Sequence record: DRR723986_4006
Length of the DNA: 64,000 nucleotides
Direction: 5' to 3' (one strand)
Shown here: positions 1-64,000 of the stretch, in pieces
How positions within the stretch are numbered: position 1 is the first letter of the stretch
How the letters are laid out: every line of letters begins with the position of its first letter
Position numbers and translations under genes: made by a program
Notes under the pieces: generated by a model
What the model was told of the DNA's origin: nothing
Database searches by the model: none
The model's input: the letters and a program-made list of their open reading frames with translations, nothing else

Positions 1-231
1 TTTTTAACTAATGGTGGGAAAGCAATTCCTAAATTAATTGCCATTGATAATGAAACCAATGAAGTTGTTGATACGTTTGGACCAAGACCTACTGTAGCCA
101 CCAATATGGTCAATGAATATAAGAAGCAAAACGGTCAGTTAACACCAGAGTTTAAAGAAGGCTTACAACGCTGGTACAACAAAGATAAAGGTCAGTCTAC
201 TATTAAGGATTTAACTAACTTATTAAGTTAG
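1..231 (+). CDS. Thioredoxin-family protein, C-terminal part (gene begins before the window)
   Basis: Frame 1 is open to TAG at 229-231: FLTNGGKAIPKLI...FGPRP...LQRWYNKDKG, typical of the Bacteroidota Thioredoxin_9-like C-terminus. Not in the ORF track. Confidence 0.75.
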   Translation, partial: FLTNGGKAIPKLIAIDNETNEVVDTFGPRPTVATNMVNEYKKQNGQLTPEFKEGLQRWYNKDKGQSTIKDLTNLLS

Positions 232-968
232 TTTTTGCTCTTAAACAGAAAAGTAATTGTACCCAGTTGATCGTCACGGTCAGAGCTATCAAATTGAACA
301 TTCTTGGCATATTCTATAGCATGGTCTATTAGGCACTGATTGTTACTATTAGATGATCCGTTGATGTAAGCATCAAATACATCACCAACTTCATTTACCC
401 TAATATTTACTACAATTTTTCCTCCTTGTTCACAAAGATATCTAGGTGTTGTGTAATGAGAAAGTGTACGTCCTTTTAAAGAATAGGTCAGTGTACTTTT
501 AGATTTAGCATGCTCATCTGCCTGCTTAGTATTTTTTTGACGTTTTTTTAATTCGTCTTGGAGACTTTTATAAGATTTAGATTCCTTAGTATTTATAGCA
601 TAATCTTTATAGTCTACATAGGTTTTATTAAAATCCGTTGGTTTATTACTTTCGCTGGTAATAGTTTCTTCTTCAATTGCTTTGGTAGTACGTTCAAAAT
701 CATCGCTGCTAACTGTACGGAAGTTGCGCATCATTTCCTTGTATTCTTGGTCTTCGTTAAAGGCCTTATCTGTAGAGGCAACGTTAGGATCTTCAATGTT
801 TTTAAGTTCTTCTGGCGCTTCAGTATTGTCTTTTGGTTCTAACTCATAATAACTTTCTGTTATTAATAGTTGGTGTTGTTTAATATGAATACTGAACATA
901 CCAAGAACTAACGTTCCTGCAATCAGGAATGTAATTATAGCCGCTTTATATTGTTCAATTAATTTCAA
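228..968 (-). CDS. TonB-like membrane-anchored protein
   Basis: N-terminal TM helix, charged linker, TonB_C-like end (GKIVVNIRVNEVGDV...A...GTITFLF). Confidence 0.7.
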   Translation of the reverse strand: MKLIEQYKAAIITFLIAGTLVLGMFSIHIKQHQLLITESYYELEPKDNTEAPEELKNIEDPNVASTDKAFNEDQEYKEMMRNFRTVSSDDFERTTKAIEEETITSESNKPTDFNKTYVDYKDYAINTKESKSYKSLQDELKKRQKNTKQADEHAKSKSTLTYSLKGRTLSHYTTPRYLCEQGGKIVVNIRVNEVGDVFDAYINGSSNSNNQCLIDHAIEYAKNVQFDSSDRDDQLGTITFLFKSKN

Positions 969-1046
969 CGATTATGTATTGTATAAGCCTCAATATATAC
1001 GAATATAAGAAGGAAATAGTTTAAAATACAAGTAAAAGCCAGAGTT

Positions 1047-1748
1047 TTAGCGCTTTTCAGGCTCTAGATTAGCAATAAATTCTTCTGGTGTTATGGCATT
1101 GTCAACCGAAAATTCACCTATTCGTGTACGTCGTAATTCAGATAAATGAGCACCAGAATTAAGTGCTTTTCCAAAGTCGTGTGCTAAGGATCTTATATAA
1201 GTGCCTTTACTACAAATAACCCTAAATTTTAATTCAACACCACTAATTTCAGTAATTTCAAATGCTTTAATTTCTACCTCACGAGATTTAATTTCAACAT
1301 CTTCACCAGCTCTGGCAAACTCATAGAGTCGCTTTCCATCCTTTTTAATGGCTGAGAATACAGGAGGATATTGATTTATTTTACCAATAAATTGCTCCGT
1401 GGTTTTATGAATTAAGTCTTGGGTAATATGCTCAATAGGATATGTTTTATCTATTTCAGTCTCAAGGTCATAAGAAGGTGTTGTACTGCCTACGACAAAA
1501 GTGCCAGTATATTCTTTTTCTTGCCCTTGAAAGGTGTTGATTTGCTTAGTCATTTTACCAGTACAAATAATGAGTAAGCCTGTTGCTAAAGGATCTAAAG
1601 TCCCTGCGTGACCAACCTTAATCTTTTTAATATTAAAGGCTTGTCGTATAGACCAACGTAATTTATTAACGGCCTGAAAAGAGGTCCAATTTAAAGGCTT
1701 ATATATTAATAAAACCTGTCCGTTTTTATAGTCTTCTCCTGTGAGCAT
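1047..1748 (-). CDS. truB: tRNA pseudouridine(55) synthase
   Basis: KVGHAGTLDPLATGLL and CSKGTYIRSLAHD motifs. Confidence 0.97.
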   Translation of the reverse strand: MLTGEDYKNGQVLLIYKPLNWTSFQAVNKLRWSIRQAFNIKKIKVGHAGTLDPLATGLLIICTGKMTKQINTFQGQEKEYTGTFVVGSTTPSYDLETEIDKTYPIEHITQDLIHKTTEQFIGKINQYPPVFSAIKKDGKRLYEFARAGEDVEIKSREVEIKAFEITEISGVELKFRVICSKGTYIRSLAHDFGKALNSGAHLSELRRTRIGEFSVDNAITPEEFIANLEPEKR

Positions 1749-2551
1749 TACATTGTTTTCCAGATTATGGCTGCAAGTCCAACTACTACACAGTAAATAG
1801 CGAAATAGCTCAGTTTACTTTGTTTAACGAGTTTTATCATCCAGGTACAAGCAAAAAGACCGGAAATAAAAGCAGCGATAAAGCCAACACTTAAGTATGT
1901 GAAATTAGAACTAGAGTAGTCTATTTGACCTTCCATAATGTCTTTTGCAATTTTTCCAAATATTAAGGGTACGACCATTAAAAATGAAAATCTAGCCGCT
2001 TTAGACTTATCTATTCCAAGTAAGACAGATGTAGATATTGTTGCACCAGATCTAGAAATTCCAGGTAACATGGCAACACCCTGAGCCAATCCAATGACAA
2101 AACCATCTAGAAGTGACACTTTTTTATGAGTCTTTTTAGCTCTATCAGCTAGAAATAATAATAGGGCTGTAACAATTAACATACAACCAACCAAAAAAAT
2201 ACTATTTCCGAAAAGTTCTTCAAATTCGTGCTCAAATTTATAGCCAATAATTACAGCAGGAATCATGGAAATAATAATTTTAGCTGAAAATTTAGCCTCT
2301 TCTGTCCAGGACAAAGTCGTAATCCCTTTAAATAGGCCTTTAAAAATTATAGCTACATCTTTTCTAAAAACCACAATTGTACTTAAAGCGGTTGCAAAGT
2401 GAAGAACAACAGTAAAAAGTAAACTTTCTTGCGGTAAAGCATCGTTACCAAGTAGTGCTTTGCCTAACTCTAAATGACCACTAGAAGATACTGGCAAAAA
2501 CTCCGTAAGTCCTTGTATTACTCCTAAAATTACAGCATCAATAATTTCCAT
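1748..2551 (-). CDS. uppP: Undecaprenyl-diphosphate phosphatase
   Basis: QGLTEFLPVSSSGH and PGISRSGATI motifs; multiple TM helices. Confidence 0.97.
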   Translation of the reverse strand: MEIIDAVILGVIQGLTEFLPVSSSGHLELGKALLGNDALPQESLLFTVVLHFATALSTIVVFRKDVAIIFKGLFKGITTLSWTEEAKFSAKIIISMIPAVIIGYKFEHEFEELFGNSIFLVGCMLIVTALLLFLADRAKKTHKKVSLLDGFVIGLAQGVAMLPGISRSGATISTSVLLGIDKSKAARFSFLMVVPLIFGKIAKDIMEGQIDYSSSNFTYLSVGFIAAFISGLFACTWMIKLVKQSKLSYFAIYCVVVGLAAIIWKTM

Positions 2552-2608
2552 GAGGCAAAAGTATCAATTAAAGTAAAGATACACTTTAAAAGGTATGTAA
2601 ACTCAATA

Positions 2609-2872
2609 TTATTTTTTAGAATCTTTATTTGGGTTCAAAAGAATAGCATAAACCTGAATTCCAAAACCTATTAATACGAGAGTAGGAGCAAGTCTAATTC
2701 GTCTCCAACTAAAGATAGAAGGATCAAATACATTTGGGTCGTCACTTCCTCCGCCTGCCATTAAGATAAATCCAATGACAATACATGATAAACCAATAAG
2801 CATAAACTTATAGTTTTTTTTACCGAAAATAAATTCTGCTTTAGACTCTTCTTTACGCTTTTTTTCTCCCAT
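2609..2872 (-). CDS. DUF3098-like small membrane protein
   Basis: Two TM helices, FGKKNY...IRLAP; usual position between ftsX and uppP in Bacteroidota. Confidence 0.8.
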   Translation of the reverse strand: MGEKKRKEESKAEFIFGKKNYKFMLIGLSCIVIGFILMAGGGSDDPNVFDPSIFSWRRIRLAPTLVLIGFGIQVYAILLNPNKDSKK

Positions 2873-2874
2873 TT

Positions 2875-3234
2875 TTAATCAAATTCTGTATAAATGATAT
2901 CATCACCTAGAGCTAGTTGCGAAATATGTTCGGAAGTCACTCCACCCAAAATCTTAGCTAAATGCAAAGTAACGGTTTTATTTAAAACTTTTGTCTTAAG
3001 AGAATCTAAATTTAAGCCTTGTTCTAACCCTCTGTTGATGTAGTAGAAATCTGTTCCATCATCGTAAAAGACAATATCCTTTACTCCGCCTTCATTAATT
3101 TTGGTAACTTTTATATCAATGACAACACATTCCTCTGGTTTTGGATTTTGAATAATACACGATTTCAATAAAAAAAATAAAGCGAGAACTAGTAAAGTAA
3201 TTGCGCCAGCAATTATAGAAACAGATTTTTTCAT
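2875..3234 (-). CDS. Hypothetical membrane-anchored protein
   Basis: 119-aa ORF with N-terminal hydrophobic helix, in operon context. Confidence 0.65.
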   Translation of the reverse strand: MKKSVSIIAGAITLLVLALFFLLKSCIIQNPKPEECVVIDIKVTKINEGGVKDIVFYDDGTDFYYINRGLEQGLNLDSLKTKVLNKTVTLHLAKILGGVTSEHISQLALGDDIIYTEFD

Positions 3235-3293
3235 GGTTGGTGGTTTTTACTTAAAACGGAGATTGAGTTATTTTATTTTATATAATCTAAGAC

Positions 3294-4172
3294 CTAATAA
3301 TACAACTGATCCGTCTTCAAATTTAAGAAGCGTTGTGTAGCGATAAAGGTGCTAATCCAAGTAATAACAATACCTAATAAGAATATGCCAACGAATAACG
3401 CAATAATCGAAACCGTATTTCTCAATAATTCCAATTCTGGGAATGTAATGTCTAAGTAATACAATACCACAGCCATTCCTGCCAAAGCGACAAGAGCTCC
3501 AATGACACCTAATTGTACACTTTTCCATACAAAAGGTCTGCGGATAAAAGTTTTAGTTGCACCAACCATCTGCATGGTTTTAATGATAAATCGTTTTGAA
3601 TAAACCGCCAAACGAATAGAACTGTTAATGAGTAGAACAGCAATAAGTGTAAACAAACCACTAATAATCAATACCCAAAACGTAATCTTCTTAACATTAT
3701 CATTCATTAGTTCCACCAAATCATTGTCATATCTAATTTCTTCAATAAATGCTTTATTAGATAGACTTTCCGTAATTTCAGTTAGCTGTTCGGTAGTGAC
3801 ATAATCGGCTTTTAAGTAAACATCTATGGAGTTTTTCAACGGATTATAACCTACAAAATCCATAAAGTCTTCACCTGTTTCAGCCTTCATAAGTTCAGCA
3901 GCTTCCTCTTTAGACACATATTTGGCTTCTTTGGTATAATCTGCCATAGCCAGACTTTTTTTAAGTTGGTTAACTTCAACCTCTTTAGCTGTATCATTTA
4001 GATAAATAGTCATTACGACTTGTTCTTTAAAATGATCGGCTACCTTTTTAGAGTTAATAACCAGCAAGCCCAGGCAACCTAAAAGAAATAATACCAGAGC
4101 GATGCTTATAACAACTGAGATATAAGATGATATTAGTTTTCGTTTTTGGTACTTGTCAAAGGATGATGCCAT
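3294..4172 (-). CDS. ftsX: Cell division permease FtsX
   Basis: Four TM helices; LINSSIRL...IKTMQMVGAT..FIRRPF motif. Confidence 0.93.
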   Translation of the reverse strand: MASSFDKYQKRKLISSYISVVISIALVLFLLGCLGLLVINSKKVADHFKEQVVMTIYLNDTAKEVEVNQLKKSLAMADYTKEAKYVSKEEAAELMKAETGEDFMDFVGYNPLKNSIDVYLKADYVTTEQLTEITESLSNKAFIEEIRYDNDLVELMNDNVKKITFWVLIISGLFTLIAVLLINSSIRLAVYSKRFIIKTMQMVGATKTFIRRPFVWKSVQLGVIGALVALAGMAVVLYYLDITFPELELLRNTVSIIALFVGIFLLGIVITWISTFIATQRFLNLKTDQLYY

Positions 4173-4261
4173 ATATAACGGATTAATGCTGTAAAAATAA
4201 AAAACAATTTGCTTCTTCAGACTATTACAACGTTTAGTTTTTTATTGTGTTGTAATACCAC

Positions 4262-4269
4262 TAAATTTG
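4262..4269 (+). promoter_or_regulatory. Bacteroidota -7 promoter element of leuS
   Basis: TAAATTTG matches TAnnTTTG; supports the start at ATG 4296 rather than TTG 4209. Confidence 0.65.
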
Positions 4270-4295
4270 CACCTTATTTCAAGCAAAACAGAACG

Positions 4296-7112
4296 ATGAG
4301 ATACGATTTCAATCAAATCGATAAAAAGTGGCAAGATTACTGGGCAAAGAATCAAACCTTTAAGGCTTCAAACCACAGTGAAAAACCAAAATATTATGTT
4401 TTAGATATGTTCCCTTATCCAAGCGGTGCAGGTCTACATGTTGGTCACCCATTAGGATATATTGCCTCCGATATATATGCACGTTATAAACGTCATAAGG
4501 GTTTTAATGTTTTGCACCCTCAAGGTTATGATAGTTTTGGCTTACCTGCCGAGCAATATGCTATACAAACAGGTCAACATCCTGCAGTAACTACTGAAGC
4601 TAATATTAAAACCTATCGTCGTCAACTAGACCAAATCGGGTTTTCTTTTGATTGGAGTAGAGAAGTGCGTACCTCAAATCCTGATTATTACAAATGGACA
4701 CAATGGATTTTTATTCAATTATTTGAATCCTATTATTGTAATGATGCCGACATGGCAAGACCTGTTTCAGAATTAGTTGAGGTTTTTAAAGCGGAAGGCA
4801 ATGTAAACATAAATGCTGCCTGTGATGATGATGTTGAAATATTTACTGCTGAAGATTGGAATAGCTATACCTCAGAACAACAACAAGAAATTCTACTTAA
4901 ATATAGATTAACATATTTGGCAGAAACGGAAGTCAATTGGTGCCCTGCGCTGGGAACGGTTTTAGCTAATGACGAAATTGTTAACGGTGTGTCTGAACGT
5001 GGTGGACATCCTGTTATCCGCAAAAAAATGACACAATGGAGTATGCGCATTTCTGCATATGCAGAGCGTTTACTCCAAGGGTTAGAGACTATAGACTGGA
5101 CAGATTCACTTAAAGAAAGTCAACGCAACTGGATTGGTAAATCAGTTGGTGCCTCTGTAACTTTTAATGTCAACGGTCATGATGAAATAATAGACGTATT
5201 TACCACACGTCCTGATACCATTTTTGGTGTGTCTTTTATGACGCTAGCACCAGAGCATGAGCTGGTATCTCAAATTACAACCCAAGCACAAAAAGCTGAG
5301 GTTGAAGCCTATGTAGAGGCTACAGCAAAACGTTCTGAACGTGATCGTATGGCAGATGTGAAAACTATTTCTGGTGTATTTACTGGTGCTTATGCAGAAC
5401 ATCCATTTTCAAAAGAGCCTATTCCAATTTGGATTGGTGATTATGTGTTAGCAAGCTATGGAACAGGTGCTGTAATGGCAGTTCCATGTGGTGACCAACG
5501 CGATTATGATTTTGCAAAGCATTTTGGGATTGATATTCCTAACATTTTTGATGATGTAGATATTTCTGAAGAGGCTTTTGCCTCTAAGGATAATGTTAAG
5601 ATTGCTAATAGCGATTTCCTTAACGGAATGAATTATAAAAAAGCAACTAAAAGAGCTATTTACGAATTAGAGCAAATTGCTCAAGGAGAAGGTAAAACTA
5701 ATTACCGTTTACGTGATGCTGTGTTTTCGCGTCAGCGTTATTGGGGCGAACCTTTCCCTGTATATTATATCAACGGTATGCCACAAATGATAGATGTTAA
5801 GCATCTTCCATTAACTTTACCTGAGGTTGAAAAATATCTTCCTACTGAGGAAGGAGAACCGCCATTAGGACGTGCAGATGATTGGGCCTGGAATACTGAG
5901 AGTAATTCGGTTGTATCAAATGATGAAATTGATAATAAAACTATTTTTCCTCTAGAGTTGAATACCATGCCAGGTTGGGCAGGTAGTTCTTGGTATTTCT
6001 TCCGTTATATGGAAGATGCCATGCGCAATGAAACCTTTTCAAGTGAAGATGCACTGAAGTATTGGGAAAATGTCGATTTATATATTGGTGGTAGCGAGCA
6101 TGCCACGGGTCACTTATTATACTCTCGTTTTTGGGTAAAGTTTATGAAAGATAGAGGTTTTGTTGGTATAGACGAACCATTTAAAAAGTTGATTAACCAA
6201 GGGATGATACTTGGAACGAGTGCTTTTGTTTATAGAGAGGACGGAACAAATAAATTTTACTCAAAAGGATTAATTGAAGATAAAAATGTGCAAGCTATTC
6301 ATGCTGATGTATCACTTATCAATTCGTCTGATGAATTAGATATAGATGGATTTAAAAATTGGCGTTCAGAATTTAAGGATGCTGAATTTATATTAGAAGA
6401 CGGTGTATATAAGGTTGGGCGAGACGTCGAAAAAATGTCCAAATCTAAATACAATGTGGTTAATCCTGATGACATCGTTTCAGATTATGGAGCAGACAGC
6501 CTAAGACTCTATGAAATGTTCCTTGGGCCATTAGAACAATACAAACCATGGAATACTGCTGGTATAACAGGAGTCCATGGCTTCCTTAAAAGACTTTGGA
6601 AACTTTATGTTGGTCAAGAAACATTAAATGTTAATGATGCAGAGCCAACAAAAGATAATTTAAAAACACTTCATAAAACCATAAAAAAGGTAGAAGAGGA
6701 TATAGAGAATTTCTCGTTTAATACGTCTGTATCTACCTTTATGATTGCAGTTAATGAGTTTACGGCACAGAAATGTACAAGCAAAGAAATTCTTGAGCCA
6801 TTATTAATTCTTATTTCGCCTTATGCACCTCATATTGCGGAAGAATTATGGGAAAGATTAGGTCATTCAGAATCTATTTCTACAGTTGCATTCCCAAAAT
6901 TTGAGGAAAAACATTTGGTAGAAAGCTCTAAGAATTATCCAATATCATTCAATGGTAAAATGCGTTTCACAATGGAATTGCCATTAGATATGAGTAAGGA
7001 TGATATTGAAGCAGCTGTATTGGCCAATGAAAAAACCCAAGAGCAATTACAAGGTCGTACACCAAAAAAAGTGATTGTAGTGCCAGGTAAGATTGTTAAC
7101 ATCGTAGGGTAA
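4296..7112 (+). CDS. leuS: Leucine--tRNA ligase
   Basis: [14 protein letters not shown] (HIGH) and KMSKS motifs, editing domain GTGAVMAVP; start placed at MRYDF. Confidence 0.97.
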
Positions 7113-7117
7113 TTGTT

Positions 7118-7477
7118 ATGATACTTAAGCTAAAGAGATTTGAAAAAATCGTACTGGTTTTCTTTTTAGCTTTTGCAATTGGTATGTCATTAATCTGGTT
7201 ATTCGAAGAACGCTTCAGTACAGAAAAATGGAAGGCCGAACCAACACGTCGTTATAAAATGGTAGATGATCTTATAGAATCTCAAATTCTCAAAGGAAAG
7301 TCAAAGGAAGAGGTTATTCTTATGTTAGGCTATCCAAATTTAAGATCGGACAACGACAATGATGTATTTGCCTATAGTTTAGGAGTGCCACCTAGTTTTT
7401 TTAAATCTAAACGTGAAAAACTTCTTGTTATTTTCAGTAAGGAAATAGTAAAAGATGTAACTCTTGCCATAGACTAA
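7118..7477 (+). CDS. Hypothetical membrane-anchored protein (SmpA/BamE-like repeat motif)
   Basis: N-terminal TM helix, GKSKEEVILMLGYP motif. Confidence 0.6.
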   Translation: MILKLKRFEKIVLVFFLAFAIGMSLIWLFEERFSTEKWKAEPTRRYKMVDDLIESQILKGKSKEEVILMLGYPNLRSDNDNDVFAYSLGVPPSFFKSKREKLLVIFSKEIVKDVTLAID

Positions 7478-7708
7478 AACTTGTGTAAAATCCTTTTTCA
7501 ATTAGATATCTCATTTCAGTTTATCGACAAATTATTTCATTCGTCTATCAGCGTATTTATTTGTAAATGAGTTAAATATTGTCGAATTCATAAAATGAAG
7601 TCTTCAAAATAAAAATCTCATAAAAATACCTTCAAAATAAGACCCAAATTTGGATACTCAGATTTTTTAATAGTAATTCACATAGCTATTAATTCAAATA
7701 ATTATACT

Positions 7709-8809
7709 ATGAAAATTGGAGTCCCAAAGGAAATTAAAAACAATGAAAATAAAGTAGGAATGACACCAGCTGGTGTTTTTGAGCTTATTAAAAATAATCA
7801 CACTGTTTATGTACAAAAAGAGGCAGGATTAGGTAGTGGTTTTTTTGATGAAGATTATAAAGAAGTTGGCGCTATTATCTTAGATACTATTGAAGAGGTT
7901 TATGCCTCTGCTGATATGATAGTTAAGGTAAAAGAACCTATTGCAAAAGAGTATCCACTGATTAAGCCACACCATGTTGTATTTACCTATTTTCATTTTG
8001 CATCGAGTAAACCATTGACAAAGGCAATGTTAAAAAGTCAGGCTGTTTGTATTGCCTATGAGACTGTAGAAGATAAAGATGGTACGTTACCATTATTAAC
8101 TCCAATGTCTGAAGTTGCAGGCAGAATGGCAATTCAACAAGGTGCTAAATATTTAGAAAAACCGATTAAAGGAAAAGGAGTATTGCTTGGTGGTGTGCCA
8201 GGTGTTCCACCAGGAAAAGTATTAGTATTAGGTGCTGGTACAGTTGGAATTCAAGCGGCTAAAATGGCAGCAGGTTTAGGCGCTCATGTGACGATAATGG
8301 ATATAAATATGAAACAATTACGTTATGTAAATGACATTATGCCAAAGCATGTTGTGACTGAATTTTCTAGTGAATTTAATATCAGAAATCGTATTAAGGA
8401 TCATGACTTAATTGTTGGTGGTGTATTGATTAAAGGGGCAAAAGCACCTAAATTAATTACTAGAGATATGTTAAAGGAAATGCATCCAGGAACCGTCATT
8501 GTGGATGTTGCTGTAGATCAAGGTGGTTGTATAGAAACTACAAAAGCTACAACGCATGAAGATCCGACATATATCATTGATGATGTTGTACATTACTGTG
8601 TGGCAAATATGCCAGGTGCTGTTCCTTACACATCTACTTTAGCCTTAACTAATGTAACATTACCTTATGTTTTAAAACTAGCCAATCAAGGTTGGGAAGT
8701 AGCATGTACTAAAGACGAATCCTTAAGAAAAGGGCTTAATATAATTAATGGTAAAATCGTTTACGAAGAAATTGCCGATGCTTTTAATTGGTCGGTTGAT
8801 GCCATGTAA
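7709..8809 (+). CDS. ald: Alanine dehydrogenase
   Basis: MKIGVPKEIK, VKVKEP, PMSEVAGR, DVAVDQGGC and HYCVANMPGAVP motifs. Confidence 0.96.
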   Translation: MKIGVPKEIKNNENKVGMTPAGVFELIKNNHTVYVQKEAGLGSGFFDEDYKEVGAIILDTIEEVYASADMIVKVKEPIAKEYPLIKPHHVVFTYFHFASSKPLTKAMLKSQAVCIAYETVEDKDGTLPLLTPMSEVAGRMAIQQGAKYLEKPIKGKGVLLGGVPGVPPGKVLVLGAGTVGIQAAKMAAGLGAHVTIMDINMKQLRYVNDIMPKHVVTEFSSEFNIRNRIKDHDLIVGGVLIKGAKAPKLITRDMLKEMHPGTVIVDVAVDQGGCIETTKATTHEDPTYIIDDVVHYCVANMPGAVPYTSTLALTNVTLPYVLKLANQGWEVACTKDESLRKGLNIINGKIVYEEIADAFNWSVDAM

Positions 8810-8856
8810 AATTATTTGACTCGTCAGTTGACCTGACAAAATTTCTTAACTCAAAT

Positions 8857-8872
8857 TTGGCTTACTATTTGT
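8857..8872 (+). promoter_or_regulatory. Putative sigma-54-type promoter
   Basis: TTGGC-TTACTAT-TTGT: GG at 8859-8860 and G at 8871 give the -24/-12 GG-N10-G spacing. Confidence 0.35.
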
Positions 8873-8912
8873 AGTACAATTAGTAAATTTACAAGATAAA
8901 AAATTTACAATT

Positions 8913-9617
8913 ATGGCTGGATTAACAGAATATTATATATTAATTGGAGCGATAGCTTTAGTCAGTTGGCTAGTAAGTAACCAATTGAAGAAGAAATTTG
9001 CCAAATATTCTAAAGTTCAATTAAGAAATGGAATGAGTGGACAAGAGATTGCAGAAAAAATGCTGGCAGATAATGGCATTTATGATGTTGAGGTGATTTC
9101 TACACCTGGTCAATTAACAGACCATTATAACCCAAAAAACAAAACTGTGAACCTAAGTGAAGCTGTTTACAATCAGAGAAACGCTGCAGCTGCGGCAGTT
9201 GCTGCACATGAGTGTGGTCATGCGGTGCAACACGCACAAGCTTATAGCGCATTAGGAATGCGTTCTGCATTGGTGCCAATTGTAAGTGTGACATCTGGTA
9301 TGTCTCAATGGCTTGTTATTGGAGGATTAATTCTTGGTGCCGCTGCTGGTGTTGGATTAGGATATTGGGTTGCTGTAGCTGGTTTGGTATTTATGGGCTT
9401 TGCAACACTGTTCAGCTTTATAACACTTCCAGTGGAGTATGATGCAAGTAATAGAGCTTTAGCTTGGTTAAAGACTAAAAATATGGTGACGCCAGAAGAG
9501 TATAAAGGGTCTGAAGACGCACTTAAATGGGCTGCAAGAACTTATTTAGTTGCGGCAATTGGAGCATTAGCATCATTGCTGTATTGGGCGCTACAAGTAT
9601 TTGGAGGAAGAGATTAA
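8913..9617 (+). CDS. Membrane zinc metallopeptidase (YugP / Zn_peptidase_2 family)
   Basis: LTDHYNP, AAHECGHAVQH (HExxH), LPVEYDASNRA. Confidence 0.9.
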   Translation: MAGLTEYYILIGAIALVSWLVSNQLKKKFAKYSKVQLRNGMSGQEIAEKMLADNGIYDVEVISTPGQLTDHYNPKNKTVNLSEAVYNQRNAAAAAVAAHECGHAVQHAQAYSALGMRSALVPIVSVTSGMSQWLVIGGLILGAAAGVGLGYWVAVAGLVFMGFATLFSFITLPVEYDASNRALAWLKTKNMVTPEEYKGSEDALKWAARTYLVAAIGALASLLYWALQVFGGRD

Positions 9618-9643
9618 GTCTACTGTAAATATAGATATAGGAT

Positions 9644-9672
9644 AAAAAGCTCTGAGATTTCAGAGCTTTTTT
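9644..9672. terminator. Bidirectional intrinsic terminator
   Basis: AAAAAGCTCTGA-GATT-TCAGAGCTTTTTT between convergent genes. Confidence 0.85.
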
Positions 9673-9673
9673 G

Positions 9674-10144
9674 TTAAATCTTTATCTGTCTATTAATTTG
9701 TTGCTGTAGTGAAATAAAAGTTTCTGTTCTTGAAACTCCCTTTATACTTTGTATTTGAGAATTAAGCACATGCATTAAATGTTCATTATCCTTAGATAGA
9801 ATTTTTATAAAAATACTCCAATGGCCAGTCGTATAATGACATTCTATAACTTCCGGAATTTTTTGCAACTGTTTTACGGCTTCAGGATTACTAACAGCTT
9901 TATCTAAATATACGCCTACAAAGGCCATAGTTGTGTAACCTAATATCTTTGGGTTGATAATAAACTTTGAACCAGCTAAAAGACCAGATTTTTCCAGTTT
10001 CTTAAGGCGCTGATGAATTGCAGCACCAGATATGCCAACGCCACGTGCAATCTCTAAAATGGGTGTTCGGGCATCTTCCATTAAGGCGCGTAGTATCTTT
10101 TTATCAATACCATCAATGTAAATACCTTTATCGTTAATCTTCAT
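9674..10144 (-). CDS. Lrp/AsnC family transcriptional regulator
   Basis: IDGIDKKILRALMEDAR HTH plus C-terminal RAM domain (ECHYTTG). Confidence 0.93.
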   Translation of the reverse strand: MKINDKGIYIDGIDKKILRALMEDARTPILEIARGVGISGAAIHQRLKKLEKSGLLAGSKFIINPKILGYTTMAFVGVYLDKAVSNPEAVKQLQKIPEVIECHYTTGHWSIFIKILSKDNEHLMHVLNSQIQSIKGVSRTETFISLQQQINRQIKI

Positions 10145-10180
10145 TCTTACTTTAGTTTAAATAATGAAAGTTAAAAATAA

Positions 10181-10193
10181 GAAAACGATTTCA
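10181..10193. promoter_or_regulatory. LacI-family-type operator, copy 1
   Basis: GAAAACGATTTCA upstream of the Lrp gene; the same 12-mer occurs at 12149 and 33747. Confidence 0.5.
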
Positions 10194-10224
10194 AATTGAA
10201 AGTTTAGACCTTAGAATGATATAT

Positions 10225-11589
10225 TTAAATATTTAATGGGTTGTACCCTAAATAAGGTACTTCTTTCTCATTAAATCTCACGCCATAGGTTTCAAGTTCC
10301 TCTAGTATCGGAGTATAAACTTCTTTAGTTATTGGAATTTGTACACCAGGTGAAGTAATTTTTTTATTTAATATATCTAATGTTGCCATTGCAACTGGTA
10401 ATCCTACCGTTTTTGCCATTGCAGTGTAGGTTTGGTCTTCTCCAACAACTACCATTGTAGCATCAATTTGTCGCTTTTCACCTTTTAGTTCATAGCCAAA
10501 CTTATGGTACATTACAATCATATCTTTATCATCTTCATCAAGTGTCCAGCTATCCATTAATATTTTTGTAAGAATCTGTGCTGGAGTAGCTTTTTCTAAT
10601 TCAACCATTTTGTTTGGATTAAAAATATCGAGTTCTAAGAATTTATCCCAAACAATATCATCCTGATCTATCTTTAGAGCATGTCTAAATTTTAATTCTA
10701 CTGAATCTGTAGGACTATATGGCAAAAAAGCGTTTACAAAATCGCGATAGCTCATGTTGGCGCTGTCATCAATGGTATAGCTATCGTCGGTCATACCTAA
10801 TTGTACAAAAACATGCCAAGCTTTACTAAAACCAACGCGTCTCATAGTACCACGATATAAGGTGCGTACATGGTCCAATCCGTAAACATGTTGGTATTTT
10901 AATGAGTCACGATTGGCATATGCCTCAAATCTACCATAACCATCAATATCTAAAAATTCTGTACGTCTAAAGAGCCTGTCGTACGGTATATATTTAAACT
11001 GATTTTCTTGTAAAAATTTAGCAGCACCACCTTGTCCTGCAACGACTACGTTTCTCGGATTCCAAGTAAATTTATAATGCCATAAATTGTTATCGCTTTC
11101 AGGTGCAATTAAACCTCCTGTAAAAGATTCAAAAAGTAGCATTTTACCTCCATTATCTCTAATTCTATCAATAATCTGCATAGCACTCATATGATCAATA
11201 CCAGGATCTACACCAATCTCATTCATAAAAACTAGATTATTGGCTTTTGCTTCATCATCTAAATCTTGCATTTCTTTACTCACGTAAGAGGCAGTGACCA
11301 TATGCTTTTTATACTTAATACAGTCTTTGGCCACTTCTATGTGAAATCTGGCTGGCAACATGGAAACGACGATATCTGAATTTTTAACAGCTTCAGATCT
11401 TGATACATCATTAAAAACATCTAAATGAATAATGTTTACGGTCGAATTATTACCAATAAGCTTTTTGGCGTTTTCTACATTGAGATCACCAATAGTAATA
11501 TCCAGATTTTCAGATTCCGATTTATCTATTAAATATTTAATAAGATATGATGCAGATTTACCTGCTCCAATAATTAAAATCTTTCGCAT
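10225..11589 (-). CDS. Saccharopine dehydrogenase family protein
   Basis: GAGKS Rossmann motif, NEIGVDPGIDHM, YKFTWNPR, MAKTVGLP. Confidence 0.92.
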   Translation of the reverse strand: MRKILIIGAGKSASYLIKYLIDKSESENLDITIGDLNVENAKKLIGNNSTVNIIHLDVFNDVSRSEAVKNSDIVVSMLPARFHIEVAKDCIKYKKHMVTASYVSKEMQDLDDEAKANNLVFMNEIGVDPGIDHMSAMQIIDRIRDNGGKMLLFESFTGGLIAPESDNNLWHYKFTWNPRNVVVAGQGGAAKFLQENQFKYIPYDRLFRRTEFLDIDGYGRFEAYANRDSLKYQHVYGLDHVRTLYRGTMRRVGFSKAWHVFVQLGMTDDSYTIDDSANMSYRDFVNAFLPYSPTDSVELKFRHALKIDQDDIVWDKFLELDIFNPNKMVELEKATPAQILTKILMDSWTLDEDDKDMIVMYHKFGYELKGEKRQIDATMVVVGEDQTYTAMAKTVGLPVAMATLDILNKKITSPGVQIPITKEVYTPILEELETYGVRFNEKEVPYLGYNPLNI

Positions 11590-11670
11590 AATGGCTTTAT
11601 ATAACTAAATTTGTATTGCACGAATGTAATAAATAGTAAAGGCAAAAGAAACCGAAACGTCATTTAAATT

Positions 11671-12060
11671 ATGAATAAAAAATTACTGATTACCGGAGCA
11701 ATTTTAGGAATAACAGGCATTATTTTAGGTGCCTTTGCAGCCCATGGATTAGAAAAACTTATTGATGCTGATGCTATTAATTCTTTTGAAACAGGAGTAA
11801 GGTATCAAATCTATCATGCATTTTTTCTTCTTATAGTTGGCAGCACCACTTTTCTCAAGGATAAGTATAAAAATATAATTTGGTATTTGGTGTTGATAGG
11901 ACTTGTATTTTTTTCTGGGTCTATTTATGTATTAGCTACAAATGACATAACAATATTCAATTTTAAAACCATCGCATTGATTACTCCAATAGGCGGATTA
12001 CTCCTTATTTCTGCATGGATTGTTTTGTTAATAGGTATATTAAAAACTAAGAAGGATTAA
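11671..12060 (+). CDS. DUF423 (YgdD-like) membrane protein
   Basis: GAFAAHGL, YQIYH, FSGSIY and ITPIGG motifs. Confidence 0.9.
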   Translation: MNKKLLITGAILGITGIILGAFAAHGLEKLIDADAINSFETGVRYQIYHAFFLLIVGSTTFLKDKYKNIIWYLVLIGLVFFSGSIYVLATNDITIFNFKTIALITPIGGLLLISAWIVLLIGILKTKKD

Positions 12061-12125
12061 TGTTTAAGATTCCATGACATTTTAAAATAAAGTCTTAATT
12101 TTGCCCTCTAAACAACACAAAAATT

Positions 12126-13745
12126 ATGGTAAACCATACCCAAACAACGAAAACGATTTCGTTAGACAAATACGGTATTAAAAATGCCCAAATTCATTAT
12201 CAATTAGAACCTAAAAAACTACAAGCCATTACTTTAGAGAAAGGAATGGGTAAGGAAACTCCAAACGGTACATTAGCAATCAATACAGGGAAATTTACAG
12301 GAAGATCTCCTGAGGATCGCTTTTTGGTTAAAGATGCCTATACTAAAGATCGCATTTGGTGGGGAGAATCTAATAAAGCAATATCACCTGAAAATTTTGA
12401 CTATTTACAAGCTGAGGTTGAAAAGTATTTAAGTGATAAAGAACTTTTTGTAAGAGACGGTTACGTGTGTGCGGATCCTAATTACAAGATGAATGTAAGG
12501 ACTGTAACAGAATATCCTTGGTCTAATATGTTTATTTATAACATGTTTTTAAGACCAACAGACGAAGAGCTAAAGAATTTTGAAGAAGAATGGTTAGTGC
12601 TTTGTGCACCTGGGTATGTGTGTCCAGATCCTGAAAACCATGGATTGAGACAAGGTAACTTCTCAATTTTGAATTTTACAAAAAAGATAGCTTTAGTCGG
12701 TGGTTCTGCTTATACTGGTGAAATGAAGAAAGGTATTTTTACTGCTCTTAATTTTATATTACCTGTTGAAAAGAATGTATTGCCTATGCATTGCTCTGCA
12801 AATGTTGGTGAAAATGGCGAAACTGCAATTTTCTTTGGTTTGTCTGGTACAGGAAAAACAACATTATCTACAGATCCAAATCGTAGATTAATTGGTGATG
12901 ATGAGCATGGTTGGACAGCAGAAAACTCCATATTTAATTTTGAAGGTGGATGTTACGCTAAAGTTATTGACCTATCTGAAGAAAAAGAACCAGACATCTA
13001 CAGAGCTATAAAACTAGGAGCAATATTAGAGAATGTTATTTTTAAAGAAAATGGTGAGGTAGATTATTTTGATAGCTCTATTACACAAAACACAAGAGTG
13101 AGTTATCCTATTTATCATATAGATAATATAAAGACACCATCTTATGCCGGAAATCCTAAAAACATATTCTTTTTAACTGCAGATGCCTTTGGTGTATTAC
13201 CTCCAATCTCAAAATTAACACCTGCCCAAGCAGCGTATCATTTTATTTCTGGTTATACGGCAAAAGTGGCGGGAACTGAGGCTGGCGTAGTTGAGCCACA
13301 ACCATCTTTTTCGGCATGTTTTGGCGCGCCATTTATGCCATTACATCCTGCTGAATACGCAGATATGTTAAGTAAAAAGATGAAAGAAGCCGGTGTTAAT
13401 GTTTGGTTAGTTAATACAGGATGGACAGGTGGTCCTTACGGTGTAGGTACACGCATGAAACTTAAGTATACCAGAGCAATGATTACGGCTGCTCTTAACG
13501 GGGAATTAGGTGATTATACATATGAAGATTATCATATACATTCTGTTTTTGGAGTTGCACAGCCAAGAACTTGTCCTGGTGTGCCAACGGAAGTTTTAAG
13601 TCCAAGAACTACATGGAATGATGATGATGCGTATTACAAGATGGCTTTTAAATTATCTAATTCATTTAGAGAAAACTTTAAGAAATTTGAATCTTACGCC
13701 TCTGAGGAAATTAGAAGAGGAGGACCGCAACGCTATAATTTTTAA
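12126..13745 (+). CDS. pckA: Phosphoenolpyruvate carboxykinase (ATP)
   Basis: TGRSP, FFGLSGTGKTTLS, LIGDDEHGW, NFEGGCYAK; -7 box TAATTTTG at 12096. Confidence 0.97.
   Translation: MVNHTQTTKTISLDKYGIKNAQIHYQLEPKKLQAITLEKGMGKETPNGTLAINTGKFTGRSPEDRFLVKDAYTKDRIWWGESNKAISPENFDYLQAEVEKYLSDKELFVRDGYVCADPNYKMNVRTVTEYPWSNMFIYNMFLRPTDEELKNFEEEWLVLCAPGYVCPDPENHGLRQGNFSILNFTKKIALVGGSAYTGEMKKGIFTALNFILPVEKNVLPMHCSANVGENGETAIFFGLSGTGKTTLSTDPNRRLIGDDEHGWTAENSIFNFEGGCYAKVIDLSEEKEPDIYRAIKLGAILENVIFKENGEVDYFDSSITQNTRVSYPIYHIDNIKTPSYAGNPKNIFFLTADAFGVLPPISKLTPAQAAYHFISGYTAKVAGTEAGVVEPQPSFSACFGAPFMPLHPAEYADMLSKKMKEAGVNVWLVNTGWTGGPYGVGTRMKLKYTRAMITAALNGELGDYTYEDYHIHSVFGVAQPRTCPGVPTEVLSPRTTWNDDDAYYKMAFKLSNSFRENFKKFESYASEEIRRGGPQRYNF
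12146..12163. promoter_or_regulatory. LacI-family-type operator, copy 2 (within the first codons of pckA)
   Basis: Near-perfect 18-bp palindrome AACGAAAACGATTTCGTT. Confidence 0.55.
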
Positions 13746-13762
13746 AATTCATTGATATTTAT

Positions 13763-13796
13763 AAAAAAAGCGATTCAGAACTGAATCGCTTTTTTT
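13763..13796. terminator. Bidirectional intrinsic terminator
   Basis: A7-GCGATTCAG-AA-CTGAATCGC-T7 between pckA and hemD. Confidence 0.85.
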
Positions 13797-13815
13797 ATGT
13801 TAATTAGAAAACTAT

Positions 13816-14565
13816 TTATGTTCCTTTATTTACTTCGTCAATGTATTTCTTTAACGCCATGGTCATGGAAGGCGTTTCAGGAGTCGGAGCTGAAATATCA
13901 ACTCTAAGTCCTTTTGCTTTTACAGCTTTCACTGTAGTATTACCAAATACAGCAATCCTAGTATCGTTCTGTTGAAAATCTGGAAAATTATGGAATAAAG
14001 ATTCTATACCAGATGGGCTAAAAAATACCAATATGTCGTAATATACATTTGCTAAATCAGACAAATCACTAATTACAGTTTTGTAAAAAGTAGCTTGTTT
14101 CCAGTTAACTCCTAAATCATTTAGCATTTGAGGAATAACAGGCTTAACTTTATCTGTTGTTGGTAGTAAGAACGTTTCGTCTTTGTATTTTTTAATTAAA
14201 GGCGATAAATCCTCGAAATTACGTTTACCAACATAGATTTTACGCTTTCTGTAAACTACATATTTCTGAAGATAATAAGCCACAGCTTCAGACTGGCAAA
14301 AATACTTCATAGAGTCAGGCACTTTAAAGCGCATTTCATCTGCAACTCTAAAGAAGTGATCTACTGAATTTCTACTTGTTAGGATTATTGCTGTAAACTT
14401 ACTAAGGTCTATTTTTTGTTGTCTAATTTCTTTAGACGGTACTCCTTCTACATGAATAAAAGGTCTGAAATCAACTTTTACTTTTTGCTTTTCTTGCAAA
14501 TCAAAGTATGGTGAGTTCTCTATTTTAGGTTCTGGCTGTGATACTAAAATCGTTTTCACTTTCAT
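13816..14565 (-). CDS. hemD: Uroporphyrinogen-III synthase
   Basis: Bacteroidota HemD pattern (ILVSQPEP, ILTSRNSVDHFF, VFFSPSGI). Confidence 0.85.
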   Translation of the reverse strand: MKVKTILVSQPEPKIENSPYFDLQEKQKVKVDFRPFIHVEGVPSKEIRQQKIDLSKFTAIILTSRNSVDHFFRVADEMRFKVPDSMKYFCQSEAVAYYLQKYVVYRKRKIYVGKRNFEDLSPLIKKYKDETFLLPTTDKVKPVIPQMLNDLGVNWKQATFYKTVISDLSDLANVYYDILVFFSPSGIESLFHNFPDFQQNDTRIAVFGNTTVKAVKAKGLRVDISAPTPETPSMTMALKKYIDEVNKGT

Positions 14566-14580
14566 ACGTAAACCTTGGTT

Positions 14581-15231
14581 TTAAGCGTTATATTCTCTAA
14601 TTACCTTATATAAAAAAACATAAGGTCCAATTTCGAGAGCGCAAAGATACAACAAAAAATAGAAAAAATTGAGATTTATTGTTTTTTGATAGTTTTTAAA
14701 TGATGTTATAAATCCTATGAGATTAATGAGGCAAATCAATGAAATTGTTATATAAATGATAACCTCAGAGTACATATTAGTGTATAATAAAAATAGATTA
14801 GCAACAAAAAGTAGTATGCCAGAATAATTTTTAAAGGTAGTCTTTTGAAAAAGGTAACTATCAATGATGGCATCAATTTCAAATAAGCTACCAACGAGAC
14901 GTTCAATTAAGATTTTAAGAATGATAATTGTAGATACAGCAAAGAGTAATTTTAAAAAAGCAATGAGTTCAACGGTTACATCTGTAATAAATGTGGTATA
15001 AGAGAAAAAAATAAAAACACTAGAGGATAAAACTAAGTTTATAAACAACAAACTGTCAAATCCATCAATAAATTTTTGATCTTTTATGTAAAGCTTTAAG
15101 TATTTTGAATTCCCTACAACTACAATAAAATCATTAAAACGAATACTGTTAACATACTTAGCAGCTACTATTATAAATAGGCTAAAAATGGTAAATATGG
15201 TAAACCATTCATGAGTAATGTAGTTTCGCAT
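14581..15231 (-). CDS. DUF4271-like membrane protein
   Basis: Multiple TM helices, C-terminal YFLLYLCALEIGP motif; upstream of hemD. Confidence 0.8.
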   Translation of the reverse strand: MRNYITHEWFTIFTIFSLFIIVAAKYVNSIRFNDFIVVVGNSKYLKLYIKDQKFIDGFDSLLFINLVLSSSVFIFFSYTTFITDVTVELIAFLKLLFAVSTIIILKILIERLVGSLFEIDAIIDSYLFQKTTFKNYSGILLFVANLFLLYTNMYSEVIIYITISLICLINLIGFITSFKNYQKTINLNFFYFLLYLCALEIGPYVFLYKVIREYNA

Positions 15232-15368
15232 AATGCTAAATTATAAAGAAAAAATTAGGATTAGTTTCTTTGTGTCATAAAAAAGAATTTTCGAGTTAAA
15301 ATCAGTGAAATACTTTACTTTTGTTGAAATTTTAAAAGCCTTAATTAAAACCGATTAAAAGCTAGTGC

Positions 15369-16091
15369 ATGTCTGACGCAATTGTCATTATACCAACATA
15401 CAACGAAATTGAAAATATTGAGTCCATTATAAGGGCTGTCTTTTCTCAAGACAAAGAATTTGATATTTTAGTTGTGGATGATAATTCACCAGATAAGACC
15501 GGTAAAATGGTTAAGCAGCTTCAGGCAGAGTTTAGCGAGCATCTGTTTTTATTAGAACGAAAAAGTAAGAACGGATTAGGATCTGCTTATATCGCAGGAT
15601 TTAAATGGGCTTTAGAGAAATCGTATCAGTACATTTTTGAAATGGATGCCGATTTTTCCCATAACCCAAATGATCTTATTAAACTTTATAATGCCTGTGC
15701 TAATGAAGACGCAGATATTGCAGTTGGTTCTCGTTATGTTAAGGGTATAACAGTTGTTAATTGGCCTATGTCTCGTATCATACTATCATATGGAGCTTCT
15801 AAATATGTACGATTAATTACAAGGATGAAAGTAAAAGATTCTACGGCAGGTTTTGTATGTTATAAGAGGGCGGTTTTAGAAACCATCGATTTATCTAAAA
15901 TAAAGTTCGTCGGCTATGCGTTTCAAATTGAAATGAAATTTAAGGCCTATAAAAAAGGATTTAAAATTGTAGAGATACCTGTTATATTTAAAGATAGAAT
16001 AAAAGGGAAATCAAAAATGAGCGGAAGCATAATTAGTGAAGCTATTTTTGGTGTTATTAGTTTAAAATTAAAAAGTTTATTTGCTAAATAA
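15369..16091 (+). CDS. Polyprenol monophosphomannose synthase (GT2)
   Basis: IIPTYNE, VDDNSPD, EMDADFSH, GYAFQIE. Confidence 0.9.
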   Translation: MSDAIVIIPTYNEIENIESIIRAVFSQDKEFDILVVDDNSPDKTGKMVKQLQAEFSEHLFLLERKSKNGLGSAYIAGFKWALEKSYQYIFEMDADFSHNPNDLIKLYNACANEDADIAVGSRYVKGITVVNWPMSRIILSYGASKYVRLITRMKVKDSTAGFVCYKRAVLETIDLSKIKFVGYAFQIEMKFKAYKKGFKIVEIPVIFKDRIKGKSKMSGSIISEAIFGVISLKLKSLFAK

Positions 16092-16094
16092 GAA

Positions 16095-17438
16095 ATGAAA
16101 AAACATACACTCATAAAAAATGCAAAAATCGTCAATGAAGGTAAGATTGTTGAAGGTGATATTCTTATTGAAGATGATGTTATAAAAGAGATTGACACAA
16201 GCATTAGTGTAAAATCAGCTGACATCAATGTCATTGATGTAGAAGGCAATTATGTGTTACCGGGAATGATTGATGATCAGGTGCATTTTAGAGAGCCAGG
16301 ATTAACACATAAGGCAAATATTGAAACTGAGTCTAAAGCTGCTTTAGCAGGAGGTATTACTTCATTTATAGAAATGCCTAATACCAATCCACAAACTACA
16401 ACAGTAGAGAAATTAGAGGAAAAATTTGCAATTGCAGAAAAGTCATCTTATGCAAATTACTCGTTTATGTTTGGTGGTACTAATGATAATCTAGAAGAAA
16501 TTTTAAAAGTAGATTCTAAGACGATCGCTGGGTTGAAATTGTTCTTAGGATCCTCTACTGGTAATATGCTCGTTGATGACCCAAAAGTGATTGAAAAAAT
16601 CTTTTCTAGTACAGATATGGTTATTTCTGTTCATTGCGAAGATGAGGCAACAATTAGAAAGAATTTAGCACATTACAAAGAAGAATATGGAGACGATATT
16701 CCTATGGAATTACATCCAATCATAAGAAGTGAAGAAGCTTGTTATTTATCGTCATCAAAAGCTATTGAATTAGCAAAAAAGACTGGCGCAAGGCTACATG
16801 TGTTTCACTTATCTACAGGTAAGGAGACTAACTTATTTACCAATAAAATACCTCTCAAGGATAAAAAGATTACGGCAGAAGTTTGTATTCATCATTTATG
16901 GTTTTCGGATGAAGATTATCCTAAAAAAGGAAGTCATATAAAATGGAATCCTGCGGTTAAGACGGCAAAAGACAGAACCCAGTTATGGGAGGCTTTACTA
17001 GATGATAGAATTGATGTTATAGCAACTGATCACGCACCACACACTTTAGAGGAAAAAAGTAATCCTTACACAAGTGCACCTTCAGGAGGTCCTTTGGTTC
17101 AGCATGCACTAGTGGCTTTATTAGAAGCACATCATCAGGGTAAAATATCTATTGAGAAAATAGTGCAAAAAGCTTGTCATAATCCGGCAATTTTATTTGA
17201 TGTTGAAAAACGTGGTTATATTAAAGAGGGATATTTTGCAGACCTCGTTATTGCAGATCTAAATAATCCATGGACAGTAAACAAGAGTAATATATTATAT
17301 AAATGTGGTTGGTCACCATTTGAGGGTAGCACTTTTAAAAGTAGAATTACCCACACATTTGTTAATGGTGAGCTTGCGTATAACAATTTTAAAGTTTTAG
17401 ACGTTAAAGCAGGTAAGCGACTAACTTTTAATAGATAG
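16095..17438 (+). CDS. pyrC: Dihydroorotase
   Basis: DDQVHFREPG, EMPNT, KWNP, ATDHAPH. Confidence 0.92.
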   Translation: MKKHTLIKNAKIVNEGKIVEGDILIEDDVIKEIDTSISVKSADINVIDVEGNYVLPGMIDDQVHFREPGLTHKANIETESKAALAGGITSFIEMPNTNPQTTTVEKLEEKFAIAEKSSYANYSFMFGGTNDNLEEILKVDSKTIAGLKLFLGSSTGNMLVDDPKVIEKIFSSTDMVISVHCEDEATIRKNLAHYKEEYGDDIPMELHPIIRSEEACYLSSSKAIELAKKTGARLHVFHLSTGKETNLFTNKIPLKDKKITAEVCIHHLWFSDEDYPKKGSHIKWNPAVKTAKDRTQLWEALLDDRIDVIATDHAPHTLEEKSNPYTSAPSGGPLVQHALVALLEAHHQGKISIEKIVQKACHNPAILFDVEKRGYIKEGYFADLVIADLNNPWTVNKSNILYKCGWSPFEGSTFKSRITHTFVNGELAYNNFKVLDVKAGKRLTFNR

Positions 17439-17439
17439 T

Positions 17440-17895
17440 ATGTATAAAAATATCAGTGTCATATTAATATTTTGCCTTTTCATTGTTGCATGCAGTCAAC
17501 GACAAAAGCCAAAGAAACCAGAGAATCTTATTAGCAAAGAAAAGATGGCATTGTTAATCTATGATTTATATGTTATAAATGCGGCAAAAGGTGTTAATAG
17601 AAAGGCATTAGAGAAAGAAGGATTTGCGCCTGAAAAATATATTTTAGATAAATATAATATAGATAGTATTCAATTTTCAGAAAGTAACACGTATTATGCT
17701 TTTGATTCTGAAACGTACAAAGAAATTATAGAAAACGTTAAGTCTAGATTGGAGAAAGAAAAAGAAGACTATGATGAGCTTTTAAAAGAGGAAACGGCTG
17801 CAGCAAAGAAAAAAAGAGATTCATTAAAGGCTGCTCAAAAACGAATTAGTGATTCTATTAAAAAAGCAGCAAGAGCTTCATTAAAAACTAACTAG
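17440..17895 (+). CDS. DUF4296-like lipoprotein
   Basis: Lipobox IVAC; KPENLISKEKM...KYNIDS.QF..SN.YY. Confidence 0.8.
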   Translation: MYKNISVILIFCLFIVACSQRQKPKKPENLISKEKMALLIYDLYVINAAKGVNRKALEKEGFAPEKYILDKYNIDSIQFSESNTYYAFDSETYKEIIENVKSRLEKEKEDYDELLKEETAAAKKKRDSLKAAQKRISDSIKKAARASLKTN

Positions 17896-18913
17896 GGTTT
17901 CTTAAATCTTGTAAGTAAAGTTTACTAACTTCCTTTATAGAATTATCAATAGGTTTAAATTCAAAGTTCAACAGAGTATTAGCTTTGTCATTATTGTATT
18001 TTGTAACTGTAACCATTGAATTTGCAGATTGTTTAGATAAATTTCTTCTTTTTCCGAATAACTTATGATTTAGCCAATCTAATCTCCAGACCAATCCTAA
18101 GAGCCATGGTTTTGCCTCTTTTTTTGGAGCATTAACATCTAAATGCTTGGCTGCTTTAATTTGAAAATCTCTAAAACTCAAATTCTCAGAGATTAGTATA
18201 AATTTTTCATTACTAATTGAACTATTCATAAGTTGTGCCATACAGTCAACAACGTCCCAAACATCTACATAGCCAGTAACACCAGTGGCATAATAAGTCA
18301 TGCCTTTATAGACTTGTTTAAAAATGCTTCCGCTACTACCTCCATTCCAAAATCCGCCACCTAAAATAATTCCAGGATTAACAATTACTGCTTCTAATCC
18401 TTCTTGTGTACCACGCCACACTTCAAGTTCGGCTCCATATTTGGTAATGGCATAAACGCTATTGTCTTCTTCAGGATTCCAGTTGGTGTTTTCATCTATG
18501 AGATCGTTAGGATTAGTCTTATGCCCAATTGCAGCAATAGAACTCACATAACAAAGTTTCTTAACATTATTACTAATGGCTAAATTGACCACATTAGCGG
18601 TACCTTCAATATTTATTTTACGTAGGCTTTTATATTTATCTGGTTCAAAAGAAACAAAAGCCGCACAGTGATATACATATGTTATGTCAACAAATGCTAA
18701 CTGTAGTTGAGGAATATTATTTATGTCGCCTTTTACCCATTCAATTTTATTAAATAAGTGCTCATAATCCTCACTAAAATATGAGAATACATGTTTAACA
18801 CGTTGTAGTGTTTTTTCTCTTCTAAAGATAGCTCTTACTGTTTTATTTTCGGTTACTAGTTTATAAAGTAAGTGAGAGCCAACTAAACCTGTGCCACCTG
18901 TAACTAAAATCAT
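17888..18913 (-). CDS. NAD-dependent epimerase/dehydratase
   Basis: GGTGLVG Rossmann motif and YxxxK (YAITK). Confidence 0.9.
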   Translation of the reverse strand: MILVTGGTGLVGSHLLYKLVTENKTVRAIFRREKTLQRVKHVFSYFSEDYEHLFNKIEWVKGDINNIPQLQLAFVDITYVYHCAAFVSFEPDKYKSLRKINIEGTANVVNLAISNNVKKLCYVSSIAAIGHKTNPNDLIDENTNWNPEEDNSVYAITKYGAELEVWRGTQEGLEAVIVNPGIILGGGFWNGGSSGSIFKQVYKGMTYYATGVTGYVDVWDVVDCMAQLMNSSISNEKFILISENLSFRDFQIKAAKHLDVNAPKKEAKPWLLGLVWRLDWLNHKLFGKRRNLSKQSANSMVTVTKYNNDKANTLLNFEFKPIDNSIKEVSKLYLQDLRNPS

Positions 18914-19000
18914 AAAGCTAAGTTACGCTTTTTTAAAATTGTCTTTTGACTTTACCTATGGAAACATATCTTTGCTGAAATTTAATTAGAATAAGAAATA

Positions 19001-20299
19001 ATGGGAAAAAGTTTTGTTGAAGAATTAACTTGGAGAGGCATGTTGCATGATACAATGCCAGGAGTAGAAGAGCATTTAAATGAAACTATGAGGAGTGCTT
19101 ATGTAGGCTTTGATCCGACGGCAGATTCTTTACATATAGGAAATCTAGTCCCTATTATGCTATTAGCACACTACCAAAGATGTGGACATAAGCCTGTAGC
19201 CTTAGTTGGTGGTGCAACAGGAATGATTGGTGACCCATCAGGTAAATCTAGTGAGCGAAACCTCTTAGATGAAGCTACACTGCGCCATAATCAAGAAGCT
19301 ATAAAAAATCAATTGTCGCATTTTTTAGATTTTGAAAGTGATGCGCCTAATGCAGCTGTTTTAGTGAATAATTACGATTGGATGAAAGAGTTTTCATTCC
19401 TAGAATTTATTAGAGATGTTGGTAAACATATAACAGTAAATTATATGATGGCTAAGGATTCTGTTAAAAACAGAATTTCAGGTGAGTCATCTAGCGATGG
19501 AATGAGTTTTACTGAATTCACCTACCAATTAGTCCAAGGTTACGACTTCTTGCATTTGTACCGTGAAAATAATTGCACAATTCAAATGGGAGGAAGTGAT
19601 CAATGGGGAAATATTACAACTGGTACAGAATTGATTAGGCGTATAGGAAATGGCAAGGGCTTTGCCATTACATGTCCACTAATAACAAAAAGTGATGGCT
19701 CAAAATTTGGTAAATCAGAAGGAGGAAATGTATGGTTAGATGCTAACAGAACATCACCATATAAGTTCTATCAGTATTGGTTAAATTCAAGTGATGATGA
19801 TGCTGAGAAGTATATTAGAATATTTACCTTTTTAGAACAGAGTGAGATTGAAGACTTAATAAAAGAGCACAAAGAGATGCCGCATCTAAGATTACTTCAA
19901 AAATGTTTAGCTGAGGAAATTACTATAATGGTACACTCTAAAGAGGATTTTGAAAATGCAGAAAAGGCGTCTAATATTTTGTTTAGTAAATCTTTTAAAG
20001 AAGACATTAAGACTTTAGATGAAAAAACATTTTTAGATGTATTTGAAGGTGTACCTCAAGCGATGATTAGTAAGAGTGATTTTAGCGATGGTTTAGACAT
20101 GATAGGCGCTCTTGCTGCTAAAACTAATTTTCTAAATTCTAATGGTGAAGCGAGAAGAGCACTCAAAGAAAATTCAGTTTCAGTTAATAAGGAAAAGGTA
20201 AAAGAAGATTATACATTATCGTCAGATGATTTAATTAATGATAGGTATATCATTATTAATAAGGGTAAAAAGAATACTTATATTATTAAGATCGAATAA
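19001..20299 (+). CDS. tyrS: Tyrosine--tRNA ligase
   Basis: [30 protein letters not shown]-terminal S4 domain; -7 box TATCTTTG at 18967. Confidence 0.97.
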
Positions 20300-20324
20300 A
20301 AAATGCCCAAATAATTTGGGCATT
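20298..20324 (-). terminator. Intrinsic terminator
   Basis: AATGCCCAAAT/ATTTGGGCATT stem with the U-tract on the minus strand. Confidence 0.75.
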
Positions 20325-20396
20325 CACTAATCAATCAACTAATGAAAAATCTTTCTTTTTCATAGCGTTTGGTTAGTCGTATTTATTTTAAACTCC

Positions 20397-21377
20397 TTAC
20401 AAAGCCATTAAATTACAGCCTCTAATATCGGAGTTGTCAAATCTTCCTATAATTTCAAAACTGCCATCATTTTTCACCTTTCCTAAATCTTGAGTTGCAA
20501 TAAAAGAGCAAGAATTAATATTAGCTAAATCAATAATATTTATGCCACCTGTTTTGTTGTGTTTTTGCAAAGTAAGTGCATCTTCAGTATCTCTAGTTAA
20601 AACTTTCATCCAAGGTGGGCATTCAAAAATGCCATGACCTTTAGAATATGCCTGACTTAATAATTCAGTCATTCCATATTCGCTATGAATAGTTTTTACA
20701 CCAAACCCTTTTTTTAAAATATTGTGTAACTCTTGTCTTATTATTTCCTTGCGTCTACCTTTCATTCCTCCAGTCTCCATAACAGTAGTATGATTTAGGT
20801 TAAATTGAAAATTCTCTACTAAATCTAAAAGTGCAAATGAAACACCTATAAGTATAGTTTTTTCACCTTTAGATTCAAGATTGTTAAGGGTAACTGCTAG
20901 ATCTTCTAAATTGTTGAGGTAAAATCCACTGCTTTTTTTCTGTGATTTGGCAATTAAATCATTTACCATATAAACCAAAGACGAGCCATCGCGTTCTAAA
21001 TAAGATGGTAAAAGTGCAAGGATAGTATAGTCCTTTATATTTCCATAGAAATGCTTAAACCCATTTATATAGCTGTCTTCATATAAACTTAAATCTGTAA
21101 TAAGGTGGCGGCTTGTGATGCTTCCTGTTGTACCAGAACTAGTGAAGGTTTTTTCAACATCTTTATTAGCACTAACAACAGAATGTGTCTTATAAAATTG
21201 AATTGGTAAAAATGGAATTTTCTCAATAGAGGTGACTTCCGAAGGATGTTTATATAGCAAGTCACAGAATGACCTATAGACGGGATTATTATTAAATTGA
21301 AATCTAAAAACCTCTAATGCAACCGCGTAAAAATCGTCGTGAGAATTAATATTAAAAATGGCATTTTTAGAAATCAT
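20397..21377 (-). CDS. LuxE/PaaK-like acyl-protein synthetase / acyltransferase
   Basis: FTSSGTTG, ETGGMKG, SEYGMTEL, TQDLG, GR...RGC motifs. Confidence 0.85.
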   Translation of the reverse strand: MISKNAIFNINSHDDFYAVALEVFRFQFNNNPVYRSFCDLLYKHPSEVTSIEKIPFLPIQFYKTHSVVSANKDVEKTFTSSGTTGSITSRHLITDLSLYEDSYINGFKHFYGNIKDYTILALLPSYLERDGSSLVYMVNDLIAKSQKKSSGFYLNNLEDLAVTLNNLESKGEKTILIGVSFALLDLVENFQFNLNHTTVMETGGMKGRRKEIIRQELHNILKKGFGVKTIHSEYGMTELLSQAYSKGHGIFECPPWMKVLTRDTEDALTLQKHNKTGGINIIDLANINSCSFIATQDLGKVKNDGSFEIIGRFDNSDIRGCNLMAL

Positions 21378-21397
21378 GATGCAAAAATATGGAAAAT

Positions 21398-21431
21398 AAA
21401 AAAGCGTGATTTAAAATAAACCACGCTTTTT
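21398..21431 (-). terminator. Intrinsic terminator
   Basis: AAAAAGCGTG...CACGCTTTTT just downstream of the T9SS cargo gene. Confidence 0.7.
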
Positions 21432-21450
21432 CTAAGTATTGAAATACGTT

Positions 21451-23148
21451 TTACCTAATCACTAATTTCTTAGTAATAGAAGCATTATTTTGCGTAATCT
21501 TTACAATATAAACACCAGTATTTAAATTAGATACATTTAAAGTATTATTTGATAATATTTCGTTTTTAACTTGTTTACCTAGAATATCATAAACCTTAAC
21601 ATTCATTATTTCACTATTCGTTGAAGTGATAGTAACGAAACCTGTATTGGTTGGGTTTGGATATAACGAGAATTTTGAAGTCTCAAAACTGTCTGTAGAT
21701 AAAATCGGTACACTAAAATCAGCTGCATCTCTTGCTGTTAAGAAGTATAGTCCACCACTTCTTTCATTAACAATACCTGTAATGTCTGTTGCTACTGTTG
21801 GTACTGCTGCATTTTGGTCTGCGTAATCTGCACTGAAAAATGTAGATCTGAAATTAAACATATCACCACTTTGATTCATAGCATGCTCAGATCCACCTGC
21901 AAAATTAGGAGTAGAGTTATCCATCGTTACATTAGTAACAGTCACAAGCTCTGATTCATAATTCTCTGGGTTTGTTGCTAAATCTAATAAAGATACTGAT
22001 TGAGGAGTTACAGATCCACCTGGCGTAGATGGAGCACCAGGATCTTGAGAAGGCGTAAATTGCATCATACCACCAAACTCATTTAACTCACCTACTATAC
22101 CCGTAATACCATCACCTATAGCATATGTTGTGGTAATATTACCTGCAGTATCATCTATTAAAATACCACCTGTGGCATCTTGGATAAACTTTTGGTTACG
22201 GAAACCTTGTTGGTATGTTAAAAACGCTTCACCAGTTAATTCATAAAATTGACCTTGCGTGCCACCTCTTAATGCAGCTACTGTTCCAACTTGTGAGACA
22301 GATTCTACGCTAAAGGTAATTGTATCTGAATCTAGTAAACCACCATCAACTAATTCTACCAATACTGTGTAAGACTGCCCATTAGCTGTCATAATCGGAA
22401 AAGGACTTGTCACATCGTTTGTCTGAACTCCATTTACGGTAATATTAACGGTTTCAGTACCATTTAAATTAGCACTGCTGAATTCTAAATCAACATTAGT
22501 TGTTCCTGGTGCTAACGAGGCTCCATTCGCTGGTGAAGTAATGTTTATACTTGGTGGTAATGCTCCTTCAGAAACAACAATATTATCTAAATATATTTCT
22601 TCGCCACCAGCATTATTTATTACGACAACCCTAAGCTGTAAAGTAGAACCACTAATACCGCCTTGAGTGATTGTTGTAGGTCCTGCCCAATCCGTACCGC
22701 CAACTTCTCCAAGTATAGTATGCATGGCATCGCCCAATCCATTCCAATTAGATATTAAAGTAAATGCACCTCCATCTACAGAGTAGTACACATCAAAATA
22801 ATCTAATGGTTCAAAACCACCTGCATTATTATCTCCATCTAAAGAAAAAGTAACATCTGAAGTTGCAGTGGATATATCGATTAATTGTGATTCCCATATT
22901 GCATCTCCATCAACATCTCTAAAGCTTAAACGTTCTCCAGTCACCTTAACCCAGTCAGAGGTCGCAGATAATGTTGCTGCTGAAACATCTAAAGTCCATT
23001 GGCTAACACCAGCAGGATAATCTCCAATATTTCCAGATCCATCAATACCAGTACCTTCAGTGTACGTAGAGAAGTCTTCTGTATAGATTTGCCCTTGCGA
23101 AAAAAATCCTATAAGTAATGTAAAAAGTAAAAAGTAAAATTTTTTCAT
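21451..23148 (-). CDS. T9SS type-A sorting domain secreted protein (Ig-like and OB-fold-like domains)
   Basis: Signal peptide MKKFYF...SQG|Q; C-terminal LYPNP...YDILGK...GVYIVKI...KKLVIR CTD; start moved to ATG 23148. Confidence 0.88.
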   Translation of the reverse strand: MKKFYFLLFTLLIGFFSQGQIYTEDFSTYTEGTGIDGSGNIGDYPAGVSQWTLDVSAATLSATSDWVKVTGERLSFRDVDGDAIWESQLIDISTATSDVTFSLDGDNNAGGFEPLDYFDVYYSVDGGAFTLISNWNGLGDAMHTILGEVGGTDWAGPTTITQGGISGSTLQLRVVVINNAGGEEIYLDNIVVSEGALPPSINITSPANGASLAPGTTNVDLEFSSANLNGTETVNITVNGVQTNDVTSPFPIMTANGQSYTVLVELVDGGLLDSDTITFSVESVSQVGTVAALRGGTQGQFYELTGEAFLTYQQGFRNQKFIQDATGGILIDDTAGNITTTYAIGDGITGIVGELNEFGGMMQFTPSQDPGAPSTPGGSVTPQSVSLLDLATNPENYESELVTVTNVTMDNSTPNFAGGSEHAMNQSGDMFNFRSTFFSADYADQNAAVPTVATDITGIVNERSGGLYFLTARDAADFSVPILSTDSFETSKFSLYPNPTNTGFVTITSTNSEIMNVKVYDILGKQVKNEILSNNTLNVSNLNTGVYIVKITQNNASITKKLVIR

Positions 23149-23377
23149 AATTGATTTAATAAAATTAGGATGTAAATATACTAACAAATACTGAGTTTTA
23201 GGGTAGGTATTTATTAACAAAACGCTTTTTTACAATAACTTAACATAAGTTGATATTCCCTAGTTTAAGGGAAGTGAAACTTTAGTTTTAATGTTAGCTA
23301 ATTGTTATCAATTTTAAAAATCAGGGTCTTAAGTAAGATAAATTTTATCTTTACAGAACAGAATTAAACCACTTACT

Positions 23378-24061
23378 GTGAAGAAAAAAGATATTAAGAT
23401 CTTACTGGTAGATGATGAACCAGATATTTTAGAAATAGTTGGATTCAATTTGTCATCTGAAGGTTATCAAATTATAACCGGTGAAAATGGAAAAGAAGCC
23501 GTTGAATTGGCAATGAAACATAAACCACAACTGATTATATTAGATGTTATGATGCCTGTAATGGATGGTATAGAGGCATGTGAAAAAATTCGAGAGAACT
23601 CCAAATTAAATAATACAATAATTACATTTTTAACTGCTAGAGGTGAGGACTATTCACAAGTAGCAGGTTTTGATGCAGGTGCAGATGATTATATTACCAA
23701 ACCAATAAAACCAAAAGTGTTGGTTAGTAAAGTTAAGGCACTATTAAGGAGATTTAAAGATTCAGATTATAGTGCAGAAAATATTGCAATTGGCGATTTG
23801 ATTATTAATCGAGAAGAATATAAAATCACTAAAAACGGAAAGGAAATTTTATTACCTAGAAAAGAGTTTGAATTATTATCTTTATTAGCAACTAAACCTG
23901 GTAAAGTTTTTAAACGCGACGAAATCTTAGATAAAGTATGGGGCAATGAGGTTGTTGTGGGAGGCAGAACCATAGATGTACATATAAGAAAATTGCGTGA
24001 AAAAATCGGTGACGATTCTTTTAAAACAGTTAAAGGTGTAGGATACAAGTTCGTAAACTAA
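23378..24061 (+). CDS. OmpR/PhoB-family response regulator (PhoP-like)
   Basis: LLVDDE, LDVMMP, ADDYITKP, winged helix RTIDVHIRKLREK. Confidence 0.93.
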   Translation: MKKKDIKILLVDDEPDILEIVGFNLSSEGYQIITGENGKEAVELAMKHKPQLIILDVMMPVMDGIEACEKIRENSKLNNTIITFLTARGEDYSQVAGFDAGADDYITKPIKPKVLVSKVKALLRRFKDSDYSAENIAIGDLIINREEYKITKNGKEILLPRKEFELLSLLATKPGKVFKRDEILDKVWGNEVVVGGRTIDVHIRKLREKIGDDSFKTVKGVGYKFVN

Positions 24062-25101
24062 TGCAGAAAAACCTTAGGAAAACGTATAAGTTTGCCCTAA
24101 AAACATCGTTGTATGTAACGTTGTTTGCTACACTCTTAGTGAGTGTTTTTTTATATTACTATCATTCATTTAATTGGCAGGTAATATTTTTTCCGATTAT
24201 TTGTTATCCCTTATGTTTTATTATTATTCAATATAGAGTAGAGCGATTCATTTATCGAAGAGTTAAAAAAATCTATGATGAACTCACACTATTAGAATCA
24301 ACAGATTTAAGAGAACAACCTATCACTACAGATATGGGTACTCTTACGAGAGAGATAGATAAATACGCTCGAACTAAAAAAATTGAAATTGAAACATTAA
24401 AAATTAGAGAAGAGTACAGAAAAGAATTTATTGGTAATGTTTCTCATGAACTTAAAACCCCACTTTTTACTGTACAAGGATATATCGATACCATCTTAGA
24501 TGGTAATATTGAGGATGAAAAAATTAGAAATAAATATCTAAATAGAGCCAGTAAAGGTGTTGAGCGACTAATTTATATTATTAAAGATTTAGATATGATT
24601 ACCAAACTAGAAGTTGGTGATCTCAGTCTTGATAAAGAAGAGTTTGATATTGTTAAACTCGTACAAAATGTATTCGAATTATTTGAGATGAAATCCGCAA
24701 AGAAAAGTATAACATTAACTTTTGATATGGATTATCCTCAGCCAATTATGGTATATGCAGATAAAGAACGTATACAACAAGTGCTTACCAATTTAATTGT
24801 GAACTCAATAAAATACGGGCGTGAAAAAGGTACTACTGAAGTTAGTATAGAAAACCTGATAAAAAATAAAGCTATTATTAGAATCACTGATAATGGTGAA
24901 GGTATTTCTAAGGAAAATTTGCCACGATTATTCGAACGATTTTATAGAGTTGATAAAAGCGGCTCAAGGAAAGAAGGAGGTTCCGGTCTTGGATTATCTA
25001 TTGTTAAGCATATTATTGAAGCTCATCAAGAGAAAATTTATGTCGAAAGTCAATTAGGAGTTGGTAGTGAATTTTCGTTTACCCTAGAAAAGGTTAAATA
25101 G
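24061..25101 (+). CDS. Sensor histidine kinase (PhoR-like, HisKA)
   Basis: NVSHELKTPL H-box, NSIKY, DNGEGI, FYRVD, GSGLGL. Confidence 0.93.
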   Translation: MQKNLRKTYKFALKTSLYVTLFATLLVSVFLYYYHSFNWQVIFFPIICYPLCFIIIQYRVERFIYRRVKKIYDELTLLESTDLREQPITTDMGTLTREIDKYARTKKIEIETLKIREEYRKEFIGNVSHELKTPLFTVQGYIDTILDGNIEDEKIRNKYLNRASKGVERLIYIIKDLDMITKLEVGDLSLDKEEFDIVKLVQNVFELFEMKSAKKSITLTFDMDYPQPIMVYADKERIQQVLTNLIVNSIKYGREKGTTEVSIENLIKNKAIIRITDNGEGISKENLPRLFERFYRVDKSGSRKEGGSGLGLSIVKHIIEAHQEKIYVESQLGVGSEFSFTLEKVK

Positions 25102-26133
25102 TTTTGCGAAATTTGCGGTCACTTCTTGGTGTTTAAATCCTGTATAATTTTTTATCTCCTTTAAATCATCTACCTTAAAATAATCTTGTGTGCAAAATGG
25201 TGCAATGTTTTCTCCTTTAAACTTTTTAGCTAAATATTCCTGTTCATACTGTCCAGGTGTAGGAATAAAAAAAGCTTTTTTTTCAAGTTTATCTAAATCC
25301 ATAATTGTAGTATATCCAGATCTACACAGCACAATTTCACTCTTGTTCATCGCTTCTTCAAGCTCTGAACTCGTCATGTAATTGTAAATGGTTATGTGTT
25401 TATTTTGTGTTACAATTTGTTCATTTTCAACCATACCTCTTACTACCAGAATGTTGCCCTTATAATGTTGTAATTCTATCAGAAGCTTTTCTTCTAATAG
25501 CGTACGTTGAGGTTCCGGGCCAGACAAAACGACTAATAATTGATATTCTAATGGTAAATCTTTTTTATTAAATCTACTGAGTGGATCTAGATATTTAAGA
25601 TTTATATGTTCTAGTTCTGTATGACCCAAGTCACCACTTAGATTTTCTGCTCCAGGATAATCTGGCACCCAGCATTCATTAAATTTTGAAATAATTTTTT
25701 GATGCAGTCTACTACTTAACCAGGTGGTGGAGCCACTTAAAACTTGCAATTGATGCGTTATAAAAACCGATGGAATAGCCATATGTCTTACACCAAATCG
25801 ATTATCAGAGATTATCCCAATGACCTGTTCAGACTCAACGATAGCTTTTACTACTTTTCTCTCTTTCTTAATAGTGTTTAATAATCTTGGTAAATCTTTT
25901 AATAGCTTAAGTTTAAAATTAGATGCTTTTCTAGAATAAGAAATATTATAAGAAGGTAATTCAAAAAACGTTAATTCTGGAAATTCCTTTTTCAACAAGT
26001 CTAAAGCTATTCCGTCACTAGCTATAAGAGGAGTGTAATTGTGTTCAATTAACGCATTTATTATTGGTATACATCGCGTAGCATGGCCTAAGCCCCAATT
26101 TAATGGTGCCACTAAAATACGTTTGTTGTGCAG
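25084..26133 (-). CDS. Glycosyltransferase (GT28/MurG-like); start uncertain, possibly CTG
   Basis: KRILVAPLNWGLGHATR, ISDNRFG, RSGYTTIMDL, PTPGQYEQ; the conserved strand extends upstream of GTG 26112. Confidence 0.85.
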   Translation of the reverse strand: MHNKRILVAPLNWGLGHATRCIPIINALIEHNYTPLIASDGIALDLLKKEFPELTFFELPSYNISYSRKASNFKLKLLKDLPRLLNTIKKERKVVKAIVESEQVIGIISDNRFGVRHMAIPSVFITHQLQVLSGSTTWLSSRLHQKIISKFNECWVPDYPGAENLSGDLGHTELEHINLKYLDPLSRFNKKDLPLEYQLLVVLSGPEPQRTLLEEKLLIELQHYKGNILVVRGMVENEQIVTQNKHITIYNYMTSSELEEAMNKSEIVLCRSGYTTIMDLDKLEKKAFFIPTPGQYEQEYLAKKFKGENIAPFCTQDYFKVDDLKEIKNYTGFKHQEVTANFAKLFNLF

Positions 26134-26244
26134 ATTTTGGTTCAGTAGTAATTAGTTGAAATATGAGATTCAGAAACAAAGATAAACCTAAAATGTTTCC
26201 TTAATTTTACACCATTATTACAAATATTAGAATTTAATATAACA

Positions 26245-26919
26245 GTGGGAAGCAAAAACAAACTCAAACGCTTTAAGGAGAACGAGTCATTTGATAACGT
26301 TTATCAACCAAAAAGAGATGAACTTATAAATGGGAATTACGAGTTAAAAGGAAATTGGCTAAAAGATGTATTTAAAAACAATAACCCAATTGTTTTAGAA
26401 TTAGGCTGTGGTAAAGGAGAATACACAGTTGGATTGGCAAAACGTTATCCGGAGAAAAACTTTATTGGTATAGACATTAAAGGTGCTCGTTTTTGGAGAG
26501 GTGCTAAAACGGCTGTAGAAGAAAACATTCCTAATGTTGCATTTGTAAGAACACAGATAGAACTTATTGAATATGTTTTTGCTCAGAATGAAGTTGACGA
26601 AATCTGGATTACTTTTCCAGATCCACAGATTAAGTACAAAAGGACCAAACATAGAATGACTAATATGCAATTTCTAGAGCGCTACAGAAAAGTGCTAAAA
26701 CCAAATGGCCTTATGCATTTAAAAACTGATAGTGAGTTTATGCATGGTTATACTTTAGGGTTATTGCATGGTCTTGGTCATGAGGTGTTATATGCTAATC
26801 ACAATGTGTACAAATTAGAAGGAAGTCCAGAAGAGGTTACTCAAATTCAAACCTTCTATGAAAACCAATATTTAGAGCAAGACAAAGCAATTACGTATAT
26901 TAGATTTAAAATCAACTAA
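26245..26919 (+). CDS. trmB: tRNA (guanine-N7)-methyltransferase
   Basis: LELGCGKG, ITFPDP, HLKTD. Confidence 0.95.
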   Translation: MGSKNKLKRFKENESFDNVYQPKRDELINGNYELKGNWLKDVFKNNNPIVLELGCGKGEYTVGLAKRYPEKNFIGIDIKGARFWRGAKTAVEENIPNVAFVRTQIELIEYVFAQNEVDEIWITFPDPQIKYKRTKHRMTNMQFLERYRKVLKPNGLMHLKTDSEFMHGYTLGLLHGLGHEVLYANHNVYKLEGSPEEVTQIQTFYENQYLEQDKAITYIRFKIN

Positions 26920-26922
26920 AAT

Positions 26923-27552
26923 TTGAGTATTACTGTCGTATTCTTCTTAGGACTTTTTGTGGCACTAATTGGTGTTATTCCACCCGGTTTATTAAATATG
27001 ACTGCTGCCAGAATAAGCCTTAAAGAAGGTGCTGGACGCGGCATAATGTTCTCTACAGGAGTTTGCATTGTAGTCTTTGCTCAAACCTATATTGCGGCTA
27101 TTTTTGCCAGATACTTATCAAATAGACCAGATATCGTTGAGATTTTACAGCGCGTCGCTTTTGTGATTTTTGTCCTAATTACCATTTACTTTTTAGTATT
27201 AGCATCAAAACAAAAAGAAGCTAAAGTAGAAACGGAAATAAAAAGCAAACATGGTAGACTTTTGCATGGTATGCTTCTGTCTGCATTGAATGTTTTTCCG
27301 ATACCATACCAAGCCTATATGACCATTACATTAGCATCTTTCGGATGGATGGATTTTGAGCGTACCAGTATCGTAACCTATGTTACAGGTGCAGCAATGG
27401 GCACATTTGTAATGCTTTACTTTTATATATTCTTTTTTGATAAGATTAAGGATAAAAAAATAACATCTCAAAAAAGTATGAACTACAGTATTGGCGCAAT
27501 TACAGGTTTGGTAGCGTTAATTACATTTATTAATATATTGAGAGAACTGTAA
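26923..27552 (+). CDS. LysE-family transporter
   Basis: IPPGLLN motif, six TM helices. Confidence 0.8.
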   Translation: MSITVVFFLGLFVALIGVIPPGLLNMTAARISLKEGAGRGIMFSTGVCIVVFAQTYIAAIFARYLSNRPDIVEILQRVAFVIFVLITIYFLVLASKQKEAKVETEIKSKHGRLLHGMLLSALNVFPIPYQAYMTITLASFGWMDFERTSIVTYVTGAAMGTFVMLYFYIFFFDKIKDKKITSQKSMNYSIGAITGLVALITFINILREL

Positions 27553-27884
27553 TGAAACCTGAAAATCTTGGTTTTTTTGAAAAAGTGTATAAGGTTGTCA
27601 GACAAATTCCTTTTGGTCGAGTGACAAGTTACGGAGCCATTGCAAAATATCTAGGAGCGGCTAAAAGTGCCAGAATTGTAGGTTATGCAATGAACAGTTC
27701 TCATGATAAAGACGTGCCAGCCCATAGAGTAGTGAATAGAAAGGGTCTACTGACAGGAAAGCATCACTTTCAAGGCACCAATTTAATGCAACAACTACTC
27801 GAAAATGAAGGTATTAAAGTGATAGATAATCAGATTCAAAACCTAGAATCGGTCTATTGGGATCCTTCTAAAGAACTTGCTTGA
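27552..27884 (+). CDS. MGMT-family alkyltransferase-like protein
   Basis: IPFGRVTSYGAIA, PAHRVVN (active-site Cys replaced by Ala, ATL type). Confidence 0.88.
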   Translation: MKPENLGFFEKVYKVVRQIPFGRVTSYGAIAKYLGAAKSARIVGYAMNSSHDKDVPAHRVVNRKGLLTGKHHFQGTNLMQQLLENEGIKVIDNQIQNLESVYWDPSKELA

Positions 27885-27992
27885 AGCTAACTATTTACAA
27901 ACCTAATTAACCTATTGTCCAATTCAATTTTAGAGCTTCAAAATCTAAAGGTTTTACAGTATCTTTGCGTTTAGAATAAATCTAGATAAGAC

Positions 27993-29132
27993 GTGAAGTT
28001 AAATAAACAAGATATACTCAATGCACTAAAAACAATAACAGTACCTGGTGAAGGTGAGAATATGCTAGATAGTGGTGCAGTTACAAATGTAGTTACGTTT
28101 GCAGATGAGGTTATAGTAGACATAACTATAAAAAATCCAAGTCTACAGGCCAAAAAGAAAACTGAGGTTGAAATTCTACAAACCATTCATAGAGATGTTT
28201 ATGAAAAGGCAAAGATTAAAGTTAACATAAAAGTTGATGCGCCTGCAAAACCAGCTACAAATGAAATAAAAGGAAAACCAATTCCTGGAATTCAGAATAT
28301 AATTACTGTTGCTTCAGGAAAAGGTGGTGTTGGTAAATCTACAGTTACCGCAAATCTTGCAGTCACTTTAGCTAAAATGGGTTTTAAAGTTGGTGTTTTA
28401 GACGCAGATATATATGGACCATCAATTCCTATTATGTTTGATGTTGCCGAAGAACGACCATTATCAGTTAATGTAGGCGGAAAATCAAAAATGAAACCTG
28501 TAGAAAACTATGGAGTTAAAGTTTTGTCTATTGGTTTTTTTACTAAACCAGATCAGGCCGTAATTTGGAGAGGACCAATGGCATCTAAAGCCTTAAATCA
28601 AATGATTTTTGATGCCGCTTGGGGAGAATTAGATTTCTTATTAATTGATTTGCCACCAGGAACAGGAGATATCCATTTAAGTATTATGCAGGCATTACCA
28701 ATAACTGGTTCAGTTGTAGTGAGTACACCTCAGAATGTAGCCTTAGCAGATGCTAAAAAAGGTGTGGCAATGTTTCAACAAGATAGTATTAATGTACCTG
28801 TGTTAGGTATTATTGAGAATATGGCCTATTTTACTCCGGCAGAACTTCCGGATAATAAATATTATATATTTGGAAAAGAGGGTGCTAAACATTTAGCGGA
28901 AGATTTAAATGTTCCGTTTTTAGGTGAAGTACCTTTGGTACAAAGTATAAGAGAGGCTGGTGATGTAGGAAGGCCAGCTGCTTTGCAAACAGCTACACAA
29001 ATAGAAGAATCATTCGAAGAAATTACAAAAGCTGTTGTGCAGCAAGTAGTTGATAGAAATGAAGCCTTGCCAGCAACTGAGGCAATAAAAATCACAACAA
29101 TGGCAGGTTGCTCTGCAGTAAATAAAAAGTAA
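27993..29132 (+). CDS. mrp: Mrp/NBP35 Fe-S carrier ATPase
   Basis: SGKGGVGKST, DADIYGPS, WRGPM, DLPPGTGD, ENM; -7 box TATCTTTG at 27960. Confidence 0.93.
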   Translation: MKLNKQDILNALKTITVPGEGENMLDSGAVTNVVTFADEVIVDITIKNPSLQAKKKTEVEILQTIHRDVYEKAKIKVNIKVDAPAKPATNEIKGKPIPGIQNIITVASGKGGVGKSTVTANLAVTLAKMGFKVGVLDADIYGPSIPIMFDVAEERPLSVNVGGKSKMKPVENYGVKVLSIGFFTKPDQAVIWRGPMASKALNQMIFDAAWGELDFLLIDLPPGTGDIHLSIMQALPITGSVVVSTPQNVALADAKKGVAMFQQDSINVPVLGIIENMAYFTPAELPDNKYYIFGKEGAKHLAEDLNVPFLGEVPLVQSIREAGDVGRPAALQTATQIEESFEEITKAVVQQVVDRNEALPATEAIKITTMAGCSAVNKK

Positions 29133-29372
29133 ATGAGCTCAGAAGAACTTAAAGTAAATGTGCAAAAAGCACTAGATGAAATCCGTCCGTTTTTGCAAAG
29201 TGATGGTGGAGATATAAACTTACTTTCTATAGACGATGACAAACTAGTTAAAGTACAGTTAGTAGGCGCCTGTACCTCTTGCAGTGTCAATCAAATGACT
29301 TTAAAATCTGGTGTAGAAATGACAATAAAGAAGCATGCTCCACAAATAGAACGCGTTATTAATGTAGAATAG
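29133..29372 (+). CDS. NifU-like (Nfu) Fe-S carrier
   Basis: IRPFLQSDGGD, GACTSC (CxxC). Confidence 0.92.
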   Translation: MSSEELKVNVQKALDEIRPFLQSDGGDINLLSIDDDKLVKVQLVGACTSCSVNQMTLKSGVEMTIKKHAPQIERVINVE

Positions 29373-29376
29373 TGAA

Positions 29377-29392
29377 TGTGACATTTGTCACA
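29377..29392. promoter_or_regulatory. CRP/FNR-family-type operator
   Basis: TGTGA-CATTTG-TCACA palindrome upstream of a -7 box TAGTTTTG (29414-29421). Confidence 0.55.
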
Positions 29393-29438
29393 ATTTCTTT
29401 CAAAAGCCATTAGTAGTTTTGTTTCCAATTCTAAATTC

Positions 29439-30494
29439 ATGATTACAACAGATATACTTATAATAGGCGCTGGTCCAACAGGACTTTTTACAGTTTTTGA
29501 AGCTGGTCTTTTAAAATTAAAGTGCCATTTAATTGATGCATTGCCACAACCAGGAGGCCAATGTTCTGAGATTTATCCTAAAAAGCCCATTTACGATATT
29601 CCTGCCTATCCAGAGATTTTAGCAGGTGATTTAACGGATAAATTAATGGAGCAATGCAAGCAGTTTGAACCTGGTTTTACGCTTGGTGAACGTGCTGAAA
29701 CTATTGATAAACAAGAAGATGGTACATTTATTGTAACAACAAATAAAGGAACTAAACACCAAGCTCCAGTTGTTGCAATTGCTGGTGGGTTGGGTAGTTT
29801 TGAGCCGCGTAAACCACTTATAGATAATATTGCAGACTTTGAAGATAAAGGTGTTGAGTATATGATTAAAGAACCAGAAATGTATCGCAACAAAAGAGTT
29901 GTGATAGCTGGTGGAGGTGACTCAGCATTAGATTGGAGTATATTTTTAGCGGATGTGGCGTCTAGTGTTACTTTAGTTCATAGACGAAATGAGTTTAGAG
30001 GTCATTTAGATTCTGTTGAAAAAGTTCAGGAATTAAAAAACGAAGGAAAAATAAATTTAATTACTCCTGCTGAAATTACTGCTATTAATGGCGTAGATAA
30101 AGTAGAAAGTGTTGAGATTACTAAGAAAGATGAAGACCCTGTTATTATAGAAACAGATCATTTTATTCCTTTGTTTGGTTTATCACCAAAACTTGGTCCA
30201 ATAGCAAATTGGGGACTTGAAATTGAAAAGAATGCTATAAAAGTCAATAATGCTTTAGATTATCAAACGAATATACCTGGTATTTTTGCGATTGGCGATG
30301 TTAATACTTATCCAGGAAAATTAAAGCTCATACTTTGTGGTTTTCATGAAGCGACTTTAATGTGTCAAGCGGCTTATCAGATTATAAATCCAGGAAAGCG
30401 ATATGTATTAAAATATACAACAGTAAGTGGTGTAGATGGTTTTGACGGTACGCGTAAGGAAGCACCAAAGGCAGTTGTAAAAGCAATAGATTAA
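29439..30494 (+). CDS. Ferredoxin--NADP+ reductase (TrxR-type)
   Basis: GAGPTG, GGQC..IYP.K.IYD, GGGDSALD, HRR, GD; no redox CxxC; start at MITTD. Confidence 0.9.
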   Translation: MITTDILIIGAGPTGLFTVFEAGLLKLKCHLIDALPQPGGQCSEIYPKKPIYDIPAYPEILAGDLTDKLMEQCKQFEPGFTLGERAETIDKQEDGTFIVTTNKGTKHQAPVVAIAGGLGSFEPRKPLIDNIADFEDKGVEYMIKEPEMYRNKRVVIAGGGDSALDWSIFLADVASSVTLVHRRNEFRGHLDSVEKVQELKNEGKINLITPAEITAINGVDKVESVEITKKDEDPVIIETDHFIPLFGLSPKLGPIANWGLEIEKNAIKVNNALDYQTNIPGIFAIGDVNTYPGKLKLILCGFHEATLMCQAAYQIINPGKRYVLKYTTVSGVDGFDGTRKEAPKAVVKAID

Positions 30495-30830
30495 TTGGAA
30501 GAACAAGACATAAACATAACCATAATAGATAGAGATGGTGTAAAACACAATGTTGAAGCACCAACAGATATGGCCATGAATCTTATGGAAGTGGTGCGTT
30601 CTTACGAGCTTGCTCCAGAAGGTACTATTGGTATTTGTGGTGGTATGGCAATGTGTGCCTCTTGCCAATGTTATGTCCTAAGCGAAACAGAATTACCAGA
30701 AATGCAAGACGATGAAGAAGCTATGCTGTCTGAGGCATTTTATGTAAAAGATAATTCACGTTTAGGATGTCAAATTCCTATGACACCAGAAATGGAAGGA
30801 TTGGAAGTAGAGTTGGCGCCAGAATCTTAA
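30495..30830 (+). CDS. 2Fe-2S ferredoxin (adrenodoxin type)
   Basis: CGGMAMCASC...SRLGCQ. Confidence 0.92.
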   Translation: MEEQDINITIIDRDGVKHNVEAPTDMAMNLMEVVRSYELAPEGTIGICGGMAMCASCQCYVLSETELPEMQDDEEAMLSEAFYVKDNSRLGCQIPMTPEMEGLEVELAPES

Positions 30831-30834
30831 AATT

Positions 30835-31731
30835 TTATTCAGTTTTATAATCTATTAAAGGTGTAGGTCCTTCCAATAGTACTCTTACAATTTGAAGTAC
30901 ACCATCTTCGTTAGTAGCAATCTGCCATTTAATCAATGAAATTTTACCATTTTCAATCTCAAGACCTGTGATACTTCGTGGATGAACACAACTTCCATCA
31001 TTAAAAAAAGCGATATCTCCAGGTTCAGGAAAGCGCGGTCTGTGTGTATGACCAGCAATGGTAATTAAATTATCATTTTCAGTAATCCATTTTTTGGTAC
31101 GGCGTTCTACTTTAATAAGCTCTTTATAGTTTTTCGCCGGACTCGTAGGGTCTGCAATACCCATAACATTTAAGGGTTTCCAAAGTATTCTTACCATAAA
31201 ACGACTCCACTTCCAAAATAAATAGTTCCACCAATCGGCTTGGTGACCATGACATAAGAATAATTCTTGTTCGGTTTCAGAATGCTTCAATATAATACCT
31301 TCATGATATTTGATATCGCAAAATAGATCTTCGTCTTTACCAGTTTTTGGATCAAAATAGGTGTTGAGGTACTTCTCAACATATTTTTCATTTCTATAAA
31401 CCATGTCATGATTTCCCCAAATCATATGTAATCTACCTTCATCATGAAACTGCTTCATGAGTAGATAAACGTTTTTATGTGCAAATAGAAGAGATTCAAA
31501 AGAGAGATTTTCCCATAATTCGTCACCATCACCTAATTCGCAATATTGAAATCCTTCCTGGTAATAATGCTTTAAGGCATGAAAGTAGATGTTACGATTG
31601 TTGGCAAAATCGTCTGCAAAACTATTATCACCGCGATGACAATCACTAAATAAAATAAACTTAGAGGTGTTGTTAAATGTAATGCGCTTGGCATTATTAA
31701 AGGCACGGGCTAATCTTGTTTTTGTAGACAT
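30835..31731 (-). CDS. Metallophosphoesterase
   Basis: DCH, GD, GNHD, HG and GHTH motifs. Confidence 0.88.
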   Translation of the reverse strand: MSTKTRLARAFNNAKRITFNNTSKFILFSDCHRGDNSFADDFANNRNIYFHALKHYYQEGFQYCELGDGDELWENLSFESLLFAHKNVYLLMKQFHDEGRLHMIWGNHDMVYRNEKYVEKYLNTYFDPKTGKDEDLFCDIKYHEGIILKHSETEQELFLCHGHQADWWNYLFWKWSRFMVRILWKPLNVMGIADPTSPAKNYKELIKVERRTKKWITENDNLITIAGHTHRPRFPEPGDIAFFNDGSCVHPRSITGLEIENGKISLIKWQIATNEDGVLQIVRVLLEGPTPLIDYKTE

Positions 31732-31760
31732 TGATAGCGTTTCAACTAAAATAGCAAAAC

Positions 31761-32456
31761 TTATTGGATTTTCTCTATGGCAATAGGAAGCAAACGATTT
31801 GTAAACAGTGAATAAGCATATTCTGAAAGATGTAAACCATCCGTTGCGACTAGTTCAGGATTATCGAGTCCAAGCCGAGAAATATCTGTGATATTGACAA
31901 AGGTTATTCCGTTTTGTACACAATAATCTTCTGCAAAACTATTGTATTGATCAATCTCTAAGGATGTGGTTTCAGAAAATGCAAATCCCTGTCCAAATGG
32001 TGTAAATGCATAATCTGGAATTGAAATTACAACAACCCTTTCAGTGTCTCCTTGAGCCAGCTCAATAGCCTTATTTACCAATAAAGGAAACTCGGTTTCA
32101 TACAACGAGAAAGGTCTATTTTGATATTGATTATTGACTCCAATTAAAAGTGTTACTAAATCGAAGGTATTTAAAGGATTTTCACTTTCTATATTATTGA
32201 TTAAACTCGTTGTTGTCCAACCCGTTTGGGCAATAACTTGTAAGCTAAAATTATCTCGTTCTGGGAAATTGATTATTAAACTATCTTTAAGTTGTTCTGG
32301 GTAGCCGCAAGTATCGCATACACTTTGACCAATTGTATAACTATCTCCTAAAGATAAAATACTATAAGATTGAGGGTCTACTGGTATTGTATCATCATTA
32401 GAATTACATCTAAAAAGGCTACAGGCAATAAATAAAAATAAGCCTATCTTTTTCAT
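31761..32456 (-). CDS. SGNH/GDSL hydrolase lipoprotein
   Basis: Lipobox Cys, LGDSYT, GVNN, DGLH. Confidence 0.9.
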   Translation of the reverse strand: MKKIGLFLFIACSLFRCNSNDDTIPVDPQSYSILSLGDSYTIGQSVCDTCGYPEQLKDSLIINFPERDNFSLQVIAQTGWTTTSLINNIESENPLNTFDLVTLLIGVNNQYQNRPFSLYETEFPLLVNKAIELAQGDTERVVVISIPDYAFTPFGQGFAFSETTSLEIDQYNSFAEDYCVQNGITFVNITDISRLGLDNPELVATDGLHLSEYAYSLFTNRLLPIAIEKIQ

Positions 32457-32484
32457 AGTTGTAAAGATAAGCTATTGATAAAAT

Positions 32485-32513
32485 AAAAATGCTTCTCAAT
32501 TGAGAAGCATTTT
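32485..32513 (-). terminator. Intrinsic terminator
   Basis: AAAATGCTTCTCAATTGAGAAGCATTTT palindrome downstream of the acyl-CoA dehydrogenase gene. Confidence 0.75.
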
Positions 32514-32533
32514 AAATATTAAGATGATAAATT

Positions 32534-33712
32534 TTATTTAAAAGCGTTTAAGCCAGTTATGTCTAAGCCTGTAATTAATAGGTGAATATCATGTGTTCCT
32601 TCGTAAGTAATAACACTTTCAAGATTCATCATATGTCTCATAATACTATATTCTCCTGTTATACCCATTCCGCCTAACATTTGTCTTGCTTCACGAGCAA
32701 TCTTAATTGCCATATCTACATTATTACGTTTAGCCATAGAGATCTGAGCAGAAGTTGCTTTACCTTCATTTTTTAATTGGCCTAAGCGAAAGGCTAATAA
32801 TTGTGCTTTAGTGATTTCAGTAATCATTTCAGCAAGTTTCTTTTGTTGTAATTGAAACGCTCCAATAGGTTTACCAAATTGGATACGCTCCTTAGCGTAT
32901 CGTAAAGCAATATCATAGCAATCCATCGCAGCACCAATTGCTCCCCATGCAATACCAAAACGGGCTGAATCTAAACAACCTAGGGGTGCTCCTAAACCAG
33001 ATTTGTTAGGTAACAAATTCTCTTTAGGAACTTTTACATTGTCAAAAATTAATTCACCTGTTGCACTAGCTCTTAATGACCATTTATTGTGTGTTTCTGG
33101 TGTGGAAAATCCTTTCATACCACGTTCTACAATAAGACCATGAATACGACCTTCTTCATTTTTAGCCCATACTACAGCAACATTGCAAAACGGTGAATTA
33201 CTAATCCAAAGTTTTGCACCATTCAAAAGGTAATGGTCTCCCATATCCTTAAAATTAGTAGTCATTCCACCAGGATTACTACCATGATCTGGTTCAGTTA
33301 ATCCAAAAGAACCAATCCATTCACCAGAAGCTAATTTTGGTAAGTATTTGTTGCGTTGCTCTTCAGTACCATATTTCCAAATTGGATACATTACTAAAGA
33401 TGATTGCACAGAAGCGGTACTTCTTACACCTGAGTCTCCACGTTCAATTTCTTGCATGATTAAACCGTAAGAAATTTGATCTAATCCTGCGCCACCATAT
33501 TCCTCAGGAATATATGGGCCAAAAGCTCCAATTTCTGCTAATCCATTAATAATTTGTTTTGGAAATTCTGCTTTCTGAGCGTATTCTTCAATAATTGGAG
33601 AGACATCTCTTTTTACCCATTCTCTTGCAGAATCTCTAATAAGTTTATGCTCTTCAGTTAAAAGGTCGTCTAGATTATAATAATCTGGTGCTTCAAATAA
33701 ATCTGGCTTCAT
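32534..33712 (-). CDS. Acyl-CoA dehydrogenase (glutaryl-CoA dehydrogenase-like)
   Basis: FGLTEPDHGSNP, QEIERGDSGVRS, TYEGTHDIH. Confidence 0.9.
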   Translation of the reverse strand: MKPDLFEAPDYYNLDDLLTEEHKLIRDSAREWVKRDVSPIIEEYAQKAEFPKQIINGLAEIGAFGPYIPEEYGGAGLDQISYGLIMQEIERGDSGVRSTASVQSSLVMYPIWKYGTEEQRNKYLPKLASGEWIGSFGLTEPDHGSNPGGMTTNFKDMGDHYLLNGAKLWISNSPFCNVAVVWAKNEEGRIHGLIVERGMKGFSTPETHNKWSLRASATGELIFDNVKVPKENLLPNKSGLGAPLGCLDSARFGIAWGAIGAAMDCYDIALRYAKERIQFGKPIGAFQLQQKKLAEMITEITKAQLLAFRLGQLKNEGKATSAQISMAKRNNVDMAIKIAREARQMLGGMGITGEYSIMRHMMNLESVITYEGTHDIHLLITGLDITGLNAFK

Positions 33713-33743
33713 ATTTTATGATTAAAATTTGAATTACAAAAGT

Positions 33744-33761
33744 AACGAAAACGATTTCATT
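33744..33761. promoter_or_regulatory. LacI-family-type operator, copy 3
   Basis: AACGAAAACGATTTCATT abutting the minus-strand -7 box TACTTTTG (33737-33744). Confidence 0.55.
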
Positions 33762-33775
33762 GCCCAACAACAGAC

Positions 33776-34492
33776 TTACATTTTAAGGTAAAATTCTTTA
33801 GTAAGATTTGTGTAATCTTCGGTGTATTGATGGCGTCCAATCTCAATGGTTAATTCGGATGTCTCAATTTCTGATTCTTCAAATGAAAATTCGAGTAAAC
33901 TTCTTTTTATAGCTGATTCAGGATTGCCTTTTACATGCGTTATTCGCTTTGGAAATAAACCAACTTTTAGTGCTATTGAAGTTAAGTTCTCTTCTTCCTT
34001 GAATGGAATTATTATTGATAAGATGCCATTTTTAGACAAAAGATTAGCTGCAGCATAAATAACATGTTCAAAAGGCATTGCGTCATTAAAACGTGCTAAA
34101 TCTCTCGAATTGTTGTTTGATTTATAATCTTCAGAATAGAAGGGAGGATTACAGATAATTAAATCGTAGCTGTCATCTATTTCTTCTACAAATTCTAATA
34201 GTGAAGCATAATAGCAAAACAAACGGTCTGACCATGGTGAATTTTCAAAATTTTCGGCACATTGCTCGTAGGCATTCGCATCAATTTCTATGGCTTCTAT
34301 GAGTTCTGCATTACTGCGTTGAGCCATTATTAATCCAAGGATTCCTGTACCAGCGCCAAGATCAAGAATTGAAAATGGTCTATTTTTTAAATTAGTCCAT
34401 GCACCTAACAACACTCCGTCTGTACCAATTTTCATGGCACATCGATTTTGGTTTACAGTAAACTGTTTAAATTTAAAAGGTTTATTTGCCAT
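33776..34492 (-). CDS. tRNA1(Val) adenine(37)-N6 methyltransferase (TrmN6/YfiC-like)
   Basis: FKFKQF, MKIGTDGVLLGAW, LDLGAGTG, CNPPF. Confidence 0.9.
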   Translation of the reverse strand: MANKPFKFKQFTVNQNRCAMKIGTDGVLLGAWTNLKNRPFSILDLGAGTGILGLIMAQRSNAELIEAIEIDANAYEQCAENFENSPWSDRLFCYYASLLEFVEEIDDSYDLIICNPPFYSEDYKSNNNSRDLARFNDAMPFEHVIYAAANLLSKNGILSIIIPFKEEENLTSIALKVGLFPKRITHVKGNPESAIKRSLLEFSFEESEIETSELTIEIGRHQYTEDYTNLTKEFYLKM

Positions 34493-35022
34493 TACTCAGA
34501 TAGGTATAGGTCTATTAATCCTTCTGGCGTTTCTACAATTATCGTACGTTTTGCTCTGTCTACTTCTACAATGAATTCATCATTCATTGGAATTAAAATT
34601 TCAATTCCATCTTTATCAATTTCAAAAAGAGCTTGTGCTGTAGAATCGTTTATGGCTTTTATAGTACCTACAGATCCATAGTTTTTGTCAATAACCTTGA
34701 AACCAATCACTTCATGGAAATAAAATTTATCACCTTCGAGTTTTGGAAGAAATTCTAAAGGAAGATAAAGATCTGATTTTATCAATGCATCAGCATCACC
34801 TTCTGTATCAACATCTTCAAATTTTAAACGAAGTAGGTTTGATTTATGTAATTGAGAACTTTCTAAAAAAAATGGCACTAAGTTTCCTCTTAGGTCTACA
34901 AAAATTGCATCTAAGTTATCGTACAAATCTGGTTCGTCAGTGTCTAGTTTTGCCAATAACTCACCTTTAAAACTGTACTTTTTTACAATTTTTCCTAAAT
35001 AGAAACAGTCGTCTTTTTTCAT
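34492..35022 (-). CDS. rimM: Ribosome maturation factor RimM
   Basis: LGKIVK...KGEL, FYFHEVIG, ILIP, PEGL; start at MKKDDC, downstream of rpsP. Confidence 0.93.
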   Translation of the reverse strand: MKKDDCFYLGKIVKKYSFKGELLAKLDTDEPDLYDNLDAIFVDLRGNLVPFFLESSQLHKSNLLRLKFEDVDTEGDADALIKSDLYLPLEFLPKLEGDKFYFHEVIGFKVIDKNYGSVGTIKAINDSTAQALFEIDKDGIEILIPMNDEFIVEVDRAKRTIIVETPEGLIDLYLSE

Positions 35023-35036
35023 AAAAAATAAGGTAT

Positions 35037-35065
35037 AAAAAAACCCAGACTTTAAGGTCTGGGCT
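35037..35065 (-). terminator. Intrinsic terminator between rpsP and rimM
   Basis: Minus strand CCCAGAC-CTTAAA-GTCTGGG-TTTTTTT. Confidence 0.7.
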
Positions 35066-35086
35066 AGAAATATAAAAATTAATTTT

Positions 35087-35602
35087 TTATTCTTCTTCGT
35101 TTGAAGCTGTTGTTTCTTCAGTAGCAGCATCTTCTGCTACTTCTTCTTCAACAACTGGTGCAGCTGCAGCAATACGGGCTTCATTCACAGCTTTCTCAGC
35201 TTCTAAAGCTTTAGCTTTAGCATCTGCGTCTGCTTTTGATAAACCATCTGCTTTAGCTTGGATTTTCGCTGCTTTTTCTTCTAACCAAGCATTGAATTTT
35301 TCTTCAGCTTGCTCTTCAGTTAAAGCACCTTTACTTACACCACCAGCTAAATGCTTTTTAAGCATTGCACCTTTATAAGATAAAATTGCTTTTGCAGTGT
35401 CAGTTGGTTGTGCACCATTTTGCATCCATTTTACAGCTCCATCAACATCTAATTCGATTGTTGCAGGATTTGTATTTGGATTGTAAGCACCTAATTTTTC
35501 AAGGTATTTACCATCTCTTTTTGCGCGAGAATCCGCGGCTACGATCCAGTAATAAGGTTTTCCTTTTTTACCGTGTCTTTGTAATCTAATTTTTACAGGC
35601 AT
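35087..35602 (-). CDS. rpsP: 30S ribosomal protein S16
   Basis: VKIRLQRHG, ADSRAKRDG, GAQPTDT, with the Bacteroidota C-terminal extension. Confidence 0.97.
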   Translation of the reverse strand: MPVKIRLQRHGKKGKPYYWIVAADSRAKRDGKYLEKLGAYNPNTNPATIELDVDGAVKWMQNGAQPTDTAKAILSYKGAMLKKHLAGGVSKGALTEEQAEEKFNAWLEEKAAKIQAKADGLSKADADAKAKALEAEKAVNEARIAAAAPVVEEEVAEDAATEETTASNEEE

Positions 35603-35604
35603 AA

Positions 35605-35645
35605 TAATTAATTAGTGAGGTTCTCGACCTCTGTTATTAATGAAG
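35605..35645 (-). promoter_or_regulatory. Putative S16 ribosomal protein leader
   Basis: 5' UTR hairpin GAGGT-CGAGA-ACCTC flanked by TTAAT/ATTAA, between the -7 box TATCTTTG (35649-35656) and the rpsP start. A Flavobacteria S16 leader family has been described; the match was not computed. Confidence 0.5.
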
Positions 35646-35770
35646 GCGCAAAGATAAGATATTTTTTTAATTATCAACACTTTATTTAGCTTTAGGCAAT
35701 ATCAAAAATTATTATACTTTTGACATTCTTGTTTCGTTATAAATAAAGCAATGATAATTTACCAGAAAAA

Positions 35771-37060
35771 ATGAAAAAATTATTCCTCTTATATCTCGTT
35801 TTTTTAACAATATTCAGCTGTGGTGATGAAGTGGAGTTTAACTCACCTGCATTTCAAGGTGACAGAGCAAATGAACTTTGGAGAGCTAAAGCATTTTCAG
35901 CAAGTATAGACGTAAATGGTTTTTTAACCATTACTGGTACAAATAATATAGAGACTATTAATCTAAGAGTGCCATCCGTTACAAATGGGACTTATACTGT
36001 TGGTGATGTCAACACTATTGAAGCCGAATATATAGACGGTTTTGGGACAAGGTTTTCAACAAATAATAGACCAGACCCTAGTGTTTCTATTTATCCTGAA
36101 TATGGTCAAATTGAAATTGAAGATATTGACGTTACAAAAAGAACGTTTACAGGTAAGTTTAATTTTTTAGCTTTTGATGATTCTGGTCTTAATTCTGTAG
36201 GTTATGCTAATGGCATATTTTTTAAGGTTCCACTAATATCTGGTGAGTTTCCAATAAACCCAATCACTTGTATAGACACAGAAACAACTGCGAATGCCGC
36301 AATGGTTAATTATCAAGCTACCTTTTCCTCAGATCTTGAATTTATAAATGGTTCTGACTTTGAAGCGGCTTGTAATGCTTATGCTGACGCGCTTACCACT
36401 CAAAGAAATTATTGCGGTGACATAGATGGGTCTATACAAACCTCTATTAATGCATTAGGAAATTGTCAAATATCATGTGCACAAGCGACTGACAATAGAG
36501 AAGAAGCAGCATCGCAGTATAATGCCGCAACAATTGGTAATTACAATGAAAAGTGTGCGCAGTATGTATTTTATTTACAGGAACAGATACAATTTTGTGG
36601 AGATTCTAACGGAAATATTCAGGCTGAAATAGATAGCATCGATTGTGCTGATGATGATGGAGATGGTGTGCCAAATGTATTTGAAGACTTTAATGGTGAT
36701 GGAGACTTATCTAATGATGATACTGATGGCGATGGAACACCAAATTTTTTAGATGAAGATGATGACGGTGATGGCATATTAACAATTAACGAGCAACTTG
36801 ATGCTGATGGCAATCCAGTGGACACTGATGGTGATGGTGATGTGGACTATTTAGATAATGACGATGATGGTGACGGATTGTTCTCTAATTTTGAGTCAGG
36901 TGATACTGATGGAGATGGAGTTGAGGACTACCTAGATAATGATGATGATGGTGATGCCATATTGACCATTAATGAAAATGCCGATCCGAACACAGATGGT
37001 AATCCGGCAGATGCAGTAGATACAGATATGGATGGTGTACCAGATTACTTACAGGCATAA
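35771..37060 (+). CDS. Lipoprotein with DUF6252-like N-terminus, Cys-rich repeats and thrombospondin type-3-like Ca-binding repeats
   Basis: Lipobox IFSC; many DxDGDG repeats at the C-terminus. Confidence 0.8.
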   Translation: MKKLFLLYLVFLTIFSCGDEVEFNSPAFQGDRANELWRAKAFSASIDVNGFLTITGTNNIETINLRVPSVTNGTYTVGDVNTIEAEYIDGFGTRFSTNNRPDPSVSIYPEYGQIEIEDIDVTKRTFTGKFNFLAFDDSGLNSVGYANGIFFKVPLISGEFPINPITCIDTETTANAAMVNYQATFSSDLEFINGSDFEAACNAYADALTTQRNYCGDIDGSIQTSINALGNCQISCAQATDNREEAASQYNAATIGNYNEKCAQYVFYLQEQIQFCGDSNGNIQAEIDSIDCADDDGDGVPNVFEDFNGDGDLSNDDTDGDGTPNFLDEDDDGDGILTINEQLDADGNPVDTDGDGDVDYLDNDDDGDGLFSNFESGDTDGDGVEDYLDNDDDGDAILTINENADPNTDGNPADAVDTDMDGVPDYLQA

Positions 37061-37078
37061 GTAGAAAAAATAAAAACA

Positions 37079-37115
37079 AAAAAAAGCGTTACTTGTTAAG
37101 AGTGACGCTTTTTTT
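37079..37115 (+). terminator. Intrinsic terminator
   Basis: AGCGTTACTT-GTTA-AGAGTGACGCT followed by a U-tract. Confidence 0.75.
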
Positions 37116-37151
37116 GTTAAATGCTGTTAAACAATATTAAACCTTGTTAAA
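37115..37151 (+). repeat. Four TRTTAAA direct repeats with exact 10-bp period
   Basis: TGTTAAA at 37115, 37125 and 37145; TATTAAA at 37135. Confidence 0.75.
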
Positions 37152-37252
37152 ATACTTGACATAAGCCGTATTTGACCTTATACTATAAAGGCAGATGCGA
37201 AACAATACGCATCTATAAAGAACTTATTGAAATTAAAATGATATAGAAAAAA

Positions 37253-37702
37253 ATGAAGTACGAAAAAATAGTTTCAGACAAGTTAAATGAACTGCTAGTA
37301 AAAAATTATGATGCAGAAAAAGGCTACATCAATGCCATGAAAGAAGTGGATGATGTAAGTGTGAAGAATTTCTTTAAAAACAGAGCAGAAGAACGTTCTA
37401 AATTTGCACGTCAGTTAAGAACAGAGATTTTAACTTATGGCGAAATTCCGGAAGATTCAGGAAGTTTTAAATGAACAATACATAGAAATTGGATGAGTTT
37501 AAAAGCAACATTTTCTTCAAATAATGAAGAAACCATTCTTAATGAAGCCTTGAGAGGCGAAAAAGCAAGTTTAGAGGAATACAATGAATTATTAAGTAAT
37601 AATAATTTTCCATCACGATTAATTGAATTGTTGAGAGAACAGCGAAATGCGATCGAATCTGCAATTAATTCAGTAAAAATGTATGAGGAAGTGTTGTCAT
37701 AA
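37253..37702 (+). pseudogene. PA2169/DUF2383 ferritin-like four-helix protein interrupted by an in-frame TGA
   Basis: The two ORFs share one frame: ...DSGSFK*TIHRNWMSLK... with TGA at 37472-37474. Family motifs DAEKGY, HR.W and GE..SL.EY are present. Confidence 0.82.
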
Positions 37703-37725
37703 TATTTCTGAATTAGGTTAGGATG

Positions 37726-37751
37726 AAAACCACGCGAAAGCGTGGTTTTTT
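37726..37751 (+). terminator. Intrinsic terminator
   Basis: AAAACCACGC-GAAA-GCGTGGTTTTTT. Confidence 0.85.
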
Positions 37752-37837
37752 GTTTACAAATGTTTATAACTTTAGTTTACAAAAGCGTCATTATTTCTTA
37801 ATTTTAAAGTTCCGATTTTTTACATCAAAAGGATTTT

Positions 37838-40800
37838 ATGTATTTAATATTTGATACCGAGACTACTGGTTTACCCAAGCGTTGGGATGCCCCAATTACA
37901 GATACAGATAATTGGCCAAGAGCCGTACAGATTGCATGGCAGTTGCACGATGCTATGGGAAATTGTATTGAGCAACAGGATTATTTAATACAGCCTGATG
38001 GTTTTAATATCCCTTTTGATGCCGAGAAAATTCATGGTATTTCAACCGAACTGGCACAAGAACAAGGTGTACCACTAACTGAGGTTTTAGAAAAGTTTAA
38101 TGAAGCACTATCTAAAACCAAGTTTGTTGTTGGGCAAAATGTAAAGTTCGATTTAAATATAATGGGCGCAGAGTTTGTGCGCGAAGATGTGGCAAATCCA
38201 TTGCAAGAGCTTCCAGTTTTAGATACGTGTACTGAGCATACGGCTAATTTATGCCGAATTCCTGGTGGTAGAGGAGGAAAATTTAAACTACCTACACTTA
38301 CAGAATTACATCAGTTTTTATTTGACCAGCCATTTGCCGAAGCACATAATGCAACAGCAGATGTTGAGGCAACTACACGTTGCTTCTTCGAACTTGTTAG
38401 AAAAGAGCAATATACTGTTGAACAACTCGATGTGCAACCCGATTATTTTCAGAAATTTTCAGAAGAGAATCCAGATACGATTCAGCTTATTGGTTTAAAG
38501 CATATTAATCTAAAACGCGAAAGTGCTAAGATTAATGAACGTCTTCAAAAAGAGCAATCACAAGAACTTCCAACTGAAACTAACAAAGCAGCAGCTGCGC
38601 TATTAGCAGATGTCGATTTTGTACATCTTCATAATCATTCACAATTTTCAATACTTCAATCTACCATAAGTGTTAAAGATCTGGTAGAGGCGGCTGCAAA
38701 AGAGGAAATGCCTGCAGTAGCATTGACTGATCATGGTAATATGATGGGAGCATTTCATTTTGTTAGCGCTGTGTCTAATCATAATAAATCTGTGAAAGCT
38801 CAACATGCCGAAGCTGAAGAAAATGGAGAAGAAAAGAAAGGACAGATTATTAAACCAATTATTGGCTGTGAGTTTTTTGTATGCGAAAATCATACAGATA
38901 AAACAAGAAAAGATAACGGTTATCAAATTGTGTTATTGGCTAAAAACAAAAAGGGCTACCACAATTTAGCGAAGCTATCTTCAGCGGCTTTTACCGATGG
39001 GTTTTACTACGTGCCAAGAATTGATAAACAACTTATAGAGCATTACAAAGAGGATCTTATTTGTTTAACAGGTAATCTTTATGGTGAAGTACCAAGCAAG
39101 GTTCTGAATATTGGTGAAAATCAAGCAGAAGAAGCTCTTTTATGGTGGAAGGATGCTTTCGGTGACGATTTATATATCGAATTGATGCGTCATAACCAGG
39201 AAGATGAAAATCGTGTTAACCAAGTTTTGGTTCAATTTGCAAGGAAGCATAATGTTAAGTTGGTTGCAACTAATAATACCTATTATGTAGAGCAAGAAAA
39301 TGCCAATGCACACGATATTTTATTGTGTGTAAAGGATGGTGAAAAGCAAGCAACACCAATTGGGCGCGGTCGAGGATATCGTTATGGATTGACAAATCAG
39401 GAATACTACTTCAAGTCCTCTGAAGAGATGAAAGCCTTATTTAGAGATATTCCTGAAGCTATTGTAAATATTCAAGAAGTTGTAGATAAAATCGAAGCTT
39501 ATGAATTAGCGCGCGATGTATTACTTCCTGCTTTTGATATTCCAAATGAATTCAAGTTTGAAGATGACGAAGCCGATGGAGGTAAGCGTGGGGAGAATAC
39601 CTATTTAAAACACCTCACTTACGAAGGTGCTAAAAAACGCTATGGTGAAATTACACCGGAAATAAAAGAGCGCCTTGACTTTGAGCTTAGCGTTATTGAA
39701 AACACAGGCTATCCAGGTTACTTCTTGATTGTAGAAGATTTCATTCGAGAAGCACGAAATATGGATGTGTCTGTTGGTCCAGGTCGTGGATCTGCTGCTG
39801 GTTCTGTAGTTGCCTATTGTCTTTGGATAACTAATATAGATCCAATTAAGTACGATTTACTTTTTGAGCGTTTCTTGAATCCAGATCGTGTGAGTATGCC
39901 AGATATAGATATTGATTTTGATGATGAAGGTCGTGGAAGAGTTATGCAATATGTAATTGATAAATACGGAGCCAATCAAGTAGCACAAATTATCACTTAT
40001 GGTACTATGGCAGCAAAAACATCCATTAGAGATACTGCTCGAGTATTGGATTTACCACTCAATGAGGCCGACCATATTGCGAAGTTAATTCCTAATATGT
40101 CTAAGCTTGGTAAGATATTCGGCAAGAGCGAAAAAGAATTAGCTAGTAAATTTAGATCAGAGGAATTAGAGAAGGTAAATCAACTGCTAAATATTTCAGA
40201 TGGTGAAGACTTGCAAGCCGAAACGGTTAATCAAGCGAGAGTATTAGAAGGTTCTGTTCGTAATACTGGCATACATGCTTGTGGTGTAATTATCACACCA
40301 GGTGATATTACCAATTATGTACCTGTTTCGGTAGCTAAAGATTCAGATTTGTACGTCACTCAGTTTGATAACTCTGTAGTAGAAAGTGCTGGTTTGCTAA
40401 AGATGGATTTCCTTGGACTAAAGACGTTAACCTTAATTAAGGATACTGTTAAGATTGTTAAAGCAAAACATGGCATTGAACTTGATCCTGAAAATTTTCC
40501 GTTAGATGATGAAGAAACCTATGCGTTATTCCAAAGAGGTGAAACCGTAGGGATATTTCAGTACGAATCACCAGGAATGCAAAAACACATGAAGCATTTA
40601 AAGCCTACTGTTTTTGACGATTTAATTGCCATGAATGCACTCTATCGTCCTGGACCTATGGAATATATTCCGAGTTTTATTCGTAGAAAACATGGTGATG
40701 AAGAGATTGTTTATGATTTACCAGAAATGGAAGAATACCTTAAGGAAACTTATGGTATTACGGTATACCAAGAGCAGGTAATGTTATTGTCTCAGAAGTT

Positions 40801-42223
40801 GGCAGATTTTACTAAAGGTGAAGCTGATGTATTGAGAAAGGCCATGGGTAAAAAGCAAAAGGCTGTACTGGATAAGATGAAGCCAAAATTCATTGAACAA
40901 GCTGCTGCTAAAGGCATGGATAAGGAGAAGCTCGAAAAAATCTGGAAGGATTGGGAAGCTTTTGCAAGTTATGCATTTAACAAGTCGCACTCAACTTGTT
41001 ACGCATGGATTGCTTATCAGACGGCTTATTTAAAAGCACATTATCCAGCAGAATATATGGCTGCTGTACTATCTAATAATATGAATGACATAAAGTCTGT
41101 AACCTTCTTTATGGAAGAGTGTAAGCGTATGCGTTTACCTGTTTTAGGGCCAAGTGTTAATGAGAGTTATTATAAGTTTTCAGTAAATAAAGATAATGCC
41201 GTTCGATTTGGAATGGGAGCCATAAAGGGTGTTGGTCATGGTGCTGTAAAAACCATTGTAGAAAACAGAAAAAATGATGGAAACTACAAGTCTATTTTTG
41301 ATTTAGCTAAACGTATAGACCTAAGAGCTGCAAATAAGAAGTCGTTTGAAGGTTTAGCTAATGCAGGTGGCTTTGATTGTTTTGAAGGTACACATCGAGC
41401 TCAATACTTTGCGCACGATGGAGATGGTATTACCTTTTTAGAAAAGGCTATTCGATATGGAGCCAAGCATCAGGAAAATGAGAATTCTGCACAGGTAAGT
41501 TTATTTGGTGCGGCAAGTGAAGTACAAATTGCTGAACCACAAGTACCACCATGTGAGGATTGGGGAACTATGGAAAAATTATCTCGAGAAAAAGAAGTTG
41601 TTGGGATTTATATCTCTGGTCATCCACTCGATGATTTTAAAATTGAGATGAAAACCTTTTGTAATGGTACTATTTCAGCATTTAATAATCTTGAAGTAAT
41701 ACTCAATAGAGAAATCACCTTTGGTGGAGTTGTAACAGATGTACAGCATCGCGTAAGCAAACAAGGAAAAGGGTGGGCACTATTTACAATTGAGGATTAT
41801 ACAGACAGCTTTGAATTTAGAATCTTCGGTGAAGACTATCTAAAATTTAGACACTTCTTTGTAGTAAATTCCTTCGTGTATGTTCGAGCTTATATTAAAG
41901 AAGGTTGGGTGAATAGGGATACCGGTAAAAAGGGTGAGCCAAGAATTCAATTTAATAGTTTTCAGCTTTTGCACGATGTTATGGATACTTACGCCAAGAA
42001 GTTATCTATACAATTGAATATTGATGATTTAAAGGCTGAGAAAATAAACAACTTACAAGATTTATTTAGAATGCATGATGGCAATAATTCACTTAATTTT
42101 TTAGTCTATGATAATACTGAAAAATTAAAACTCACAATGCCAAGTCGAAAACAGAAGGTGAAGATATCTCAAGAACTATTAAATGAGCTAGAGGCTCAGG
42201 ATGTGATGTATAAATTAAATTAA
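37838..42223 (+). CDS. dnaE: DNA polymerase III alpha subunit with fused N-terminal DEDDh exonuclease
   Basis: DTETTG...HNATAD exonuclease; HLHNHS PHP domain; GRGSAAGS, PDIDIDF, YAFNKSHS. Confidence 0.96.
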   Translation: MYLIFDTETTGLPKRWDAPITDTDNWPRAVQIAWQLHDAMGNCIEQQDYLIQPDGFNIPFDAEKIHGISTELAQEQGVPLTEVLEKFNEALSKTKFVVGQNVKFDLNIMGAEFVREDVANPLQELPVLDTCTEHTANLCRIPGGRGGKFKLPTLTELHQFLFDQPFAEAHNATADVEATTRCFFELVRKEQYTVEQLDVQPDYFQKFSEENPDTIQLIGLKHINLKRESAKINERLQKEQSQELPTETNKAAAALLADVDFVHLHNHSQFSILQSTISVKDLVEAAAKEEMPAVALTDHGNMMGAFHFVSAVSNHNKSVKAQHAEAEENGEEKKGQIIKPIIGCEFFVCENHTDKTRKDNGYQIVLLAKNKKGYHNLAKLSSAAFTDGFYYVPRIDKQLIEHYKEDLICLTGNLYGEVPSKVLNIGENQAEEALLWWKDAFGDDLYIELMRHNQEDENRVNQVLVQFARKHNVKLVATNNTYYVEQENANAHDILLCVKDGEKQATPIGRGRGYRYGLTNQEYYFKSSEEMKALFRDIPEAIVNIQEVVDKIEAYELARDVLLPAFDIPNEFKFEDDEADGGKRGENTYLKHLTYEGAKKRYGEITPEIKERLDFELSVIENTGYPGYFLIVEDFIREARNMDVSVGPGRGSAAGSVVAYCLWITNIDPIKYDLLFERFLNPDRVSMPDIDIDFDDEGRGRVMQYVIDKYGANQVAQIITYGTMAAKTSIRDTARVLDLPLNEADHIAKLIPNMSKLGKIFGKSEKELASKFRSEELEKVNQLLNISDGEDLQAETVNQARVLEGSVRNTGIHACGVIITPGDITNYVPVSVAKDSDLYVTQFDNSVVESAGLLKMDFLGLKTLTLIKDTVKIVKAKHGIELDPENFPLDDEETYALFQRGETVGIFQYESPGMQKHMKHLKPTVFDDLIAMNALYRPGPMEYIPSFIRRKHGDEEIVYDLPEMEEYLKETYGITVYQEQVMLLSQKLADFTKGEADVLRKAMGKKQKAVLDKMKPKFIEQAAAKGMDKEKLEKIWKDWEAFASYAFNKSHSTCYAWIAYQTAYLKAHYPAEYMAAVLSNNMNDIKSVTFFMEECKRMRLPVLGPSVNESYYKFSVNKDNAVRFGMGAIKGVGHGAVKTIVENRKNDGNYKSIFDLAKRIDLRAANKKSFEGLANAGGFDCFEGTHRAQYFAHDGDGITFLEKAIRYGAKHQENENSAQVSLFGAASEVQIAEPQVPPCEDWGTMEKLSREKEVVGIYISGHPLDDFKIEMKTFCNGTISAFNNLEVILNREITFGGVVTDVQHRVSKQGKGWALFTIEDYTDSFEFRIFGEDYLKFRHFFVVNSFVYVRAYIKEGWVNRDTGKKGEPRIQFNSFQLLHDVMDTYAKKLSIQLNIDDLKAEKINNLQDLFRMHDGNNSLNFLVYDNTEKLKLTMPSRKQKVKISQELLNELEAQDVMYKLN

Positions 42224-42276
42224 CATTAAACTATCCAATGTTAGCATAGCCAAATCATATACTGCCATTGTAAGGT

Positions 42277-42301
42277 TTGGCATTTTTTTTGACTAACTTT
42301 G
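42277..42301 (+). promoter_or_regulatory. trxA promoter region: sigma-54-like box plus -7 box
   Basis: TTGGCA-N6-TTGA (GG-N10-G) followed by TAACTTTG at 42294. Confidence 0.4.
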
Positions 42302-42337
42302 TAGAATTAAAGTAGAATACAATAAACATTAAATATT

Positions 42338-42655
42338 ATGGCATTAGAAATAACAGATGCAACTTTTGAAGAAACAGTATTAAAGAGTGACAAACCAGTA
42401 ATGGTAGATTTTTGGGCTGCTTGGTGTGGACCTTGTCGTATGGTTGGGCCAATCATTGATGAAATTAGCTCTGAGTATGAAGGCAAAGCTGTAGTTGGTA
42501 AGGTAGATGTTGATGCGAATCAAGAATTTGCTGCTAAATATGGTGTAAGAAATATTCCTACAGTTTTAGTTTTTCAAAATGGAGAAGTTGTAGGACGTCA
42601 AGTAGGTGTAGCGCCAAAAAGTGCTTATGCTGAAGCTATTGACGCTCTTTTATAG
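42338..42655 (+). CDS. trxA: Thioredoxin
   Basis: WCGPC active site. Confidence 0.97.
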   Translation: MALEITDATFEETVLKSDKPVMVDFWAAWCGPCRMVGPIIDEISSEYEGKAVVGKVDVDANQEFAAKYGVRNIPTVLVFQNGEVVGRQVGVAPKSAYAEAIDALL

Positions 42656-42676
42656 ATATTACTCTAAAAGAAATGA

Positions 42677-42708
42677 TAAAAGGTTTGCCATTACGGCAAA
42701 CCTTTTTT
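42677..42708 (+). terminator. Intrinsic terminator
   Basis: AAAGGTTTGCC-ATTAC-GGCAAACCTTTTTT. Confidence 0.85.
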
Positions 42709-42722
42709 AGTTTCGGACTATC

Positions 42723-43652
42723 ATGGATTTACAGTTAGAATTAAATAAAGCTGGAGGGTTTAAAAACCTGGAGTTACTCGCAAAACAAGTAGTCGAGGGT
42801 TTTATAGCAGGTATGCATAAGAGTCCTTTTCATGGTTTTTCTGCAGAGTTTGCAGAACATAAAATTTATAATCAGGGTGAAAGTACTAAGCATATTGATT
42901 GGAAATTATTTGCTAAAACAGATCGCTTATATACTAAACGTTATGATGAAGAAACAAATTTAAGATGCCACCTTATTGTAGATAATAGTAGTTCTATGCA
43001 TTATCCAGAATCTGCTGGTACATCTATAGATAACCTTAACAAAATAGCATTTTCTGTATTAGCATGTGCCTCATTGATGAATATTTTGAAAAAGCAACGA
43101 GATGCCGTTGGTTTAAGTATTTACAGTGATACTTATAATTTTTATTCACCAGAAAAGGGAAGTGAGAGACATCATCAAATGCTTTTAGGAAAGCTAAGTA
43201 ATGCTGTGGTTTCTAAGCCAGATACTAAAACTACAGAAACCTACAAATACTTGCATCAGATTGCAGAAAAAATACATAGAAGATCTTTAATTTTTGTTTT
43301 TACCGATATGTTTCAAACATCAGAAGATGATGAAAAGTTATTTGAGGCATTACGTCATTTAAAGCATAACAAACATGAAGTAGTGTTATTTCATGTCTTT
43401 GATAAAGAACGGGAACTGACCTTTAATTTTGATAACAGACCTAAACGATTTATTGATGTTGAGACGGGTGAGTATATTAATCTCTACGCAGACAATATCA
43501 AAGAGAATTACGAAAAGGCTGTTAGTGAGTATTTTAAAAATGTAAAATTAAAGTGTGGTCAATACAGAATAAAGTATGTAGAAGCCGATATTAATAGTGG
43601 TTTTAACAACGTCCTTACGACATACATGATCGAGCGACAAAAATTTGTGTAG
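42723..43652 (+). CDS. DUF58 (vWA-like, MoxR-associated) protein
   Basis: G.H.S...G.S.EFAEH..Y..G, IDWK, DNSSSM. Confidence 0.9.
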   Translation: MDLQLELNKAGGFKNLELLAKQVVEGFIAGMHKSPFHGFSAEFAEHKIYNQGESTKHIDWKLFAKTDRLYTKRYDEETNLRCHLIVDNSSSMHYPESAGTSIDNLNKIAFSVLACASLMNILKKQRDAVGLSIYSDTYNFYSPEKGSERHHQMLLGKLSNAVVSKPDTKTTETYKYLHQIAEKIHRRSLIFVFTDMFQTSEDDEKLFEALRHLKHNKHEVVLFHVFDKERELTFNFDNRPKRFIDVETGEYINLYADNIKENYEKAVSEYFKNVKLKCGQYRIKYVEADINSGFNNVLTTYMIERQKFV

Positions 43653-43728
43653 TTAATTGTCTATTTTTTACCTTTTTTGTTTGCGAAATTAAAAATGCAA
43701 TGTATATTTGCCCTCGCAATTATGCAAC

Positions 43729-43802
43729 GGTCTGGTAGTTCAGTTGGTTAGAATGTCGCCCTGTCACGGCGAAGGTCGCGGGTTCGAGTCCCGTCCAGAC
43801 CG
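43729..43802 (+). tRNA. tRNA-Asp (GTC)
   Basis: Acceptor GGTCTGG/CCAGACC with discriminator G, anticodon arm TCGCC-CTGTCAC-GGCGA, T-loop TTCGAGT; CCA not encoded; -7 box TATATTTG at 43703. Confidence 0.97.
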
Positions 43803-43815
43803 CTAAAATTGGAGA

Positions 43816-43841
43816 AAGGCTTCTATAATTAGAAGCTTTTT
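43816..43841 (+). terminator. tRNA terminator
   Basis: AAAGGCTTCTA-TAAT-TAGAAGCTTTTT. Confidence 0.75.
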
Positions 43842-44106
43842 CAATATAAAGATGTTGTGTTGTTCTCAGGTTATAAAATCTGAGACGTAGTAGAATTCCA
43901 AGTAGTATTGGAAATTTACCAATGAAAGGCTTTCCTTTTTTCTTTTCAGAAAATCGGGATGCTTTTTTGTTTTTGACAACATCATTTACCTTCTTTAACG
44001 TATTTAGCATCAATACTTTTTAACATGTTATGAACATCTAAATGGTATTTTATCGATAAAAACTACAGATAATCGGTAAAATACTTGTTATTTATAGAAT
44101 TAAATC

Positions 44107-44114
44107 TATATTTG
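44107..44114 (+). promoter_or_regulatory. -7 promoter element for the small peptide gene
   Basis: TATATTTG about 220 nt upstream of ATG 44333. Confidence 0.55.
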
Positions 44115-44332
44115 TTGTCCTTCTTAAGTCCTCAAATCGCTTATCAAGGACATTTTAATCCATTTTACTTTTAGACCTAACAGGTCAAGAACGTCCCTCG
44201 TTTAATTTTAGTATTGTTTTAGGCAAGTCCTAAAGTAGTTAATTATCCATTCCTTTCCCTCGGATCAATGCTTTTGCATTGCAAAATTGTAATAATTACT
44301 ATTTAATAAACCCTAAATTAATACTTAAACCT

Positions 44333-44500
44333 ATGAAATCCTTAAAAATTACTTTAGCCTTAGTTGCAATTGTTATGTTAACTGTATCTGGTCTGCAATC
44401 TAATGATGTTGCAAGCGACCAGCCTACTTATGAAACAAAAAGCAACTTTGATTTGTTAGCTACAAATAAGAAAAAAGGAGCAAAGCCATCTAACGCTTAA
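44333..44500 (+). CDS. Small secreted peptide precursor (55 aa), candidate signalling peptide
   Basis: MKSLK n-region, ITLALVAIVMLTVSG h-region, no lipobox Cys, basic tail NKKKGAKPSNA; A-rich start context and its own terminator. Confidence 0.75.
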   Translation: MKSLKITLALVAIVMLTVSGLQSNDVASDQPTYETKSNFDLLATNKKKGAKPSNA

Positions 44501-44525
44501 ACTTCTAATTCTTTTTAATATACAT

Positions 44526-44553
44526 AGTCCTTATTATTCAATAAGGGCTTTTT
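44526..44553 (+). terminator. Intrinsic terminator after the peptide gene
   Basis: AGTCCTTATT-ATTC-AATAAGGGCT-TTTT. Confidence 0.75.
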
Positions 44554-44634
44554 GTGTTATTATATATTTCTTTTCTTCAGGTATATTTGAATTTTAATTG
44601 TTAGTTTTAGAATATCAATTAAACTTCATAAAGA

Positions 44635-46671
44635 TTGTTTAGATATACCATATTATTTGCAATTTTAATTACGGGTTTGTTATCGGTAAATGCGCAAAAT
44701 GATTCAGCTATTTTTGATAGTATCCAAAAATACAGAGCCTTAACGGCTGATGAAAATTTTGATTTTAATCAAAGACTTCAATTTGCTAAAAAAGCAGTAA
44801 GCCTCTCTGAGCAAACAAAACTCGATTCTACGATATTATACAGTAATAGACAATTATCTTTTGTCTACTTAATGATAGATGATTATGAACCGTTTAGAGA
44901 AATCAACTGTAATAGTTTAAAACTGGCTTCTAAATTAAAAGATACGTTATCATTAGCCGCAGTTAATAACAATTTAGGATATTATCATTTTCAAGATGCA
45001 CGTTCAGATAGTTCTTATTATTATTATTCTAAAGCTTTAAAGTTTTTTATTGAACTGAATAATAAAGACGAAGAAGCGATTATCCTATTAAACATAGCGA
45101 ATATTCAAGAAACTGAAAAAGATTATGTAGGCGCTGAAGAAAGTGCAATTGACGCTATAAAAATCACAAATTCCCTACCAAAAACTCAAGTACGGCTAGA
45201 CAGGTTGTGGTCTCTCCATAACTTAATAGGTATTACCTCTTTAAAGCTCAAATCCTATGATAGAGCCATTGAATACCATAATAAAGCCTTGGAATATGCA
45301 GATGAAATGAGGTATGGATATTACAATAAATTGTATTCTACAAATAATTTAGCGGAAGTCTACAAGACAAAAGGTGATATAGAAAAATCTATAGAACTTT
45401 ATGAAATAGTAGTTAAACAAAAAGAAAGATATATAGACGACGATCCTTCATTCTACGCCATTGCACTTGCAAATCTTGCTTATACCAAATCCTTAAGAAA
45501 GGAAAATAATCTAGCAGAATTAAAGACAATGTTTTATGAAGCTAAAAATATAAGTGATACGCTAGATGACAAATTATCAAAAACGGGTATTGCAATAGAT
45601 TTAGCAAGGTTTTACAAAAACCTAAATGAAGTGGATTCAGCATTATTCTATGCAGATAGAAGTCGTAGATTAGCAGAAGAGTCTTCTAACAATGAGTTAT
45701 TATTAAAGGCACTATTTATTTTGTCAGACCTTAAAGATGGTGATGAAAGTAAGTATTATTCAAAAAGATATATTAAGCTCGCAGATAGTTTACTTGATAA
45801 AGAAAGAAATGCAAGAAATAAGTTTGCAAGACTCACTTTAGAAACAGACCAATTAGAGGCTGAAAATCAACAAATCTCAAAAGAGAATTTATATCTATTA
45901 ATACTTTCAATTGGATCTTTACTTACTGCCATTCTAATCTATGTTGTAATTTCTCAACGAGCTAAGAATAGAAAATTAAAACTCTTACAAGTTCAACAAA
46001 AAGCTAACGAAGATATTTATAATTTAATGTTAATTCAACAAGACAAAGTTGATGAAGCAAGAACGCAAGAGAAGAAACGAATTTCGGAGGAGCTTCATGA
46101 TGGTGTATTAGGTAGATTATTTGGTACTAGATTAAGTCTTGATAGTATTAATTTTAAAGATGGTAAAGAGGCTATGACAACTAGAGCTAACTATATTAGT
46201 CAGCTTAAAACTATAGAAGAGGACATCCGCAAAATCTCGCATGAGTTAAATACAGACTTTGTTACAGGTACTAGTTTTATGGATATTGTATCAGAACTTA
46301 TTGAGAATCAAACTAAAGCCTATGGATTAGATTATGAATTTGATTTTACAGATGATATAAGCTGGGATTTGGTAAGCAATAAAACTAAAATAAACGTTTA
46401 CAGAATCATACAAGAATCAATGCAAAATATTTACAAACATGCAAATGCTTCACAGATTAAAATTAGTATTTCATTAAAAAATAATGTAATTTGCTTAGAC
46501 ATTATTGATGACGGTTCTGGTTTTGATACAGCCAAAAGCAAGAAAGGAATTGGACTTAAAAATATGACTTCTCGTGTAGAAGATGTTAATGGAAAAATTA
46601 CCTTTTTATCTGAGCAAGGACAAGGAACAAGTGTTTATGTTAAGATTCCCTATACTAACCAATCAGCATGA
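44635..46671 (+). CDS. TPR-containing sensor histidine kinase (HisKA_3 type)
   Basis: Signal peptide ...VNA|Q, several TPR helices, one TM helix (LYLLILSIGSLLTAILIYVVI), H-box RISEELHDG, QESMQNIYKHA, DDGSGF, GIGL; -7 box TATATTTG at 44582. Confidence 0.92.
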   Translation: MFRYTILFAILITGLLSVNAQNDSAIFDSIQKYRALTADENFDFNQRLQFAKKAVSLSEQTKLDSTILYSNRQLSFVYLMIDDYEPFREINCNSLKLASKLKDTLSLAAVNNNLGYYHFQDARSDSSYYYYSKALKFFIELNNKDEEAIILLNIANIQETEKDYVGAEESAIDAIKITNSLPKTQVRLDRLWSLHNLIGITSLKLKSYDRAIEYHNKALEYADEMRYGYYNKLYSTNNLAEVYKTKGDIEKSIELYEIVVKQKERYIDDDPSFYAIALANLAYTKSLRKENNLAELKTMFYEAKNISDTLDDKLSKTGIAIDLARFYKNLNEVDSALFYADRSRRLAEESSNNELLLKALFILSDLKDGDESKYYSKRYIKLADSLLDKERNARNKFARLTLETDQLEAENQQISKENLYLLILSIGSLLTAILIYVVISQRAKNRKLKLLQVQQKANEDIYNLMLIQQDKVDEARTQEKKRISEELHDGVLGRLFGTRLSLDSINFKDGKEAMTTRANYISQLKTIEEDIRKISHELNTDFVTGTSFMDIVSELIENQTKAYGLDYEFDFTDDISWDLVSNKTKINVYRIIQESMQNIYKHANASQIKISISLKNNVICLDIIDDGSGFDTAKSKKGIGLKNMTSRVEDVNGKITFLSEQGQGTSVYVKIPYTNQSA

Positions 46672-46753
46672 AATAAACTATAAGTATGCTATTTAAATTT
46701 TAGCGTATTATAGTTAATTCCATCTGTCCCTAAATTTGAATAAAACAAAACAG

Positions 46754-47422
46754 ATGAAACATATTAACATTTTAATGGTAGATGACCATCCAATTATTAT
46801 TGAAGGTTACCAAAATGTTTTAATGTCAACTAAAGAAGAAGACCAAACTTTACTTATTGATACTGCAAATAATTGTGATACTGCTCAATTAATGATTCAT
46901 AGGGCCGCAGACGGAACACCATATGATGTTTGCTTTTTTGATATAAGTTTGCCTGCTTCAGAAGATGGTAAATATACCAGTGGAGAGGATTTAGCATTAT
47001 TGACCAAATGCCTACTACCAGAAGCTAAAATTATTATTCTAACAATGTTCAATGAATCTTTCAGAATACATAATATCATTAAAGAAATAAATCCGGATGG
47101 ATTCTTAATAAAAAGTGATTTAACGTCTATGGAGTTGGCAGATGCGTTTCAGCAAATATTAAGTTCACCACCATATTACAGTAGCACTGTAAACAACTAT
47201 GTAAAAAAGACTATTACCAGCGAAATTTATGTAGATGATGTTAACCGTAAAATTTTGCATTTACTCTCTCAAGGCATAAAAACAAAAAGTTTAAACGAAT
47301 ATATTCCGCTATCTACAAGTGCTATTGAAAAGCGAAAAAAGCAACTAAAGTTATTATTTTCTGTAACCGACGGAAAGGACGAAACATTGCTTCAAGAAGC
47401 TAGAGAAAAAGGTTATTTATAG
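46754..47422 (+). CDS. NarL/LuxR-like response regulator
   Basis: MVDDH, FFDISLP phospho-Asp, LTM, LIK; C-terminal HTH (LLSQG..TK...LS.SAIEKRK). ATG 46754 preferred over TTG 46736. Confidence 0.9.
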   Translation: MKHINILMVDDHPIIIEGYQNVLMSTKEEDQTLLIDTANNCDTAQLMIHRAADGTPYDVCFFDISLPASEDGKYTSGEDLALLTKCLLPEAKIIILTMFNESFRIHNIIKEINPDGFLIKSDLTSMELADAFQQILSSPPYYSSTVNNYVKKTITSEIYVDDVNRKILHLLSQGIKTKSLNEYIPLSTSAIEKRKKQLKLLFSVTDGKDETLLQEAREKGYL

Positions 47423-47449
47423 AAATTTGTGAAAAAAAAACACCGTTTT

Positions 47450-47546
47450 TACGGTTGTTAAATCTTCTTCAAAGTACCGTTCTAATTGAAAACTACGGTT
47501 TAACCACAGCATTTTTGAGGTTTAACCACAACAAAAAGTCGGTTAC
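47450..47546 (+). repeat. 22-bp-phased GGTT repeat array (putative regulator binding sites)
   Basis: Perfect GGTTTAACCACA at 47497 and 47519; further GGTT cores at 47453 and 47541. Confidence 0.7.
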
Positions 47547-47565
47547 GATATTTACATTTACACCA

Positions 47566-47658
47566 AGTCAACAAGAATTAATTAATCCCTCTTTAAGTAA
47601 TTGTTGAGTTAATAGCAAGAAAATTAACCTAGTAGCATCTCATGTTACTAGGTTTTTT
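47566..47658 (+). ncRNA. Candidate ~90-nt small RNA
   Basis: -7-like TACATTTA at 47553, stem TCAACAA/TTGTTGA with a TCCCTCT loop, then a terminator; no ORF. Confidence 0.5.
47626..47658 (+). terminator. Intrinsic terminator (possibly bidirectional)
   Basis: AACCTAGTAGCA-TCTCA-TGTTACTAGGTT-TTTT. Confidence 0.85.
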
Positions 47659-47660
47659 CT

Positions 47661-48158
47661 TTATAGTAAACTAGCATTATAGTCTGATAACTTCACGATA
47701 AAAAAACCAAGAAATATTATTGCCACAATAAACTTTAAAAATGTTGATGCAATAAAGCCTAAAAAAGATCCAAACGCTGCTTTCAATGCTTTATCAAAAT
47801 CATTTCTATGTATCATTTCACCAATCAATGCACCAACAAATGGGCCAATAATAATACTAAAGGGAATAGGTGATAAAATACCAACAAGAAGACCCAAAGT
47901 CGTACCTATCATACCAGCTCTGCTACCACCAAAGCGTTTTGTGCCTAATGCAGGTATAATGTAATCTAATATGTAAATGAAGATAGCAACCAAAAGTGTA
48001 CTGATAAGAAATGTTTGCGATAATTCAACACCTTCAGTAAAATGAAGTACTAATAAACCTGCCCAACTGGTGAGTGGACCTGGTAATATTGGTAAAAAAC
48101 TACCAATTATTCCTAATATCATTAATAACAGTGCAACCAGCACTAAAAATAATTCCAT
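47661..48158 (-). CDS. DUF456 membrane protein
   Basis: GSFLPILPG, GTKRFGGS, GPFVGA..GE motifs. Confidence 0.88.
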   Translation of the reverse strand: MELFLVLVALLLMILGIIGSFLPILPGPLTSWAGLLVLHFTEGVELSQTFLISTLLVAIFIYILDYIIPALGTKRFGGSRAGMIGTTLGLLVGILSPIPFSIIIGPFVGALIGEMIHRNDFDKALKAAFGSFLGFIASTFLKFIVAIIFLGFFIVKLSDYNASLL

Positions 48159-48213
48159 ACATAAGTTTTAATTCACAAGTATGACGCAAAATAAAGCTAT
48201 TCGTTACATTTTA

Positions 48214-48274
48214 AACTAAAATATTAGTTTAAACTAAAATATTAGTTATATTTGTTATAACTAAAAAGTTAGTT
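48214..48274. promoter_or_regulatory. Triple BlaI-type operator surrounding the blaI promoter
   Basis: AACTAA-N4-TTAGTT palindromes at 48214, 48232 and 48259; -7 box TATATTTG at 48247-48254. Confidence 0.8.
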
Positions 48275-48276
48275 CA

Positions 48277-48636
48277 ATGAAACAGTTAACAAAAGCAGAA
48301 GAAGAAATAATGCAGGCACTATGGCAATTAAAAAAGGCCAATGTTAAGTCTGTTATAGAAGTTTTACCAGAGCCTAAGCCTGCGTATAACACGGTTTCTA
48401 CAATAATAAGAATATTAGAATCAAAGGGATTTGTAGATTACGAAAAACAAGGCAAAGGTCATATCTATTTTCCGGTTGTGGCAAAAGAATCCTACAGTAA
48501 TCAATCGATAAATAAATTAGTAGACAATTATTTTCAAGGTTCTTTCAAAAGTATGGTTTCCTTTTTTGTGCAAAAAAATGATGTAGACGTTAAGGATATT
48601 GAAGGATTATTAAAGGGGATTGATAAAAACAAGTAA
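48277..48636 (+). CDS. BlaI/MecI/CopY family repressor
   Basis: LTKAEEEIMQALW, AYNTVSTIIRILESKG, YFQGS. Confidence 0.93.
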   Translation: MKQLTKAEEEIMQALWQLKKANVKSVIEVLPEPKPAYNTVSTIIRILESKGFVDYEKQGKGHIYFPVVAKESYSNQSINKLVDNYFQGSFKSMVSFFVQKNDVDVKDIEGLLKGIDKNK

Positions 48637-48638
48637 TT

Positions 48639-48812
48639 ATGCTTTATAACATTTTACAAATAGTTGCATTTCAGGCTTTGTTTTTATTGGTCTATGATTT
48701 ACTTCTCAGAAAAGAGACTTTCTTTAATTACAATCGAGCATATTTGCTGGTTACTTCAATGCTTTCAATAGCTTTGCCGTTTATAAAGTTTCCAGAATTA
48801 CAATCCATATAA
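48639..48812 (+). pseudogene. N-terminal fragment of an M56 (BlaR1-like) peptidase
   Basis: MLYNILQIVAFQALFLLVYDLLLRKETFFNYNRAYLLVTSMLSIALPFIKFPELQSI*; resembles the start of the intact M56 at 63739 and has no HExxH. Confidence 0.8.
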
Positions 48813-49194
48813 TGCAGATGCCATATTTGTAATTGGAAGTTATTATGAGCGTTTAAGTAATTTTGAAAAAGCAGAAGAATATTATAAAAAATCACTCTTA
48901 CTTAAAGACTTATCCTTGTCTCATGAATATTTACAATTAGGACGTGTTTTAAACAGGCAAAAAAAATATAAAGAGGCTATTGAAGCTTTTCAGAAGGCAT
49001 TAAAAGAAGATCCAACAGACGTTATGATTGAGTTTTTCTTAATAAGAACAAAAGATGAATATTATGCTGATGTAGATACAAAAATTAAACTTTATGAAGC
49101 ATTTGTTGAGAAACATAAAAACATACCATTTATTGCTTTTGCAAAAGACCGTTTAGAAAAGCTGAAGCAAGAAAAGTTTTTGGAACAGGATTAA
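48802..49194 (+). pseudogene. C-terminal fragment of a TPR protein
   Basis: The frame is open from 48787 without an ATG: NPYNADAIFVIGSYYERLSNFEKAEEYYKKS...YLQLGRV...YKEAIEAFQKAL (TPRs). Confidence 0.7.
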
Positions 49195-49235
49195 AATCTA
49201 AAAATATTGTACTTTTCGGTATCAGAAATGTGCTA

Positions 49236-49712
49236 ATGAAACCAGTTGCTCTAATTTTAATTTTACTATTTGTATCATCTTGTAGTTATTTTGAAAAGCA
49301 AAAAGTGCATTCTGAGGATTTGCTCGAAGAGGAACTAAAGACCTTCAATTGGAACGAGGTAGATACTTATCCAACATTTAGTAGTTGTGATTCTATAATG
49401 ATAAAGGAAGATAGTAAACTGTGCTTTCAAAACACATTAGTAGAAAGCGTCAATAGATTTCTTGAAAACCAAAATTTAGTTGTTGCAGGTGATGTAAATG
49501 ACACTATAAAATTAAGACTCATAATTGATAAAAAGGGTGAACTTGAGATTGATCAAATAGACCTAAATCCTGAAACAGAATATCAAATACCTGAAATTGA
49601 CAGTTTACTACGACAAAGTCTTAACGAAATTCCAAAAATTTATCCTGCTATAAAACGCGGCCAACAGGTCACTACGGTTTTTGAGCTACCAGTTATTGTA
49701 CAAATACATTAA
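49236..49712 (+). CDS. Lipoprotein with TonB_C-like fold
   Basis: Lipobox VSSC; VDTYPTF..C...CF, IDKKG, PAIKRGQQV...FELPV. Confidence 0.7.
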   Translation: MKPVALILILLFVSSCSYFEKQKVHSEDLLEEELKTFNWNEVDTYPTFSSCDSIMIKEDSKLCFQNTLVESVNRFLENQNLVVAGDVNDTIKLRLIIDKKGELEIDQIDLNPETEYQIPEIDSLLRQSLNEIPKIYPAIKRGQQVTTVFELPVIVQIH

Positions 49713-50446
49713 AATCTTATTGCTAGTTTTTGCATTAAACGTAGCACTTCTACATATAACCAAATCAGTGTTGCTAAAAGTCCCCAAGTAGCAATCCACT
49801 CCTTATATTTTGGCGCTTTGTTTTTATAGCGCTCTATGTAGTCAAAATCTAATAATAATGCAAAAGAAGCGACCATAGCAGCTAAAACATTAAAGGCAAT
49901 TGCAAACCATGATGTTCCCCATAAATAGGGTTTAATACCAAAAAAGCTTAAAATCCATGAGATGATATAGACAACCATAATACTTATTGTAGCTGTGATT
50001 ATAACACTTCTAAGTTTTTTGGTAACAACAATTATTCGTAATTGGTAGAGTATTAGCATTACAAAAAAGGTTACAATGGTTACACCAATGGCCTGAAACG
50101 GAAGTTCTGGAAAATGACGATGCGCATAGGCAGAGAACCCACCTAAGAAAAACCCTTTGGCGACCATGTAGAATGGTACTAAAAAATGTGCCCAGTTTTG
50201 CCTAATTGAGATTAAAACACTTACAACAGCCGCTCCTAGCATACCGCCTAATGTGTACCAACGCATTGGCATTCCATTTTCATTCAGCTTCCATAAATAG
50301 CCAGTAATTGCTGCGATTATTAAAATTCCAAATACAGATTTAAAGAAAATGCCAGCTACAGTCATGGTTTTAGATGAAGACTTTTCATCTTCCCAGAAAT
50401 AACCATTAAAAACCGGATTTGAGGTTTTAAAATTTCGTAAACTCAT
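49709..50446 (-). CDS. Bax inhibitor-1/YccA family membrane protein
   Basis: TSNPVF, MTVAG, LLLDFDYIE, TLIWLYVEVLRL; about seven TM helices. Confidence 0.85.
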   Translation of the reverse strand: MSLRNFKTSNPVFNGYFWEDEKSSSKTMTVAGIFFKSVFGILIIAAITGYLWKLNENGMPMRWYTLGGMLGAAVVSVLISIRQNWAHFLVPFYMVAKGFFLGGFSAYAHRHFPELPFQAIGVTIVTFFVMLILYQLRIIVVTKKLRSVIITATISIMVVYIISWILSFFGIKPYLWGTSWFAIAFNVLAAMVASFALLLDFDYIERYKNKAPKYKEWIATWGLLATLIWLYVEVLRLMQKLAIRF

Positions 50447-51309
50447 TAAAGATTAAATTTATAACCAATCGCAATATCGGTTGAGAAGTTACCTTGGTTA
50501 TCTAAAAATGCTGCGAATAATTCTCCGTAAATAATTGTAATAAAGCTATTGTCACTTACTCTAATATCTGAACCAATTCCAAAAATAAATGGAACATCAA
50601 ATGATGTATCATCTAACTTTAATTCTGTATCATCTTCATTAATTACAGTGACATTGCTCAAATTTAAGGTGGCAAGTTTTACTTGAGCATAAAGAGAAAA
50701 GGCAGATTTATTAATAACTCTAAATCTGTACCCTAATGAGAATTCTGTTGTACTATAAGGGAAATCATCACTATCAAAGGCATGTCTAGCCTGTAAAAAC
50801 CCTGAGTGTCTGGGTAGACTATTTGCTTCGTAAATTTCTAATTCAGCACCAATTAATGGTGTTTTGGTATTTTCAGGATTACCAACAAATGGATTGTTTG
50901 TTATTCCGCCAGAAAAGCCTAATCGCAATCCTACCTTACTTTTTGTGGAGTTAGTGGTGTAATTAGAGTCTTGGGTAGAATTATAGTTGTCTAAATATTC
51001 CCTTAAGCTGTAAAGCGTTAGTTTCATCTTATTGGCAGATATTCCACCAGTTAAATTACTCAATGTAGATTTGTATTCTTCTAGGTATTTTTTGGTGTCG
51101 TCTTTAGTATTTTTTAATTCTGTAATGGTGCCATTATCAGTCCTTACAAAATATCTATATTGTCCATCAATAATATTCCACAAGAGATCTAATTTTCCTT
51201 CAACTTCAGTTTTAAGTTCCAGAGTTTCACCATTTACAGTGTAAGTATTCTGGGCATATGCGTACTGAAGTGAAATGCAAAAAAGGGCAATGAATAATAT
51301 CTTCTTCAT
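50446..51309 (-). CDS. Hypothetical exported protein with probable C-terminal beta-barrel
   Basis: Signal peptide AYA|Q; terminal strand IAIGYKF. Confidence 0.7.
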   Translation of the reverse strand: MKKILFIALFCISLQYAYAQNTYTVNGETLELKTEVEGKLDLLWNIIDGQYRYFVRTDNGTITELKNTKDDTKKYLEEYKSTLSNLTGGISANKMKLTLYSLREYLDNYNSTQDSNYTTNSTKSKVGLRLGFSGGITNNPFVGNPENTKTPLIGAELEIYEANSLPRHSGFLQARHAFDSDDFPYSTTEFSLGYRFRVINKSAFSLYAQVKLATLNLSNVTVINEDDTELKLDDTSFDVPFIFGIGSDIRVSDNSFITIIYGELFAAFLDNQGNFSTDIAIGYKFNL

Positions 51310-51360
51310 AATATCTAAGTACTAGTTTTAGTAAAGCTACCAAAAATATTCAATATGGAA

Positions 51361-52488
51361 TTATTTTTTAAAGGTTCTGCCTTTCCACTTGTATGGTTTA
51401 ATAATGGAGAATAGTGCTATAAAAACATTGAAAAAAGGATAAACAATACTTGATAATATATAAGAAGCAAGAATTGAATCTTGCTTATAAAAACGCGCTG
51501 TTTTAAATAGGAGTAAAAAGTTAATGCTAAATTTTAATACAATGAGTGCAACAGCAATTTTTATTGAAATAAGCTTGAAGATAATAAATGGCACTAATAG
51601 AATACTCAAAAGGTTTCCGAGGAAAATAACAACTCCAATTATCTTAGCGAACCAATTATTATAACTACTAGTTTTTGAAGCCCAACGTATGCGCTGCTCA
51701 AAAAGTTCATTTATGGTTCTAACAGGTTGGGTTCTTACAATTGCTTTTTGAGATTTTAGATATCTCACGTTATTCGTTTTTACAAATTTTTCTAGTAAGA
51801 AGATGTCATCACCACTGGCAATATAAGTATTGCCCTCAAAACCATTTACCGAATTAAATACTGATTTTTTGTATGCGAAATTTGCTCCGTTACACATAAA
51901 CGGTTTATTAATACCAAAGCCACCAATAGTTGCACCTTGTAAACTTAAAAAGTCAAGAGCTTGAAACCGTGCATTAAATGAAGCTGTGCCATGATAGGTA
52001 ACGGGAGCGACTATTGCATCAGGATATTGAGTTAAAATAAATTCATTTAAGGCATCTAACCAGTATGTGCTAAATATGCAGTCTGCATCTGTAGTAACAA
52101 TCCATTTATATTTAGCGATTTTTATCGCTGAGGTTATAGCATTTTTTTTTGGTGAACTCGAAGAATTGGTGCTATTTATAAGGTTTAGATCTAAAGACTC
52201 TTTTGCTTTTTTGATGAAATTATTAATAATACTTATAGAGTCATCTTCAGAATTGTCATCCACTAAAATAACCTCAAACTTATTTCTTGGGTAATTGAGA
52301 GAATTTAAAGAGATTAAAAGTTGTTCTAAATGTTTTGATTCATTTCTAAAAGGAATAATTATCGAGAACTTTGAATCAGATTTTAAATCTTGTAAATAAT
52401 AATCATCAACATTATCAAATCCATAAATTAACAGCCCAATCAGGGCTACATATATTATAATAATGATTATTGAAATTGTAGAAATCAT
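51361..52488 (-). CDS. GT2 family glycosyltransferase
   Basis: IIPFRNE, DDNSED, TDADC, SGDD, QRIRW. Confidence 0.9.
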   Translation of the reverse strand: MISTISIIIIIIYVALIGLLIYGFDNVDDYYLQDLKSDSKFSIIIPFRNESKHLEQLLISLNSLNYPRNKFEVILVDDNSEDDSISIINNFIKKAKESLDLNLINSTNSSSSPKKNAITSAIKIAKYKWIVTTDADCIFSTYWLDALNEFILTQYPDAIVAPVTYHGTASFNARFQALDFLSLQGATIGGFGINKPFMCNGANFAYKKSVFNSVNGFEGNTYIASGDDIFLLEKFVKTNNVRYLKSQKAIVRTQPVRTINELFEQRIRWASKTSSYNNWFAKIIGVVIFLGNLLSILLVPFIIFKLISIKIAVALIVLKFSINFLLLFKTARFYKQDSILASYILSSIVYPFFNVFIALFSIIKPYKWKGRTFKK

Positions 52489-53456
52489 TATTCAGAGGAA
52501 TTTGGGAGTTTAAAATTTAGCACAAAATAACTTCCAAACAAACTTGGTATCACAAAGTTAAGTAGCCACATAATGGTTGTAACAGAAAGAATTTTAAGCT
52601 CGTTAACCTGAACGTAACCAAACAAAAATACTGCTACACTACCTTTAATAACCACATCAAAAATTGATATAGAAGGTACTACGGAAGCTAAAAAATACAT
52701 ACTTGTTATTACCACCATGGCTTTAGAATATTCTACCTCCGCGCCGAAAATAGTGAGTAAATAATAAAATTGAAACGAAAAAATTAGATATCTAACTAAT
52801 GATAAAAGCAAATTGATAACATGAAATTTTCCGCCTAATTTTTTAATGTAGTTAAATACGCGGTCAAACGTGAATCCTTTGATTTTAAAACGATTTTGTT
52901 TAACCCCAAAAACTGTAAAAAGACTAATAATAAATAGGATAAAAACAAATTTTAAAACCTTATAATAATTTACATCTATTTGATATCTGTTTACAAAAAT
53001 GACAAACCCTATAACACCACATACAGTTGTTATGGTCATTTGAGCCATGTTTCCTAACAGGTTTAATAAAATGATTTTAGTTCTTAAGTATTTTGAGTAG
53101 TAAACAGCTTTAGCACCATAATCGCCAATTCTATTTGGTGTAATTAATGAGGCTGTTAAGCCTCCTAAACTTTGTTCTAAAGCATTTTTAAATGAAATTA
53201 TCTTAACATTACTAACAAGATTTTTCCATTTTAGAATTTCAAAAAACCAATTAAAAATGGTCAAAATGAGTAAAAAAGTGATGTTTTTAGTTGAAAATGT
53301 GTCGTTTTCGTGCAAAAAAGTAATAAATTCACTCAATTGTAGATTTTCATTTTCTGATAATCTGGTATATATGAAATAAAATGCACCAACTACAATACTC
53401 AATTTAATAAGTACAAAGAAGAATTGCTTAGTTTTGTAAGGCACATTATAATGCAT
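52488..53456 (-). CDS. Lysylphosphatidylglycerol synthase TM-domain (flippase-like) protein
   Basis: Multiple TM helices, E..KW and TPNRIGDY motifs. Confidence 0.75.
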   Translation of the reverse strand: MHYNVPYKTKQFFFVLIKLSIVVGAFYFIYTRLSENENLQLSEFITFLHENDTFSTKNITFLLILTIFNWFFEILKWKNLVSNVKIISFKNALEQSLGGLTASLITPNRIGDYGAKAVYYSKYLRTKIILLNLLGNMAQMTITTVCGVIGFVIFVNRYQIDVNYYKVLKFVFILFIISLFTVFGVKQNRFKIKGFTFDRVFNYIKKLGGKFHVINLLLSLVRYLIFSFQFYYLLTIFGAEVEYSKAMVVITSMYFLASVVPSISIFDVVIKGSVAVFLFGYVQVNELKILSVTTIMWLLNFVIPSLFGSYFVLNFKLPNSSE

Positions 53457-53483
53457 GGTACAAATTAAATCAAAAACTCATAG

Positions 53484-54122
53484 ATGCAGCAAAATTTAAA
53501 ACATTACCTTCTATTTTTTATCACTGTTTTTGTAACAATTAATAGTTATGGTCAATTTAAGGATACTGCTAAATGGAAGGCGCTTTTCGCGGTAGGTTTT
53601 AACTATCCTGATGCAGATGGATTTATAGATGGAGCCTATGCTCAGTCTGCTAATTTTCCAACAGTGAACTTGGGGATTCAGCATATGTTTAAGAAAGAAA
53701 TGGGAGTTAAACTAGATTTTGGGTTTAATAGAGCTAAAAGTGGCGATGATGTGCCCGACTTTAAGATTAATTATTCACGTATAAATGCGCAATTTGTATA
53801 TGACCCTTCCGATTTTATAGGATTTCTGCCCAATAGATTACGAACAGTTTTACACGCTGGTCCTGGTTATACCTTTGTTAAACCCTTGGGTAATTTAGGA
53901 GGTAACAAACAATCGTATTTAAACTTATTAGGTGGTTTAGAGATTCATTACGCTATCGCAGAAAAAGTGTCAGTATATGCTGATGCAGCATACATTTATG
54001 GCTTAACATCATTAGATGATTATGACCCAGTGTTAGATGGTTTAGGTGCATTTAACGGCAATATGTTTAATATAACCATTGGTTTAGCAGTGTCTTTAAG
54101 TGGTTGTCAGTTTTGTGATTAG
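53484..54122 (+). CDS. Outer-membrane beta-barrel protein
   Basis: Signal peptide SYG|Q, amphipathic strands, C-terminal SLSGCQFCD. Confidence 0.7.
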   Translation: MQQNLKHYLLFFITVFVTINSYGQFKDTAKWKALFAVGFNYPDADGFIDGAYAQSANFPTVNLGIQHMFKKEMGVKLDFGFNRAKSGDDVPDFKINYSRINAQFVYDPSDFIGFLPNRLRTVLHAGPGYTFVKPLGNLGGNKQSYLNLLGGLEIHYAIAEKVSVYADAAYIYGLTSLDDYDPVLDGLGAFNGNMFNITIGLAVSLSGCQFCD

Positions 54123-54125
54123 TAG

Positions 54126-54680
54126 ATGAGTGAAGAGAAAATTATATTAGGAATTGATCCAGGAACAACAATTATGGGATTTGGTCTCATTAAAGTGGTT
54201 GGTAAGAAAATGCAGTTTATGCAACTGAATGAGTTGCAGCTTAAAAAGTACGACGATCATTACTTAAAATTGAAACTTATTTTTGAGCGCACAGTAGAAC
54301 TTATTGATAGCTATCATCCTGATGAAATTGCGATTGAAGCACCATTTTTTGGTAAAAATGTACAAAGTATGCTTAAGCTTGGTAGAGCACAAGGTGTAGC
54401 CATGGCAGCAGGTTTGTCGCGAGAAGTACCAATTACAGAATATTCGCCAAAGAAAATTAAAATGGCAATTACAGGTAACGGAAATGCCAGTAAAGAACAA
54501 GTAGCCAAAATGCTTCAAAGTTTATTACAGCTTAAGGAATTACCAAAAAACCTCGATTCTACAGATGGGTTGGCAGCTGCGGTTTGTCATTTTTACAATC
54601 AAGGTAGAGTACAGGTTGGGAAAAGTTATTCTGGTTGGTCTGCTTTTGTGAAGCAGAATGAAGGCAGAGTAAAGAAATAG
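54126..54680 (+). CDS. ruvC: Holliday junction resolvase RuvC
   Basis: ILGIDPG, AIE, GNASKEQV, DSTDGLA. Confidence 0.96.
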   Translation: MSEEKIILGIDPGTTIMGFGLIKVVGKKMQFMQLNELQLKKYDDHYLKLKLIFERTVELIDSYHPDEIAIEAPFFGKNVQSMLKLGRAQGVAMAAGLSREVPITEYSPKKIKMAITGNGNASKEQVAKMLQSLLQLKELPKNLDSTDGLAAAVCHFYNQGRVQVGKSYSGWSAFVKQNEGRVKK

Positions 54681-54681
54681 A

Positions 54682-55815
54682 ATGGCTGGCATCTATATCC
54701 ATATTCCCTTTTGCAAACAAGCATGTTATTATTGCGATTTTCATTTTTCAACGTCACTAAAAAAGAAAGACGAACTTATTAGTGCCTTAGTCAAAGAAAT
54801 TGAACTCCGTAAAGATGAATTTAGAGATACAACTGTTGAAACCATTTATTTTGGAGGCGGCACACCTAGTTTGATATCTAATGAAGAACTACAGCTTATA
54901 ATTGATGCGGTTTATGCTCATTATAGCGTTAGTAAAGATTCTGAAATCACTTTAGAAGCAAATCCAGATGATTTGTCAAAAGATCGAATTTTGAAATTAT
55001 CTAAAAGCCCAATCAATCGTTTATCTATTGGTATACAGTCCTTTTTTGAGACAGACTTAAAACTTATGAATCGTGCTCATAATGCTGAGGAAGCTAAGAC
55101 CTGTTTAGAAGAAGCTACAAAGCATTTCGACAATATTTCCTTGGACTTAATTTATGGAATCCCAGGAGCATCGAATGAGCAATGGATAAAGAATTTAGAA
55201 ATTGCATTAAGTTATAATATACCACATATTTCTAGTTATGCTTTAACAGTAGAACCAAAAACAGCATTGGCATCTTTTATTGAGAAAGGAATTATTGAGA
55301 ATGTAGATGATGAAAAAGCTCATGAGCAGTTTCATCTGTTGAAAGATACTCTTGAAAATACCGGTTTTATTCATTATGAGCTTTCAAATTTTGGTAAAGA
55401 AGGTTTTTTTAGCAAAAACAATTCTGCTTATTGGCAGGGTAAATCATATATAGGAATTGGCCCATCTGCACACTCTTTTAATGGGAAACAACGTGGTTGG
55501 AATGTAAGAAATAATACCAAATACATAAAGGCGCTTCAACAAGATAATTTACCAATTGAAACCGAAACATTATCTGTTAAGGATCAGTATAATGAGTATG
55601 TGATGACTGGTTTAAGAACCATTTGGGGAGTATCCTTACATAAAGTTGAAGAGGACTTTGGTACCGCTTATAAAAATCACTTAATTGAACAAGCTAATAT
55701 TTTTATAAATCAACATTTATTGTATATTGATGATGAGCATATTCGTGTAACAAAAAAAGGTCAATTTTTAAGCGATGGTATTGCATCAGATTTATTTTTG
55801 CTTAATGTGATTTAA
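54682..55815 (+). CDS. hemW: Radical SAM heme chaperone HemW
   Basis: YIHIPFCKQACYYCDF, GGGTPS, YELSNF, N..YW. Confidence 0.9.
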   Translation: MAGIYIHIPFCKQACYYCDFHFSTSLKKKDELISALVKEIELRKDEFRDTTVETIYFGGGTPSLISNEELQLIIDAVYAHYSVSKDSEITLEANPDDLSKDRILKLSKSPINRLSIGIQSFFETDLKLMNRAHNAEEAKTCLEEATKHFDNISLDLIYGIPGASNEQWIKNLEIALSYNIPHISSYALTVEPKTALASFIEKGIIENVDDEKAHEQFHLLKDTLENTGFIHYELSNFGKEGFFSKNNSAYWQGKSYIGIGPSAHSFNGKQRGWNVRNNTKYIKALQQDNLPIETETLSVKDQYNEYVMTGLRTIWGVSLHKVEEDFGTAYKNHLIEQANIFINQHLLYIDDEHIRVTKKGQFLSDGIASDLFLLNVI

Positions 55816-55986
55816 TATTACAATGCAAAAAATAATTAAAAGAATAAGATTTACAGGCAAGCTAATAAATATAAAAACCATTAAATCCCATGGTCCGTTT
55901 TCTTGAAGCAACCATAAGGAAACTAGTGTTACAGATATTTATAATACAGTAAGAATTTTAAAACTGAACTTTTCAAATAATTTCAT
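55792..55986 (-). pseudogene. Possible decayed small two-TM membrane protein gene
   Basis: MKLFEKFSFKILTVL*ISVTLVSLWLLQENGPWDLMVFIFISLPVNLILLIIFCIVILNHIKQK*, one internal TAA at 55939-55941. Confidence 0.3.
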
Positions 55987-56018
55987 TCATATAAAATTAA
56001 AAGAATTAATAAGATTTT

Positions 56019-56768
56019 ATGTTAACCATTATCCAATACAATTCTAAAAAATTAAAAATAGATCTGTCTCAACCATTAGATATATCAATACCAATTAAGG
56101 ATGATTCGTCTAATGTTAATGCGTGGTATATTGGTCCGCCAAAAATTGCACCAGAAGTTTTTGATGATAAAACCATAAGTGTAGAGAAAGGTGCAGCGGT
56201 AAATTTCAATACTATAACTTTTAATCCGCATTCGCATGGTACCCATACTGAAACGGTTGGGCATATTACTAAAGAGAACTATTCGATTAATAAATTTTTA
56301 AAAAAATTTTTCTTTTTAGCAGAAGTCATTACTGTAGCGCCAGAGAAGTTTAATGATGATTATGTGATTTCAGCCAAACAATTGCAATTTGCCATAGGAA
56401 ATAAGAAAAGAGAGGCCGTAGTAATAAGGACTATTCCTAATACTAAGGACAAAAAATCGAGACAATACTCTCACACTAATTGGACCTATTTTCAAGAAGA
56501 TGCCATAAAATTATTAGTGAGAAAGGGCATCAAACACTTACTTGTTGATTTGCCAAGCGTAGATAGAGAAGAAGACGGTGGGGAATTAAAGGGACACAAA
56601 GCGTTTTGGGATTTAAATGGTAGAATTAGAAAAGACGCTACTATTACTGAGTTGGTATATGTTTCTAACAAGATTGAAGATGGTTGTTATATGTTAAATC
56701 TTCAGATAGCTCCTTTTGAAAATGATGCTACACCAAGTAAACCAATTTTATACAAGGTATTAGGCTGA
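56019..56768 (+). CDS. Cyclase family (kynurenine formamidase-like) protein
   Basis: HSHGTHTE metal motif, DLPSVD, E...DATPS.P. Confidence 0.88.
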   Translation: MLTIIQYNSKKLKIDLSQPLDISIPIKDDSSNVNAWYIGPPKIAPEVFDDKTISVEKGAAVNFNTITFNPHSHGTHTETVGHITKENYSINKFLKKFFFLAEVITVAPEKFNDDYVISAKQLQFAIGNKKREAVVIRTIPNTKDKKSRQYSHTNWTYFQEDAIKLLVRKGIKHLLVDLPSVDREEDGGELKGHKAFWDLNGRIRKDATITELVYVSNKIEDGCYMLNLQIAPFENDATPSKPILYKVLG

Positions 56769-56770
56769 TA

Positions 56771-56804
56771 TGTTGTGACATAGGAGCTATACCTGTGTCC
56801 TACA
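56771..56804 (-). repeat. REP-like GTAG palindrome
   Basis: Minus strand TGTAG-GACACAGG-TATAGCT-CCTATGTC-ACAACA between co-oriented genes, with no U-tract. Confidence 0.4.
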
Positions 56805-56815
56805 AATAGAATCAT

Positions 56816-57424
56816 ATGGAAACATTTTTTATAATTATTATAAGCATTTTAGTAACCTTAGGTATTGTTACTATTTACAAGCAATGGAAGACAAGACAAA
56901 CTACAAATGCACAATCCTTACTATTATTAGATAAGGTTAAGCGCGTTTGTAAATTTATTACTGTTGAAGGTGATTTTGCTGAAATTTATCATTACGAAGA
57001 CGTCAAAGAAAAATTCTTAAAACTTATTTCTAGTAGGAAAAAGGCACTTGTTGTTATCAATGCCAAAGCGCATGTAGGATTTGATTTAAGTAAGGTGCAA
57101 ATGACCTCAAACCCAAAAACTAAATCGGTAATATTAACTCATTTTCCACAACCTGAAGTTTTGTCTATAGAAAGTAATATCAACTATTACGATAAACAAG
57201 ATGGTATGTTTAATAAGTTTGATGCGTCTGATCTAACCGATTTGCATGAAAAAGCCAAAGAACATATTAGAGAAAAAATTCCTGAGAGTGGTCTGTATAA
57301 TGTGGCTAAGCAAGAAGCTCTTGAGGCAATTCACCTTATTGAAAATTTAGTCCAAACTATTGGCTGGACGCTAGATTATTCAGCTTTAAAAATTGAAGAC
57401 AACGATAAAAAAATGATAGAGTAA
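56816..57424 (+). CDS. DUF4230 domain protein
   Basis: N-terminal TM helix, KKALVVINAKAHVGFDLSK, P.PEVLS. Confidence 0.8.
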   Translation: METFFIIIISILVTLGIVTIYKQWKTRQTTNAQSLLLLDKVKRVCKFITVEGDFAEIYHYEDVKEKFLKLISSRKKALVVINAKAHVGFDLSKVQMTSNPKTKSVILTHFPQPEVLSIESNINYYDKQDGMFNKFDASDLTDLHEKAKEHIREKIPESGLYNVAKQEALEAIHLIENLVQTIGWTLDYSALKIEDNDKKMIE

Positions 57425-57425
57425 T

Positions 57426-57809
57426 ATGAAGTTTGAATACAGTAAAAAAGGTCAAAAACATTACCTATATCTAGGTGTGGTTTGGTTGGTTTTGGGTGTA
57501 TTTCAATTTTTTTTAATGAAAGAACAATGGTGGCTTGGACTTGGCTGGATACTACTGGCACTTCTATCATTTCTAAGTTTTGTGTATAGAAAAAGACAAT
57601 ATTACGTTACAATAAATTCTGAATTTGTAAAACTGAACTGGCCCTATAGTAAGAAAATCAAAATAAATGATATTAAAAGTATTAACTATTTTGCCGAAGA
57701 CTATATAATTAAGTCAGATACAGATGAATTAAGAATTAATACCAACCAGATTGAAGAAGGAGATTTAGAAACCTTAAAAAGTAAATTATTGAATCTCACT
57801 GAAGATTAA
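57426..57809 (+). CDS. Hypothetical two-TM membrane protein
   Basis: Two N-terminal TM helices plus a soluble tail; operon context. Confidence 0.65.
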   Translation: MKFEYSKKGQKHYLYLGVVWLVLGVFQFFLMKEQWWLGLGWILLALLSFLSFVYRKRQYYVTINSEFVKLNWPYSKKIKINDIKSINYFAEDYIIKSDTDELRINTNQIEEGDLETLKSKLLNLTED

Positions 57810-57825
57810 AAATAGGCTAGAGGTA

Positions 57826-58188
57826 ATGAATATAGAAGACTACAGAAATTACTGCATGAGTAAAAAGGAAGTTACAGAGCACTTCCCTTTTGATGACAAT
57901 GTATTAGTCTTTAAAGTCTGCAATAAGATGTTCGCCTTGGCATCACTGTCTAAATGGGAAAACGGAGAAGGATTTATTAATTTAAAATGTGATCCTGAAT
58001 ATGCTCAAGAACTTAGAGCAGAATATGATAGTATAAAACCAGGCTATCATATGCATAAGCAACAATGGAATAGCGTTTACTTTCATACTGGTGAGTTATC
58101 AGTTGCACTCATTTTCAAACTTATCGATCATTCATATGAAATGATAGTAAAAGGATTACCAAAAAAAGTAAGAGAAACATTGAAATAA
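57826..58188 (+). CDS. MmcQ/YjbR family DNA-binding protein
   Basis: FPF...VFKV..KMFA, NLKCDP, PGYHM.K..WNS, SYE. Confidence 0.92.
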   Translation: MNIEDYRNYCMSKKEVTEHFPFDDNVLVFKVCNKMFALASLSKWENGEGFINLKCDPEYAQELRAEYDSIKPGYHMHKQQWNSVYFHTGELSVALIFKLIDHSYEMIVKGLPKKVRETLK

Positions 58189-58216
58189 GTCTACATTTGT
58201 TTCAAAGTTATAAGAC

Positions 58217-58792
58217 ATGTCATTAGAAAAACAATTACAACAGCGCAGTAATAACCAATGCGAACTTTGTAACAGCTCTGAAAAGCTTTCAGTTTACAAT
58301 GTGCCAGATATTAAAGAAAATAGCCTTAATACAGCGTTATTTGCTTGTAATGTTTGTGTTGAACAAATGAATGATTCAGATAAAATTGAATTTAACCACT
58401 GGAGATGTTTAAATGACAGTATGTGGAGTGAGCATGATGCTGTTAAAGTCATGGCATGGAGAATGCTAAACAGAATTGAAGCAGATTGGACACAAGATCT
58501 ATTAGGTATGATGTATCTTGAGGATGATGTTTTAGAATTAGCAAAAGCATCCGGTGATGGAGAAGATGATGAAAACAAATTAGTTCATAGAGATGTTAAT
58601 GGTGTTATTTTAGAACATGGTGATTCTGTAGTATTAATTAAGGATCTTAAAGTAAAAGGCTCTAGTATGATTGCTAAACAAGGCACAGCGGTTAGAAATA
58701 TTAGATTAGATCATGAAAATGAAACGTATATCGAAGGTAAGGTAGGACCTACAAGAATCGTTATTATTACTGAATACGTAAAGAAAATTTAA
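58217..58792 (+). CDS. PhnA-domain protein
   Basis: CELC/CNVC Zn ribbon; D.NG..L..GDSVVLIKDLKVKGS..K.GT.V.NIRL. Confidence 0.88.
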   Translation: MSLEKQLQQRSNNQCELCNSSEKLSVYNVPDIKENSLNTALFACNVCVEQMNDSDKIEFNHWRCLNDSMWSEHDAVKVMAWRMLNRIEADWTQDLLGMMYLEDDVLELAKASGDGEDDENKLVHRDVNGVILEHGDSVVLIKDLKVKGSSMIAKQGTAVRNIRLDHENETYIEGKVGPTRIVIITEYVKKI

Positions 58793-58798
58793 TGCAAC

Positions 58799-59059
58799 AT
58801 GTTAGAGATTAGACCAACATGCGAAAACTGCAATAAGGATTTACCTTATAATTCTAATGAGGCAATGATTTGTACGTTTGAGTGTACGTTCTGTAAAGAC
58901 TGTGTTGATCTCTTACATCATGTCTGCCCCAATTGTGGTGGCGGTTTTAAAAAACTACCAATAAGACCATCACAACTTCTCGAAAAATATCCTGTTTCGG
59001 CTAAAATTGTATACAAGCCTGTAGATTTAGAGACACATTATAAGAATTTAAATACTTGA
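58799..59059 (+). CDS. DUF1272 Cys-rich protein
   Basis: MLEIRPTCENC, ICTFECTFC..C, CPNCGG. Confidence 0.9.
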   Translation: MLEIRPTCENCNKDLPYNSNEAMICTFECTFCKDCVDLLHHVCPNCGGGFKKLPIRPSQLLEKYPVSAKIVYKPVDLETHYKNLNT

Positions 59060-59223
59060 TTTAGTTTCTGTTAACCGTTCGTCGATAATTTTAGTCACAT
59101 TTAATTTTTCAACCCATTTTTTACTTCCATTAATCGATTATTGTTCAAGATTTAAATATAAATGTTGAACTTTAACTATAGATTATTAGCTCCAAATGTA
59201 ATGTTCCATCTAAATGAAGTGTT

Positions 59224-59505
59224 ATGTCGTTAGAGATTTCTTATTACAATAATTATTATAAGCTTAAAGGAGCTTTAAATAAAATAAACCTTAAAACATT
59301 CGATTCTCATTTCAAAAGTATTTTTGAAAAGACGAACAAAATCACAATAGATATTGCGAGCATTGCTAGTATAGACAGACATGGAGTAATGGCATTGGCA
59401 AAGTTGCACAATGAAGCCATTATGAAAAATAAAAGCTTATCCATAATTGGGCTTGGCTGTAAAGAATTATATGAGCATTTTAGAGGTGCTGAAACAGCAG
59501 CTTAA
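59224..59505 (+). CDS. STAS-like small protein
   Basis: LKGAL...ITIDIASIASIDRHGVMAL pattern. Confidence 0.7.
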   Translation: MSLEISYYNNYYKLKGALNKINLKTFDSHFKSIFEKTNKITIDIASIASIDRHGVMALAKLHNEAIMKNKSLSIIGLGCKELYEHFRGAETAA

Positions 59506-59528
59506 CTTAAGTATTTAAAGATATTCGT

Positions 59529-59587
59529 AAGTGCGTTCTATACATTTGTGGTGACAGATAAATGTTTCGAATGCACTTTCTTTTTTC
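59529..59587 (+). terminator. Long hairpin terminator between convergent genes
   Basis: AAGTGCGTTC..ACATTTGT / ATAAATGT..GAATGCACTT followed by TCTTTTTTT. Confidence 0.6.
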
Positions 59588-59602
59588 ACCTCATTTTTTA
59601 TT

Positions 59603-60073
59603 TTAGCAAGACATATCTGCTATAATTTTCCATTCATCATTTATCTTCTTAAAAATAATTATAAATACACCATCTGCATCTCCAATTTCTCGTTTTAGGT
59701 GATATTCTCCCATAACCCAATAGTTGTCTCCTTCAATTTTTGAAATATCATTTATAACAAAGTTAAGAGTGCCACTTTCTGCTTGTGTAGGATAGTTTTT
59801 CTTGTAATTGGCAAGTGTCTGTTCCCAGCCAAGAGTTAAGCCATTAGATCCATAAAACTTAAGCTGATCATTTTTCCAATAGCCTTGCATAAACCCTTCT
59901 AGGTCATGTTTATTCCAGTCTAATTCTTGTTGCTCCATTACTAGTCTAATACCGGCTTCGGCCATATTAATTTCTGTTTCTTTTTGTATAGTATCCGTGG
60001 TTATATCTGCTTTAACACTAATGCAACTGAGGCATAATAAACCTATAAATAGAATGGTAATATGTTTTTTCAT
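59603..60073 (-). CDS. NTF2-like (DUF4440/YybH) exported protein
   Basis: WN..DLEGFM.GYW, G.F......WKI..D. Confidence 0.85.
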   Translation of the reverse strand: MKKHITILFIGLLCLSCISVKADITTDTIQKETEINMAEAGIRLVMEQQELDWNKHDLEGFMQGYWKNDQLKFYGSNGLTLGWEQTLANYKKNYPTQAESGTLNFVINDISKIEGDNYWVMGEYHLKREIGDADGVFIIIFKKINDEWKIIADMSC

Positions 60074-60115
60074 GAGATTGAAATTTTAATTCAATCTAAA
60101 AATAAGCACAAATAA

Positions 60116-61216
60116 TTAAAGAATGCCTTTTTGCTTGTTTAAAAAGGCATCGGCTTGGTGCTGCAATAGTTCTCGTGCTTTTTTACGCTTGTAGTTCATT
60201 ATTTCTTCTTCGTCAGCGATTTCAGTGTACACCTTATTGTTAATGTCGTTATCTGTTTTTAGTATAAGCTTACGCTCTGCAACTTGTTGAGAAGTCCATG
60301 TCTTAATTCTTGTTTCCTGGTCTTCTAGTCTAAAATCAAATTCACCTTTTGGCGATAATAATTTTGCAAAAATTGGTGAGGTTTCAATAGCCAGAAACAA
60401 TAAGAAAATAAAAAATGAAGGTAACCAAGGTAGTTCTCCTAAAGCATTTACTCTAGCCATTAATCCATCAAAATTATCAATGATTGGTTGCGAATCGGCA
60501 ACATTGGCCTTGTAATCTCCTTGCAATGATAAAATCTGAGATTCTAAAGCAGCTATTTTGGCTTTATTGTCGGTTTTTAGCTGCTCTAACTCAGCTAAGG
60601 CTGCATTATGTTTTTCACGTTTTTCTTTATATACAGGGCCTTTACCTAAAAGTTTTGTACCAGCTGTACCTTCTGCCTCAGAAATGTACGTATCATAAAG
60701 TGCGTTTACTTCTGACTCTTTGGTATTGACTTGAGACTGAAGACTCTGTATTTGACTTTCTAATTCTGTAATCTTAGGATTAAATTGCTCAGCAATCTGA
60801 TTTTGATTTGCTAAGGTTAGCTCATTTTTTTTTTCTAATAATACTTGATTAATTTCTTTTTCAAATATTTTTAATTCAAGTGGTTTAGAAATTACTAAAG
60901 CAATAATAACAGCCAACATAATTCGAGGTGTAGCCTGCAAAATTTCGTCCATTATATTGTCACTTTTTTTAATGGTAGAAACTATGTAACGATCTAAATT
61001 AAAAATGAGTAAGCCCCAAATTAGTCCAAAAAAGATGGAGGTATATAGGTTGTCAAAAACTGTGTAAAGGGCATAGCTAGCTGCTATAGTAGCCATTAGT
61101 GCCGTAAAGAAAACAGTTGCGCCAATACCAGCATATTTATTCTGTTCGCCAATGGAACAATTTTTAAGTATATCTGTATCAGCTCCTGAGCAAAGGATAA
61201 AGAATTGCTTTAACAT
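60116..61216 (-). CDS. DUF4407 membrane coiled-coil protein
   Basis: CSGAD, LDRYIVST, ISKPLELKIF, EAEG..GT...GKGP, IETSP. Confidence 0.85.
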   Translation of the reverse strand: MLKQFFILCSGADTDILKNCSIGEQNKYAGIGATVFFTALMATIAASYALYTVFDNLYTSIFFGLIWGLLIFNLDRYIVSTIKKSDNIMDEILQATPRIMLAVIIALVISKPLELKIFEKEINQVLLEKKNELTLANQNQIAEQFNPKITELESQIQSLQSQVNTKESEVNALYDTYISEAEGTAGTKLLGKGPVYKEKREKHNAALAELEQLKTDNKAKIAALESQILSLQGDYKANVADSQPIIDNFDGLMARVNALGELPWLPSFFIFLLFLAIETSPIFAKLLSPKGEFDFRLEDQETRIKTWTSQQVAERKLILKTDNDINNKVYTEIADEEEIMNYKRKKARELLQHQADAFLNKQKGIL

Positions 61217-61283
61217 AAGATGTTCGATTTTGATTGATTGACTATTAGAACGTTAAAACGTGTGTTTTGTTACATGTTTAACC

Positions 61284-61311
61284 AAAAAAAGCCTCAAATC
61301 TGAGGCTTTTT
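61284..61311 (-). terminator. Intrinsic terminator
   Basis: AAAAAAAGCCTCA-AATC-TGAGGCTTTTT downstream of the M56 gene. Confidence 0.8.
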
Positions 61312-61330
61312 ATTGTTGTTACTTAATGAA

Positions 61331-63739
61331 TTAGTCTTTTACCTCAATAATAATTGGTGGAATTTGAGAACCATTACTATCCTTGATATCAAAAATTGCA
61401 ATGTTTCCACCTTTTTTCATGGTTGAAAGATTGGCAATACTTTTGTTTGATATGGTATTACCTTTTATAAAATCTGTTTTTACTCCTGGTATTTTTAGCT
61501 TAAATGTAACTATCTTTCTAGTAGATAATGTTAGTTGTAATTTTTTTATTTCTAATCTTGTTAAAACAATTTTAGCCCCTACAAGTTCTCTGTTATTGAT
61601 GTAGATTTTTGGTGAATCAGTATTGGGTTTTTTTTTATCCTCTTTCAAGGCTTTTTCAGGTTTAGGTGGCGGAGGAGGGAAACTTGGCCAAGGTTCTGAT
61701 GTTTTCTTATGCGCCTCTGACATACTATTGTAAATAGCTTTGTATTTTTTTATCTCGCTTTGTTTTACAAACATATTTGAGTAATCGTTAATTTTTTCTG
61801 CTTTTGCCATAGCAGTATTTAGTTTTTTAGCCCAAGTATTGTATTCTGTAAATTCAATAACCGTAGGTCTTTTTTGTTCTTCTGATGGTGGAGGCGGAGG
61901 AGGAGGTGGAATATTAGGGAAAGGTTCAGCATTTTTACGTTGCTCATCTGTCATTAAGTTATTGTAAATATGCATATAAGGTTTAACCTCTGATAGTTTA
62001 ATAATTGGGTATTCATAAGATTTACTTTCATTAGCCTTTTTAATAGCAATATTTATTTTTTTAGCCCAGGCGTTATATTCTGCAATTTGTTCTTTTGTAG
62101 CCTTTTGTTGTTCGCTTACTGAAATATTTTTTTCTGATCCGCTCAACTCCATATCTGGAAAAGGATATACAACAGCTTGTTTTTTCTGTTGAGCTGACAT
62201 TCTTTTATAGATTTTTGAGAATTTAATTAAGTCTTGTTCGTCAATTGGTGGATACCAAGTGGCATCAACTGAAAGTTTTTTACTTTCATTATGTATCTTT
62301 TTAGCCCAAGCATTATAGGCTGCAATTTCTTTTTCTGTCGCTTTTTCTTGTTTATAGTTAGAATTATATACGGTCGCTTCTTTTGGGCTAAAAGCGAGCA
62401 CGCTCAAATTAGGACCTAATGCAGACATGATTTTTTCTACGAGATCTGCACTTTCTCTTTTTTCAGTTTTTAGTCTTACACCTGTTCCTGCAAATTTTAT
62501 AATGCTATTAAAATCCTCTTCTAAGGTTTCTAATGTTGTTTTCTTATCGTTCAGCCATAGGTTTTGTTCAGAATCAATTCTTAGAACCGGTTCATTATAA
62601 TAGAACAAGTCAGTTGCATCCTCATCAGAATATGGAATAGGTCTTGTCTTGAAAATATTAAATTGGGTTTTCTCTTCATCTGAAAATGATTTAAATAAAT
62701 CATCGGCAACCGATTTTAAGTGTTTTGCTCTTTCATCGTCAATGTATCTGTTATCATTTATAAATAATCTAACTGCTTTGTTATAATTATCGACAGCTTC
62801 TCTATAGGTTTTAACTTTATCCAATTGAGATTTGGAAACTTCAGATAGATTCGATAAAAGGTAATCTCTTTCAACATATTCGTTTTCCGCAAATCCATAA
62901 TAAAGAATTGCACTTATTGGAATGAGTAATAGTATACTCAACCAATTTCTGGTTTTAGATGTTTGTGTTTTCATAACTGTAAAACGTTTTTTGAATGATG
63001 AATAATTGATGGCACTCGAGAGTTTAAAGTCCTGAGTGTTTGATGAAAATTGTAATAATATATGTTGATAGGTCTTTGCTTCTATACCTTGATTAAGCAC
63101 AGACTGATCAGCTAAAAATTCGTGATTAAGCTTAACATTTTGTTTTAATATGTATATCAATGGATGAAACCAAAAGACGATTTGCAATAACTCAATGAGT
63201 ATAATGTCCAAGCTGTGTAGTTGTTTAGCATGTGTTTCTTCATGCAACAAAACCTCTTTTGGTATTTTGTCGTTGTTGTATTTTACTTTATTTAAAAATA
63301 TGTACTTAAAAAACGAATGTGGTATTCGATACTCCTTTAATAATACGTAGATAAAAGATTGTTGCATTACCTTTTCGTTTCTCAAAATATTAAAATAAAG
63401 CTTTATAAGATTTACAAAAAAGCGAACACTAAAAATTAAAGCGCCTAATCCATAAATGTACCACAGGACAGTTTCTAAACTAATTCTTGCCAAGCCTTCT
63501 GTAGGTGTTTCTTGTGCTAAGGTATCCATTGGTATGTATAATGGTATGCCTTGAAAATTTTGTACTACTGGCTCTACATAATAGGTAATGGTTAGCAATG
63601 GAATGATTAACGCCGCCGAAAATGAACCTAATAGATAAAATCGTTTAAAGCGATGCATTTTTTGTTGTTCTAATAAGAGTACATAAACCAACCAAAAGAC
63701 CAATAAACAAGCCGAAAATTTTAATAAATAAATGTCCAT
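61331..63739 (-). CDS. M56 (BlaR1-like) metallopeptidase with repeated periplasmic domains
   Basis: PHSFFKYIF, HEETH (HExxH), WFHP, HEFLAD, KKRFTVM; directly downstream of blaI. Confidence 0.92.
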   Translation of the reverse strand: MDIYLLKFSACLLVFWLVYVLLLEQQKMHRFKRFYLLGSFSAALIIPLLTITYYVEPVVQNFQGIPLYIPMDTLAQETPTEGLARISLETVLWYIYGLGALIFSVRFFVNLIKLYFNILRNEKVMQQSFIYVLLKEYRIPHSFFKYIFLNKVKYNNDKIPKEVLLHEETHAKQLHSLDIILIELLQIVFWFHPLIYILKQNVKLNHEFLADQSVLNQGIEAKTYQHILLQFSSNTQDFKLSSAINYSSFKKRFTVMKTQTSKTRNWLSILLLIPISAILYYGFAENEYVERDYLLSNLSEVSKSQLDKVKTYREAVDNYNKAVRLFINDNRYIDDERAKHLKSVADDLFKSFSDEEKTQFNIFKTRPIPYSDEDATDLFYYNEPVLRIDSEQNLWLNDKKTTLETLEEDFNSIIKFAGTGVRLKTEKRESADLVEKIMSALGPNLSVLAFSPKEATVYNSNYKQEKATEKEIAAYNAWAKKIHNESKKLSVDATWYPPIDEQDLIKFSKIYKRMSAQQKKQAVVYPFPDMELSGSEKNISVSEQQKATKEQIAEYNAWAKKINIAIKKANESKSYEYPIIKLSEVKPYMHIYNNLMTDEQRKNAEPFPNIPPPPPPPPSEEQKRPTVIEFTEYNTWAKKLNTAMAKAEKINDYSNMFVKQSEIKKYKAIYNSMSEAHKKTSEPWPSFPPPPPKPEKALKEDKKKPNTDSPKIYINNRELVGAKIVLTRLEIKKLQLTLSTRKIVTFKLKIPGVKTDFIKGNTISNKSIANLSTMKKGGNIAIFDIKDSNGSQIPPIIIEVKD

Positions 63740-63741
63740 TG

Positions 63742-64000
63742 TTACTTGTTTTTAATTTGTTGATCTATAATAGACTTTAGTTGCTCTAATTCTTCTTTTG
63801 TTAAATCCGTTTTTCTGGTGAAGAAGGATACAAATTGCGAAGCACTATCGTTAAAGAATGTTTTTATTAACCCATTAACATGCTTAGAGAAATAATCTTC
63901 CTTTTTTACTAATGGAAAGTACTCTCTCGATTTACCGTAAGTTTTATAATCTACAAATCCTTTACCTATCATTCGTTTCAATAAAGTTGCAACAGTTGTT
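63742..64000 (-). CDS. BlaI/MecI/CopY family repressor (5' end outside the window)
   Basis: The frame is open to the window edge: TTVATLLKRM..KGFV...YFPLV.K..YF...FFNDS. Confidence 0.9.
   Translation of the reverse strand, partial: TTVATLLKRMIGKGFVDYKTYGKSREYFPLVKKEDYFSKHVNGLIKTFFNDSASQFVSFFTRKTDLTKEELEQLKSIIDQQIKNK

Follow-up and report, generated by a model that had tools for sequence, protein, structure and literature searches.

In the agr system of Staphylococcus (AgrBDCA plus RNAIII), the gene for a small peptide is grouped with those for a kinase and a regulator, next to which lies a regulatory RNA whose loops are rich in C. Systems of this type possess the processing protein AgrB, the polytopic kinase AgrC, and a LytTR regulator, and they autoinduce through regulator sites in the promoter that drives the peptide/kinase operon. 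In RRNPP receptors, a TPR domain holds a short peptide; the receptor is a cytoplasmic transcription factor or phosphatase, and the peptide is re-imported. TPR motifs are also carried by FimS of Porphyromonas gingivalis, and glmY of Escherichia coli adjoins its regulator operon.

The QseE(GlrK)/QseG/QseF(GlrR)-GlmY system of E. coli is described as a kinase, an exported accessory (lipo)protein acting on the periplasmic part of the kinase, a regulator that drives Sigma 54-dependent promoters, and an sRNA (PMC6075780). FimS-FimR of P. gingivalis is presented as a system with a sensor kinase whose periplasmic sensing domain responds to an unknown signal and with fimbrial genes as its output (PMC11053733). 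In the same species, the type IX secretion cargo PorA is described as binding PorY through its C-terminal domain (PMC12152298).

Here, we analyze a Winogradskyella-like stretch of 64,000 nucleotides (the window) in which a small exported protein, a TPR kinase, a response regulator, and an sRNA form one conserved gene module. All features of the initial annotation were recovered on the + strand, at or near their annotated positions, and their conservation sets them beyond chance. The module consists of three transcripts, namely, the small-protein mRNA, a kinase-regulator unit, and the sRNA, and it is kept in about one-third of the sampled Flavobacteriaceae. It is apparently without prior description in print, and many marine Flavobacteriaceae hold its parts together.

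Comparison with described systems

The closest published analogue is QseE/QseG/QseF-GlmY, and the likeness is one of logic only (PMC6075780). As that source describes the E. coli system, both have an accessory gene encoded with the kinase, an sRNA promoter with upstream sites for the regulator, and the envelope as the presumed source of the signal (PMC6075780). The present locus differs in its sensor, a TPR superhelix of ~395 aa, and in its regulator, which is predicted to be NarL-type. Unlike QseG, its accessory protein has ~32 mature residues and its own promoter and terminator, and it is often encoded in tandem arrays. We rejected homology between the two systems, as the proteins fall into other Pfam and NCBIfam families and Rfam gives no GlmY match. 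The initial annotation knew of no characterized Bacteroidota system with this layout; the layout does appear to be unpublished, but the same logic is already described outside the Bacteroidota in QseE/QseG/QseF-GlmY (PMC6075780).

Within the phylum, FimS is likewise a kinase with a periplasmic sensing domain, and the account in PMC11053733 describes no small ORF or sRNA partner for it. The NCBIfam model for FimS (NF053520), whose cut-off is 600, gives our kinase a score of 29.3 bits, indicating that it is not a FimS orthologue. PorA-PorY/PorX provides a phylum precedent for a cell's own exported protein acting as the ligand of a periplasmic kinase; as described, it differs in having neither a TPR sensor nor an sRNA output and in using another regulator and a sigma-factor cascade (PMC12152298).

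The module resembles agr in that a gene for a small peptide, a kinase-regulator pair, and a neighboring RNA with a C-rich loop occur together. However, it is not an agr-type system, since it has no AgrB-like gene, its kinase is of the HisKA_3 type with a single TM helix after the TPR part, and its regulator is predicted to be NarL-type rather than LytTR. The likeness to RRNPP receptors lies in a TPR domain modeled as the peptide-binding kind, with Rap structures among its fold matches. Membership in the RRNPP class was rejected because the TPR part is predicted to be flanked by an N-terminal signal/TM segment on one side and a TM helix on the other, and the protein continues into a histidine kinase.

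A small exported protein is encoded upstream of the kinase

The small-protein transcript is preceded by two ATCGAT-centred sites ~22 bp apart (44045-44084, + strand), comprising the palindrome TTTTATCGATAAAA at 44048-44061 and a related site at 44068-44084. Their consensus, cATTTnATCGATaAaa, is kept twice in both Winogradskyella-type and lipoprotein-type loci. Similar double sites occur elsewhere in the genomes of relatives, so they are not specific to the module, and they differ from the operator of the regulator. The Bacteroidota -7 promoter consensus is TAnnTTTG, and a box of this type, TATATTTG, lies at 44107-44114 (+) and is at least 80% conserved across 77 aligned upstream regions. A conserved, C-rich leader of ~210 nt with a predicted 5' end follows (44120-44332, +), in which the blocks TTAATCCATT, TCCCTC (twice), and AACCCTAAA are found. 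The transcript closes with a strong intrinsic terminator hairpin at 44526-44549 (+); a terminator-like hairpin is present in 78 of 79 peptide-kinase spacers, and its stem sequences vary. RNA-library contigs from four runs map to the leader, small ORF, kinase, and regulator, with contigs over the leader and ORF at 44142-44477 (X1) and 44148-44485 (X4); these are contigs only, and DNA carry-over is possible.

The small ORF itself (44333-44500, +) encodes 55 aa, predicted to be exported through a Sec-type signal peptide that leaves a mature part of ~32 aa. The signal peptides of this protein and of the kinase, as well as the TM helix of the kinase, were assigned by reading the sequence. Codon-position entropies of 1.05/0.76/1.37, with the third position most variable and the second least, and a 45% share of synonymous codon differences in the signal part indicate that the ORF is a real coding gene under clear protein-level selection. 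Its family numbers 543 proteins. Among the 120 matches listed, none has a Pfam domain, and the named ones are labeled "hypothetical protein" with one exception. In five whole genomes, the only match at E <= 0.001 is this locus, and one further weak match (E 0.009) falls within a long ORF. The Winogradskyella form carries a signal peptidase I-type signal, and the form in other genera, encoded in 26 of 127 loci, is predicted to be a lipoprotein. Tandem arrays of the gene arose independently in at least six loci and reach 12-13 copies. The mature part evolves fast and groups into sequence types, with a divergence of 0.66 versus 0.32 for the signal part, which is unexpected if the mature part alone matters.

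The initial annotation would have been contradicted by kinase orthologues without the peptide gene. The small ORF precedes the kinase in 78 of 80 orthologous loci, or 78 of the 79 assessable, as L064 has no upstream DNA; the sole exception, L025, sits where a MAG contig ends. Family-wide, 39 of 40 loci also have it (all 39 that are assessable, L109 being the other), as do 8 of 14 loci at a still greater distance. Together with an sRNA in all 79 loci that can be assessed after the regulator gene, these counts bear out the proposal that the parts belong to one conserved module. DUF456 and BlaI-like genes are likewise syntenic across most loci, so adjacency by itself is weak evidence. Nevertheless, the small ORF remains directly upstream of the kinase in L139, L143, and L144, where this synteny is lost.

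The kinase carries a TPR sensor

A second TATATTTG box at 44582-44589 (+), 46 nt before the kinase start, is the predicted promoter of the kinase-regulator pair, which the initial annotation lacked; 69 of 79 peptide-kinase spacers contain a TAnnTTTG box. The kinase (44635-46671, +) comprises a signal/TM segment, a TPR part of ~395 aa, a TM helix at residues ~419-440, a HisKA_3-type H-box, and a HATPase domain. Pfam recognizes TPR_12 (1.3e-14) and HATPase_c (2.5e-12; 47.6 bits, cut-off 26.4), with HisKA_3 slightly below its cut-off (22.3 bits versus 24), and long partial matches extend to the HisKA_3 kinases MctS, UhpB, LiaS, and NarX/Q. Across 76 sequences, residues H488 and N598 do not vary, nor do the G boxes. 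These profiles and motifs assign the protein to the HisKA_3/HATPase_c kinases of HisKA_3/NarL-class two-component systems.

The AF2 model of residues 21-418 is a TPR superhelix (pLDDT 92.4) whose best Foldseek matches, LGN, OGT, and Rap, are TPR proteins that hold a peptide in their groove. LGN (E 5e-10) and OGT outscore the Rap chains (RapI, TMq 0.65, E 1.9e-6). The TPR array that had been read from the sequence is thus upheld by the model as a superhelix of the peptide-binding kind, and the predicted topology places it in the periplasm.

The sensor part of the kinase evolves much faster than the cytoplasmic part (mean distances of 0.585 versus 0.257). Distances between mature peptides track those between sensors (Mantel r 0.55; 0.53 in a partial test that controls for the cytoplasmic part), a correlation that may stem from common descent and physical linkage. 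Acidic lipoprotein forms pair with sensors that are ~11 charge units more positive, a trend that rests on only three to four independent class switches, such that a sign test cannot reach 0.05. Within classes, the charge trend is not significant (rho -0.18 and -0.16). We infer, as did the initial annotation, that the small protein may bind the TPR sensor.

The regulator and its predicted phased operators precede a candidate sRNA

The kinase gene is followed by a predicted NarL/LuxR-type response regulator (46754-47422, +). Its Response_reg match falls just short of the cut-off (29.7 bits versus 30.2), no GerE match is found at E <= 0.01, and the NarL-family models of NCBIfam that it matches over its full length (MctR, NarL, RcsB, and FimZ) each score under the respective cut-off. 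The sequence does show an acidic pocket and the phospho-Asp, Thr, and Lys residues, and identity is 70-92% among Winogradskyella-type loci and 60-81% across the family.

Two predicted operators of the type TACGG-N5-CCGTA lie 22 bp apart after the regulator gene (47494-47508 and 47516-47530, +); a repeat search placed the pair at 47497-47511 and 47519-47533, 93% alike and with the same spacing. Of the 22-bp-phased repeat array initially annotated here, these two repeats are conserved and the other phased repeats are not. Each of five relatives' genomes contains a single such pair, or two where there is a second copy of the sRNA, and the controls gave no hits. With at most one mismatch allowed, the 200 nt that follow the regulator gene contain 116 sites, spread over 89 of 126 loci, a density of 4.6 per kb compared with 0.008 in the kinase gene and 0.07 in the regulator gene. 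The same search of the 126 loci returned 0 sites in the peptide promoter and peptide-kinase spacer; no autoinduction loop is therefore visible, and autoinduction of the agr type was rejected. The operator stays after the regulator gene even where the DUF456/BlaI synteny is gone.

Downstream of the operators, a -7 box-like element, TACATTTA (47553-47560, +), whose consensus TAtaTTTa is kept in 79 aligned spacers, precedes a predicted ORF-less sRNA of ~93 nt (47565-47659, +). The RNA is composed of a 5' hairpin with AAUCCCUC in its loop (a CCCUC loop that includes TTAATCCCTC), a linker, and an intrinsic terminator at 47626-47654, and GUUAAUAGCAAGAAA is single-stranded. Model R1, built from alignment A1, scores 104.3 bits in the window. 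Compensatory changes occur in 8 of 10 terminator pairs, substitutions of A by G in the 5' stem preserve pairing on the + strand only (as G-U variants), and frame-breaking indels in the alignment rule out a conserved ORF. By this covariation and strand signal, the unit is conserved and non-coding and classes as a predicted trans-encoded sRNA with its own promoter and intrinsic terminator. No Rfam family fits it: the trpB motif (RF04312) reaches 31.9 bits against a gathering score of 59, a match to the generic hairpin-linker-terminator layout.

The sRNA is present in all 79 loci that have DNA after the regulator, which substantiates the expectation that a structured RNA would be conserved there. 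Among 151 sampled Flavobacteriaceae genomes, it occurs in 46, each time beside this regulator and as a rule in a single copy. All 46 fall within the 49 genomes that encode a regulator at least 61% identical, and the remaining 3 carry divergent copies. In 40 of 40 fetched sRNA loci, the kinase and regulator are directly upstream. The initial annotation took the sRNA as the output of the module, and the phased operators and this co-occurrence make it the most likely output of the regulator; its status as a target is well supported by these sequence patterns, and the regulator probably activates rather than represses it.

Proposed mechanism and alternative explanations

On balance, we lean toward an envelope three-component system with an sRNA output, in which an exported accessory protein, the kinase, and the regulator operate without a diffusible-autoinducer loop. 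The concave face of the TPR sensor would read the small protein after export, or else how much of it the envelope contains, where it resides there, or its state of processing, and this sensing would set the kinase/phosphatase balance. Phosphorylated regulator dimers would occupy both TACGG-N5-CCGTA operators, two helical turns apart, and activate the sRNA promoter, and the sRNA may then act in trans on putative targets through its exposed AAUCCCUC loop.

The initial annotation likened the module to agr and RRNPP signaling, which would make it a diffusible peptide quorum-sensing system whose mature peptide exits, builds up as cells become denser, returns to the periplasm, and is bound by the TPR domain, with the sRNA as the density output. 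Repeated tandem amplification suits a stoichiometric, diluted product. Also in favor are the rapid evolution of the mature part, its division into sequence types, its correlation with the sensor domain, and a TPR fold resembling the Rap pheromone receptors. However, the lipoprotein form would be membrane-anchored, the conserved module has no gene for export, processing, or outer-membrane passage, the peptide promoter and spacer have no operators, and the supposed signal is less conserved than its signal peptide. Quorum sensing is weakened by these observations, and we consider it unlikely. The small protein could instead be a mere conserved neighbour with a separate role, such as a surface or antimicrobial peptide, while the kinase senses something different, for instance a peptide from a host or alga or an envelope protein that is misfolded or has failed to assemble. 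The separate promoter and terminator of the small-protein gene, the sharing of its upstream sites with other loci, and the synteny of DUF456 and BlaI-like genes are consistent with this explanation, as is the report that the ligand of FimS, the closest TPR kinase in the phylum, is still unknown (PMC11053733). It is nonetheless improbable, given that the small ORF stays beside the kinase where that synteny is lost, has no match elsewhere in the five genomes, and changes class along with the (underpowered) shift in sensor charge.

It is also conceivable, though very unlikely, that the small-protein transcript is chiefly a dual-function regulatory RNA, like RNAIII or SgrS, that shares G-rich targets or an RNA-binding protein with the sRNA, the peptide being secondary. 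Its leader motifs CCUC, UCCCU, and UCCCUC resemble the sRNA loop, the blocks TTAATCCATT and TCCCTC (twice) are kept in both peptide classes, and folding of the 436-nt transcript (44120-44555) yields -86.2 kcal/mol versus -69.0 +/- 4.9 for shuffles (z -3.49). Against this stand the protein-level selection on the ORF, an RNAalifold run on the leader alignment that found no consensus structure, and the lack of a partner in the window, where the complement of the sRNA loop has 24 matches versus 25.5 expected, i.e., no enrichment.

A further, more far-reaching reading is tentative and on the doubtful side. Here, a tiny (lipo)protein that a dual-function mRNA supplies in large amounts would act as a sentinel, reporting its own export or processing state to the periplasmic TPR kinase, whose regulator would have essentially one strong target, the C-rich-loop sRNA. 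The leader and the sRNA would form a riboregulatory pair; as both have the same C-rich motifs, they would act on shared G-rich targets or on a shared RNA-binding protein. If true, the Flavobacteriaceae would own a dedicated circuit for envelope surveillance or peptide signaling unlike any described in the phylum.

Organization of the module

The features that the initial annotation had read on the + strand were all recovered in an inventory of the window, in order from 44048 to 47659, and the observation is therefore confirmed. Downstream of a tRNA-Asp gene (43729-43803, + strand), two ATCGAT-centred sites about 22 bp apart (palindrome TTTTATCGATAAAA, 44048-44061) precede the promoter of the small ORF. 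Its box TATATTTG (44107-44114) matches TAnnTTTG, the Bacteroidota -7 consensus. A leader of about 210 nt separates this box from the 55-aa small ORF (44333-44500), which begins with a Sec signal (Lys2, Lys5, a hydrophobic core, and SGLQS) and is followed by a hairpin terminator (44526-44549). A second TATATTTG box (44582-44589) lies ahead of the gene for a 678-aa kinase (44635-46671), in which Pfam detects TPR_12 (1.3e-14) and HATPase_c (2.5e-12), with HisKA_3 sub-threshold, and NCBIfam reports long partial matches to HisKA_3 kinases. The 222-aa regulator (46754-47422) has a receiver domain slightly below the Pfam cut-off and resembles NarL-family regulators over its whole length (NCBIfam). 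In the 238-nt spacer behind it, a pair of repeats with 93% identity starts at 47497 and 47519, 22 bp apart; a -7-like box (47553-47560) and an RNA made up of a hairpin and a terminator (47565-47659) come next, all on the + strand. Beyond the spacer, Pfam identifies a convergent DUF456 membrane protein gene (47661-48158, minus strand) and a BlaI/penicillinase-repressor-like gene (48277-48636, + strand).

Several other features of the window were recorded. A CCCTAAATT motif stands about 20-35 nt ahead of the start codons of the small ORF (44310-44332) and the regulator gene (46712-46753), and before the small ORF it is kept across loci as AACCCTAAA. An element of about 60 nt at 43907-43973 recurs at 84-93% identity in five relatives' genomes, in one or two copies each and not in every case near the module. 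Contigs from three RNA libraries cover this element with flanks that are unlike on both sides, and no Rfam family matches it at E <= 1; the element is possibly a conserved RNA or a repeat that has yet to be described. The start of a 1461-aa DNA polymerase III alpha-like ORF (37838-42223) has the DnaQ-like exonuclease motif FDTETTGL, and a proofreading domain appears to be fused there.

Distribution of the module in Flavobacteriaceae

A kinase search of genome contigs returned 121 relatives, of which we used the best 80 (48-79% identity), and whole-genome checks were made in relatives' genomes. These 80 loci come nearly all from Winogradskyella, with some from Aquaticitalea and other Flavobacteriaceae, and the matching kinase proteins are titled [quoted passage not shown] The regulator gene directly follows the kinase gene in 79 of the 80, the exception (L001) being cut, and at 70-92% identity the regulator is far better conserved than the kinase. 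The combination of an upstream small ORF and a downstream structured RNA, on which the initial annotation had built its proposal, recurs in these orthologous loci. A pattern search finds the small ORF 5' of the kinase in 78/80; L064 has no upstream DNA, and L025, at the end of a MAG contig with 362 nt upstream, is without it. The sRNA model R1, built from the sRNA alignment of orthologous loci, detects the sRNA on the + strand of every one of the 79 loci that have DNA 3' of the regulator. DUF456 is convergent in 69/80.

An even sample of the family reveals the sRNA in 46 of 151 Flavobacteriaceae genomes, about a third. Regulator and sRNA occur together: of the 151 genomes, 49 encode a regulator with at least 61% identity, among them all 46 sRNA carriers, and the remaining three carry divergent sRNAs. 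In all 40 fetched loci, the kinase (41-55% identity) and regulator (60-81%) are directly upstream of the sRNA, and the small ORF is present in 39 of them, L109 not being assessable owing to an insertion of about 2 kb (about 1700-3675, between kinase and regulator). In L045, about 230 additional nt lie between regulator and sRNA (6693-7062). The DUF456 and BlaI-like genes are syntenic with the module over most of the family. In more distant loci, where regulator identity falls to 53-59%, L139, L140, and L142-L144 have the small ORF, and L139-L145 carry a palindromic TACGG-N5-CCGTA-type site directly 3' of the regulator gene. Module parts persist in such loci without DUF456 and BlaI (L139, L143-L145), and still more distant regulators (48-51%, L146-L148) are followed by single sites of this type.

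A conserved small exported protein

The codon pattern marks the small ORF as a genuine gene under conservation. Entropy at the three codon positions is 1.05/0.76/1.37, 16,255 of 36,381 pairwise codon differences in the signal part are synonymous, and lengths differ by whole codons only, as would be expected of a translated gene. The consensus MKTLKITLaLvAv..LTVSGvqS is followed by about 33 variable residues with PTY, DLLAH, and KKK.K.P.QG. A lipoprotein form, found in 26 of 127 loci, reads MKTLKITLI.AL...LTSC and then TKQDLNEDDVL...TGG..., with an acidic mature part after the lipobox cysteine. At E <= 0.001, the family comprises 543 proteins. Of these, the 120 listed are without a Pfam domain and, apart from one odd exception, are called "hypothetical protein" where they have a name. 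A profile search of five whole genomes matched solely the module locus at E <= 0.001, and one additional weak match (E 0.009) falls inside a 905-aa ORF.

Tandem arrays of the small ORF have evidently arisen repeatedly. Winogradskyella rapida carries 10 copies in the locus (L038, 1664-3908) and 12-13 genome-wide, W. arenosi carries five (L040, 2907-3908), and L122, L125, L140, and L142 carry five, four, three, and five, respectively. The arrays have a period of about 207-237 nt and one single leader. A terminator-like hairpin follows the small ORF in 78 of 79 spacers, with stem sequences that are unlike, and a TAnnTTTG box lies ahead of the kinase in 69 of 79, so the small gene is its own transcription unit. 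Four metatranscriptome runs yielded contigs on 44142-44477, 44148-44485, and 44341-44517, plus pieces of the kinase and regulator genes; these data are contigs only, carrying no starts, strand, or level, and may include DNA carry-over.

The leader has conserved blocks, TTAATCCATT, TCCCTC (twice), and AACCCTAAA, which are common to both classes of the small protein, as are the ATCGAT-type sites of its promoter. Such sites are also present elsewhere, including before an esterase-like gene, and look-alike double sites occur in two other genomes. Similar sites at other loci and matches to some reversed-pattern controls led us to reject the idea that the ATCGAT double site is an operator peculiar to this module. 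Since the sites occur at other loci too, a factor other than the module's regulator probably reads them, and there are hints of a separate regulon that takes in the small-protein gene. In L150, an ATCGAT-type double site (about 1994-2023) lies ahead of the second of two esterase-like genes.

The sRNA and its putative operator

In 67 of the 70 spacers between the regulator and DUF456 genes, the length is 221-267 nt. The spacer alignment reads, in order, two TACGGTTTTtCCgCA copies 22 bp apart, TAtaTTTa, the nearly invariant GTCAACAAGAATTAATTAATCCCTC..TTAAGTAATTGTTGA.TTAATAGCAAGAAA, and a hairpin of variable sequence with a T run. RNAalifold predicts 16 pairs from 78 sRNA sequences, with compensatory changes in 8 of 10 terminator pairs. 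The 5' stem is intact in all sequences, A-to-G changes (10 + 2 sequences) leave G-U pairs on the + strand only, and the loop has indels of one and two bases, which rule out a conserved ORF. This pattern indicates that the spacer element is an RNA on the + strand. R1 scores 104.3 bits in the window and matches L045 and L050, which were left out of its building yet were found. No Rfam family fits the sRNA, and its identification as a trpB motif was rejected (31.9 bits versus a gathering score of 59). None of the assembled RNA-library contigs covers the sRNA, an RNA of about 93 nt being beyond the reach of such contigs. A gap of 6 nt separates the sRNA terminator from the DUF456 stop, and this terminator may work for both strands.

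Four of five whole genomes have one copy of the sRNA. Two copies are found in L068 (6858-6947 and 9690-9778) and L071 (3522-3628 and 3769-3879), and those of G005, the genome to which L068 belongs, each come with an operator pair of their own. A few genomes have the sRNA duplicated or triplicated, including on G155 contig 13. The paired operator pattern likewise has one match in each of four genomes and two in the genome that carries a duplicate sRNA, and a reversed-pattern control gave no matches in the five. Across 126 loci, at most one mismatch being allowed, 116 operator sites (89 loci) fall in the 200 nt that follow the regulator gene, two in the kinase gene, and six in the regulator gene, and none in the peptide promoter region or the peptide-kinase spacer. 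The search is informative solely in strict or paired form: loose TACGG-N5-CCGTA (<= 2 mismatches) matches the window 6 times versus 6.2 expected. The tandem palindrome pair is best explained as the putative operator of the module's regulator, because it is a dimer-type palindrome spaced by two helical turns, genome-unique, and inseparable from one regulator subfamily. The step from regulator to sRNA is thus well supported by comparative sequence evidence. The suggestion that an sRNA is the output fits both the unique operator pair and the co-occurrence of the sRNA with one regulator subfamily in the 151 genomes.

Pairing of the sRNA with the module's mRNAs in 40 loci revealed no consistent site against shuffled sRNA. 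Mean z values were -0.58 at the peptide start region, -0.04 in the leader, +0.12 at the kinase start, and +0.49 at the regulator start, and such pairing was rejected as unsupported. Its loop complement AGAGGGATTAA (<= 2 mismatches) matches the window 24 times versus 25.5 expected.

The sensor domain and the small protein

We modeled the predicted periplasmic part of the kinase (residues 21-418) with AlphaFold2 from a 60-sequence alignment. The model (pLDDT 92.4, pTM 0.86) has 19 helices, the terminal long stalk helix continuing into the TM segment. The top Foldseek match is the LGN/Pins TPR domain (E 5e-10, TMq 0.6), in structures that hold extended Inscuteable, NuMA, or Frmpd peptides in the channel, followed by OGT, designed TPRs, and Rap pheromone receptors (RapI TMq 0.65). 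The TPR array described earlier is reproduced in the model, and the matches suggest a sensor fold of the kind that holds extended peptides, which is a likeness and not proof.

Divergence is far greater in the sensor (0.585) than in the cytoplasmic part (0.257), and greater in the mature peptide (0.66) than in the signal part (0.32). Distances between mature peptides track those between sensors (r 0.55; partial r 0.53 with the cytoplasmic part controlled for), a correlation that could equally come from descent and physical linkage. Lipoprotein forms, which are acidic (mean charge -6.8), are paired with sensors at +1.2, and basic or neutral forms (+1.0) with sensors at -10.2. The peptide class changes four times on the regulator tree. 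Clear as it is in the raw data, this trend toward charge complementarity is not significant, and with 3-4 independent switches significance cannot be reached. Complex prediction for the sensor with the mature peptide (residues 24-55) scored 0.02, which speaks neither for nor against binding. The linkage of the small protein to the kinase is closer than that of the other neighbouring genes, and the modeled peptide-holding fold fits it as a candidate ligand.

A proposed envelope three-component system

We favour an envelope three-component system, in which the small exported protein, the TPR kinase, and the regulator would act together with the sRNA as output, over a diffusible autoinducer, because of the lipoprotein forms, the lack of autoinduction, and the lack of an exporter. 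The initial annotation had proposed a hybrid of peptide signal, TPR sensor, and sRNA; this is supported in part, with a conserved module and a probable sRNA output, and the diffusible signal fares less well. Quorum sensing by a secreted peptide is kept alive by the repeated amplification of the small gene. However, a lipoprotein, as encoded in 26 of 127 loci, would be anchored in the membrane, the zero operator sites at the peptide promoter speak against autoinduction, and an exporter is missing from the module. The small-protein transcript might alternatively be a dual-function RNA, itself regulatory. The C-rich blocks of its leader resemble the sRNA loop TTAATCCCTC, and the transcript folds more stably than shuffles (z -3.49). 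Against this, RNAalifold on 32 leaders gave no pairs (from a gappy alignment, the leader hairpins having been read by eye), and sRNA pairing with module mRNAs does not exceed shuffled controls.

The nearest published system in logic is QseE/QseG/QseF-GlmY (PMC6075780). Within Bacteroidota, the nearest are FimS, the signal of which is given as unknown (PMC11053733), and PorA-PorY, in which the cell's own exported protein is the kinase ligand (PMC12152298). In agreement with the earlier statement that no such layout was known in Bacteroidota, we found no description of the module in the literature; the supplementary sRNA tables of an F. psychrophilum transcriptome paper, which lists 85 new RNAs (PMC9723704), were outside the search and might hold a homolog.

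As proposed, the module would be a compact and complete circuit that begins with sensor input and ends with an sRNA. It supplies a candidate ligand for periplasmic TPR sensor kinases, a class whose signals, as with FimS, are unknown (PMC11053733). The small-protein family and the sRNA are both unnamed and would represent two undescribed families. Flavobacteriaceae are major marine degraders of algal matter, and we came across few publications on how they transduce signals or regulate by RNA. The phylum is not known to have Hfq or ProQ. Because each genome has essentially one operator-sRNA pair, this pair would give a clean handle on sRNA function in this phylum.
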